A stretch of DNA of 64,000 bases from Antedon mediterranea (Eukaryota > Animalia > Echinodermata), in contig NC_092680.1 of NCBI RefSeq assembly GCF_964355755.1, forward strand, positions 19,291,045 to 19,355,044. Reading direction: 5' to 3'. The notes beneath the pieces were generated by a model. That model was given only the letters and a program-made list of their open reading frames with translations. It made no database searches and was not told the origin of the DNA. Every line of letters begins with the position of its first letter. Positions within the stretch are counted from its first letter, which is position 1. The position numbers were made by a program, and so were the translations under genes. Shown here piece after piece: positions 1 to 64,000 of this stretch.

Positions 1-2350
1 ATTATAGAGCAACTAGTGAAAGAAACATTGATGGAAATGATAGAAAGCAACGAATGGACAGAACAAAACATAACTCATGCCATCATAGACAATTTACTGT
101 TGATATATAAGGTACATACAGGGTGTAAAACTAAATTGCATTTTTTATTCTTTTAATGTACTAACTGAGTTTTAGCAAAACAAATATCTAATCTAAAGCT
201 CTTGTTGGTCAAACAGATTAAACTTCTTTTACGTTCAAGATATATTAAGCTATGTCTACACTATCAAGCTACAAACTAGTTTGACAAAAAAAGTGAGATG
301 TGCCTGAATATGGTAGTGATATGATATGATGTGATATATGTTTTTGTCACATAAAGTTTGATAGTGTAGACATTGCTTGATATATCTTGAACGTAAAAGA
401 AGTTATCTGTTTGACCAACAGCATATCGTATATTTATCTAGTTTTGTTTACAAAAATTAATTGAACAAATTTAAATTTTTCATTATGAAATTAGTGCTGG
501 ACATAAAATGATGTATATAAAAGTTGTGTGTATAAAACCGTAGGTTAAATTAGTAGCAAAATACCTTCTTACTTTGTTTTATACACATTTTTGTTTTAAA
601 TAAATGCGTTTCTAATTTTCAATTTTAAGTTACTAATCATTTGAATGTTTATAGTTTGCACAGATAGAGAACTCAGATAAATGGAAACATATCATGTGTA
701 ACCAGTCAACCTTCATTGAAATGTTTGATTTAACTGATTCAGTTGATGTATCAGTTCTGCAAATGGCTCTCTGTAATCTGAGTACTGAAGTACTATTTAG
801 GAATGCAAGTGCTTACTATGGATTTGATGTTCTGGAATCGATTCATAAGGTTAGCATCTTCTTAAAGATGTATTGTCCCCAAAAACATGAAAAATGAAGA
901 TTAATAAAATCAAACTTTGAATAGGCCATTTTACAGTTTTAATCAAGTTATTCACTTCTGTTAAAAAAAAAATAATATTTCACTTACAAAAGACAAAGAC
1001 GGTTAATTTTAACCAAAAACCATATTCTGACAGACAATTTCAGTATTTTTGCTATAATAAATTACATTTTTTCAGGTACATAATTGTTTTGTCCGATCCA
1101 GTTTTTGTTCAAAGTTAATAACTATCTATTACTATCACAGTATAATCAGCCAAGCCCAACTTTTCAACCTAATAGTATTTATACAATATATGAGACTTAC
1201 CAAGTAATTTGAGTTGTGTGACCAGGCGGTTAAAGCAGATATACTGCAACCCACCTACAGTTATGAAATGGCCACTGGTTCTAGGCACTATAGTTCTTGA
1301 TTGAACAAGTCTTTCTGATGTCTTCAAAACGGAAGTCCTTGTATGCACTTTTAAAAACTCCAGTCACCTTTCATGACAGAGGTTTGCCTCGCTGCGCTAG
1401 TTCAAATTCAGCTATGCCAATGTTAAAGCAATTATGGGTGCCTGCTCTTTCTATCAGTATTCACTTGCACCCAATCCCATAGCTTTGTATAATCTACCAA
1501 CAGGTTATCAGACCAAGTGTTGTTTTTTTTTTCAGATTGATGGTTTTCTGTCGGTTCTATTTAATGAGTCAGCAATCGATTTTGATGCAATTCAAGAACT
1601 ACTGGCTATTGTTGAACTGATAAAACCAATTGTTTCTGACGGAAATTTAGCAGATCTTGAAGAAACTTTACATGAGATAATTGCATTATTAAATACTCCA
1701 GTTAATGAATTGTAAGTATATCCGTATTCACACAAATTTTATTTGTTTACAAATTTTTTATTTTTTTTAAATACTTAATGTAGATTTGTGTCATTTGATT
1801 GGAGGATTGTGTGTCATACAAGATACAAGATAACTTTATTGTCAAATAGTTCAACGAAAGATTTTAAATTGTTTTTTCTCATGGCAACTTAATATATAAA
1901 ATAGAATAAAATCAGTAAAATGTTAAAACACAAAGTAAAATGCACAGTACAGTAAAATATGTACAGATTAAAATGCATATGGTATTCAATAACTACTAAC
2001 TTTTTCATGATATTTGTTTATAGAAATGTAACCAGGCTTCATGATCTACTAAGTTCCTTGTCCAATAGTAACGTGTCAGAACTTATCAACGGATATATAC
2101 ATACAGCCATGGAACTACAAGAAATGTATTCATCTGGTAATATTAGGTATGATATGTATAAAAGCAATACCATATGTTTTAATTGTTATTTATATACTAT
2201 TAATAATAATGTAATGTAATGTAATGTAATGTTATCTTGGATATGGTTTTATCTTAACTGTTTGTATTGTATGGAGTGAGTGCAGAATCTGTTTGGGCTT
2301 TAGCCTATTTCTCATTCCTGGTTATTTTTTTACATTGATGACTGAATAAA

Positions 2351-2381
<31 letters not shown>

Positions 2382-5300
2382 AAATGCTGTAATTTAATGA
2401 GGTTGTCAATTTTATATTTAATCCTTAAAATTCATTATGTCTAATTGGTTTGGAAATTGTTGTTATAACCAAATATTGGATATGTATTACTTGTCTCTGT
2501 CATAAAAAAAAATGGCTATCATATATAATGTTTAAAGTACACAGTAACAGTTATTCTATTACTTTATTTGTTGTCTTATTTAGCTTTTCATATGTTTTTT
2601 CTTTTTATTTCTTCTTTTTGTTAGTCTAACAAACATCGTAGATGATGTTGAACAATATTTTGAAGACGCTGGTCTACAAGAACAGGTACAACCATACATA
2701 GAGATTTATAACCTGATTCTGGAATCGATTATAAAACAGACAGAAGACAGGGGTAGGTTTTATTGTTTCATGTTATTTCTATAAACCTAGTACTGAGAAT
2801 TGGATGTGAGTGTTTCGTGAAAATTGAATTTCAGTGTTTTGTTATAGAGTGTGTAATATGTCAAGAAATATCCATTCATATAGGCCAACATAAATACCAA
2901 TGAGACTATTTCTGGTTAATTAAAATGTCATGTATATTCTTTGTATGTAGGAAAGACTTTAATTGGATTGTTTAACACCAGTGTACCTATTGAAACTTTA
3001 AATGAACAGATGAATGTCCCCATTGAGGAACTCAAAACTTCTATTCTTTCTCAGTTCATCTCAGTGTACCAGGTATGTCCAATCTCTCCTTTTCTTGTTT
3101 TCCTTTAGATTAACTCACACTAAAGCTCTGCTCACACTATCAAAGTAGCCCAAATGTGGCAGTGATATGACCAAATATGGTAGTGATATGACATAAAGTT
3201 TGATAGTGTAGACACAGAGCTTTAAACTCAAATGTACCGATTCTGGTTCAGTGCTAACTACAGTACTGTCTATAAGTTAAAATAGTTTGAAATAAAACAC
3301 AATGTATTAAAATTAAAGACACAAATCAAAAGAAAATAAAATTTATAATAAAGTTATATTTCTTTTAATTGTGTACACTAGGGGGTACACTAAAATGAAA
3401 ATTCTTATCTTATTGGTAAATACGCAACATATGACTAACTCTCTACATAACATATGATTAGATTCATTATATGAAAAAAACTATTGCCTTATGGATGTTA
3501 CTCCAGTTTGTGAAATAATTAAATAGACCTTACTGTATGTAATAATGCCATTATCGTTAAGCTTATTTTTGTTACCCTCGAAATCTTAATAGCTGTATTG
3601 TTATAATAATCATAAAACTCTTGTTTCAGCTTGCAAGCATCTATAACCATGGGGCATGGGATGACGTATTCTGCAACGCCACAACATTTGACGAGACATT
3701 TAATATTCTTGACGTATTTGATTCAACTGCTATTCAACAGATAATGTGCAGAATGAACACAACGGCTTTCTTCATCCATGCCAGTAATGCACATAACATA
3801 GATATTCTCCAATTTACAGCACAGGTACTAATTCATATTCATTGAAGACAAGTACTTGCAATAATATGTCCTTATCTTTGGGTGAGTGAGTGGCCAGGCG
3901 GTTAAGATAGTGGAACCGTAATTTACGTAGCCATAACATCGCCAAGGGTTTGAGGCTTACTTACCCCATGGTTCTGGTGGTTGAATGAGTCTTCTCGGAT
4001 AAGGTCTATAAACCATAGGTCCAGTGTACACATCTAGCTCATGTGCACTTTAAAGAACCAGTACATCTTTCGAGACGAGTAAGGGATTACTCCGGTGAAC
4101 TAGTATATCGCAGCCACTGATCATAACTGGGCCCTCTGGGAGACCAGTCTTTGACGGAAGAGGTCGTCCAGTATAAATACAATATTTCAACTGGTACCAA
4201 AAGTTTTCAGTGAAGTTTTTGACTGAAAGCTACAACCAGCTTCTAATTTTTTTGGAAATACATAGTGTTCCACCAATCTCACTTTACTTGTGTTATTCGC
4301 CATGCAAACCTTTAAATAATATTAGCTTAGTTACTTATTTGAATACCAACTAAACTTACACTAATATCAAATCATGATTATAATATGAGGTGCTGTATGA
4401 TATCAATTATGGAATAAACACTTTCACTATCTTTCTCAGATTGATAGAATTATATATCAGACATCTCCAATGACTCTACTAGAAGATACGGAGTGGTCAG
4501 AAGTGGTTGAAAGAACACAAGAAGCTGTGGAACTCCTCTCGTGGCTCAGCATGTTATACGGCTCTCCAGATATGGGTGACTATTATGAGATAATGGCACG
4601 TCTAGAGGCACTACAGCAACAGCAGACTGCTCAACATATTGAAGAGTGAGTAGTTCTTTTAAAGATAATTTACCTCTAGAGGAATTTCAACAAGAAAATG
4701 GAACAGATAATGATTTATAAAATAGCCCTTGTTGTATAGAGAGTTAATGCTGTGTGTGTGCTGTGTGGCTGAGCGGTTAAGACAGTGGAACCATAATAAT
4801 AATAATAAACAGTATTTATATAGCGCCTAATGGATCACTGACCCCTCTAGGTGCTTTACATTAGACCTTAACTAATGGTAATAAACTATCCCCCGCCGGA
4901 CACCATTCCGGTATTTCTTAGTCGAGGTTTATAATTACGTAGCCATAACATTTGCAAGGGTTCAAGGCTCACTCTCTACATGGTTCTAGTGGTAACAAGT
5001 CTTCTCGGATAAGGACTATAAACCATAGGTCCAGTATACACATCTAGCTCTTGTATACTTTAAAGAACCTAGTACATCTTTTTCGAGATGAGTATGGGTT
5101 ACCCCGGTATACTAGTCCAAACACAATCACTGATCACAACTGGACACTGACTGAAAAGGTTACGCGGTATAAACAAATTCCAGTTTACTACATAAAGTTA
5201 TATATTTAGTAGTAAATAAATATATGGAAACTCTAAATCACATAAGGGGAGTAAACATATCTGATATAAATAATATAATCTGTGACTCACTCTGAGACCC

Positions 5301-8300
5301 GAAGTTAGGTCCTTATACAATACAACTCCTCCTTTGGGACACCCCTATTAAGGATGTAAAATGCAAAAGGACTATATGTTACAACACATAATATCCAACC
5401 CTAGTTCGGAGGATTCTAGGAGATATTTTGGCGGGGTCTTGAAGGTGTCTCTTCTATAAGAATGCTACTGTACATATGCTACTACCATTAGACAAATTGT
5501 TCTTTCATTCTTTCCACACAACAGTTTAATGCAAATCATTGAAGACTTTCTTCCATACCTGAATGACTTCCCATGGATGATGGATATGATGAATTCTAGT
5601 GGAAATGTAATGGATATGATAGGCCTACCAAACTTCCAGAATATCAGGTAAAGTTTGATACCTTAAGAATATCTCATGACACTTTTATTTCTTTTGTAAT
5701 CATTGTGTGTACCGTTGCTTTTTTTTTTAGATGTCAACCAACATTTCTTTGTATTTTTACGACGACAATAAATTTTTTTTTAATCCCAGCCTCCCCAGAT
5801 CTCCCCCCCCCCCCCACCACCCAAATGTTGCAATTTGTAATGCAAAAGATAAGACATCAAATTAAGCTCACCGTTTTTAGGCCCTATATCCCCCCCCCTC
5901 CCCCCTGCCATTTTAAAATCCAGGATATGCCACTGTATCTTGTAATTCAATAATCTAAGGAAATATTGTTTAAATCTTTGAATTTTTACTGAATTGAGAT
6001 GTGTTACCAATAGTTAATGCTAACCCAATAACTTGCTTTTGTTAAGTTCATCTATGATTTGTGATATGGTTGAGATGTTACCAATGAATAATACATTGTA
6101 CGAGATGATTCATGGAATGATTGTTCAGATGGATGTTGTTATGGTCGTGGCAAGGCACAGCATTTTACAGCTGCCTGGTATGTATTTCAACCCTAAAATT
6201 GATTGGCTAAAATAGTTATTTATAACTACAAAATCCTTATTATCTTGTGATGTCTCTATATATCAATTTAGTCAGTTATACTGTATACTGTACCCAACAA
6301 GCAATCATTGGATAGTTTATTGATAACATGATTATTCTTGATTATTAACGTACATCTTAAATGTTTGTGATCAACAGAAAAGATGGAGGAAATGGAAGCC
6401 CTATTGGCCAATACAGATGCAACCTTAGAACTTGGAACAGTATTGATTGATACCTGGCCTGGTCTAATGAACTCTCTTCCAGTTGTATTGATGGATACTG
6501 ATCAGTTTAATCTAGTAAGTTATATTTCAAAATGACAAATCCTTAGGCCTACAAAAATGCTTATGTAGCCCGTCTAGGCCTAGACCTTTCAGTTATCTTT
6601 ATAGATTATATTTATTTTAATTTGATTTTTATTGTTACATGTTGTATGTGCACATAAAAATGATTTGCAAAATTATTTAACACCTGATCACATCTAGTCT
6701 ATTACAACCAATATTAGCATGTACTGCTGGGACTCAGTTATGATGCTTCTTTGCTGATAGGCCTATAATTTATTTATCTAAAGATAACAAATTTTTATAC
6801 TGTTTTTTTTTACAGATGTCGTACATCTACAGCAATTATGATCAATTTGAAAGTGTTCTTTGTGAAGAAGGACTTCTCAAATTTGTTTTTGGAATCGACG
6901 AATCAGTTGATCTTGGATATTTAGTAACCACAATGTGTAGTTTACATAAGATCAGAGAAACTGAATTTGTTCAAGAGATGTATAAAATGATTGATGCAAC
7001 TACTTTAATAAAGGATGTGAGTAGATCAAAGTTATATCATAGATTAGAATTCTACATGTATATAATGACATGTCAATGAAACATAAATATTTTGTGTGAC
7101 CTCATGCACCATGATTTGTGTATTATGGTGGTTATTGGTGAGAAAGACCCCAACACTGAAAACCTCATTGTACTATGCTGTTTCCTGTTTGTGAGTGAGT
7201 GAGTGGCCGAGCGGTTAAGACAGTGGAACCGTAATTACGTAGCCATAACATCGGCTCCATGGTTCTGGTGGTAGAACGAGTCTTCTCGGGTAAGGACTAT
7301 AAACCGTAGGTCCAGTGTACACAACTAGCTTGTGTGCACTTTAAAGAAGTACATTTTTCGAGACGAGTAGGGGGTTACCCCAGTGTATTAGTACATCACA
7401 GCCACTGATCACCAACTGGGCCCTCTGGGAGACCAGTCTTTGACTGAAGAGGTTACCCAGTATAAATATATATTTCATTTCAATTTCATCCTAAACCTAA
7501 TTATAGGGAGTAATAATGTGCAGCGCATTGAGAGCTTGCTTACAGTACAGTATATGCGCTATATAAGAATGAAATATTATTATTATAGGTTAAAGAAAAA
7601 TAAACCAAAACTTTTCTTGAAATGAAATCATTCATTGGTCTGATAAGAAATCATCACACAAACTTATCTTTTGTGTTTAAATTTAAGAATTTTCTTTTAT
7701 TACACGTAAATGTGACAAAATGTTGGAATTTTACTAACAACACTTTTTATTTTGTTTGCATTTTTATGATTATATACTTTGTACTATTGAACAACCCATT
7801 ATAACTAATAATCGCTCACCTAACACACCTAAAATGCCCTGAGGTGTGCTATTTAAATTTGGTACATGCTACAATACAAACAGCACACCATATACCCTTG
7901 TATGTGTTCAGAAGCGCAAAGTTTAACACACCTACAATTTTCAAAAATGAGACATATAGAATCATTTTTATTCCAAAATAGATTGAAGAGGTGTCAACAC
8001 GGCCATTTAACTGTTCTGTGTTCTCCAGTGATATAGAAAGATTCCTCTATGACGCCATCACGGTATCTGGCAATCTTACCAGCCTGTTAACAGATGGAGA
8101 ATGGATTCTAGAAGAGTACTTAGGAGATATATTTGAATTCATGGCTTATTTAAGTCAACTGAGTAATGATGAAGTAGATGGGTATGCTTTGTTGTTGAAT
8201 TGATATGTACCGTATCTCACATTTATATCCCATATATTTCTGGTTTTCATATTTAAAAGATATGCTCAAACAATGTACAGCATAAGCTGTACTGGGATTT

Positions 8301-11300
8301 TAGTATAATTTGAATCATTTTTATTCAAAATATAACTGAAATCCTTCTTCTATAATAACACAAATTGGAATTTATAAATATATTATGATTTGTTTAATAC
8401 AGGAGTACCATGTAAAGTGTATGTATTTCCATTTTGTCCTTGATAAAATTGTATTCATTGAAAACTTGTAAAGCCCTGTCTACACCATCAAACTTTATGT
8501 GATAAAAATGTGATGTGCCCATATGGACATGATGTCATATCACTACCATTATTTGGGCATACAGGTATCACTACCATATTAGGATACAATTTTTGTAGTT
8601 TGATAGTGTGGACAGCTTCAAATCTATATCAAAATAGAATCAACAATTGTTATTGTGTTTTTTTAGATTGACGTCAATAATTTCTCTCATTGAGCAGTTT
8701 TCAGGTAGTAGTACTGATCTTCTTAAAATCATCATCGAATTGTTTGAAGATTATGAAATGCCACAGGACAATTCAAGTGAGTGTTCTACCAAAACCATAC
8801 CTGTATTAGTGCTTTGACTAATTATAAGTATATTAATAATGAGATTGGTCTTACTCTTATGATATAATGTCTGTCTTGTGGTTTTCTAGGGTTTGTAGTG
8901 AAGCAGTGCCATGCATATTTAGTTTTATATTCAATTATCAAAAACTTTAAATTATACTGTAATGTCAAATATGTTTTAATGTTCTGTTATTAACTATTCT
9001 ACAGCTGAAATACTAGTAAAACTTGCTGACATTTTGAAGAATTCCACCGAGTTTGCAGAATGGCTTAATGAAACATTGAACGTATCGCCAGAGTTTATTG
9101 AGCAGATCTTGGAAGTGTTCGTAGATGCTGATGTGGTAAGAAATTGAAGTTATTTACACTTTAGTAACATATTTTATTAATTATCCTGTGTAGAAAATTC
9201 CATATCCTTATTTGGAATACGTTTTATTTACCTTAGAACCACAAAATGCCCTCTTAATTGTGTTTCTTAGTTAGGAGTTGGTTATAGTATATAACAATTA
9301 TATTATATTGTCACTCGTTTTATTCACTGTAAGGCTCTGTCTACACTACCAAACTAATTTGACAAAAAAGTGTGATGTGCCCAAATATGGTGGTGATATG
9401 CCCAAATATGGTAGTGCTATGACATCACCATATATGGGCACATGTGCCACATAAAGTTTGATAGTGTAGACAAGTTAGTTCTATTGTATTTTAAAACGTG
9501 TTTCTTGATAAAAATCATTCTTTTTCAGTTGTCTGATTTGGACGAGTATGATGGCGACATATATGATCTTCTGTGCAACGAATCAATGTTTGGAGACATT
9601 TTCACGTTTACCGATTCGTCTTCCGATCTCATGTACAGTGAATTATGTTCTGAAGAAAACCATGAAATAATCGAGCAAATTTACAAATCTATTGACATTT
9701 TGAAATTGATTCGAGAGGTACCCATTATAATAATTATTTTAACAGCTCTATCACTGAGAACTATCAAAGGACTACATACTGTACAGTACGTGGTGGACCA
9801 CAAACTGTATACATATCATTGATTTACGCCATACAAACCTTAAAACAATATTATATAGATAATATTTAGTACATTCTTAAATAGTTATAGTATAGTAAAT
9901 TTATAGTATTATAAATGGCACACACTATTTTATATTATTCTTTTAGATGAAGAACGAGACAGAGCATTCGTCCCTGCTAGAAGACTTGGCAAACTTGTTT
10001 CGTCTTTCTTTGAACATAAGTGACGAAAATCTTGAAGAACTATTTAAAATCCCAACAGAAGTACAGAATGGTATCTCCAGTGTATATGAATTGGTTGAGA
10101 TAATTTCCACCGGAAGTGAATTCTCGGACATATTTAAAAGGTAATTTATAACTTGAGTGCATGTTTCAAATGTGGTTTAAGATCCTCAAGTGTGTTGATG
10201 CGACAATAGCAAAAGTTTGTACAAACAAACATACAAACACAGCCCAAAGAGAAATTAGGAATCTGACACCATTTTGGCCTCCATACCAGTACAACTCCCT
10301 ATGGCGTGTGGCGTAGTGTGTTGGACACATTGAATTACTGATCGTGAGTTTGATTCCAACTCTCTATCCTTAGGCAAGATACTTTACTGATGTGTGCCTC
10401 TCGCGACCCAGATGTATAAATGGGTACCTGGTTAGATCAAGACATACATTTGTGCTGATTACTAGCTGCATTATGGGAATATGTTTCCATACATGTTTGA
10501 TCAACAAACAATTACCCTGGTAATATGTGAAGTGCTTATAAGAACGAATATAATTATTTTGATACTCCATGTGTATGGATGTGCAGTGATGTATGTGACT
10601 TATCTCAAAGTCCCTATTTTTGATAAAGAAATAGAGAACATATTATTAAACTGTTTTAACATTTCTATATATTGAAGAGAGAGTTTTATTTTTGTTTCTT
10701 CTACATTCACAGTGTTGATAAAGTCCTTGATGACCTTTCACCTATCTTTGGCGAAAATGAGTTGTATCAACAGGTTGCAGCATTTATAGATGCACTGGAA
10801 AACCTTGGATTTATTCGCAATCTGCTTGGGGAATTGCCTAGTAAGTTACCATAATTATTACACAGATAAGGTTGTTATATTATGAGCCAAATAAGAAAGT
10901 ACAAATACTTTGTAGTTGTTTATTGAAGCAATTTATTTATTGCAATTGAATTTGAAAATTTTATCTTATTCCGTAATCATTTTGAAAACTCAGAATATTT
11001 GAATTTTTTAACTGAAATATTTGTCATGGATTTCTGCATCTGATAAATTAAATTCAGCCTTAGCAATGAGGTGTCAACAATACACAATAAAAATGCTGTA
11101 CAACACAGATAAGATAAAAAAAAACTAGAGAAACAATCTACATTTATACTCATCAATTAGGTTATACATACAAACGCCAAGTGCGAATAACCAAGAAAAT
11201 GATTTCTTGCAATTGTAGTATAATAGTTATTCTTATTTCTACTAGCCTTCAAATTTGGCAACATGTTCCATGATGTTGATAAGGTGGAAGAGTACTTGAT

Positions 11301-14300
11301 TAATGAACTAGGCTTGTCAGAACAATCGGCTGAAGATCTCCTTCAATCATTTGTTATTCTTGAAAACGTAAGTAATAAATAAGCATAAAAATTAACATAT
11401 TTTTTCCAGCATACAATGTGATTCAATGTTGACTGTGATTATATAACCAGCGTAGATAGTCGCAAATCAATCATAAACGTATACAATAACCTTTATTTGC
11501 TTCTCCATATACATGTTGGGCTCCACCGAGGCAGATTGCCCACAGCAAATCGTACATAATAGTTAATACACCTTTGAACACAAAAATAAAACGAAGCCTT
11601 GCATAACGTAAACCATGAACCTATCATTGTGCTTACTACAGTGTCTGTATATTGCTCTACATATTTGATTGTTACATACATGATATACAATACATTCAGT
11701 ACATTCATTTACATATAGTTCATAGTCTATATATAAATTTACGTAAGGGCAAAATTCGGTAAATCGCGCCTTACTTTTAGAATTTTTACTCGATGGTATA
11801 TAAAGTTGGTTCGTACTTTCGGTACTGATTTTAACCACCTGATGTAACCCTGTTTACTAATTAAATTAAGTTAGATAATTAGTTATTGACGATTAAAACG
11901 AATTTAGGTTCAACGATTTGCCCCAAATAGGGGTGTTTTCCGATCGTGGTATACACTGTCTAATGGATGTCCATCTTGAAAAATACCCGCCACAAAAATG
12001 CGAGGAGGCTTCGCATTTTCCTATCTCCTCCTACGATAATTGTTTTTAATAGCTGAAAACCGGTTGAACAGCTCGAGTACAGTATCATAATGTTGAAGAC
12101 AGGCCGATTTTCTTAAAAAAATACTATTTTGATAGATTTAATATACGTTTATGCAAATGTATTGATTTGAAATGAATGGAACATTCCAATCTCTCAGTCT
12201 GCCTTGGTCACAAGTAGGTAAATTTATGAGCCCTTGGAGAATAAACTTGCAATACTTTGACAATACAGTACTGCAAATACCTATTAACCATTTTTGGTCG
12301 TCATTTGAATCGAACATTTCTTACTGTGAATACTGTTATAAGATGTAAAAAAATATATACAAACATTTCTTACTGTGAATACTGTTAGATGTAAAAAAAA
12401 TATATACAAATAAACTTTATTACTGTGATTATGGGTAGGCTCTACTGTTAGATATATAAACACGTAATATACAAATAAACTTTATACTGACAGTTGCTTC
12501 TCAACGTTTGCATTAATTAATAATTACAAAAAATATAAACGTCGTAGTGGTGTATCGTTACATGTACTTTACTATTTCAATCGACTATGACAGTGACAGT
12601 TTTAACAAAGTATTAAATCGCAAATGTTTTACTATATTTAGTCACCGTTAGTGGTATATTATTTATAGGCCTATAAAAAATGAAAACAATATTTCGTTAG
12701 AGACGTGGATAAAGAATATATTTAAAAATTGTTCCTCTTTGTACCTATCCTCTTTCCCATCCCTCAACCCTAATTGGGTTTCTTTAAATGAATAAACAAT
12801 TTGGACTCATTTTGTGGTAAGTTTCTCTTTCGGAAGTAATTCCCAGGGTGCTAATTTTGGTTGACTACATAAATCATTGTGTCTACTTATTCGTTTCTGT
12901 AAACGACAATCCTGCGGTACGTGCATTTAAAATCGCCAGATTTTTTACCCTGAAATTACTGTGTATTCGAGAACCATCTGTGGGCACGACCTAGATGGTA
13001 CGCGAGCGAAGCGAGCGTACCATCTAGTTATTCAGCAATGGAAGCAATTGAATAGAGACAATGTAGACTGTATCGATAAAGGGAATATTGAATACTCCCA
13101 ATAAGCAGTTGCTCCAAAAAGCGCAATCAGCATGTTCAGAGAGATGTCATCAGAATGGTCACAAGTACTCAGATATGAGTATAACAACAAAGAGAGAGAC
13201 TGTATCGATAAGAAGATCTTTAGGATAAGATAATAAATTTGAACAATCTGTCTATTGTTAAGCTCTGTCTACAGTATCAAATTTTATGTGATGTGCCCAT
13301 ATATGGACATGATGATGTCATAGCACTACCATATTTAGGCATATCACTACCATATTTGAACACATTTTTGATAGTGTAGACATGCTTTAAAAGCACTGTA
13401 TAAATATAACACTAACATTACTTTTTCACCTTTAAAAAAAGTGTTTTTTCTTATCATTAGATTCTTGATCTTGAATACATTGACTCATTGTCCAGTGCCT
13501 TCTGTGATGAAGACCAGATTGATATGCTGCTGACATTCCCACCAAATACAAGTATGTCAGACATCTCAGAAATCTCAGAGACGCTGTGTGGTTTGGATCC
13601 TGAAGTATTCCTTGAATTCGGAGAATTCCTGTATAAAGAATTAGATGTTGCTGAGATTGTAATAGACGTGAGTTACTTAATATGATAATGATGATTAAGT
13701 CAGCAATGGTGAAGTGGGAATAAAAGGGAAATCTTTATTATAATGTTGGCTAAATAGGAAAATCGGATAAACAGCTTATTTTACAGTATACAGTCGTGGA
13801 CAGACAAATAGTGCTGTCTTTGGTTGCATGGACATGACGTGACTCTTTGTGGAGAAGGATGAAGTTGAACATCCAAGTCCGCAGGGCATTGAAACAACAG
13901 TGTTTGTAGAATGCGCTATATATTAATTAACCCTTAACCCCTCCTTATCAGGTGTCATAGTGTGTTATGATATACTAACCCAATTTTTTTTATTATAGAT
14001 TGTTACATTCTCTATCAACGACCAAATTGCAAATGCGACAGAAAGCGTTCAAAAAGTTAACGAACTTGTAAACCAGCTCCAAGATGCCCTTCCAGCTCTC
14101 TCTTCAACAATGAATATCAGTATGTTAATACCTGATGACATTTTAGAAGACCTGATGGGAACAGTTTCTGCACAAATGGCTAATGAAGTGTTGCAAGTGT
14201 TTGTTTGTGGTGCAACTGTCGAAGACGTAGAAAATTCACCGAGTAGACGAAGGCGCGAGGCACAACATGAAACGCACATGAAACGCCGTGATGCAGGGAG

Positions 14301-17300
14301 CAGTGCTGAGATGAGTGGAATGAAAAAAAGTAATTTAATTTTCTGATATTATTTTGAATCTACTACAAATAGCTGCTATATAGAAGTATACAAATAATGA
14401 ATGTTTATGAGTGTAATGGTACAAATAATGGCATGAGGTTAATCATGAAAGTTTATATTTCAACGAGGCAAAAAAAAGTAGTGCGTACTATGGCACGCCA
14501 TGTGACACACAATCGTCCAATCAAATGACAAGAATTTATTTAGGTGTTAAATAATAATTTCTAGTTTTATTTGCAAACCTATTAGGTATATTTGAACTTT
14601 AATTTGCTAAGGGCATTGAGCAGGTAGTGGTGTTTATCACAAGAACAAATCTCGTGTTGAACCAGCAAAATTTCTTTTCTTCTCCACTTTTCATGTCTGA
14701 AATGTTGTGTATATTGGTCTCATCTTATTTCTAAATGATTGAGGGTTGGTGAACTGCACCCCATTGGTCATTTCAATCCATTGTTTGAAAGCCTTTGTGA
14801 CATAAAGTTATATTTCATTGCATTAGAGTATGATAATGTTTTCTTTTTCCTACAGTTGCAAATGTAATTAAAAAAACTGTGAATAATGGTAGACACAAAC
14901 GAGCAACACAAGGAGATTATATATCAGGTGCAAAAAGTATGTACTATCTTTTAGATTTATTACGAGACCATGACATCAGTATTGTACTGCAGATACTGAA
15001 TGTTTATTATATATTTTTTTAAATAATCTTTGCTGTAAATAAAGACAATGGTAAAATATTTTATAGAAAAAAACATTTTAAGTTGATAGTGTAAATTATA
15101 GTACAAGAAAACACTATAATTCCCTGAGAAAACGGATTACGAATAGGAAAGTTATATTTGCACTTAAACAGTGAATTACAATGAAACAAACATGATGCTA
15201 ATGATATTTTGGGTGAGTGCTTTATAATTACAAGTAATTAAAAAAAAAAGATTCAATGTTGTTATTTAATGTTCTGATTATTTTATCCTAGCGAAATATT
15301 GTGATGATCTCTATCGCTACATCAACAATAACGGAAATAACGGTGTCATAGCTTGGACGTACTTAAAGCCTATATTATTAGGAAAAATACCATACTCACC
15401 TAACAGCCCAGCGGCTCAGAAAATAGTTAAAGAAGTAAGTATACTTAGCTTAAAGATATTGATGTTATAAGAGCATTTACTAGCATTTAATGTTAAAAAT
15501 ACAATACAAAAAATTGTATTTGTCTTTCTACAAAGAAATGTTTAAATGATCAAAAAGATACATATACATGAAAACAATTGTGATAAAGCTTTGTCTAGAC
15601 TATCAAACTTTATGTGACAAAAAGATATGTGTGTGACGTAACGATATGTGTGTGACGTAACTGTGCAAGGCTAAAGACATGTCAATTTAGTGGAATCCCG
15701 ATTTATAAAAGGAGGTGAAGCTATTAAATCTGGACTTGGTTTTTATAGGCAAGTTATTTGTTTGATGAGATTAAGGGGATTCGTGATTTCAGTGCAGCCT
15801 GGCTTGTTGGTTCTAAAGAACTAAGTACCTTCAACTCAGACGATTATGAAGACCTATTGGTATGTATATTCAAGGCATAATTGTGATATATGCTAATAAA
15901 ATACACAATAAATAGTATTAGATACCAATTCAAGTTTTATTATTATTGTTCACATAAGCATCGCTCTGTTCGTTGACTGTATATTGTAACTACACTTAAA
16001 ACCAAAATCATTTATTATATACCAACTAACCTAAGCAAATTAACTAAGCTTATAGCTCAGTACGTCAATATACAAATGCATTCATACTGTAGTTTGAAGT
16101 ACACAAGTATCTTTCATAAACACTTAAATAATATATGAGAATTTATTCAATTCAACAATAATAGAACTAACTTATATAAGGCAGTGTATCAACTACTTTG
16201 TGCTAGATTTAGCTGTAAAAACTAAAATCAAAATAAAAAATGATGAAAAATCACAGTCCAGCTTTGTCGATGGCATCCATGTTCCAATAATCATGCGTTT
16301 TTTAAAGTTGCATAAAAATCAAATTTAAGCTAATTTGGCTATCTGTTGAGTATCACAACAATATGTTAATATCTTATAATTTTTAAGGAATTGTTAGACA
16401 ATACATTTGTCCAGGATCTGCTGGTTCAACAAGCAAACATCGATGCTGAAAGTTTAACTTCCATCCTTGAAAATGGTGTTGGACTCACAACCGAGGAGAT
16501 CGAAGAAATCAATCTCTTAGCAGAGTTTATCGTGAATATTACAGACTGCATAGAATTGGATCGTTTTGTTGGATATGACACGGAAGATGACATGGTTGCA
16601 GCTGCGGAAAGTCTCTATGACAGCAATGACCTCTTTGCTGGTTTGTAATCAAATTATGATTCTTCTTATATTTTTCCAATTTACTCCAGTTTCTGCTGTA
16701 TAGGCCTTTAATTGAGCAATATGGCATAATAGGGATATCGGACTTGCATATGAGAGAAACTGGTTTTGAGACACTGTCTGTAGTATCCTTGGAAAAATAC
16801 TTTATTGTAATTGCCTCATCTTTCAGATGGGACATAACGCTGTTAGTCCTGTGTACATTGCCCCTGTTCTCGGTACACTATTTAAAAAGAGTAAAGGATT
16901 GGTTTACTGATCATTGTCCTGTCCACTCTCCTGGGTATACAGGCTTATAAAGATGAAATAAAAAAAATTACTGTATATTGTTTTTAAACAATTATGAATT
17001 TTGATTTCTAGCTGTAAGATTCCTGGGTATTGATGATGCAACTGAAGTTCCACACCATGTTGCCTATAAGATTCGAGTTGAAATTGATAATACACCAAGT
17101 ACTGAAATCGTCAAAGATTAGTGAGTGCAAAGTTAAAATTACAATATTACACCTTTCACAAGGCATAGCAAAACACTGAAGGTTGCACAGCCCGAGTCAT
17201 ACACCATACAAAATACAGCTGCTGACTGATTGCAATCTCTATTTGCTTCCTGTGCTAGGCAATATGAAAGCGATATAGCTAGAAAAACACTAGTGAATGG

Positions 17301-17750
17301 AGTAATTTAATTTATCGTGGCACATTCCACTTTTCACATTCTGTTATGGTGTTGTCTACCGTCCCAAAAATGAAAGGTTGCAAATATGGATAGGCATACA
17401 GGGAAACACACAGTACTATCTGAAAACACATATAACATTATCTACTGAAAAAGAGTCATGGAAACAAAGCATAGGCCTTGTCTGCCCAAGACGAATAGTG
17501 TAACAGATAACCTTAACAAGTAACCTTATACCCTATGTCAGTGTAAACACTAATATTTTGTGTTTTTATACAGTTTGTGGCGACCAGGTCCAAACAATAA
17601 CTTCCATACTGATCAACAGTATCAACGCGTTTTTATAATAGTTCAGGACATGTTAGACCGAGGTATTATAAACCTACATGCAGGGGATACGGCGGTACAA
17701 CCAACGACTTATGTTCAGCAGATGCCATACCCATGCTACCAAGAAGATGA
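1..17750 (+). CDS. ABCA extracellular domain 1 (27 exons, about 1445 aa in the window)
   Basis: Acidic, helical-looking sequence with many N-x-S/T sequons and no TM helix. The conserved ECD1 core begins at exon 15292-15434 (KYCDDLY...[17 protein letters not shown]) and ends at [11 protein letters not shown]. Summed exon length is 4334 nt. Confidence 0.85.
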
Positions 17751-19473
17751 GTTAGTATTTATTTTATCTTATCGACTTATAATGGTTTCTAATTCGAATG
17801 ATGTTAGTACATTCATTTTGGTATTCAAATAAAAAGTATTAAAAAACTGACTTAATCTTTTTATAATAAAGAAACAGCTTTCGATTTGCAAGAACCTAAG
17901 AAATCAGCATATTGTGTCATATTATCATTTTGATTATTTTCAGTCATTTCATTATTATTATTTTTCATTATGAAAAAAATGTAGTACCATTTGAATTTAC
18001 AGAATACACCATCACAAAGATGATTATGATAGATATAAAATAGTTTTGTCTTTATTATAGCAATTGGAGATGATCGAAAATAACCAAAATTGAGTTTTAT
18101 TAATATTTTTTCGAACCTTTTATAACTCTTACTCTATTTTTCAGGTTTGCTTACTACATAACTTACGCAATACCAATTTTCTTGACAATCGCATTTATTG
18201 TCATTATTGCTGTGATGTCATACAGTCAAGTTTATGAAAAGGAGAATGGGTTAGAAGAGGTAAAATAGAAGTCTTAACAACATTATCAAGCAATATTCTT
18301 TTCTTGTTTTTGTGTGTGTGTGTGTGTGTGAGAGGGGGAGGGGGGCGGCGGTGTAGGTGGTGCTGTTTATGGAAAATGAAACTAGATAACATTGCTACTT
18401 TAATATATCTGAAGTAAGAAAAGTATGAGTTTTTGAAGATGCCCTAAAATAAGAAGTTTAAGCTGCCTGACGTATGGAAATAGCCAAGCAATTCCAAGGG
18501 AAAACAGGGTAAAATAACCATAAAGCTTTGTTGACAGATGGATACAATGAGCGAGCCTCTAAACAATTTTTCGTCAGAGAATGAAGTAAGATAGTGATCT
18601 GGATGTCATATCTCATCGTCATTCTTGGGAGGAATTCAGAAGTATTCTGAAATATTCCTACTAGAGACCCAAGTGCGCAGTGGCGTAACGGCTATGAGCT
18701 CCAGGGGCCCCAGAGCATAAGCAATTCAATGCAACTACCCAGTGTTGGAGGGCCCTTAGGAGTGCTAAACCAGAGGCCTTAGCCCTGTGTGTTACACCAC
18801 TGCATGTGCGTTGACAGAGCACAAGCAAGTTGATCAATTAAAAGCGACAGTTTGAATAATCCATCGCTTATAACTGTTTAAATCACTTATGTTGTTCTTT
18901 CGTTGGGACTCCAGTGAGATCCAAGCATTTGTTATATGTGATTTCTTAACCATGTTTTATTTCTGTCAATAGGCTATGATGATAATGGGTTTGAAGAGCA
19001 AGATAAACACCATTTCTTGGTTTATTGTCAACTTCTTCTTGCTTACTCTACTGGCAATATCAATTGCAGTCATTTTGAGATATGGAGAGATACTGTCAAG
19101 GAGTGATGTACTGGTTATCTTTGTTTTTCTTGAATGCTTTCTGTTTTCTGTCATAATGTTAAGGTAATTTATGTTTTATGAATATTAGTATTAACTATTA
19201 TGTTCCTTTTTATGTTTTTGATTTCAGCTTCACTTTGAAGACTTGCTTTTTTTCATAGATTTCTAAATATATCTTTAAATTAAGAACATATAATTACTAT
19301 ATTCATTATTAAACAGTATAATAAATCTAAAAAATGTTAAACAGGAATAAACCTTTATAAATAAAAATGAAGGCGTGAAGATATGTCATAAGTTGTAAGC
19401 ATTATGTCACTGGTCTAAAATGTAATTTACAGTTCCCTGTGTCACCAATCTCATTTAATTATCATTCATAAAT

Positions 19474-19516
<43 letters not shown>

Positions 19517-22500
19517 GCCACTTTTACTTAATTTGTATACATTTTTATTTTGTTTTATGTTTTGTTGGGTCTTTCTGAGACAGGCCTTGGCCTCTAAGTC
19601 TGATCCAAATTAATGAAATCTTTATTTGTTTATATTGTTTACATTGTTGAATTGAATAATTTAGATATTTCAATAAATAGTATTTCAGTATTTAACTTAA
19701 AGAGTATAAAGTCATATAAAAGTTTCGGCGCTAGTTCCGTTTCGCACCTGTCGTTTATTTCGACTCAAAATTGGTTAAGTAACTTTATCGTGAGTACCAC
19801 ACCTTAGAATTAGGCCTCAAAATATTTTTACAATGGAGATCACACAAAAAGTAAAAAATAAATCCTTTAAATTGATGAATTTACAGACGTGTTTCTCGCA
19901 CATCGGTTCGTGAATTTTGCATACTCCATGTTCAATGTTGTTGTTCCTATGGAGCGCCAAAAGAGCAATCATAATAGAGGGCTAAAAACTCAATAAATTG
20001 CGTATATTTAATGCATTTATTGGTGAAAATTACGTTCAATTTTATCATATTTTGTCAATGTCAATGCAACAAAAATATTACTGTTGATACTGTACATGGT
20101 TTTTGCAGGAACTTTTAGGAATGAAAATCGACAAATTCATCATCATATTACATGTACTGTAGGGGTATACCTGATCTAAATAATATTCCTCTTAGTCTTA
20201 GTCTTACTCTTAGGTCTAGGGTTGGTTGCCATTTGAAAACAGCAAATTATTAGCAGTAAAAAGTTACAGCATTTTTATTGACAAAATATATTAAAATTAA
20301 ACGTGTATTTCAATAATAAATGCATTAAAAGAAGACGCATTCCACTGAGTTTTTAACCATCTATTGACATTGTTGTTGCTCTTTTGGCGCTCCATAGAAA
20401 CGAAAATATTGAACTTCGAGTATGCTAAATTCGCGAATGGTATGCGAGAAAGATGTCTGTAAAATCATCAATTTAAGGATTTATTAGTTACTTTTTATGT
20501 GATTCTTCTTCATAAAAGTACTTATGAGGCCCAATTTTAAGGTGTGGTATTCACAATAAGTTGCTTAACAATTTGGAGTCAAAAGGAAGTCGAAATAAAA
20601 ACAGGTGCAAAACGGAACTAGCGCCAAAGTTTCTACTAAGTGGTATTCATATAGGTATGAGAATGTTATAAGTTTAAGTGAATAGTGTATGGCAACCTGT
20701 CTGTAGGATTTTTTTTTTCTTACCTTACCTCATAAATGCGCTAAAATCCACTCTTCTGATATCAACAGTGACTGACTCAATCACATTTTATTAACTCATT
20801 TTATTGTTTTCTTTTCTTAGCTACATGGTCGGCTCAATGTGTCAGCGTCCAAACATCGCATCTCTCGTTGGCGCTTTAGTTTACAGTATATCATTCCTGC
20901 CAGTATTCATATTGTACCTATTAGAATCAGAATTGGAATTATGGATGGAAATTGCACTAGTAAGCATATCATACTATATTCATGCAAGTTGCTGTAAGCT
21001 CTGTCTGCACTATCAAACTAGTTTGACAAAAAAAAGTGTGATGTGCCCAACCATAATGTCTCTTTTTTTCTGATACATAACCATGCTGTGTTAATTATAC
21101 AATATTCAATGATTGATATTTATGCTTGATACTATAATGATATTTAATGTTGATATTACAGTGTTTGTTATCACCTTCTGCATTTTGCTATGGATGTGAA
21201 ATGTTATCAAGATTCGAAGAGCAGGTCGTGGGAGCATCATGGAGTAATTTTGACACCAATCCACTTGAAGGAGCCCAATTAACCTTTGGTGTTATCTGTG
21301 CCATTATGGTTGCAGATGGTCTTATTTATTTCATCATTGGTTGGTACATAAAGAACGTATTTCCTGGTAGGTATTTTTATTTTGATTATAATTTATTCTT
21401 TTCTAATTGTATACAGTAGAACCATTTTCGGGGACACTTTTGGGGCCTAATAAAGTCCCCTTAATAGAGGTGTTCCCTGAATAGAGGTTGTCTGTATTGT
21501 TGCCCGTAGTTTGTTTCACAGGAGAGTGTCCCATAATAGGAGGGTCCTCTGAATTGGAGTGGAGTTGTGGCTTGGTGGTTATGATGCTTGGCACTCCAAG
21601 GGTCCTGGGTTGAAGTCCCTTTACATGTCAGTCAGGACAAAAGTACAACTCCACTCCCAAAGACTTGTAATAAGACTTTGTTTATGTAGAGCATCTTGTG
21701 TATATGTTTGTCTTGTGAACCTCTGAGGGTCCCTAATGGTTTTTTTTTACTGCAAATACGTATGATTTTTTTTGGTCACTTTGATAAACAGAATGATTTC
21801 CCACAAGGCTTGCTAAAAATTATTGCAAAAAATATTCTTTGCAGGAACTTACGGTATCGGTAAGCCATGGTACTTCCCACTCACGTTGTCGTATTGGTGC
21901 GGATGCTCCTGCGAAGATGATTCAACAACCAGAACAAAGAAATATAAAAAAAAGAAGCCTATAGAATCAGGTAAAACTAAATGGATATATCTGAAATCTA
22001 AAGAAGTAGACTTTCTGTTTTCTTTTAGAAAACAAAGGAGATAGTAAATATCAGTTTTGTTGATTTGTTTGATAGGGTTAGTTTGATTTGATAAATATAC
22101 AGAAACTCTTGGAGCATTTATTTTAAACAGGACATACAACATCAATAGACAAAATTCACAATCACAACAAGTATATAATGCTTTATTTATAATTGTTCCC
22201 ACTGACTTGTTAAATTAAACTGTTTAAAGACTAAGTCTTTATTGTTAACTTACATACATTACAAGCATATGGTTGATATTTTGATCTTCCAAAATTCTTT
22301 AGAATAAATCTATTTCGTGTATTATTGTGTTAATATAGAAGCAGATATGGAACCGGAACCAACACATTTACCACTCGGAGTATCTTGTGTTAATCTTACT
22401 AAGAAGTACATGCGTAAAAAAACATTAGCAGTCGATAATTTCAGTTTTAACTTCTACGAGGGACAAGTTTCCGTACTTTTGGGACATAATGGTGCAGGAA

Positions 22501-25500
22501 AAACAACTTTAATGTAAGTTTAAAGTAATTAAGACATGTGTGAATGTTTTAATGGTAATCCCACTTTGCTTCTCTCTTTTTCTCTCTATTATGTATGTGT
22601 TACTTAATCTAATTTAAGTGAGATCTAGATTTAAATGGTATTTCTCTTAGCCTTTCTGCCTGTTGTATTCGTCTTGTTATTGTTTTTTCTGTGTTTTTGA
22701 AATATATATTTATATTGTATCTTTTAAGAAATCCTGTTATTGGGCTTTGGCTGTTGTTGCTTTTTAGTTCTAGACGGTAATGCACAGCTAGCAGCCATGT
22801 AATTGTCATTCTATTAATTGTTGCTGTTTATATATATTTTCTTAAACATCAGGTCAATGTTGACAGGATTTTATTCATCCACTTCTGGAGATGCTTATGT
22901 TGGCGAATACAATATAAAAAAGGATGCCAAGATTATTCGAGGAGATCTCGGATTCTGTCCACAGCACGATGCTCTTTATGATAAGTATGTAATCTGAAAA
23001 CTATGAAAAAATATACATCTAATACGGCCATACTGCGTTGAAACACCGGTTCTCGTCAGATCACCGAAGTTAAGCAACGTTGGGCCCGGTTGCGTTCTGG
23101 ATGGGAGACCGTCTAGAAATCGTGGCGGGTGCTGTATATACTGGAGAGTGATAGTGTAATGGTAATATCGGACTAGCATGTGATCGGCATGGGTTCGAGG
23201 TTATCTGTACCATACTAATTGCATCCTTAGGCAAGATGCTTTACTCTCATTGCCTAATCTGGTAGGCGCTGCACTGCTGGCTGCCGTGGGTCCGTGGAGG
23301 GCCTAATCCTAATTTCCTCACTGAGGACAAATATTAATACAAAATACAAAATACAAAATACAAAAATTTAAGAATATTTACAAATAATAGATTAGACACT
23401 TGGTATACATTACATGTTTTACAGTAGAAACTGTCCTTTAGAACACAGTATGCAGAGGACACCCACCCCTATTAAGGGGACATTTGAAACGGTACTGCCA
23501 ACCCCTATTCAGAATAAAATTATATACTTGCATTCCATATATATATCTTACTTTAATGACAATAACTAAAGCTCTGTCTACACTATCAAACTTTATGTGA
23601 CAACAAAATGTGCCCATATATAGACATGATGATGTCATATCACTACTATATTTGGGCACATCACACTTTTTTGACAGTGTAGACAGAGCTTAAGAATGGC
23701 ACTTCATTTAATATGGAATGTTCTATTTCACAGTTTAACGGTAAAGGAGCATCTTCGTATGTATGGAATACTTAAGGGTGTGTCAGAATCTAGAATCGAA
23801 GAAGAAACCAAACTGTAAGCAATTATAATTTATACATAATCTTTCCATTGAATAAATCTGTCATAATTCCAATAAAGATAAATATAATTATATATACCTT
23901 TTATTTAAGTGCTTTCAGTATTTCATCTCGTTTATGCATTATTGTATTTATTTCAATTGACAATAAAGTTTCAAACTTTGTTTCTTAATATTACAGTACA
24001 AACTACTGTAGGCCAGCTACTAATACTCTGTAAATAAAATAATTGTAATTTCAAATTAAATTTATTATTAACAAAATAATCAAAAATCCAGCTACTGTAT
24101 TTGTGAACAATTTCAGCAGTTCATCGCGTTCCTTAAAATTAAGCAATAAGAGGGTCAGCATTTATTATTATATATATATATACTTGCACTGATGAAGGGC
24201 TAGTGTTGCCCGAAAGCTCTGCTAACTTTTCTGGCTGTTTACTTTTTCGTTTTGATTTAGCTTTTCGCTCTTTTTGTTGTATCTCCATTGAGATCCAGCC
24301 ACTGATACCCACAGCATTGTAATTTTTTTCAGTAATTTGCCTTTGGATTTTTATTTATTACTTATATATAAGTTTTATTTGTTTTACAATTTACAATTAG
24401 TATGTTAGAAACACTGGAGATGACAGATATGCTGAATCAACTTGCAAAGAATTTGTCGGGTGGTATGAAACGCAAACTGTGCGTTGCTATTGCATTTTTC
24501 GCTGGCTCAAAGGTTGTCATTCTAGATGAACCTACAAGTGGAGTTGATCCCAATGCGAGGAGAGCTATATGGGATCTTATTTCCCAGTACAAAGAAGGTA
24601 TTTTGTGTTGTTATTTGTATTTCATCATTGCTACCATCCAGCATGTTAGTCTAAAATTGTTAATTAATTACATTCGGGATCCAGCAAAGTTTTCCCCCTA
24701 AATAGGGGTTCAACATAGTGTTAAAACATAGATTTTCTCTTGTTCATTTCTGACCTGGATCCTTTTTGGTTCTCCCTATAAATAACAACTCCTCACATAC
24801 CCTAATGTACACTTCAACTAAAGAACAATGAAACACCACATGATAAACCACCACCGGTGCTTCTAAAATCTAACCTAGTAACAATCCATTAAACAGAGAA
24901 TTATTTTTACAGTGATGCTCCTGAATAGGACAAAAGAGGTATTTACTGTATGTGCAACAATTGAAAAAAAAACTTTTGTAATTGAAATTCAAATTGGCTG
25001 TTAGTAGATGGATATAAGTTTGTATTGATATTAATAATTAGAATGTTTACAAATATTATTTGATCAATATTTTCCTAGGACGTACAATTATACTGTGCAC
25101 CCATTTTATGGATGAAGCTGATGTTTTGGGAGATCGAATTGCCTTCATGGATCATGGCCGTCTGAAGTGCTGTGGATCACCGATGTTCTTAAAATACAAA
25201 TACGGAAGTGGCTACAAACTCACCCTTGTGAAAGAAACGCCAAGCTACGCGTCAACACCAAGCACAACCCGTGCAAGTAGTGCAGTAACGCCTACAAATC
25301 TTTCGACTTTTAACAACGAGCCGACTAGTGCAGAAGATTCTCAACCTAAAGTTGAAAATGAGTATATTATTGAGCCTGCATTAGAAGACCAACAGTCAAC
25401 TTCGGCTAGTAACCGTTCATCTGCTGCTCTACAAAGCTCTGGCTCTAACAGAGGTATTAGTATATTTTCTCCATTTCAGTAAAACAATTGTATTTTTGTT

Positions 25501-28500
25501 GTTTTTTTATATATATATTTAGGAAAATTGGATTGGATAACCATAAGCGAATTCATTCACTATCCTTCTTAAATGTTGCAATCCTGTTTACAAGACAAAC
25601 ATACACAAGATGCTATACATAAATAAACATAACAAAGTCTTATTACAAGTCTTAGGAAGTGGAGTTGTAATATGTCATTAGAAAAAGCCAAGCGTCATAA
25701 CCACCATGCCACAATTCCACTTTTTCTATTCTTACTGTCTTCTGATTTTAGGCAAATTGGCAAGGATAGCCATAGTGTGTTCACAAATCAAACCAAGATA
25801 CCTTTACATAAGCATAGCTGTATAATAAAAGTATTTCAAAGTGAAAAATCCTTGCATCTGACAGGAATTGAACCAAAGACTAAGGATCTTAATCTCATTC
25901 TTCCAATTCTACTGTAATTAATAAAAATAAATTCTTACAATACAAATGTTGTTATCATTAGATGTATGTGATACAGATGCAGTCACGCAGTTTATTGGAT
26001 CTTACATTGAGGGCGCAAAGCTAAGTGAGGACATTTCATCGGAACTTTCTTATAATTTGCCAATTGAAAATGGTCAAGCCGAAAAGTTTGAGACATTTTT
26101 CAACGTGCTTGATGCAGAGTTGGAGAACCTACATGTAACTAGTTATGGTATTTCAAATGCAACACTTGATGAGGTTAGAACATATTTTCTATTTCTTAAT
26201 TTTACCATTTCAATCTTTACTAACTAAAAAAAAAAAGTGTGTGATGTGCCCATATATGGTAGTGATATGCTTAAATATGGTAATGATATGACATCATTAT
26301 GTCCATATACGGAAACATCACATTTTTTTGTCACATAAAATGTGTTGGTGTAGAGAGAACTTTAGCTTAAACTTTGATAACGTTGAATTTAAATAACAAT
26401 ACACAGTTAATAATATACTGTAAAAATACATATAAATTCTGAAAATCAGTATTGTGACTATATGTTTTCTTACAGGTCTTTTTTAAGATATGTGGAACCA
26501 GAGATGAAGAAAAGATAAAATCTCCAAAACTGAAAAAGAAAAAACCTGCTCATGAGGAAGAGAAACCAAAGGACAACTGGGCATTTAATCATGAGTACAG
26601 TGACAATAGTGACATATCATTTAGAGGTAAGAAATCCATTTATTTTATTTAAACTAAAGCTTGAAAAGTAAGGCTTTTTTAACCTGCCTTCACACTGAGA
26701 ACAGTTCAGTCTGTTGGTAGAAGAATAACTTCGGGATACTTTGTTTCCCAAATCTTACACAGTGTCATACGGATTCAAGAATGAGATAGTGAGAACAATT
26801 CTATAAAAACTACACCCATTTTCATGATTTTTTATTGAGCCACCGGACTGAAATTAAGCTCAGTGTGAACGTATCTTTTAAGTTTATGATAAAATCTTAA
26901 TTTTCGAAATGTTTAACAAACTTTCAAATGCTACTTTTGGATGATTAACCTTTGCTACGTATGCTCCAATGACAAAGAAGTGTATGAATAAAATCGCTTA
27001 AATCAATAATACTGTACATAGCTTTTATAACTATTGAAATGTTTTGTTTGTTTCTTATGGGTCCTACAAAAAAACGAAGCTACAGCTTTTTTTATGCAGG
27101 ATCCTTGTTTTCAGTTGTACTGTAATTATGATGTACTGTAATTGATGATTAAATAAATGTGGAATTAATAATTGTAAATATCATAACTAAATGATTTGAT
27201 ATAGTATTATGTAATCCTTATTGTCATGTTGGATAAATTATTGATTTTTAATTTTGAAATGTAAGATGTTACTTTTTGTTTATTATTATAAAATACCTGA
27301 TTATTATATCATGTTTACAACAACAGTCATAAAACATATTGAACTACAATATACCATATTTGTGTTGGCACATATTCACACCCGCACATATCCATATGTT
27401 TTAATACACTAACATATTATTATTATTATACTTTTTATAACTGCATACAATACACACATTGGTGTTTGTTGACTAACTGGTTAGTTCCAATGTTTTTGTC
27501 TGTTTTGTATTTTAATATGCATGAACATGTCTGCATGTATTGTACATTTATTGTAAACTGTACTATATGTGTAATCTAGTGAGAATGCTCTGCTTTTATT
27601 TGGAAACACTTTTACTTTAGTAGCGACTGCATGTTTCAAGGAATGATGCATTGTGGGATTAATGTAGCAAAATCATCAAGTGTAGGGGTTTCCATCAAAA
27701 TAGTTTTTCTCTCAAACATTCATGCCTCTTACGTTTCTAAAACCCTTTTCACGTCTGCAAAAGCAACAACTTGTATTAACAAGTTGTAACCAGGTTTGCA
27801 TAGTATGTAGACAATTTTGTGGGACCAATGTGAAATCTCAGTAATAAAACACACCAGTGTGAGGCCTTTTTTTTGTTTTGAGATGCTACCTACCATGTAT
27901 ACCTGCCCTGGTAATTAACTGACCAATTACAGATCATGCATAATAATGAAATAGCTCGCCAACTATAAATTATCCCGAGACTTTGCAAGGTTCAGAAATG
28001 CTTTTATGAAAACATTTAATAAATCTGGAGATCAAAGGTTAAATTTGGTATAAGCTCACAGTGCATCAGGACAATGATTGAATACATAATGCTACATAAA
28101 TATGTTTCCACAAGACCAGTAAAGTTAGCTTTGCGGTAGCACTATGTGTTTCCAAATTTGAAATAAGATCAAGTTGAGTGTCTAGATTGGTTGTTAATGT
28201 ACTTCTGGGGTAATGTATGTAACCTAACAAACAATTTAAGATATCTCAACATTAATATATTTTCTTCTGACTTTGCTATTGCAAACCTTTTAAGCAATAT
28301 TTTCATTATGGAAAGTATACATATGGCCCGTACAAAATCTTATTCCCAATTAAACATTTTCTAACAGTTAACGCTACTTAATTATGCATTGAATAGAAAA
28401 TATACAGCCCTTAACAATTTAACAGGGTTCCCACTAGCTATGCGTCTATGCTAATGCAAGAGATTCGATGTACAAATGTTGTCACTTGTGATAATTCAAA

Positions 28501-31500
28501 ATGGGTTTGTTAGCATAGGCGCATAGAGAGTGGAACTAGCCTTTAGTACGCAGCACTGATTATTTTTTATTTTTAAGTTTATCCTTCCTTATTTTTATAA
28601 TTTATGTCACTAAATCACTTCTGAATGTATGTTTTGTCACTGGTATCTTTATGTTTGACACACTAACACTTTAGCTTCAAACACGACATTGACCACACCA
28701 ACAAAATCAACATTCGTTGACGTTGATGACGCTATTCGCATTACGGGAATACTCTTAGTTCTTCACCAGTTCCAAGCTGTCCTCTACAAGCGATTTAATA
28801 GCGCCAGGCGTGACATTAAAGCATTCTTCTGGAGTATCATCTTCCCGGCTCTGTTGATCGCAGTTGCTCTGCTCATCAAGGATATCCGACCAACAAGAAC
28901 TTTTCCGTCATTGAGGCTTGACCCAGCTATGTTTGAATCACCCAGTTACCTCTTCTTTAGGTGAGATTTTTAAATCAAGTTCCTTGTATTATAACATGTG
29001 ACATTTCAGTTTACGTAACAATGATACAGTATATAAGAAAACATATTAACTGTGTGATTATATATCAATATTATTATAAATGTTATATGTAAATAATATA
29101 TTAACACTTTTCGTTGTGAAATTCTAAACTAAAACCTTTACTTTTGCAGATTAAGATTGTCACTAATTCTTTTTTGTAAACAAATAACCATTATATTATA
29201 GGTTTACATCATTTTCTTTAATAATCAATTATTGTTATTATTTCACAGTAACGGTGACCTTGATGATCCATTTGTAAACAGTATGACTGATAGTCTTGTT
29301 TACAAGCCAGGCATCGGAACTAGCTGCATGACTGACGATATCGACACGTAATACATTTTTTTCATTTGTGCCGTATCATACCTAAAGCCTTGTCTACACT
29401 ATCAAACTTTATGTGTAAAAAAAATTTGATGTGCCCATATATGGATATGATGTCATATCATATATACTACCATATTTAAGCATGGCATATATGGGCATAT
29501 CACACTTTTTTGACACATAAAGTTTGATAGTGAAGTAAAAATAACTTTCAGGCAAGGTATAGTAGGCTAATTTTAGTTTATTTTAGTTCATGAGTTGTAC
29601 TCATTATATGTTATTATGTTATTTTCATTTTATATTTTAACTTTTAAGCTTTGTAATTAAACAAATTATTTTACCATTAGTTCAACATCACATTAATTCG
29701 TAGTTCTTCTATAGAAATGTCTGTCACTTTTTCAACATTAGAAATAATACTATAATAAGAATAATATTTTATTGTAAATATGATGTATCTTTTAGGAGCG
29801 AGTACCCATGTATCATTGGCCAACCACCTGAATTAGCAAGTGAAACAGAAAATAAATTCACCGCCCAGGAACAAGACCGAGATGCACCGCCGTGTTCGTG
29901 CAGTGATGGTCATTCCATATGTCCTAACGGAGCAGGTGGAGCAACGCCCCCATCGTGGCAAACAAACACGACAACTTATTTACAAGATTTGAGTTTTAAG
30001 CAGGATATTAATGAGTATCTGTTACGTACGTCTGGGGATTTTGTTGAAAGGAGGTACAGTAGTTTCAACAATGATTACCCTTAATACTGTTAAATAATTC
30101 AGTAAACTAACGCTGTTGGTTCAAACAGTAATTGGATTGGTATTGTGGACAAGATGTTTGTCCCCAAAAACCTGAAAAATAAGAATTAATAAAATCAGAC
30201 TTTGAATAGGCCATTTTGTAGTTTTAATAAAGTTATTCACTTTTGAAAAAAGAAATAAAAAATAATTATTATTTCACTTATAAAAAGACAAAAGAAACAG
30301 TTAATTTAATTTAGGTATTTTTTGCTTTAAATTACATTTTTTTCAGGAAAATAATTTTTTTTTCCATCCGGTTTTTTTAATTATTATTTTATGAAAATAT
30401 ATGTATAATAAATATATATATCTGAATAAAAAATGATGTTGTAATTTGTTTTTTTATAGGTATATTGGTGTTACCTTTGATGACATCAAAAAGACCACAA
30501 ATGGAATGGAGAATGTAGCCAGGGTATGAGCAATAGTTGGTTTGAAATATTAGGGAACTTTCGGGTTGGGATGACCGACGACCAAACTATGTCATGTCAA
30601 ATCATTGTGCGCATCCAGGAATATTGGGACATTTGTCCTCGCTCCTCACCTCGACACAGGTTTGATGGTCATTATGTCTAGACAATGACCAATGACATAT
30701 CGATTGTCCAGACCTAGGTTGGTCGTCAATTCTCAGTTGTCACAACTAGAAAGCTTTCAAGTATTAATGTTATCTATTATTTTTTATGTAGTAATTGAAT
30801 GTTGTTTTCTGTCTACTACTACTACTACTACTACTGCTACTACTACTTGAAATTAATATAATACTATGTGGACATTCTACTCAATTATTCTCATTACGTT
30901 GTCTAGATGATTTGATTTGTTCCTACTCTACCAACTAAAGCTATGTCTACACTATCAAACATAAAAATGTGATGTGCTCATATATGGACATGATGTAATA
31001 TCACTACCATATTTAAGCTTATAACTACCATATTTGGGCACATCACATGTTTTTCAAACTAGTTTGATAGTGTAGACAGAGCTTTATACATAATATCTTG
31101 ATTTCAGGCTTGGTATGACAACAATGGGTTGCATGCGTTACCAACATCTTTAAATGTGCTCAACAATGTCATATTGAGAGCCAGCTTTCCAAGAAGTACT
31201 GCTCCTACATACGGTAAATTAATATTCCTATTTAATGATACCAAAAATGTAATTTAAATTTCTTTGGACCAAAATATACAAAAAAAAGACCTTATTCTGA
31301 ACAACATTCATCCATATCAACTATTATTATGTATAGGTAGCACGAAAATTGTTATATTTTTTGCTAACTTGGTTTAAATCATGCAAATTCAAGTCGCATG
31401 TAAAAACCACAAAAGAAGTTGAAAATATAAAAGAAAACCTTAATAAAGTATCATATGTGACATTTATATATTGTATGTAGTACCTAAAGCTCTGTATACA

Positions 31501-34500
31501 CTATAAAACTAGTTTGGCAAAAAAAGTGTGATGAAGCCAAATATGGTGGTCATATGTCTAAATATGGAAGTGATATGACATCATCATGTCCATATATGGG
31601 CACATCACATTTTTTTGTCACATAACATTTGATAGTGTAGACAGAGCTTAACTACAAATGAATTTCTTTCTGTAATCATTGCATTTAATGTACTGTGTAT
31701 AAAATTGTTTTGATTTCTTTCTAGGTATAACTGCATACAACCACCCACTCAAGTTTACCAAATCGTATGTTACAGTTGATGCTCTGTGAGTAGAAAATTT
31801 ATTCAGGTTTTTATTTTTGTTGAATTTTAATTGAAGTGCAGTTTTATCAGAAACATGGATTTACTGTATGTCGTTTACAACAAACTCTATAGCTCTGTCT
31901 ACACTATCAAACTTATAGTTTGACAAAGAAAGTGTGATGTGCCCAAATATGGTAATGATATGCCCAAATATGGTAGTAATCTGCCCAAATATGGTAGTAA
32001 TATGACATCATCATGTCCATATATGGGCACATCACAGTTTTTGTCACATAAATTTGATAGTACAGAGCTTTATAGTTTGGTACCACAATATTGATAATCT
32101 GGAGCTTGTTTTACTTCGTGAATAAAGATGTATTCACACATACAGAATGGAAGATCATCTTAAAATGGAACAAGTGTGAATTCAGTCTTACAGAGTTTCT
32201 GACTAGTAATTTGGTACACAACACACACTGTAAAAATACAATTTTGTCAACAAATAGTTAAAATAATTAATGTAATATTGATATTTTAGGCTGGAGGCAG
32301 GCATTAATTATGGCATATCTATGTTGATCCTTTGTGCCTTTTCAATGATCCCAGCGACCTTCATTATGTACCTTGTAAGTGAAAACCTTAGCGGAACCAA
32401 GAGACTTCATTATGTCAGTGGAATGCCTAGGATTGTGTATATCCTCAGCAATATCTTCTGGGATCTTGTGAGTATAATTTCATAATATCTTTCAAATAAG
32501 CCTTTAGTTTTGATTGGACTTAGACAAAGGAAGCATAAATTGTTATCCTAGTTAAAGCTCTGTCTACACACTATCAAATTAGGGCTAGTTTGACAAAAAA
32601 AAAGTGTGATGTGCCTTAATATGGTAGTGATATGTCCAAATATGGTAGTGGTATGACATCATCATATCCATATAGGGGCACATCAACTGTTTTTGTCACA
32701 TAAAGTTTGGTAGTGTAGACAGAGCTTTAGATGAAGACTTTTTCGATTTATTAGTTTTATGTATCATCCTAGTGTAAATGGGCCTTTAGTGTAAGGTAAA
32801 TTTAGAAAGCATAGCAGTCATTTAAGCTTATAAGGAATCTTTATTGGTGCATTATCATTAAGTGAATTAATATATGAATGATGCTTTATTAATGATTTTT
32901 ATGTTTTTCTTTAGTTGTATTACCTGGTACCAGTTGGAATAACACTATTGATTGTGTACCTGTTTGACACCAAATCATTTGCATCTACTGACAACTTGCC
33001 AGCATTTGCTACGTTGTTGGTGCTTTATGGGTAGGTTTTCTAAATATTCTCTGATAAGGAAAGGTGTTTCCCAAAAGCTTGATAGGTTTTTGCCTATGTT
33101 ACTGTAATTCAAATGGAAATAACCTACTAAGCTCTTTAGGCTAGCCTGAAAAATCTTCTATAAGTATATGATTTAATTATCTATTTGTAACCAACAGATG
33201 GGCTGTGATTCCAGTGATGTACATAACTGTACGATTATTCAAAGATTCTGGTACAGCATTTATTACACTGTTTTGTGCCAATATCTTCATTGCTCTTCTC
33301 ACCAATCTTCCGCTGATCATCAAAGAATTGTTTCCAGTAGGTTATTGTATTATTTTCTTTAACCACGTTCTTTCAGCACATTTTATCACAAATTGGTGAT
33401 AGGCAATACAGTAAACAGACCTGTAACCACGTGGTGAAGTTGTCACCTTCATTAACATACTGATAAGAAATATTTTACATCTCTAAAAGACCAGCCTAAT
33501 TTCTTATTTACTTACTAATTATTATTTCCTAAAAAGAACTATAAAATAAATAAATAAAAAATGAATAAAGCTATTCTTAAATCTATTTTGTTAAGCACCC
33601 AAGTATGATGGAATGTCTGGAATATTTGGTCTGCCTAATTTCAAATTCTTACTCATTTCAAACTCTGTAGTTTGATTTTGAATTGTGCCCTGTAATCTCT
33701 GAGGAAATACAAATTGTTTTAGATACCATCTTTGAAATAGCACATATTTTATGATTTTTCAGAATTCTGATCATGAAAACATTTACGAGGAGATCAATCG
33801 CTACAGTCTGATTTTCCCCCAATACTGTTTGGCTGGTGGTTTGACAACCCTCATTTACAATCAAATGGAGGCAGACATGTACACACGATTTGGAATCGAC
33901 ACTTTCCTTGATCCATTCAGTAAAGATATGCTTTTTTGGAACTATGTATCTTTGGCTGCCCAGGGCATGTTTTTCTTGATTATCGCTATCCTGGTAGAAT
34001 ATCTATTTATTTGCAACTGTAACTGTGGGTAAGTTATTAGTTAATTTTAGTGTAAAATTTGAAATATGATATTCATAATTGATCATTGCCTTTATAAAAA
34101 TTGTTTCTAAAGGTCTGTTTACACTATCAAACTAGTTTGACAATAAAAGTGTGATGTGCCCAAATAATATGGTAGTGATATATCGAAATATGGTAGTGAT
34201 ATGCCCAAATATAGTAGTGATATGACATCATATGGTAGTGATATTCCCAAGTATGGTAGTGATATGACATCATCATGTCCATATAGGGGCACATCAAATG
34301 TTTTTTTGACATAAAGTTTGATAGTTTAGACAGAGCTTTAGATGAAGACTTTTTCGATTCATATAGTTATATGGTCATATGGTAGTAATATTCCCAAGTA
34401 TGGTAGTATATGGTAATGTCCATATATGGGCACATCACATTTTTTTGTTACACATAGAGAGCTATTGCTTCATAACAACCGTTTTTTTTTTCTTACATTT

Positions 34501-37500
34501 TACTTTTAGTAAAAGATGCATGACAGATACTTCATTAACTGGTGAGGACGAAGATGTGAGGCTTGAAAGGGAGCGAGTTATGAGTGGTGCCGCCAACGAT
34601 GCTATGGTTAAGGTTAAAAATCTCAAAAAGGTACTTAATTAAAATAATAATAGTGTACATATCACTGTGCACCCATATATATCATTAAAAACGAATATGA
34701 AATTTTAATCAAAATAGCTGAAAAATGTCAAATCTGGCCGACAGTATAAGTATATTTTAAGCAGTTATTAATTAAATGCAATCAGATATGTAAATAATTA
34801 TATAATATGTTTACATTTCTTTGGTATGTTTGTTTCTTAGGTTTATCGAACTGGTGGAAACAAAATTGTTGCAGTTGATAGCTTATGTGTAGGAATACAA
34901 AAGGGAGAGGTAATTTGCTTGTGCAATAATTTTTGTGGCTATAAAATCAAGGCCATATACAGTACATTGTTGCAGCAGGGTATTTTATTTTACAACTCCC
35001 TGGTTGCAGTCACTTGCTCAAATTTGAGTTAGTGTTAACCGACCAACATAATGAACTGTAGAGTTGTATCTGCACGCTACTAAAAATACAATATGAAACA
35101 AATGCAATATAATAGTTAGTCTTTTACATAAATTTGACCAGATTTTAAAAATCAAATAAACTATAATATGAGAAAGTAATACATTAATCTACTATCTGCA
35201 TATCTGTGTTGAATAATGATAGTGTATACAGTTTCAATGAAGAATGTCACATTATACCTATATATAACATTCTTCTTGTTGTAGTGTTTCGGACTATTGG
35301 GTGTAAATGGAGCTGGTAAGACTACTACATTTAAGATATTGACAGGCGATATAGAACCAACGGCTGGTAAAGTCAGCATCAACAAAAAAAGCAGGTATGA
35401 TTATATGAAAACTCCAGTGAACATCTGTTTATGTTACCGTAGTACAGTCATTTAAGTTGACACTTTCCCTTGAAATGAACGAGGTAGCTGAGTAGTATTA
35501 GGATGCCTGACTATCATACAGAAAGACCCAGGTTCAATTCCTGATAAGAACTCTCAGTACACTCTGTAAATGAGTACCTGGTTTGAAAAAGGATGAAGGC
35601 AGCTTGGAAAAGAACTGGCCACCCTACCACATAATGCTGATATTTAGTACAATGAGCTCCTAACAGCTCATTCTTCTACGTTCAGAATAAATATGGGACA
35701 CACTTTTATCATCATTGTAGTTTTGTTGATAACTTTCTAGGGAATGTCATAGGTTGTCTTACAGCAGTAGATTACATATTTTATCTTATGTCTTTAGGCA
35801 CATGTGGCCAAGGATTACCAATAGTAAATTAATCACTGTCCTATCAGATAGGTGGTAATCCCCCTGATGCAGGGGCTATTTTGCAAACCAGTTCACCGGG
35901 GTAACCCCCAATTGGTCTCGAATGATGAACTGGGTTCTTTAAAGTGCACACGGGTTATAACTGTATACACTGGAACTACAGTTTATAGTCCGGGAAAACT
36001 TGTTCCAGCACCAGAACTAGGAGCGAGTCGGCCTCGAACCCTTGCCAATATTGTTGGCTCTTTAGGTGCGGGAAAGGACGCCCCTGCCTTAACCGCTCAG
36101 CCATTTGACTTGCTCGTAACATTCTTGACACAGATTTTATTTATATTTGAAAATATGTATTTAGAATTGGATATTGTCCTCAAAAAGATGCTGTTTGTGA
36201 TTTGACAACTGGAAAAGAGATGCTGGTGTGTTATGGGTTGATCAAAGGAATGTCATCAAAAGAAATCAAAAAGGTAAATGTTCTCTCTTAAGCTCTGTAA
36301 ATTAGTCTTGGAATATCAGAACCATAATGCCCAAGAGAAAATGAAATTAGAAACATTTTAATGCATTTTTTAATAATAATTTAGGCATAATTAGCACAAT
36401 AATTTATTGTTTTCATATTCCGTTATGGTAATTACTTTATTCCTATATACCATTTATTATTATTTACTAATTTGATTTTAGTTCTCGTCATGAATTTTGT
36501 ATTATATTATTTATTTTGTATATTATGAAGGAAATAAATGTTACTATGAAATGAAATAAAAAATGAAATAATACTAGTCTAAAAATATCGATAACCATAA
36601 TGCTTTGTTAAAGATTGAATAAATAGACTCTGCATTAAATCGCAAAGACCTTTATGCCCAAATATACAGATACAGATCTTTTATTGTCATACAAACCAAA
36701 CCAGAAATAAACCAAAACGAAAGGAAATCTATTTTCCCTGAGTAAAAATTTGCTCTGTTGAAATGTTTCTGGATTTTTTTGGATACAGATCTTTTATTGT
36801 CATACAAACCAACATAGTACAGTATGAAATTTTTCTTGTGGGGAAAAAGAATACACTTAATTACAACGTTACAACGCATGCAAAATACAATAACATTATC
36901 AACAATGTATATATTAATAATCTTATCTAAGTTATATGGACATGATGATATCATATTACTAGCATATTTGGCCACATCACACTTTTTTTGTCACATAAAG
37001 TTAGACAGAGCTTTAAAGGGTAAACATACTATGTGTGCATAGGGCCTATTCTCAAACCCATGATGATGTCATATTACTACCATATTTGGGCACATCACAC
37101 TTTTTTTGTCACATAAAGTTAGACATAGCTTTAAGGGGTAAACATACTATGTGTGCATGGTAGGGCCTATTCTCAAACCCATGATGATGTCATATTACTA
37201 CCATATTTGGGCACAGCACACTTTTTTTGTCACATAAAGTTAGACATAGCTTTAAGGGGTAAACATACTGTAATGTGTGCATAGTATGCTCATGATGATG
37301 TCAAATTACTACCATATTTGGGTACACATCACATTTTTTTGTCAAATAAGTTTGATAGTGTAGACAGAGCTTTAGGAGTTGAATTAAACAATTCTTGTAT
37401 TTTTAGGTTGTTCCAGTCATCACAAGAAGACTGGGAATGGATAATTACATCAATAGACAAGTCAATACATACAGTGGGGGTATGAAGAGATCACTGTCAA

Positions 37501-39706
37501 CTGCTATATCTCTTATTGGAAACCCAAATATTGTATTTTTGGTAAGTGATGTTTAATGTTTAATTAGACCCATTCTACCATCACATTTACAGTAGGCTTA
37601 TTTTCACTCTTACTAGGCTAGCCTACTCACTGCAATATTATGCATGATGCTAGAAGCTGTTTCTTCCAATTTCCAAACCTCTCCAAATGCAGTTGTAGTT
37701 TTCCTACAGTATACCAATTGTACAATATAAATGTAGGATCTTAAGAACCCATATGTTTAACTTCATAGTTGAATGGCTTATCTCTGTTCTCTTAGGATGA
37801 ACCTACAACTGGTATGGACCCAGGCAGTCGACGCAAGGTTTGGAAGATGATCAGTAGTGAATTGAAAGCAGGAAAATCTGTCGTACTTACCTCACATAGG
37901 TTAGTGTCTTATCTCACTATTGAATGAAATAAAGAAAACTAAAATCCAAATGATATACAGAAAAAGTATATTATGTGCTTCTGTGAAAAAGTACTTAGGT
38001 ATTTGTCATTGTTTTTGTTTTCATATGCAGTACTCACATATAACACCTAAGTATAGATTCTTGTCTCATTTGATGGGAGGATTGTGGGTCATGTGATATT
38101 CAATAAACAATCCATTTATTCATTCAATCTTTTATTTCCTAATCTCTGGTCCATTGAAAGTAACATTACGTAAATATAAAAAAAAAATAAACTGTACTAC
38201 TTTCTATAAGATTCACTCTCATCTCAGAATGGTATGTAATACCTACTAAAGATCATCTTTTACTTATATAAGACTTTATCTATTATATGTTGACTTTTCA
38301 TGCCATATATTGATTTTCATAATAATTCATAAAAGACATTCAACATTAAACTCATGCCACATCAACAGTGCATTTTTCGTTAAATTCGACTGCAAATTTG
38401 TTGCAATGCGTTTGCCTATGAAAATAGAGCATTTCCTCTTTCACCTCATGGAAATATTGGTACCATTGCACTCATCAAACATTCATTGTTTGTCACTAGC
38501 ATGGAAGAATGTGAAGCTCTTTGTACCCGTTTAGCAATCATGGTTAACGGTAAATTCAAGTGTATCGGAAGTCCACAACACGTGAAGAGTCGGTTTGGTG
38601 ATAATTTTACAATAATCATTCGTGGAACTGATGAACAGGCTGTTCGACAAATAACAGCATACTTCATTCAACATTACCCAACTGCTGTCCTGAAGGTACG
38701 CTATTTTAGAAAGCATTTTTTATTTTTTTGAGTAATATCGGAAAATATGAATTGTTATAAAATTTTACCCAATTTGAAGAAATTACCGGAAATAAATCTG
38801 AAATATTTCAGTTTTGTTTTTCAGGAATGTCATTTGAATTTAGTTCAGTACGAACTTCCAATGAAGAGCGCCACACTTGCAGATATCTTTGGAAAACTTG
38901 AACACAATAAAAGAGCGCTTATGATTGAAGATTACTCGGTGACACAAACCAGTCTTGAACAAGTAAGTGCCCAGTTTTTAATGTTTTATTTTCTCAATTC
39001 TACTGACATTTTTTATTCAAAGATCAAAAGACAAAATAATACATTATAAAATAAAATATTACAAAACAGGCAAATGAAACGGGATACAAAATAAACACGA
39101 ATACTTTAAAAAATAAAATGTAGATTTATACAAAAAAATAAAAGCTTAAAAGCAACAAAAGAAAATAAAATGATTTTTAAGTAATGTTAACTGTTTCTAA
39201 TCTTAATAAGTTTCAAAAATAAAATTTTGTACAAAATATCTTGTTTTAACAAAGGGTATCATCTAATTAGGTAAATTACCTACTTAGCCGCAAAATTTCT
39301 CTGCATTTTATCAAATTTTGGTGAACCATACTTTATTCTTTATATTTGAAATGCATTGAATGTTTCAATATCATTTAATTTCTTCAGTCTATCTATCTAT
39401 ATATTTCATGTTGACATATCTTCGTTTATCTCTTTCTCCCACAAAAATTTCTTTCGTTGTACCTCCTTTTCATCTTCACTTATTACTTATGATCTATCCA
39501 TTTAATTTTTCTACCTTACATTTTATTTATCAATATTATTTTCCTATTTACTTTTCTTATTACTTGTAAAATTGGTACTATAAATATATATAAATAAATT
39601 GTATTTGCAGGTCTTCCTTAACTTTGCTAGCAAACAGACTGATGGTATTGAAGAACCTAGTGCCAACGTGTACGATAACTTTGCAGTTGAAGCTGAAAAT
39701 GTTTAG
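1..39706 (+). CDS. ABCA: ABC transporter subfamily A (full transporter, ABCA1/4/7/12/13 group), multi-exon, 5' end lies outside the window
   Basis: About 58 GT-AG exons join in frame: 1-111, 655-849, 1536-1711, 2024-2146, 2625-2752, 2951-3072, 3630-3824, 4440-4645, 5525-5647, 6047-6177, 6378-6514, 6816-7016, 7982-8181, 8667-8776, 9005-9135, 9529-9717, 9947-10140, 10713-10840, 11246-11367, 13461-13667, 13999-14329, 14856-14936, 15292-15434, 15749-15859, 16388-16640, 17012-17120, 17574-17750, 18145-18259, 18973-19163, 20821-20959, 21162-21366, 21845-21970, 22339-22513, 22853-22984, 23734-23814, 24401-24597, 25079-25453, 25962-26173, 26476-26626, 28675-28960, 29249-29347, 29796-30053, 30460-30523, 31108-31213, 31725-31785, 32290-32467, 32915-33030, 33198-33336, 33763-34028, 34510-34630, 34841-34909, 35285-35394, 36165-36273, 37407-37541, 37796-37899, 38500-38695, 38825-38962, 39611-39706 (TAG). 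ABCA hallmarks: [55 protein letters not shown], two NBDs, VFLNFA. The exact orthologue cannot be determined here. Confidence 0.96.
247..380. mobile_element. MITE family M1 (about 130-230 bp, ~23 bp TIR AGCTCTGTCTACACTATCAAACT), first copy
   Basis: TIR pair AGCTATGTCTACACTATCAA ... TTTGATAGTGTAGACA. About 20 copies in the window (approximate): 3122-3223, 8469-8619, 9330-9473, 13259-13388, 15586-15625, 20995-21050, 23568-23693, 26225-26364, 29384-29533, 30937-31086, 31486-31650, 31890-32072, 32553-32729, 34109-34340, 34380-34460, 36930-37373, 50409-50565, 51490-51618, 55314-55455, 57976-58138. TAA/TTA flanks suggest PIF/Harbinger (inference). Confidence 0.85.
862..1120. repeat. Interspersed repeat, second copy at about 30150-30390 (probable non-autonomous DNA transposon)
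   Basis: Both sites share GATGT(A)TTGTCCCCAAAAAC.TGAAAAAT..GA.TTAATAAAATCA.ACTTTGAATAGGCCATTTT...TTATTCACTT...TTTCACTTA.AAAAGACAAA. Confidence 0.7.
3882..4190 (+). mobile_element. tRNA-derived SINE with Deu/Nin-type central domain
   Basis: A-box head GAGTGGCCAGGCGGTTAAG; core TCTTCTCGGATAAGG.CTATAAACC.TAGGTCC...GCACTTTAAAGAACC...TTCGAGACGAGTA.GGG. Near-identical copies at 4760-5180 and 7190-7588, degenerate copies at about 1213-1400 and 35870-36110 (-). Confidence 0.8.
4760..5180 (+). mobile_element. Same Deu/Nin-type SINE, interrupted by an inverted retroposon tail at about 4794-4930
   Basis: Head GTGGCTGAGCGGTTAAGACAGTGGAACC resumes as TAATTACGTAGCCATAACA at about 4932. Confidence 0.78.
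7190..7588 (+). mobile_element. Near full-length Deu/Nin-type SINE with L2-like 3' tail
   Basis: Head GAGTGGCCGAGCGGTTAAGAC, central domain, then TGTGCAGCGCATTGAG...ATGCGCTATATAAGAATGAAATATTATTATTA. Confidence 0.8.
10300..10560 (+). mobile_element. tRNA-derived SINE with CORE-like central segment (degenerate)
   Basis: A box TGGCGTAGTG, B-like GAGTTTGATTCC, then TCCTTAGGCAAGATACTTTAC...TGCCTCTCGCGACCCAGATGTATAAATGGGTACC. Confidence 0.6.
11492..13028 (+). mobile_element. Non-autonomous Helitron/Helentron-like element (about 1.5 kb)
   Basis: Ends in a perfect 13-bp stem CTAGATGGTACGC/GCGTACCATCTAG followed by T (12991-13028). Short inverted pair TGCCCACAG (about 11537) and CTGTGGGCA (about 12978). 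The 5' boundary is approximate. Confidence 0.55.
18145..21970 (+). CDS. ABCA transmembrane domain 1 exons (TM2-TM6)
   Basis: Hydrophobic exons: [83 protein letters not shown]. Confidence 0.9.
18678..18802. mobile_element. hAT-type MITE (125 bp)
   Basis: TIR CAGTGGCGTAAC / GTTACACCACTG; 8-bp TSD CAAGTGCG / CATGTGCG (1 mismatch). Confidence 0.75.
19476..19516. repeat. (ATT)n microsatellite; others are (AATGT)n at ~2206-2231, (ATT)n at ~2350-2378, (TG)n at ~18311-18330 and (CTA)n at ~30814-30847
   Basis: Read directly from the sequence. Confidence 0.9.
19727..20625. mobile_element. Long-TIR non-autonomous DNA transposon (899 bp)
   Basis: About 300-bp imperfect TIRs starting GGCGCTAGTTCCGTTT.GCACCTGT; perfect 8-bp TSD AAAGTTTC at 19719-19726 and 20626-20633; no ORF. 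Confidence 0.9.
21412..21555. repeat. pogo/Tigger-like MITE remnant; related pieces at about 5335-5470, 23420-23520 and 59800-59872
   Basis: TA|CAGTAGAAC terminus with GGGACAC / GTCCCCTTAATAG / TGTCCC motifs recurring. Confidence 0.5.
22339..25453 (+). CDS. ABCA nucleotide-binding domain 1 exons
   Basis: Walker [10 protein letters not shown] (22339-22513), Q-loop GFCPQHD (22853-22984), signature LSGGMKRKL and Walker [11 protein letters not shown] (24401-24597), H-loop CTHFMDEAD (25079-25453). Confidence 0.97.
23020..23138 (+). pseudogene. 5S rRNA-derived sequence (head of a composite SINE)
   Basis: TACGGCCATACTGCGTTGAAACACCGGTTCTCGTCAGATCACCGAAGTTAAGCAACGTTGGGCCCGGTTGCGTTCTGGATGGGAGACCGTCTAG...CGGGTGCTGTA aligns along the whole metazoan 5S rRNA; there is no oligo-T terminator. 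Confidence 0.88.
23020..23365 (+). mobile_element. Composite 5S + tRNA + CORE-like SINE with (ATACAAA)n tail
   Basis: 5S head, then a tRNA-like part (TAGTGTAATGG, GGGTTCGAGG), then GCATCCTTAGGCAAGATGCTTTACTCTCATTGCCT, then 4 copies of ATACAAA at about 23337-23364. Confidence 0.8.
23568..23693. mobile_element. M1 MITE copy with TAA target duplication
   Basis: TAA|AGCTCTGTCTACAC ... GTGTAGACAGAGCT|TAA. Confidence 0.85.
24060..24370 (+). mobile_element. Penelope-like element pLTR fragment
   Basis: Carries the hammerhead motif after a (TA)n run; ends are inverted (AATAATCAAAAATCCA at about 24075 versus TGGATTTTTATTTATT at about 24345). Confidence 0.55.
24184..24224 (+). ncRNA. Minimal type I hammerhead ribozyme motif (Penelope-type)
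   Basis: TTGCA-CTGATGA-A-GGGC-TAGTGTT-GCCC-GAAA-GCTC-TGCTA: core boxes CUGAUGA and GAAA, 4-bp stem II, palindromic AGCT in place of stem III, short stem I GCA/TGC. Confidence 0.75.
28424..28545. repeat. Small palindromic MITE-like element
   Basis: GTTCCCACTAGCTATGCGTCTATGCTAA pairs with TTAGCATAGGCGCATAGAGAGTGGAAC; the terminus resembles the element at 61722. Confidence 0.55.
28675..34028 (+). CDS. ABCA TMD2 and extracellular domain 2 exons
   Basis: [81 protein letters not shown]. Confidence 0.92.
31486..31650. mobile_element. M1 MITE, full copy
   Basis: TAA|AGCTCTGTATACACTAT ... ATAGTGTAGACAGAGCT|TAA. Confidence 0.88.
34510..39706 (+). CDS. ABCA nucleotide-binding domain 2 and C-terminal regulatory exons
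   Basis: [81 protein letters not shown], stop at 39704-39706. Confidence 0.97.
35478..35705 (+). mobile_element. Degenerate tRNA-derived SINE (different family)
   Basis: GGTAGCTGAGTAGT A box, GGTTCAATTCC B box, CTGTAAATGAGTACCTGG, ACTGGCCACCCTACC. Confidence 0.55.
35870..36110 (-). mobile_element. Deu/Nin-type SINE, reverse-strand degenerate copy
   Basis: CCGGGGTAACCCC...TCTCGAA...GGTTCTTTAAAGTGCAC...TGTATACACTGGA...TTTATAGTC...CTTAACCGCTCAGCCA is the reverse complement of the family. Confidence 0.7.
36930..37373. repeat. Tandem array (about 3.5 x 120 bp) made of half an M1 MITE plus flank
   Basis: Unit CATGATGATGTCATATTACTACCATATTTGGGCAC...GTCACATAAAGTTAGACATAGCTTTAAGGGGTAAACATACT recurs at about 36941, 37059, 37180 and 37291. 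Confidence 0.85.
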
Positions 39707-40964
39707 AAACATGAAATACTATAGTAAAAAATACATACATACATTCTTTATTCGTCAAAAAACATAACAAAACAAATTCCAACAAAAGTACCAAAGAAAA
39801 AAAAAACCCACATGAAGTCCAAAATGGTTTTTTATAAAAAGTGCAGATGGGCCAATACTTAATCATGTTAAAATACTTAATCATGTTAAAATCACAAAAA
39901 AACACACCAAAAAAACAGTAGTAATAATCAGAAGTAGTAATTAATCATTATTATAAAAATTAATCATAAAAGAAAAATATTGATATTTAAAGAAATTGAT
40001 TGATTTTGAATGTTTAATAACCAGGTGAATATTGTGGAGAACATAAAAATCTTATTTTTATATTTAGAAGAACCACACGATGTAAAGTTACAGTAATTGT
40101 TTTACCATTTCGTTTTCGATACATATTGTTATTTTGACTAGAAAATTACCAAATCATATGAAATACTAAAATAACTATAGATTATTAGCATAGTATATAA
40201 CTTACTCATACTATCCCTTTATTTGGAGTAAGTTTTATACTATTTTATTTAAACATAATCATTGGTTGTATAGATTCTTTGTTAAAATAATACAAATTTG
40301 TTAAATGCGAAATTAATATTATAATGAATAGATTAGAATTTTAAGATAAAGTGAATTAATCATGATAAATTGATAAACAAATAAACATTTTGAATCAATT
40401 AATACAATACTTTTATTTTAAGGCGGTTGTTGTAAATCAAAAGCAAGCTAATATTAGAGGTAATATTTGATAAATATCTAAATAATATATAAACAAAAGT
40501 AATATTAGTTAGCTTTGCCTGTTTTATCAATGCTTTTGATTTTATTTATTCTTAAAAAATGGCATATACCAATGCAAATGATATAAATATGATTGTTGAT
40601 ATTTGATCAATTAATACACTGGTTTTAATTGAGTGTTTTTTTCTAATGTATTAGGAATATATTCAGATTTCTATATTTTCTAATGGCTGTTGATTAGGGT
40701 TGTTTCTCTTTTATATTGACATTCAACAAACTTAATTAACATTACATAATAAATGTTGGCATCAGCATTTTAATTTATCCCAACGTCAACAAATTCGTAT
40801 TGTAAGTATTGCTCAGTTTGTTGTGTGAATGTTAGTTTTCTTATACTGTATTGATTTTAGTTAGTTTTATCAAATAAATAATTTTGATACAAATTACATA
40901 AATTCGTTCTCCAATAATATTTCGTTTTTTCCCCTTTTTCCACCTAACTTCGTCATGACACATA

Positions 40965-41445
40965 ACATTTGCTAAATTTCGATTTTTATTTTTAGACATA
41001 ACTGGTTACTATATCATAATTTACATATGCAGAGTTGATTAATCCATTCTGCGCATGTCTATTATATCGAAAAATAAAAAGCAATTTTTCAAAAAATGGC
41101 CAATTTTCGACCCTTTTATTTTTTTATATAATTGCTTACTAAAGCATAATTACAATACGCAGAGTCAAATAAGGCGTTCTGCGCATCTCTATTGTGCTAT
41201 AATAACCATTTATATCGAAAAATAAAAAGGTCGAATTTTGGCAATTTTTCGAAAAAATCCCTGTTTTATAGTACAGGGAAATTTTCAAAAAATGGCCAAT
41301 TTTCGACCCTTTTATTTTTTGATATAATTGCTTACTATAGCATAATATACATGCGCAGACTCAAATAAGGCGTTCTGCGCATGTCTATTGTGCTATAGTA
41401 ACCATTTATATCGAAAAATAAAAGGGTCGAATTTTGGTCATTTTT
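40965..41445. repeat. Satellite A, left segment (palindromic ~160-195 bp units)
   Basis: AATTTTCGACCCTTTTATTTTT..ATATAATTGCTTACTATAGCATAA..TGCGCAGA..TCTGCGCA..TTGTGCTATAGTAACCATTTATATCGAAAAATAAAAGGGTCGAATTTT. Confidence 0.9.
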
Positions 41446-42253
41446 GGTCGCGTGGACCCGACTCTATATAATAATCTTTATTGTCTTTCTTTCTTGTTTG
41501 TTCTTTTGCACATACATAAATCAAAACTAAAGACTAAATTCCCTATAGTTCACTATGTCGGTCGGTCGGTCTGTCTGTCGGTCCGGTATCACTATGCGTT
41601 TTATCGCTTTTCTGTACTTTTTGAACTGTTTTGATGTCAACATGTAGGCATTTACGTGAAATTGTGCATTGTGAATGACGTTAGAGTTGCGCAACGTGAT
41701 TTACGCGCGATTTAATGATTTTCTTGTATTTAACATAGGTCAAAAACCAAACAATATTTTAAATTGAAACTTTGCATAAGTTTAATTTATATCAGACGCT
41801 AACTTTCTGTTGAAAAAAAAATGTGTGTTTTACACAAAGTTACGCGCGCACGCGCATTTAAAATTTTAAAATGCGCAAAATAAATTTTTAATCAACTTTC
41901 TACGCGTTTTTTGTCATTTTGAGCATGTCAAAAATTCCCATACGCGCGCGGTGCGCACGTAGCGTTAAATACATACTTTTTTCGCGTGATTTATGTTTTT
42001 GCAGCCTTTTCTAATAATTTTACCAACTTTTAAAAAATTTCGACTTAAAATTACGTCATACGAGCACGTCGAATTGGATAATTTGAGCACGTTTTTGATC
42101 AAAAAGTTGAAAAATTCGTCAAAATTATGCCTTTTTAGTCGCGTGGACGCGACTCTATAGTTCACTATGTCGGTCGGTCTGTCTGTCGGTCTGCCTGTCG
42201 ATCCGGTATCACTATGCATTGTAGCACGCGACTTAATGGCTGTTGGCCTTGTT
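41446..42253 (+). mobile_element. HINE / DINE-1-like (Helentron-associated) element, ending in a complete 117-bp mini copy at 42137-42253
   Basis: 5' hairpin AGTCGCGTGGACGCGACT, (GTCG/GTCT)n microsatellite, subterminal ACGCGACT, 3' stem-loop GGCTGTTGGCC, T-rich ends. Confidence 0.8.
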
Positions 42254-43026
42254 AAGCATTCAGTTCACCTAAACTGAGAGAGAACACTACCCGTTCCTTC
42301 TTCTTGTATACGATATGTTCGTAATCTTCTAGATGATACTTCTTACTCTATTGGTATTACAATTTCTAAGCATACTTTTGGAATGTTTCTGATTGTTCTT
42401 ATAATAATAATACATGGTTTCTTAAAATCTAAACACATTCTAGAATGTTCATGTAGATGTTACTGTATATTATGTTAGGAAATGGTAATTTATGACGATG
42501 TCAAACATCTTCAATACCGAGTGGCAAAGGCGCGCATATAGGCGCGGTATAATATCTAACTTGCCGTTTAACAAAATTGCATTCGTTCGATGTATGAAAT
42601 GACCGTAAACTTTTTATGACAAACCTATTCTTCAAGACCCCCACACCAAGGACAGTGCGTGTCTTATTGTAAAATCATTCAACATGGTCATCTAGCATTC
42701 GTTCGATAATCTTTAGAAAATAAACCCAAAATCTTTACTTCGACGCCTAATGACAGCGTGCGTCAATGTTTTCAGTTTACAACCAAAGAGAGAACAGCGT
42801 CGTCTAACAATCACAATGCGTGTTCAAAATACTGGGATCATACAAAATGCAAGACAGAGAAATTAAAAAAATACATATTTAAACTGCACATATTATTTAT
42901 TTTCAAATACCATATTCATTCAATCCAATGATATAACAGCGCGAATCATTGTCAGGCATGCTATAATACAAACGTTTAAACAATAATCATTATTTGGACG
43001 CCAAATGAAAGCGTCAATGTTTTTAA

Positions 43027-46000
43027 GACTATATTTTTTGTGTTTCTGCCTAAGTCAGCTGTGTGACTTAGGCAATTAAGGAGAGCTGACTTATGATCTG
43101 CCTAACTCACTTCTTATATCATTATACTGTCTTCTGTACATTATCTGAGTGCTTTTATATACATTTGCACATGCTCATATCGTTTTTTGTGTTTCTGCCT
43201 AAGTCAGCTGTGTGACTTAGGCAATTAAGGAGAGGAGACTCATGATTTTTTAAATAAAATAAGAAATACATTTTTATAGTATATTTTTTAATCCATTTGT
43301 TACAAATTCTTTCTCTTTTATTGCTACTTTCTTTTTCTAAAACCATCAGTGTTAATTTTAATCTGAAGAGCTGATGCTATTAAATTTTGATACTTAAAGG
43401 TAGCATTTTTTGTATATAGATGATATCGACAGCCTCATAACAAAAGTGTCTGAGTCATAATTTTTTTTTTTCTGCCTAACTCACTGCTTATATCAATATA
43501 CTATATTTTTTGTGTTTCTGCCCAAGTCAGCTGTGTGACTTAGGCAATTAAGGAGAGCTGACTTATGATCTGCCTATCTCACTGCTTATATCATTATACT
43601 GCCCTCTGTACATTATCTGAGTGCTTTTATATACATTTGCACATGCTCAAATCGTTTTTTGTGTTTCTGCCTAAGTCAGCTATGTGACTTAGGCAATTAA
43701 GGAGAGGAGACTCATGATTTTTTAAATAAAATAAGAAATACATTTTTATAGTATATTTTTTAACCAATTTGTTACAAATTTTTTCTCTTTTATTGCTACT
43801 TTCCTTTTCTAAATTCATCAGTGTTAATTTTAATCTGAAGAGCTGATGCTATTAAATTTTGTTACTTAAAGGAAGCATTTTTTGTATATAGATGATATCG
43901 ACAGCCTTATAACAAAAGTGTCTAAGACATAATTTTTTTTCTACCTAACTCACTGCTTATATCAATATACTATATTTTTTGTGTTTCTGCCCAAGTCAGC
44001 TGTGTGACTTAGGCAATTAAGGAGAGCTGACTTATGGTCTGCCTAACTCACTGCTTATATCAATATACTATATTTTTGGGGTTTTTTGCCCAAGTCAGCT
44101 GTGTGACTTAGGCAATTAAGGAGAGCTGACTTATGATCTGCCTAACTCACTGCTTATATCAATATACTATATTTTTTGGGTTTCTGCCCAAGTCAGCTGT
44201 GTGACTTAGGCAATTAAGGAGAGCTGACTTATGATCTGCCTAACTCACTGCTTATATCAATATACTATATTTTTTGTGTTTCTGGCCAAGTCAGCTGTGT
44301 GACTTAGGCAATTAAGGAGAGCTGACTTATGATCTGCCTAACTCACTGCTTATATCAATATACTATATTTTTTGTGTTTCTGCCTAAGTCAGCTGTGTGA
44401 CTTAGGTTATTAAGGAGAGCTGACTTATGATCTGCCTAACTCACTGATTATATCATTATACTGCCCTCTGTACATTATCTGCCTGAGTGCTTTTATATAC
44501 ATTTGCACATGCTCAGATCGTTTTTTGTGTTTCTGCCTTAGTCAGCTGTGTGACTTAGGCAATTAAGTAGAGGAGATTCATGATTTTTTAAATAAAATAA
44601 ATACATTTTTATAGTATATTTTTTAACCCATTTGTTACAAATTCTTTCTCTTTTATTGCTACTTTCCTTTTCTAAAATCATCAGTGTTAATTTTAATCTG
44701 AAGAGCTGATGCTATTAAATTTTGTTACTTAAAGGTAGCATTTTTTGTATATAGATGATATCGACAGCCTCATAACAAAAGTGTCTAAGTCATAATTTGT
44801 TTTTTGTTTTTCTGCCTAACTCACTGCTTATATCAATATACTATATTTTGTGTGTTTCTGCCTAAGTCAGCTGTGTGACTTAGGCAATTAAGGAGAGCTG
44901 ACTTATGAACAGTAGTAGCTTCAAGATCAACCAATCAATTTAAGTCCGGTCTTGAACGGGCATGGTCCAACCACCCTCTTAAATTTGCGCCATATTCAAG
45001 AGTTGATGTAATTATCAAGAGGGGCTTATAGGCATAGCCTAGCCTCGACTCCGGACCCAGCATTGCTGAGCTCCGGAAACAAGTAAACAAGTAAACAAGT
45101 AAACAGCCTAACTCACTGCTTATATCATTATACTGCCCTCTGTACATTATCTGAGTGCTTTTGTATACATTTGCACATGCTCAGATCGTTTTTTTGTATT
45201 TCTGCCTAAGTCAGCTGTGTGACTTAGGCAATTAAGGAGAGGAGACTCATGATTTTTTAAATAAAATTAGAAATACACTTTTATAGTATATTTTTTAACC
45301 CATTTGTTACAAATTCTTTCTCTTTTATTGCTACTTTCCTTTTCTAAAATCATCAGTGTTAATTTTAATCTGAAGAGCTAATGCTATTAAATTTTGTTAC
45401 TTAAAGGTAGCATTTTTTGTATATAGATGATATCGACAGCTTCATAACAAAAGTATCTAAGTCATATTTTTTTTCTTGCCTAACTCACTGCTTACATCAA
45501 TATACTATATTTGTTGTGTTTCTGGCCAAGTCAGCTGTGTGACTTAGGCAATTAATGAGAGCTGACTTATGATCTGCCTAACTCACTGCTTATATCAATA
45601 TACTATATTTTTTGTGTTTCTGCCTAAGTCAGCTGTGTGACTTAGGCAATTAAGGAGAGCTGACTTATGATCTGCCTAACTCACTGCTTATATCATTATA
45701 TCTGCCCTCTGTACATTATCTGAGTGCTTTTATATACATTTGCACATGCTCAGATCGTTTTTTGGTGTTTCTTCCTAAGTCAGCTGTGTGACTTAGGCAA
45801 TTAAGGAGAGGAGACTCATGATTTTTTAAATAAAATAAGAAATACATTTTTATAGTATATTTTTAACCCATTTGTTACAAATTCTTTCTCTTTTATTGCT
45901 ACTTTCTTTTTCTAAAACCATCAGTGTTAATTTTAATCTGAAGAGCTGATGCTATTAAATTTTGTTACTTAAAGGTAGCATTTTTTGTATATAGATGATA

Positions 46001-46310
46001 TCGACAGCCTCATAACAAAAGTGTCTAAGTCATAATTTGTTTTTTTTTTTTCTGCCTAACTCACTGCTTATATCAATATACTATATTTTTTGTGTTTCTG
46101 CCCAAGTCAGCTGTGTGACTTAGGCAATTAAGGAGAGCTGACTTATGATCTGCCTAACTCACTGCTTATATCATTATACTGCCCTCTGTACATTATCTGA
46201 GTGCTTTTATATACATTTGCACATGCTCAGATCGTTTTGTGTTTGCAATTAAGGAGAGGAGACTCATGATTTTTTAAATAAAACAAGAAATACATTTTTA
46301 TAGTATATTT
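43027..46310. repeat. Satellite B: ~100-bp subunits organised in ~470-bp higher-order repeats
   Basis: Over 15 copies of TGCCTAAGTCA-GCTGTG-TGACTTAGGCA (11-bp stem) followed by ATTAAGGAGAG. The long unit recurs with a 472-bp offset (ORF echoes at 43155 and 43627). A run of pure 100-mers lies at about 43960-44450. Confidence 0.93.
44909..45105 (+). mobile_element. 5'-truncated non-LTR retroposon 3' end inserted in satellite B
   Basis: Unrelated ~197 bp replaces TCT in the unit sequence TTATGA|TCT|GCCTAAC and ends in an octamer tail (AAACAAGT)x3. Confidence 0.7.
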
Positions 46311-46312
46311 TT

Positions 46313-46506
46313 AGTCGCGTGGACGCGACTCTATAGTTCACTATGTCGGTCGGTCGGTCGGTCTGTCGGTCCGGTATCACTATGCGTTTTATCGCTTTTC
46401 TGTACTTTTTGAACTGTTTTGATGTACAGAAAAGTTTTAAAGTACATTACTTTTTGAAAGTTCATTTTTTTCTGAGAGCACGCGACTTATGGCTGTTGGC
46501 CTTATT
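46313..46506 (+). mobile_element. HINE / DINE-1-like element (complete, about 194 bp)
   Basis: TT|AGTCGCGTGGACGCGACTCTATAGTTCACTATGTCGGTCGG... GCACGCGACTTATGGCTGTTGGCCTTATT. Confidence 0.82.
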
Positions 46507-48290
46507 GGAAAAAATCCCTGTACTATAGTACAGGAAAATTTTCGAAAAATTGCCAATTTTCCACCCTTTTATTTTTGATATAATTGCTTACTATAGCATA
46601 ATTAACATGCGCAGACTCAAATAATGCTCTCTGCGCATGTCTATTGTGATATAGTAACCATTTATGTCGAGAATTAAAAGGTTCGAATTTTGGTCAATTT
46701 TTGAAAAAATCCCTGTACTATAGTACAGGAAAATTGTCAAAAAATTGCCAATTTTCGACCCTTTTTTTTTTTATAAAATTGCTTACTATAGCATAATTAA
46801 TATGCGCAGACTCAAATAAGGCATTCTGCGCATTGTAATTGTGATATAGTAACCATTTATATCGAAAAATAAAAGGGTCGAATTTTGGTCATTTTTTAAA
46901 AAAATCCCTGTACTATAGTACAGGGAAAATTGTCGAAGAATTGCCAATTTTCGACCCTTTTTTTTTTATATAATTGCTTACTATGGCATAATTAACATGC
47001 GCAGACTCAAATAAGGCGTTCTGCGCATGTCTATTGTGCTATAGTAACCATTTATATCGAAAAATAAAAGGGTCGAATTTTGATCTTTTTTTTGAAAAAA
47101 ATCCCTGTACTATAGTACAGGAAAATTTTCGAAAAGTTGCCAATTTTCGACCCTTTTATTTTTTGATATAATTGCTTACAAAAGCATAATTAACATGCGC
47201 AGACTCAAATAATGCGTTCTGCGCATGTCTATTGTGCTATAGTAACCATTTATATCGAAAAATAAAAGGGTCGAATTTTGGTCATTTTTTGAAAATTGCC
47301 AATTTTTGACCCTTTTATTTGTTGATATAATTGCTTACAAAAGCATAATTAACATGCGCAGACTCAAATAAGGCGTTCTGCGCATGTCTATTTTGCTATA
47401 GTAACCATTTATATCGAAAAATAAAAGGGTCGAATTTTGGTTATCTTTTGAAAAATTCCCTGTACTATAGTACAGGAAAATTTTCGAAAATTACAAATTT
47501 TCGACCCTTTTATTTTTTGATATAATTGCTTACTATAGCATAATTACAATGCGCAGAGTCAAATAAGGCGTTTTGCGCATGTCTATTGTGCTATAGTAAC
47601 CATTTATATCGAAAAATAAAAAGGTCGAATTTTGGCAATTTTTTTACCCTTTTATTTTTTACTATAGCATAATTAAAAAAAATCCCTGTACAGGGAAAAT
47701 TGTCGAAGAATTGCCAATTTTCGACCCTTTTTTTGTGGATATAATTGCTTACTATGGCATAATTAACATATGCAGAGTCAAATAAGGCGTTCTACGCATG
47801 TCTATTGTGCTATAGTAACCATTTATATCGAAAAATAAAAAGGTCGAATTTTGGCAATTTTTCGAAAAAATCCCTGTACTAGTACAGGGAAATTTTCGAA
47901 AAATTGCAAATTTTCGACCCTTTTATTTTTTTATATAATTGCTTACTATAGCATAATTACAATGCGCAGAGTCAAATAAGGCATTTTGCGCATCTCTATT
48001 GTGCTATACAGTAGTAACCGTTTATATCGGAAAATAAAAGGGTCGAATTTTGAATATTTTTGTAACCTTTTATTTTTTGATATAATTGCTTACTATAGCA
48101 TAATTACAATGCGCAGACTCAAATAATGCGTTCTACGCATGTCTATTGTGCTATAGTAACCATTTATATCGAAAAATAAAAAGGTCGAATTTTTGTCATT
48201 TTTTTACCCTTTCATTTTTTGATATAATTGCTTACTATATCATAATATAGCTATTTTATTATGCTATAGTAACCATTTATATGAAAAAAT
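46507..48290. repeat. Satellite A, right segment (about 10 units, period about 195 bp)
   Basis: ATCCCTGTACTATAGTACAGG at 46514, 46709, 46904 and 47101; some units lack this small palindrome. Confidence 0.93.
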
Positions 48291-49204
48291 CAATATTTTG
48301 GAAACTAGCAAACATATACAAGAACCACTATTTTAAATTATTTTAGTTGGCATGTGCGAAGAAGATTTTATTTTTCAACTTGTAATTCTGGTATTTCATT
48401 AATTTTTCAATAATATAAGTCAATATTACTTTTCATTGGTTATTGGTTGTACTTAATAATAATTATAAAATGTAGTACAGTGATTATTTTCAATAAAAAT
48501 AATAAATATACAATATTGATTATTTATAAGTACAATTTCAAAAAATCAATGTACTATATGTTTATTATGGTTATCACTATTATTAAAAATTATTATTATT
48601 TTTGAATAAAGTTCACAAGAAAAATTAAGATAAAATCCCTTCTCTACTTGGAAATAATTCGTGCAGAATATCCAACAGTCAACTTTTGGAATAAATGTCT
48701 GTTGGCATAATTACACACATAAAGTAGGCCCTACTGTGAATATTCTGATGCTATAACTGCAGAAATCCACATTTAATTAAGTAAAGAGGGCTGCAAATTC
48801 CATTTGGTAAAGTTTGTCTATTGTACAAAAAATAGTTTTTGGAAAAAAAATGAAGAAATTTCGGCCCTTTTATTTTTCGACATACAGTATTTTTTTCCGA
48901 TGATGACAAATTAGCGCATTTGGAAAATTGCTTATTATCCAAAAGGGTCATAATGGGTATCATTTCGGTAAGTAAAGTATATTCTTGCTTTTTACAATTT
49001 TCTGGTATTAACCCTACCATCTAAATACATAATCTCTCCTATTAAACTAAAGAAACACACAAGAGAATTGGCCACAAAAGTGTACTGTACACTGTACTAC
49101 AGTAAGAAATAATGGAAAACGGCGGGAAAATTAAATATTTTAACTAAAAAATTGATGCAGCTAACCCTTGTGGAAGTTGTTGCAAGGCTGCTATCCCTGG
49201 TGTT

Positions 49205-52200
49205 TTAGTTCCTGACGGACCACATTTCAGGGTATAACAGCTTTTTCAACATCATAGCCTCTGCTTCGGATGAGTCGAGTGTCTGATCCCGGAAGAAAAC
49301 AATTCCCGTCAGCTGTTCAATATCACTGATTGTTGCTCGGTGATCGGCAAGGTTTTCATCAAAATTCTAAAGAAATGAGAAAAAGCACTTTACGTATTTA
49401 TTCTATTAAACGCCTCCTCGAAAAAACGCCCTATGGCTCTAATAAACTCCTAAAATCCTTCTAAACGTTTATTCGAATAAATAAGCTAATTTTAATTTTC
49501 TTTACACAAGAAATGTGGAGAAACAGCAGTTACAAAGAACTGCCATCTTTTATTTGGTGGGTTTATAGCTTATGAAATCACATCTTCGCCATTGTATCAT
49601 TTACCTTGCAATTAGGAGGTGATTCGTTTGAGTGAGGCAGGATGAAGGATAGAATATCAATATCTTCCGGTCTTTTTCCACATGACGAAAATACTCTGTT
49701 ACTAACACGACATCGGGTCACGATGTAATAGTAGGCTGTGGGTACAGGAGTTTCTCCGATCCAATTAGAACTGTAATTTGAATGATAATAATAATAACAA
49801 TGGTTGTTATAAAATGTCATCATGTGAACCAAAAACAGTATAAGCAGATTGGAAATGCATATCCGAGAATAATCTTCCACTAAGTCAGATATGACGCAAT
49901 TTGTGCGGAAATGTTTACGAATTGACGTCTAGAATCGAGTCTGCCCGAGAATTGAGACCTGATTCTAAAATCACAGGACTTTAAAATACTACACATGCGC
50001 GCAACGGAAAAAAAAGAAATTAATGCTATATTTACCTTCCAGCAAGTTCATAATATGTATCTACTCTTGAATCGTGGTTCGTGTCGAAAATTGGTCCAAC
50101 TACGACATTGACACCTTTGTGCGTGTCTGCCCATCTTAGTGTTTGGCTAACAAGTCTGCTCCAATAACCTAAGATAAGAAAAACAGATCTATATGTGGTG
50201 AAAAATGCTATTTTCAAACAGACTATAACTTCCCCTTAATACGTACTATAACAAGTGTTTGGGAAGTGGGGGTAGGAGTAATTATACATAGTAACAGAAG
50301 CTTCAGTTCAGATGGGAAATGGAATTGCGGTGATTACACCACGAACTAATCGATTTATTCATGTACACATTTAACTATTTGTTTAATGGATACCTTCTAG
50401 GATAATCTTAAGCTCTGTCTAGACTATCAAACTAGTTCGTGTGTTGTGCCCAAATATGGTAGTGATATGCTTAAATATGGTAGTGATATGACACCATCGT
50501 GTCCATATATGGGCATGTCACATTTTGTTTTGTCACATAAAAGTTTGATAGTTTGACAGAGCTTTACTGAGCGCGATAGTAAAAAAATAGTATTAGGCCT
50601 ACCGGTGTAGAAATAAGTGTACATCGGGACAATGTTTGATGAAACAAGGCAATTGATCTGGTCAGTCTGGTCGTTTGTAGTTCCTGTTCCACCAGTATTT
50701 CCTGTATATTCTACAATAACAATAACATATTGTAAGTTACATTTAATAAGTTTAAAATTTAAAATGATAATTGTTTTAACTAGCTTTCCGTCAGAAAGCT
50801 AAAAGTAATTGGCCAAATTAGTTTAAACTCCTTCATGTTCTGACGTAATTTGACCTGATGCTAAGTATATAATTAAGAAAACTTGTACTAATATGCAGAT
50901 GTTGACAAAGGGCCGAGATATTTAGGAAGGCACCCTTAGTCGTCCATTAGCCGGGGGGGGGGGGGGGGGGTGTATCAAAGGCTTTGGGGTATCAAAGATC
51001 TTTGGTGGGTATCAAAGATCTTTGGGGTATCAAATGTATCTGGGGTGTATCAAAGTTCTTTGGGGAGGGGGAGTATCAAAGGTCTTGAGGGAGGTACCAA
51101 ATGCTTTGGGGGTAGCAAAGGCCTTTGGGGGTATCAAAGGCCCTTGGGGGTAGGACGTATCAAAGTATTATCTTGAGTGTTTGCACCCAGTATAGTAGGT
51201 CATTTTAGTCGCAGTCGTACGGTACATAATAAAAATATAAACTTAGTGATGTGTGAAAAATAATAACTTACTACTGCAGCTATAGAGAAAACGCTTGCTA
51301 AGTCCATTTTGGTATTGTGGTCCAATGTACGCGTTACATTTAACACTATTCTCGGTTTGAATACGAATATCATCTTTTGTACAAGTATCAATTGGTGATA
51401 TATAGTTTGTCTGAAATTACAAAGCATATATTGTAACTGAATACAAAACAGTATATAAAAAGAAACAAATTTTAAAATGTTCACAACTCAAATTCAAACT
51501 AGTTTGGCAACAAATGTGATATTTCCAAAAATGGTAGTGATATGAAATCATCATGTCCATATATGGGCATATCACTTTTATTTTGTCCTATAACGTTTGA
51601 TAGTGAAGACGGATCTTAATACAATTGAAAGAAATAAAACATTTTCTTTGGGGCTAAAATGTGACGTCTTTCCCTAAGCTAACTCTTAACCTAATCACAT
51701 GAGATGCTGTATTACGGATTTGCCTGTGAAACTGGATGGATAAATATTGTCACGAGGAGATACAGAAAGAGGATTAAACCACTTTATTTTAGGTAAAAGG
51801 AGTTTTATAAGTATTCGTTGGTTTTAAGTGGCAGTATACAAATTATTCCTACACTTATACAACAGCTGCTGCTTTTATGGATTTTTTTCGAGAGCTTCTC
51901 CAACTTTCGTAAATCCTTGATTTACACCGAAGTGGTTATGATGGTGTCGTGAATAATGTTGCTGAACTTTCGACAGCATAGTAAAATTAAGATAAACTTG
52001 AGTTTTATGACAACATGTATCGTTGTTACGCCGAACAACATCATCAGTGTAACAAGTGATTAAAGGTACTTAAACAATTGCCAAACGTTCGGCGATTTCG
52101 AAATGTATAAACTTATTTAACACATATTATAATATTATGGAAGCGTAACAGTACAATTGAGGCTATAACAGCTGTATATAAAGCCATGTTGGAAATACTT

Positions 52201-55200
52201 ACATTTTCAGGTAGAGTGTAAGTAAGCATTCGTTGAATTTTGATATAATTGTCGTATGCACTAATAAACCGTGTTTGATAGAGCAAACCAAAGTCTACAC
52301 CTAGTGGGTTAGTTTCGTTTACCAGGATAGGAAAGCCATACGGTGCATTTGTTGCCCTACTGGAAGATTCTACAAGATAAAATTTGCATAAGTTGCAGGT
52401 GTAAGTAGAACCATATAGTTCACTTTTACTTAATGAGATGGAATATCGGAATTAAACAAAACAAAAGCATGGGTTGTTACTAGTGAAATATGATTAATAA
52501 TTACGGTCTATCTATGACGTAAGGTATTGCAAGGGTAAACCAAAGACCCCTACTGAATGGGGTTTAGCTTGTTCTCTATAACGGGTTAGTATATACCTAT
52601 AACTAATTTGGATGATGTTTATAATAATTGTAAAATACAAAATTGTCAGTATGATGCTACATTAATTTAATACAGTTTTAAAGAACTTACTTTCATTTTG
52701 ATCTAAATCCAAATCCGAGTCAAAAAACCTACCGTCACGGTTAGAAAATTGCGTATTTGCAAGAAAAGACTGAAATTTACAACAAATTAAATTAATATCA
52801 TTAAATGCTTTTTTAATTTTTTTGTTTAATTCATGTTGAGCGTAATAGAGATGACCACTGTCAATTTTCCATAATTTCATGATCAAATTCCGGGAAAGAA
52901 ATCACATTTGAAACACACGTGTATGATAGACCATAATCTTACATGATACAGCCATCATATGTGAGCCACATGAGTTGCTGTACAAAGAATTTGCCTATGA
53001 TACGGGACATTATTATGTAATAAGAGGATTGATTTGCTTACTATTAAATCTTGTGCTGTGCACGAGCATCCTGAATTATACGCATTGTAACGTCTGTCTC
53101 GTTCAATGTTGTCACGTGGGTATGTAACTGATGTAGTGTTCTCGTTGTTGCTTCTGTAAGATGGCGTTCCAAATGAACCAGGACGTTGTAATGTAGACCT
53201 CATACTACCAGCTGTTCCGTTGTTTGGTTCAGGCGTTACATCAATCAGTTCTATCAATTTAAAACGGTATTATGTTTGTTTGTATTTTCTCGAGAGATAA
53301 ATAAACAGGTAATGAGAAACTTCCTATACTAAAATTTAAGTAATTTATAAACAATGTCACTACTTCTTGGGGGCCAGTCGGCTATTTTTCATTCACTATA
53401 CACATTGACAATACATGAAATTAAATAAATATATATAGGTAAATAATCAGAGACACAGAATATTTTCTATATTTGTTTTATAGTATAATATACGTTCATG
53501 CCATCTCCCCTACCCCTGTAAAAGACATAACCAACCTGCCATGTGTTTTATAGTATAATATACGTTCATGCCCTCTCCCCTAGCCCTGTAAAAGACATAA
53601 CCAACCTGCCATGAGATTGTACAGTTCTACATTTGCCACAGACTCTCTCAATACCAAACCATTTCTGAAACTCGGTCCAAATCCGACAAATAAACCCTTT
53701 TTACAAATAAAAAAAACGTAATTAATTTGTATGATATTTATCATAGACCTAGGTGTTTTTATAATGGAAAAATAGGAAGATTATGCAATGCAATTAAGAA
53801 GTAGGATTGTAGGATCGATTTCTGTATTTAAGTGGTAACATTACAGGTACACGATCTTAAAATAATACGTATAAAATATGTTAATGCTTTGGCCTATATC
53901 TAGTCCTGAAACTAATGTTCTCTAAACAAACGACCAATTATTATTGCCACAAAATATGAGACGTATTCGACTGCCAATTTCCTACTTCATGTTTGAACGG
54001 TTACAAAAAGATAGTAAAATCACTAGAAATATATATCCATGAGCAATATACGTGTGAATGTTCAAAGCACATTATGGTTACAATTAACCACATACTTACA
54101 TGCATCGACATGTTGAATGGATCAAATCCGGTATTAGCACCTCTGCAGTAATCCCGATTGTAGGATGATTTACGACTAAAATCAACAAACATTTACAATT
54201 CAATTTATTTATTTAATTGTCTCTTATCACAGAAAGACAAGCTAAGTGATGATGAAAATGTCAAGATTTGGTACTGTACCCTTCCAACTATCACAAACAA
54301 TTATCTTTAGCTTTTTAGGATGAGCTGATATTAGTTGATTATCCATGTAAGATGTCACTTCCTACATTAATCGCTTCATAAATTACTAAGGATAACAGGC
54401 TTTTTTTTAAATATAATTTTATGTTCATATCTATAGATACTAGATCTACAATAAAAATCTATTTAAAATTCACTTGGTCCGATTTGAACCTTTGAAATCT
54501 CACGTACAGGGTGGGCGAGTGTCTTACATAAAAGAATCTTAATGGTAAAAACCATGAAGTATTCTCAAAGCTACATACCTGCCGGAAAATACGGTTTCAT
54601 TATCCATGACTACGACAAGAGGTGTAATTCTTTCGTTGCTGCCAAAGTGATAACGTGATGGAATTGTTAAGTTTCTCATGTAGATGGAAGCAAAATCCTC
54701 TTTACACTGAAATAAATGACAAAAACAGTTACAGATTTATTGAAAGTTCAAACCTTCTGATAATTTTGGTTTTCTTTTATTAATATTATGGAGGAGTATT
54801 TATATCTTGTTGACACTGTAGATCGTGAGTAGAGTATGGGGTCTATCCTTTGTATGTATTGGAGGTTGTCCATGTACCAAGATACATCGAGATAGGGAAA
54901 ACGACTTATCACTCCAATATACTATTTACATTTAGTTTCTCCGAATTTATTTGAAATTAAATGGTCTTTAATCATAATGTGAAAAATCATAGATACTTAC
55001 AACCAATCGTTCCGCTAAATCTTCTGTCGTATTATACTTAGCACCTATATTGAAAAAAGTTTAAAATATTTTCTTACAATAAGACGGAGACATCAAAACC
55101 CTTTTAGTTATCAATAAATATTTACATTTTTAAAACGGGTATTAAGACGTTTTTCCCTTTGTTTTATACTCACGATCGTTTGGCAAAATCTCTGCAAATG

Positions 55201-58200
55201 ATCCAATATAATCTGGTGTTACGTCATAATCCCTCACATCATCAACATACTGAAATTAAATTATATATCCGATTTGTATTATTGTTTAAAAATAATTAGA
55301 GTAAAACAGTATAAAGCTCTGTCTACACTATCAAACTTTATGTGACAAAAAAATGTGATGTGCCCATATATGGACATGATAATGTCATATCACTACCATA
55401 TTTGAACTTATCACTACTATATTTGGGACACACCACACTTTTTTGTCAAACTAGTTGGAGGTTTGCTTGCACGTAGAAGCATACCTAAACCCCGTTCTCA
55501 AAGAGTGTCTGATAATTATTCTTACGTCATCAAGATAAAGCACGTCATCACAAGTGACATCGATCATGCCAGTAGTCCCAACAATCATGACGTCAATACA
55601 GTCCAGCATTTGTTCATCCATCAGATCTTCCATAACCAAACCAATTGCTTCATCTGTTTCACGCAGACTCTCATTAAACTGAAATAACATATGAACAAAA
55701 CGTGGTGAATAATTCATTATTGCTTTGATATCAAATTACAAGTTTGTCCTTTTCGTTCAATTATTAAAAAGACTTATTATAGTATTGTACTGTTATGTTT
55801 ACTATACGTTTATTAAATTAGACTTCTTTGTGACATAATTCAGCGTTTTTCATTTACAATGAGGAAATGCTTTGTTATTTATCCCTATGTTGTCAAATGT
55901 CTCCCTAACATCACGACTTTTGCCCCGAGCTTAACCCGTTCTCACGAGTAGATAAGATATGAAATTGCAGTGTCTGCCTAGCTTACTTGTTTTGAGTAGA
56001 TACCATACTTCCTTGCTGTTTTACCAGGGTCTTCCATAAACATGGTGATAAATCTCGGTCTAAACAATTAAATAAAAATTGTTCGAAATTTAAAAAACAG
56101 AATTAAAAAATAGGCTTGTATGAAGAAAAAATGGCAAAATTAAAACATGGTTCAATATTGATGTGAACTTTGAAGAAATATAGGTGGACAATGTTAACAG
56201 TTCATTTCGTTCAATTAAAACCACCTCGATGATTATGAGATCATTAATATCTAAAGGGTCTTACGACTACAGACAATTACTCTCTGTAAAATACCTATAT
56301 ATAATAAATAAATGTGAATTGAATTGAATTATTATTATATGAATGGAATCAGTTCACACAATTTTATTTAGGCCTATTGTATCTCCACATATGGAACGTT
56401 CAGTATCACGGACACATTATGTTATACAGTTTCACATGTTTGCCTCCCGTACTTCCCTTTTGAGCTGTCTACGACTCCCTATGTACCATACGGTATGTCA
56501 TCATGTGTGAAATTGTATAACATAATTGTCCTATTACACTTGGCAAATTATAGATATAGTATCGAGAATCGGTTACGTGGTTTGAAAAAAATTGAGTATG
56601 ATACAAATCGTATTCATTGGTGGTAGTATCGCATCGCTGACGAAATATGTGTCTGTTTCAAACGAATCTAATTGGAAATCTTTACACACCTCGTTTTAGA
56701 TGGCGCTTTAATCCATGCTTTAATCGTATTCATTCTGTCCTCGTATTTGACATCTCTGCAATAAATAAACATAATAAATCCACTAAGATGACAAAATTAT
56801 ACGCAAACAATAGGTGGCTTATGACATAATACTATTACTATAGTAAAAATAAAATACAGGTATATTATTATCTAAAGCTGTGTAAATATTGTCTAAGTAC
56901 ACCTACAAAACGGATAGGTCAACCAATAGACTCGAACCTAATTTTTCATCTATGATTCATGGTTAATGGTGATAGATACAAAATAAGCACTTTATAAAGT
57001 TGAACTTTATGAAATCGTGATATGATAATGTGTTATGTATAAGTAATGCAAGAGTACAAATATTGGCAAAGATTGCAGAGATGTTAGTGCAAAAATAACT
57101 GATTTTTTTTATTTATTTATACTGGGTGATTGGGGCATGAATGTAGTTGTTAAAAAAAGTATATAGAAATGATGTAAAGCAACGTGAGTGTGTGATAGAC
57201 CTGTTGGGCTTATATATGAATGGATGACGATCTGAGCTTGGACAAATATTGACACACATTTTGCTTACTCACTACTGCGACTTAGTGAAGATGTGGACAG
57301 ATTCAGAAAACTTAAATATGGTATACTGATCTAAAATAAGGTAAACAGTTTGTGTAGTCGGACGATTTTCTACTGATTTTAAAACGTCAAACAGTAGAAA
57401 GTTTACTCGAGAATAATTTAATACGCGGGTATTTCTCGAGTCATGGTAAAAGAAAACCGTTATGTAGGCCTAAATGCCTTTAGAAGCAAAATCTTAAAAT
57501 CCATACTCGTCATATTCTGCATAGTAAGTTGGGTGACGTTCTGTCTTTATACCGTCTTCGTATCTATCCTCTTTAACATTACTTCCAATCCACGAATGAC
57601 TGGCACTAATGTAACCTTCTTCGTTTGCAGACTCCCACAACTAAAATATAAATAAACAGAATGATAAGGAAATAACGCATTTGGCATGAACAGAAGACCA
57701 AACAAACTTAACCGAAACTGTCACTTATGATTGGTCTTTTACTTGCGTTGTGCATATACATCCGTGCGTTGCGCATACATCCGTGCGTTTCACATCATCC
57801 GTGCGTCGCACACCATCCGTGCGTCGCACATCATCCGTGCGTTGCACACACCATCCGTGCGTCGCACACATTCCATGCGTCGCACACCATCCGTACGTCG
57901 CACACCATCCGTGCGTTGCACACACCATGCGTCCTGTAGGAACCGAAGCTCAGACAGATTTAACGCAGTATATGTTAAACTCTGTCTACACTATCAAACT
58001 ACATTGACAAAAGAAGTGTGATGTGCTCAAATACTGCACCGTAGTGATATGCTTAAATATGGTAGTTCTATGACATCCATATATGGGCACATCACATTTT
58101 TTTGTCACATAAAGTTTGATAGTGTAGACAGGGCTTTACACCAGTAAGAAACTATAAATACCGCTTTGGCCTGGTACCAATAAGCATCGTCAAGTTGTGG

Positions 58201-61200
58201 ATCTTCTGGTTTTACAATAGGCTGAAAGGTACGACGATCTTCCTCCGAATATATATAATCAGACGTCACTCCATGATAATCAGGATAAAGGCCCTGGTGG
58301 AAAATAAAACGTTACTATTTTAACACATCTATTATAATTGTGAAAGTGTTCCAAGGAGGCCAAGGAGTTTTGTTGAAAAACCTAAAACGGATATAATCGT
58401 ATTATCGGAAAAATAAAAACAAGATTTAACCTTAAATTTATTTAAAGATTTAGTATTTAATATTTTCGCTTCTTGTGCTTTTACCAGAGCCTCTGTTTGA
58501 AAACTTTGTCTTGAACATGTATTTTGTACACATTTTTTCCACACATTTAGCCTTACACATGTTTAGATATGAAAAATGTTTAGGTTACAAACCCAACTCA
58601 ACACATTAGTGACGTGTTGATTGTTAAACATGTGGAGCAATTTAAAGACACGTTTAGGTTTTAAACGTGTTTAAATTGCCATGTGTGGAGCTCAAGTGTG
58701 GAGCTTTTTAGGCCACAGTAAAATCGTATGCACGCAACGCTAAACACGTACCTAAAAATGTTGACTGCTAAACATGTGGAAAAGTTGAAAACATAATAGT
58801 GTCATGGAGGAAAACAACATGTAGCTATAAACACATTTAGGTTTTACACACGATAAACATGTAACTGTGTTTAAAAGCTCAACAGTTTTTACAGTGTAAA
58901 GGGCAAAAGGGGTATTGTCGAACGGGTCTCACTCGAGAACGTTTTCAAGTATATACCTACAGTATTTAGTAAACTCACGTCAGTTAAGCATAATTGATAA
59001 TCATATTTCAGAATTAGAACACTAATCTTTATTTTACAGTAGGCTTTATTGTCCATGGTAACATCCTTAACGTCTGTTTTCATAACAATATGTTTGAATA
59101 TCAAACACATTAGCAGTAATCAAATAGGCTTACCGTAATTATTGAATATAGGTTAGGATATGTAAGAGCTGGAAACGACGGCCTCAGCTTAGCCTGCACT
59201 CCACATTGAGCTGAGTATAAAAAAGATCGAAAATATAACTAGAATAAATATAATAAATTTACGATTCAAGTTCTATTTAATACTGCAAGGCACTTACCAA
59301 GCCGTTTGATATTCTTGGCGTAGTTAGTGTTGTTCACATAGTCGTAGCGAAATCCGTCCAATGCTATTACAAGTAAAGGCTTTCTTGTATAACTACACAA
59401 AAAAAATGAACGTAAAAATGAAATACGTAAAAATAAAGAACTATTGACAATCTCAATATGTTATGATTATCTGATAATATAAAAACTATAAACTAAAAAA
59501 GTTGAGGAAAGTCATAATCATCACTGTTCATAATCTACTATACAGTATTGTTTCAGAGCGGTTTCTGGTGAGTTCAGTAGGCCTACTGAATATGGTCATT
59601 GTCATCTGGATGGCAGAAGATACCACCATTAAGGCCTATAGCTGTCTGAAGAAAAAAGGCCACGAAATCAAATTAGACAATTAGCTTTTTCAACGTGTAG
59701 ACTCCTCACTACTATTATACGAAACTTTTTAGTGAAACGAAAATGGGCTCTCGGCCAACCCTGATCAGGGAGAAATACGACGGCCAATATTATTACTATA
59801 TTGAGGGGACACGTTGTTGGGGACACGTTGTTGGGTCCTAAATATGTCCCCTTAACAAGCGTTCTAACTGTATATAATTACAGCTTTTGTTCTACTTACT
59901 CTGTTGGTTGGCATTTAAACGAACATGAACTGCCGTATGTTTTTGCAAAATTTCCTTGGTAACCAGAGCCTGCAAAAAATAGTTAAAAATTATCAATCAT
60001 AATATCGGGGAAATGCAGCAAAATATAAAAATAGTTGGATAATTATTTATTTTCTTTCAATTTTATTGTCTACGCCGTCGTTACTAATTGTTATGAATAA
60101 TTTTCCAGAGTTTACGAAAACGACGAAAAGTTGAAAGACTATTTCTTATTTCACATGAAACGAATGAAATTTGGTTTTAAAAAGTAAGGAAATACTACCT
60201 CTCTTTCCTAGACCAACTCCAAGACCGATAGCGAATACGAAAATAAGGATTACAACAATGACCTGAAAAATTAGAAACAATATTGAACAAATGTTAATAT
60301 TAATTCAATTTCACTATAGTAATAGTATTTCCCAGATATACTGTATATGGTTCTGGGATCTCCTCATGTTTATCATTTCAATTAATGAATAATGACCACC
60401 GGGCCATTTAGATTAATATATATCTAATCGAACCACGGAAGCCCAGTGGTCTAATGGTTCAACAATCTTGCATATCAAGCAGAAGGTCCGAGTTCGAATC
60501 TCGGTTGGGGCAGCATTTCCTCATCTTTATCGTTTCAAATTAATTAACATTAATCGCCATGGAGTAAATATATCACCGATCGGTTTAGAATTTCTTGAAA
60601 TGAATGAAAAAAGTAAAGGAGCATGCAAAGAAGAAAGTAAAACTAATCATAAAGTTTTCAGATGATTTTATGTATTTAGTTATGTATTAGGCCTATTATT
60701 TAAGAAAACCCATTACTAGTCATAGTCGCAAGAGACTACTACTAAGTTGCACATGCACATAGGCCTATTTAAGCTCAGCCAATGAGTTGAATTAGTTGAA
60801 ACAATAGTACATGCATTTGAGATTTTTAAATAATATTGTAATAAATAACATTCTTATTTTCATCTTATATTACCATGCTTGCTTAGCAAAACTTTTGGTC
60901 TATAATGAATAATATTAGTTGGAAGAAAATAGAGATTAATTTGTGCTATTGATCATGCGCATCATAAAGTATGTTTACTTTACTTACACAAATCTGTGAA
61001 TGAGAAGACAAACACGTGACGAGTTGGTAATATAGTGACGTCAGAATTAACATCATGAAATCATAGAAGAGTTTAATAAAAACGAAATTAAAATAATAGT
61101 AATTTAAAAATGAAAGATTTATATGTTAATAGTTAACAGAGAATGATGGAAATACGTCGCTGAATGGAATATAAAATAACACAGTGCATTAACTAATTTC

Positions 61201-63789
61201 AAAATTATTTTTTATATCATAATAAAATATTTTATTGAAGTGGTGTAACAGAATTACTATTTACTCTCCTTTTGTTTTTGTTTAATTGTTTTTAAAGTAT
61301 TTTGCTTCTTTTTTGTTTTTGTTTATTATAACCAGTAGAGAGACAAAGTCAAACGTAGCACAGAGTACGAACCAAAAATCTATCCTAGTAGGCTACAGTA
61401 GTTGATATACAGTAGGCCTACACTTATTCTGAAATATGTCAGGCCTAACTACACTTACCACTATAGCACGTTTTCCTGTGCAGCATTCACCCACTTCACA
61501 ACCACCTCCAGACGAGGAGGACTGCAAGGCAAAAGAAACAAACAAACATGGTTTTTTTTTATTTCATATAGTTCGGTTACATCATATGATTATGTGACAG
61601 CATAATTTATACAAGAGAACCCTTTAAGCATTTCAAAACGCCGCCATGACCAACATATACCAATATGGTGTCTTCTTTACGTAATAACAGGAATATCCGG
61701 TAATGCTTGGTTCCCACTCTAAAGCGTGGTTCCCACTAGCGACGCAACGCAAGGACCAATCTTTAGGACGCAACACAAGGACGTAACGCAACGTAAGTGA
61801 ATTGACCAATCACAAACGATAGATTATTCGAACTGTCGCTTGTCATTGGTTAACACGCTTGCGTTTCGTGTACGTCATTGCGTTACATTCTAGTGGGAAC
61901 CAAGCTTATGTAAATGATTAAGCCATGCATTACATTGCGTACACAATGAAAAGTCTAGGCCTATCGAAATTGAATTTAGATTCATCATGTCAGTTCGTAT
62001 TGACACAGTGGGTTCTCGTACCAATACGTGCATCTTATACGATTCAGCTTGTTTAAATATTTGAGTCACTCGTTTTACCTTTAGCTTACAATACCATTGT
62101 TCTCGTTCACATTATAAAACTGGAATCTTCATATTGCGTGTTAACGCAACCTATTTTGTAGTTGGTTTTGTTGAAGTTTCTATTGTTAATTTCCTGGTGA
62201 AATTGTTTTCTCTTTTTGTATATAAATGTTTTGTATACAATTTGTATATGGATGTAGGTCTACTATCCGAAATAAAATAAGTGAATATTTAATTCAATTT
62301 CCAAAAAATGGTTGATATTTCCAGCTATTATAGAAATTATCTCATATAGACTATGATTTATATTTGTTTTTTTAGATTAGACACGTGACCAATGTATTTA
62401 TGACTTAGTTCATGTACGGTACTGTTATATTCTAATTTAATAAACACTTAAGTCATCAATGAGCCACTTAAGTCATGGATTGATAATTCCATCATAAAAA
62501 TATAATAAATATTCATTTATATTAAAATCTTAAATTCTGCAAAGAAATACCTTATACCTTAAAAATAATACAACATTGCAACGGTAGCACGGTGAAATAA
62601 TATTATTTTAAAGGTATAGCACAGAGAAAACATAAATCAAGAAGTTAACATTTTGTGAAAACAAAACAATAACACTGTAATAGCCCTAATCATACCTTAC
62701 GTGAGTACCTCGTAAATAACAGTGCCTACAAGGTGCTGCGTAAGATTTCTATTTGACCCACATAAAATAACCTAAGTTTATTTACAAATTAAAAAATATA
62801 CTTTTAGTACACTGAACCGTGTTGTGTTCTGTTTTATTGATAACTGTGTAGCTACTCGATTACAAGAGGTTGACTTTACTTTGTAATGTAGGGGAATAAC
62901 CTGCGGCTTGCAGCTTACAGTGACACTTTACTCCCTCATTGGTCCCTTCGAGGCTCATTTGCCTGTCCACACGACACGAGGCACTGGGGTGACCCCTCTT
63001 CCGCGAGATGCACTAGAGTACACACGAATCAGATGTGGAAATTGGCCTTTAATTAAGCTCATCCGATGAGACTTGAACCCGTGTCGTTTGTAAAGTATGA
63101 CTGATGTGCGTTACCCCTACCTTAAACCACTCGACCACTCAAATGTATCGAGGATTACGTTGCCGAAATTGCATTTATTTCGGAAATAGTTTTGATGGCA
63201 CAAAGGCTACTTGCGCATCCCCAATCAAAATGGCACCGTGATGATGAAATATTTGATATTGGCATCCATAGAAATGGCAATAACCCAAAATATCTTTATA
63301 TCATGCAATGTAGTGATTCAAACGATCTACTGCGATGGTGTGTGCATACTATAAATCCATAAAAGAAAATAGGCCCTAGTGGAAGCAAATTGCCAAGAGG
63401 ATATGATGGTAATAATAGGCATACGTGCCTGGAATATGACATAACAAAAAACAAAATTGTCCTGTAAACAAGGAATTGTTGTTGTCCCTTGGAAGATATT
63501 TTTAATTGTCAGCATGTGTAATACACATAGGAATTCGTTATTTGGATGATTTACGATCAAATTTATGAACATTATTAATAAAAAAAACAAAACAGTGATA
63601 TCTGTTTTCCTTATTAAATCCATATGTTGATCTCGAAAGGTCAATTGTCACCTTACATAGGTCTACTATGCATTACATTCAACATTGATGTCACTGATTG
63701 AAATATTCACTTACGTCTTTTCCATAATATTTTTCACTCCCCTTGGTGGAATAGGCAGGCGCAGCATCAATGGCGTCCAGATCAATTCC
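49205..63789 (-). CDS. ENPP: ENPP1/ENPP3-like ectonucleotide pyrophosphatase/phosphodiesterase homologue (type II TM, PDE and nuclease-like domains), probably catalytically inactive; start codon not in the window
   Basis: In-frame exons on -: 63789-63715, 61521-61459, 60262-60199 (TM VIVVILIFVFAIGLGVGL), 59969-59900, 59392-59298 (PLLVIALDGFRYDY), 59210-59134 (RPSFPALTYPNLYSIIT), 58293-58162 (GLYPDYHGV), 57640-57507, 56755-56690, 56059-55987, 55678-55526, 55249-55174, 55044-55001, 54706-54579 (IPSRYHFGSNERI), 54175-54100, 53696-53606 (GLFVGFGPSF..NVELYNLM), 53250-53042 (PEPNNGTAGS), 52769-52691, 52369-52203 (APYGFP), 51410-51272, 50710-50603 (SNIVPMY), 50168-50036 (GVNVVVGPIFDTNHD), 49770-49605 (VPTAYY..SFILPH), 49366-49205 (HRATISDIEQLTGIVFF, TAA). 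The two 5'-most exons are less certain. Confidence 0.92.
50409..50565. mobile_element. M1 MITE copy in an ENPP intron
   Basis: TTA|AGCTCTGTCTAGACTATCAAACT ... AGTTTGATAGTTTGACAGAGCT|TTA. Confidence 0.85.
50953..51165. repeat. G18 run followed by a ~20-bp G-rich minisatellite
   Basis: GGGGTATCAAAG(A/G)(T/C)CTTT about 10 times. Confidence 0.8.
51780..52055 (-). mobile_element. Penelope-like fragment with a degenerate hammerhead motif
   Basis: Minus strand ACA-CTGATGA-T-GTTGTT-CGGCGT-AACAAC-GATAC-ATGT-TGT; downstream translation DLRKLEKLSKKIHK resembles PLE ORF N-termini (from memory). Confidence 0.5.
53474..53613. repeat. 70-bp tandem duplication overlapping an ENPP splice donor
   Basis: 53474-53543 and 53544-53613 differ at 2 positions. 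Confidence 0.9.
56405..56535. repeat. Inverted-repeat MITE-like element
   Basis: GGACACATTATGTTATACAGTTTCACATG pairs with CATGTGTGAAATTGTATAACATAATTGTCC. Confidence 0.6.
57744..57932. repeat. Minisatellite, 18-21 bp unit, about 10 copies
   Basis: CACCATCCGTGCGTCGCACA variants. Confidence 0.9.
60440..60512 (+). pseudogene. tRNA-like sequence (pseudogene or isolated SINE head)
   Basis: A box TGGTCTAATGG and perfect T arm CCGAG-TTCGAAT-CTCGG; the anticodon and acceptor stems are imperfect. Confidence 0.55.
61722..61907. mobile_element. Harbinger-like MITE
   Basis: TIR AGCGTGGTTCCCACTAG / CTAGTGGGAACCAAGCT, internal ACGCA repeats; a duplicated terminus lies at 61705-61719. Confidence 0.7.
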
Positions 63790-64000
63790 CTGTTGATATA
63801 AACACAATTACATTTTTGTAAATATTTTGATAAAATAGATAGCCAGTGCAGCAGAAACATAAAACGACATTAGTAACCACCAGGTGCGTAACGGCGAAAA
63901 ATAAAATAAGGAGATTAAAGAAAGAATGAGCGTAAAATATAAATGAATACAGTTGAACCTGGGCACCTTTTAGGCCTACATGGGTACACTTTACCATGAA

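What the first reader, a model, noticed from the sequence alone, without database searches (positions are those of the whole stretch)
54100..59392. Intact ENPP gene that has lost its zinc site: a candidate pseudo-phosphodiesterase
Seen: all 24 exons splice in frame with no stops. Against human ENPP1 motifs (established numbering), D218 (LDGFR) and the nucleophile T256 (ALTYPN) are kept. EEPDSSGH (D376/H380) reads EDPGKTAR (55987-56059), ISDHGM (D423/H424) reads VGTTGM (55526-55678), GFHGSD (H535) reads ANTGFD (54100-54175), and phosphate-binding N277 (GIIDN) reads GVTSD. Five of six Asp/His zinc ligands are gone while the surrounding fold residues are conserved. Inference: the gene is maintained for a non-catalytic cell-surface role, such as nucleotide, cyclic-dinucleotide or lipid binding, decoy, adhesion or a biomineralisation scaffold. 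The new K/R residues in the pocket could bind phosphate without hydrolysing it.
Basis: partly seen in the sequence, partly recalled or inferred. Interest (0 to 1): 0.85.

Follow-up and report, generated by a model that had tools for sequence, protein, structure and literature searches.

The report
Ancient zinc-less ENPP pseudoenzyme of echinoderms
A feather-star gene related to cell-surface nucleotide-cutting enzymes is intact and spliced but has lost five of its six zinc-holding residues; relatives with similar losses occur in starfish, a brittle star, a sea urchin and an acorn worm while a sister gene keeps the full site, so it is likely a very old non-enzymatic surface protein that databases name as an enzyme.

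Summary
Observation confirmed. The 24 exons in the window splice without a stop and equal residues 16-874 of RefSeq XP_071964894.1 (Antedon mediterranea). Against human ENPP1, D218 and T256 are kept; D376G, H380R, D423T, H424T, H535T and N277D are real. One contig of a probable RNA run joins exons 8-17 as modelled. This is no local accident. The same degeneration marks one clade (100/100): two crinoids, two starfish, a brittle star (two genes), a sea urchin and an acorn worm. It is sister to an intact paralogue clade, so the duplication likely predates the echinoderm-hemichordate split. Starfish also lost D218 and T256. Losses fall on catalytic residues (6 of 8, against 8 of 70 other conserved positions), while the fold, disulfide cysteines, transmembrane helix and EF-hand-like motif persist. 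Best reading: a zinc-free, type II membrane pseudoenzyme that likely acts by binding or scaffolding through a remodelled former active site. Ligand and tissue are unknown; no activity was measured. Ten literature searches found no description.

The parts
49204..63789 (-). ENPP1/3-like pseudoenzyme gene, 24 coding exons in the window; start exon lies beyond 64000
   Evidence: equals residues 16-874 of P0001 / XP_071964894.1
63715..63789 (-). exon 1 in window, cytosolic tail
61459..61521 (-). exon 2, cysteine-containing juxtamembrane stretch and start of the transmembrane helix
60199..60262 (-). exon 3, rest of the single transmembrane helix (residues 59-77)
   Evidence: hydropathy; helix 57-79 in model
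59900..59969 (-). exon 4, short stalk with C98 and C102; no somatomedin-B domain
59298..59392 (-). exon 5, D218 equivalent kept (D118, codon 59358-59356)
59134..59210 (-). exon 6, nucleophile T256 kept (T154, codon 59163-59161); K255 is L, F257 is Y, H260 is L
58162..58293 (-). exon 7, N277 replaced by Asp (D175, codon 58260-58258), Asp in 9 of 9 clade members; L290 is P
57507..57640 (-). exon 8, HSWIG in place of FFWPG and an 8-residue longer insertion loop
   Evidence: joint seen
56690..56755 (-). exon 9
55987..56059 (-). exon 10, D376 is G (codon 56025-56023), H380 is R (codon 56013-56011)
55526..55678 (-). exon 11, D423 is T and H424 is T (codons 55576-55571)
55174..55249 (-). exon 12, clade-specific insertion with P361 (8 of 8 full-length members)
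54579..55044 (-). exons 13 (55044-55001) and 14 (54706-54579), PDE lid subdomain
54100..54175 (-). exon 15, H535 is T (codon 54132-54130); Asp in the six other echinoderm members
53042..53696 (-). exons 16 (53696-53606) and 17 (53250-53042), end of PDE domain, NNGT sequon (N498) and linker
49204..52769 (-). exons 18-24, nuclease-like domain with EF-hand-like DTNHDSRVD motif (exon 22, 50168-50036); stop codon ends at 49204
   Evidence: joints of exons 20-23
48361..49203 (-). probable 3' untranslated region
   Evidence: 757-nt contig of run X1 at depth 752 covers 48361-49130; inferred

Best explanation
This is an intact, spliced ENPP1/3-type gene whose product lacks five of six zinc ligands and the phosphate-binding Asn, is predicted to keep the full ENPP fold on a single membrane anchor, and likely works as a zinc-free, non-catalytic surface binding or scaffold protein. 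Shown: the substitutions, the open frame, splicing of exons 8-17 and 20-23, one degenerate clade across crinoids, asteroids, an ophiuroid, an echinoid and a hemichordate, and an intact sister clade. Inferred: a duplication before the echinoderm-hemichordate split left hydrolysis to the sister gene. This copy lost its metal site, and the cavity was refilled with residues fixed in echinoderms (H260L, N277D, L290P, D376G; mostly H380R/K and H535D, which could form a salt bridge where Zn1 sat). It also gained a longer insertion loop and a Pro-containing lid insertion. The folded ectodomain would then be displayed at the cell surface and bind a macromolecular or cationic partner (protein, matrix component or Ca2+-bridged ligand) rather than hold a nucleotide phosphate. 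My odds: non-catalytic and selected about 0.9; partner-binding or scaffold rather than nucleotide decoy or paralogue regulator about 0.6 given that.
For: Loss. In mouse ENPP1, Ala at any one of the D218, D376, D423, H424 or H535 equivalents abolished ATP and cGAMP hydrolysis and the N277 equivalent was needed for both (PMC9173814 passages); four of those five plus N277 are changed here. Clade: 100/100 on 640 columns with the catalytic motifs removed, sister (98/97) to intact ambulacrarian ENPPs. AU tests reject a crinoid-only origin (p 2.8e-5) and an all-echinoderm clade (p 5.2e-4). Targeted loss: 6 of 8 catalytic positions against 8 of 70 other near-invariant PDE positions, Fisher p 2.7e-4. 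No residual ligand is common to the clade: starfish have D218N and T256A, Ptychodera D218N, T256A and a 5-residue deletion over D376. Fold kept: pLDDT 85, pTM 0.85, TM 0.90 by target length to ENPP3; 14 ectodomain cysteines, one transmembrane helix and the EF-hand-like motif conserved. PDE identity 79% between the two crinoids and 71% between two starfish. Newly fixed residues: 4 of 22 pocket positions against 7 of 344 others, p 0.0025 (pocket list recalled and drawn up after seeing the alignment). Splicing. Precedent for catalysis-independent ENPP1 and autotaxin functions: passages of PMC12465099 and PMC6826961.
Against: No activity, metal content, ligand, tissue or phenotype was measured. 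The pocket is not strongly conserved across classes: 7 of 22 positions invariant in four class representatives against 16 of 22 in the intact paralogues, and 71 of 366 over the whole domain; the fixed residues may only stabilise an empty site. The PDE domain diverges faster than in the intact paralogue (39% against 54%, Anneissia-Acanthaster). D218 and T256 survive in crinoids, the brittle star and the urchin. Of four exonic allele differences listed for run X1, three are non-synonymous (too few to judge, none at the eight site codons, and one search showed only part of its rows). dN/dS could not be computed: no orthologous coding DNA was held. Expression rests on one run whose RNA status is a guess.
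Confidence: 0.55

Rival explanations
1. Nucleotide or cyclic-dinucleotide decoy or sensor: the dead site still binds ATP, AMP or cGAMP, with Arg or Lys at the H380 position replacing zinc.
For: H380 position is R or K in 5 of 7 echinoderm members; W322, N259, an aromatic at Y371 and mostly Y340 persist. ENPP1 H362A, which loses Zn1 affinity, still binds cGAMP (Ki 320 against 120 uM; PMC9173814 passage).
Against: N277 is Asp in 9 of 9 and H535 is Asp in 6 of 7 echinoderms, which puts acids where phosphate binds. F257 is I, I, A or S in four members; F321, D326, K255 and H260 are changed in all seven echinoderms; K287 is not conserved; both starfish have no basic residue among ten site positions.
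Confidence: 0.15
2. Regulator of the active sister enzyme: the dead copy pairs with the intact paralogue (through the membrane helix or ectodomain) and tunes its trafficking or activity.
For: Both genes coexist in Anneissia and Acanthaster and both have one N-terminal membrane helix. Pseudoenzymes often regulate active paralogues (recalled).
Against: No co-expression or interaction data. An intact paralogue was not seen in my hits for Antedon, Asterias, Amphiura or S. purpuratus, though the searches show only cluster representatives.
Confidence: 0.13
3. Residual or altered chemistry: D118, T154, D175 and (outside Antedon) the new Asp at H535 bind one Mg, Ca or Mn ion and support a slow or different hydrolysis or phosphotransfer.
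For: D218 and T256 are kept together in 5 of 7 echinoderm members; new Asp residues line the site. A one-ligand loss can spare ATP hydrolysis (H362A).
Against: Both starfish and Ptychodera lack the nucleophile and D218; Antedon lacks the H535 Asp; no His remains at any ligand position in 9 of 9; single losses of four of the changed residues already kill ENPP1.
Confidence: 0.08
4. Skeleton-specific scaffold that binds Ca2+ or mineral at calcification sites.
For: The clade is so far seen only in ambulacrarians, which make calcium carbonate elements (recalled); acid-enriched site and loop (2-6 D/E in the loop); vertebrate ENPP1 has a catalysis-independent role in bone (PMC12465099 passage).
Against: No entry named phosphodiesterase, pyrophosphatase or ENPP that fits this family in the S. 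purpuratus spicule, test, spine and tooth table or the Patiria supplements; names may hide it. The loop is about as acidic in intact paralogues (2-4 D/E).
Confidence: 0.07
5. Recent pseudogene, assembly error or wrong exon model.
For: 3 of 4 listed exonic allele differences are non-synonymous.
Against: Open frame over 24 exons, identical RefSeq model, spliced contig, no alternative exon, and the same state in eight other proteins from six other genera or records, one of them a partial model.
Confidence: 0.02

Closest known systems
Vertebrate ENPP3 and ENPP1 (PDB 6f2t, 6c01, 6wet; Pfam PF01663 plus nuclease-like domain)
   Same: Type II single-pass topology, PDE plus nuclease-like domains, TM 0.80-0.91 by target length, 26-28% structural-alignment identity, conserved cysteines, NNGT sequon and EF-hand-like motif.
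   Different: No somatomedin-B domains; five of six zinc ligands, N277, K255 and H260 replaced; longer insertion loop and a lid insertion.
Intact ambulacrarian ENPP1/3-like paralogue (Anneissia XP_033103056.1, Acanthaster XP_022102616.1, Holothuria KAJ8032888.1, Diadema, Saccoglossus)
   Same: Sister clade (98/97), same architecture without SMB domains.
   Different: Keeps D-T-N-D-H-D-H-H at all eight site positions (7 of 7 named intact rows, amphioxus included); only 26-33% identical to the degenerate paralogue of the same species in the PDE domain.
Engineered inactive ENPP1 (T238A, H362A) and non-catalytic roles of ENPP1 and autotaxin
   Same: Show that an ENPP scaffold can act without catalysis (passages read).
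   Different: Those are side functions or laboratory mutants of active enzymes; here a natural gene lineage seems to have lived without the metal site.
PbgA/YejM, described as an alkaline-phosphatase-superfamily pseudo-hydrolase (recalled, no call)
   Same: A membrane-anchored alkaline-phosphatase fold used for binding rather than catalysis.
   Different: Bacterial, sulfatase-like, five membrane helices, lipid sensor; not homologous at family level; not tested here.

Membership tests
ENPP/NPP family (PF01663), ENPP1/3-like subgroup, by descent | PF01663 domain above the curated cut-off | tested here: met
   231 bits against cut-off 23, profile 1-342 of 342
ENPP/NPP family (PF01663), ENPP1/3-like subgroup, by descent | PDE domain followed by a nuclease-like domain with an EF-hand-like motif | tested here: met
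   Full-length match to ENPP3 and ENPP1 by sequence and fold; motif kept. PF01223 scores in starfish and brittle-star members but not in P0001 itself
ENPP/NPP family (PF01663), ENPP1/3-like subgroup, by descent | Type II membrane anchor | tested here: met
   One hydrophobic segment near the N-terminus in 9 of 9 members; orientation is inferred
Vertebrate ENPP1-3 | Two somatomedin-B domains | tested here: not met
   No PF01033 hit in P0001, P0005, P0042, P0049 or the intact P0069; stalk of about 20 residues
Active NPP enzyme | Six Asp/His ligands for two zinc ions | tested here: not met
   1 of 6 in Antedon; 0 or 1 in all 8 full-length members
Active NPP enzyme | Thr/Ser nucleophile | tested here: met
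   T154 in Antedon; Ala in both starfish and Ptychodera
Active NPP enzyme | Phosphoryl-binding Asn (N277) | tested here: not met
   Asp in 9 of 9
Active NPP enzyme | Measured phosphodiesterase activity and zinc content | not testable with these tools
   needs recombinant protein
Pseudoenzyme | Catalytic residues lost while fold residues stay | tested here: met
   6 of 8 against 8 of 70, p 2.7e-4; model pLDDT 85
Pseudoenzyme | Gene intact, expressed and retained over long time | tested here: met
   Open frame, spliced contigs in one probable RNA run, clade across four echinoderm classes and a hemichordate; dN/dS not computed
Pseudoenzyme | A demonstrated non-catalytic function | not testable with these tools
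   no ligand, partner or phenotype known
Venom phosphodiesterase (the automatic database name) | Secreted, active venom-gland enzyme | tested here: not met
   Membrane-anchored, metal site absent; the name reflects similarity only

The most novel reading that the evidence does not exclude
A dedicated receptor family built from an ENPP enzyme before echinoderms and acorn worms split: the old catalytic cleft was rebuilt into a site for a new ligand and serves a core ambulacrarian process such as skeleton or connective-tissue formation, regeneration or innate signalling. It would be a natural, whole-lineage case of the catalysis-independent signalling proposed for mammalian ENPP1.
Probability: 0.2. 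Interest if true: 0.85.

Novelty: new variant of a known kind. Interest (0 to 1): 0.62.

Why it matters
ENPPs are treated as enzymes everywhere; one survey found the H380-equivalent His in 100% of 998 eukaryotic species examined (PMC9173814 passage). A zinc-less ENPP lineage kept across four echinoderm classes and a hemichordate, probably for over 500 million years (date recalled), means the scaffold has a selected job without catalysis. That bears on the open question of catalysis-independent ENPP1 signalling in bone, and it can be tested in sea urchin or starfish embryos with the intact sister gene as control. It also corrects database names (venom phosphodiesterase-like, ENPP3-like) for at least nine proteins. 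Pseudoenzymes as such are well known and the function is unshown, which caps the score.

Tried and rejected
No whole genome was held, so an intact Antedon paralogue and dN/dS could not be sought. No listed run is on record as RNA; X1 is a guessed RNA run and is used only for the joints its contigs show. A two-chain prediction of the Acanthaster intact and degenerate PDE domains gave no answer (0.04 against a mark of 0.34, alignments not used, pending, result); it is no evidence either way. ESM Atlas returned only ordinary PF01663 clusters and no structure search. Literature: ten searches; five hit nothing or nothing relevant on echinoderm or invertebrate ENPPs by title and abstract start (21, 22, 58, 68 zero hits; 24 unspecific), 36, 37 and 40 listed unrelated papers that I did not open. 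Subscription journals and most supplements were not searched, so a prior mention cannot be excluded. Skeleton proteomes: term searches of main text and supplements of PMC5460417 and PMC2909932 found no ENPP-type entry; I did not search those tables by sequence or gene id. Earlier scan notes: nothing by sequence, place or first word set; one related note by words. No holothurian member of the degenerate clade appeared; the searches show representatives only, so this is not absence. Rejected: alternative exons, pseudogene, crinoid-only origin, K287 as a conserved phosphate binder. Rows dropped: isoforms and rows with over 20% gaps before the first tree (90 rows kept); 34 rows chosen; 12 long or unnamed outgroup rows removed for the 22-row careful tree.
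Full report
Observation. The five motifs are in the window on the minus strand. Splice sites fixed by AG/GT give 24 exons from 63789 to 49204, 859 codons and one terminal stop. The translation is identical to residues 16-874 of RefSeq XP_071964894.1, named venom phosphodiesterase 2-like, Antedon mediterranea. The start exon lies beyond the window. Aligned to full-length human ENPP1, D218 and T256 are kept, and D376, H380, D423, H424, H535 and N277 read G, R, T, T, T and D. K255, H260, F321, P323 and D326 are also changed. Six-frame motif scans and tblastn with two intact paralogues find no alternative exon.

Expression. Run X1 (RNA by guess only) has a 1978-nt contig, depth 108, that joins exons 8 to 17 across nine consecutive introns at the modelled sites, including the exons with G286, R290, T333, T334 and T447. 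A second contig joins exons 20-23, and those three joints have zero depth in the DNA-like run X2. So 12 of 23 introns were seen spliced; the others were not shown in the cut tables. This is one run of one study, and contigs drop rare isoforms.

Homologues. Searches with one exon, the PDE domain, a four-sequence profile and the whole protein gave 181 stored proteins. Of 158 PDE-domain rows with all six ligand columns filled, 133 keep 6 of 6; 13 keep 0 or 1, all echinoderm members of this group with isoforms counted; 12 keep 2 to 5. The set is query-driven, not a census. Named members: Anneissia japonica, Acanthaster planci, Asterias rubens (and A. amurensis in its cluster), Amphiura filiformis (two genes), Strongylocentrotus purpuratus, the acorn worm Ptychodera flava, and a partial model XP_006816031.1 whose organism name was cut off and which groups with Ptychodera.

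Phylogeny. On 640 columns with the catalytic motifs removed, the nine degenerate proteins form one clade (100/100), split into hemichordate-side and echinoderm branches. Its sister (98/97) is a clade of intact genes from Anneissia, Acanthaster, Holothuria, Diadema and Saccoglossus (same shape with 34 rows). Holding the crinoid genes with the intact crinoid gene is rejected (p-AU 2.8e-5), as is one clade of all echinoderm genes (p-AU 5.2e-4). The urchin branch is long, and long-branch pull cannot be fully excluded. The inference is a duplication before echinoderms and hemichordates split (over about 500 million years, recalled). N277D (9 of 9) and the P361 insertion (8 of 8 full-length) are shared marks. 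The replacements at the other ligands differ between hemichordate and echinoderms (Ptychodera keeps D423, has D218N and a deletion over D376), so erosion continued separately after an early loss.

Pattern of loss. Among PDE positions near-invariant in 25 other rows, the clade lost 6 of 8 catalytic ones and 8 of 70 others (p 2.7e-4). Starfish and Ptychodera also lost D218 and the nucleophile. Fourteen ectodomain cysteines, the single membrane helix and the EF-hand-like motif of the nuclease-like domain stay. The model is confident (pLDDT 85.2, pTM 0.85, 56 sequences) and matches ENPP3, ENPP1 and autotaxin along its length, though the alignment held many intact enzymes. Between Anneissia and Acanthaster the nuclease-like domain is about equally conserved in both paralogues (36% and 39%), whereas the PDE domain is 39% in the degenerate pair and 54% in the intact pair: catalytic constraint is gone, fold constraint is not. 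In mouse ENPP1, Ala at five of the six ligands each abolished ATP and cGAMP hydrolysis, only H362A (H380) spared ATP, and the N277 and K255 equivalents mattered too (PMC9173814, passages). Catalysis by the ENPP mechanism is therefore very unlikely here.

How it likely works. Shown: gene, splicing, clade, residue states. Inferred: an inactive, folded, type II membrane ectodomain. For the role I favour binding or scaffolding through the remodelled cleft. Residues newly fixed in all seven echinoderm members are enriched in the pocket (4 of 22 against 7 of 344, p 0.0025), with a caveat that the pocket list is recalled and post hoc. The site turns acidic rather than basic, and the nucleobase slot is altered (F257 variable, F321 small or His, D326 lost), which argues against holding nucleotides. 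Against my reading, only 7 of 22 pocket positions are invariant across four classes (16 of 22 in the intact paralogue; 71 of 366 for the whole domain), so a tightly conserved small-ligand site is not evident and the fixed residues may simply stabilise a metal-free core. Three of four listed allele differences are non-synonymous, none at the site codons. Rivals are a nucleotide decoy (0.15), a regulator of the active paralogue (0.13), altered one-metal chemistry (0.08), a skeleton scaffold (0.07) and pseudogene or artefact (0.02).

Comparison and novelty. By descent it is an ENPP1/3-like protein without somatomedin-B domains; it fails the test for an active NPP. Non-catalytic roles are reported for ENPP1 (T238A mice; PMC12465099, passages) and autotaxin (PMC6826961, passages), but as side roles of enzymes. 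Ten searches of the open library showed no description of a natural zinc-less ENPP clade; subscription papers and unsearched supplements may hold one. Two skeleton-proteome papers, searched by term in text and supplements, name no ENPP-type protein. Partial ligand losses occur separately elsewhere, for example in Macrobrachium and related rows, and an earlier unchecked scan note reports an arthropod ENPP6-like case, so ENPP degeneration recurs; this clade is the most complete case in my set. Verdict: real, new variant of a known kind, interest 0.62.

Noticed in passing
window about 1400-39050, + strand: A long multi-exon ABC transporter gene, tail to tail with the ENPP-like gene; one exon scores PF00005, and ABCA subfamily is my reading of the translated exons.
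   Followed up: partly
P0032, P0087, P0072, P0080, P0168: A second, independent group with partial zinc-ligand loss (2-4 of 6 kept, Met or Val at D376) that includes Macrobrachium rosenbergii and branches with an intact Oratosquilla protein; a possible crustacean pseudo-ENPP lineage.
   Followed up: partly
P0039, P0040, P0041, P0044: Unnamed proteins of 1400-2200 residues with two or three tandem ENPP modules; in P0040 and P0044 one module has lost ligands while others are intact.
   Followed up: no
P0042 and P0043: Amphiura filiformis has two degenerate copies with near-adjacent accession numbers on contigs of the same length, probably tandem duplicates.
   Followed up: no
window 43028-45700 and 46505-48246: Tandem arrays with periods of about 98, 472, 142-195 and 354 bases in the intergenic stretch.
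   Followed up: no
window about 50440-50540, 51540, 55310-55440, 57970-58140, 61720-61910: Short very high-copy interspersed repeats inside introns (summed contig depth above 1e5 in some bins, palindromic joints), MITE-like by appearance.
   Followed up: no
P0001 residues 48-54, window 61459-61521: Cytosolic cysteines just before the membrane helix in both crinoids only, possible palmitoylation sites (inference).
   Followed up: no
P0069 (Anneissia intact paralogue): Its model lacks about 90 residues after the H535 motif, probably a missed exon.
   Followed up: no
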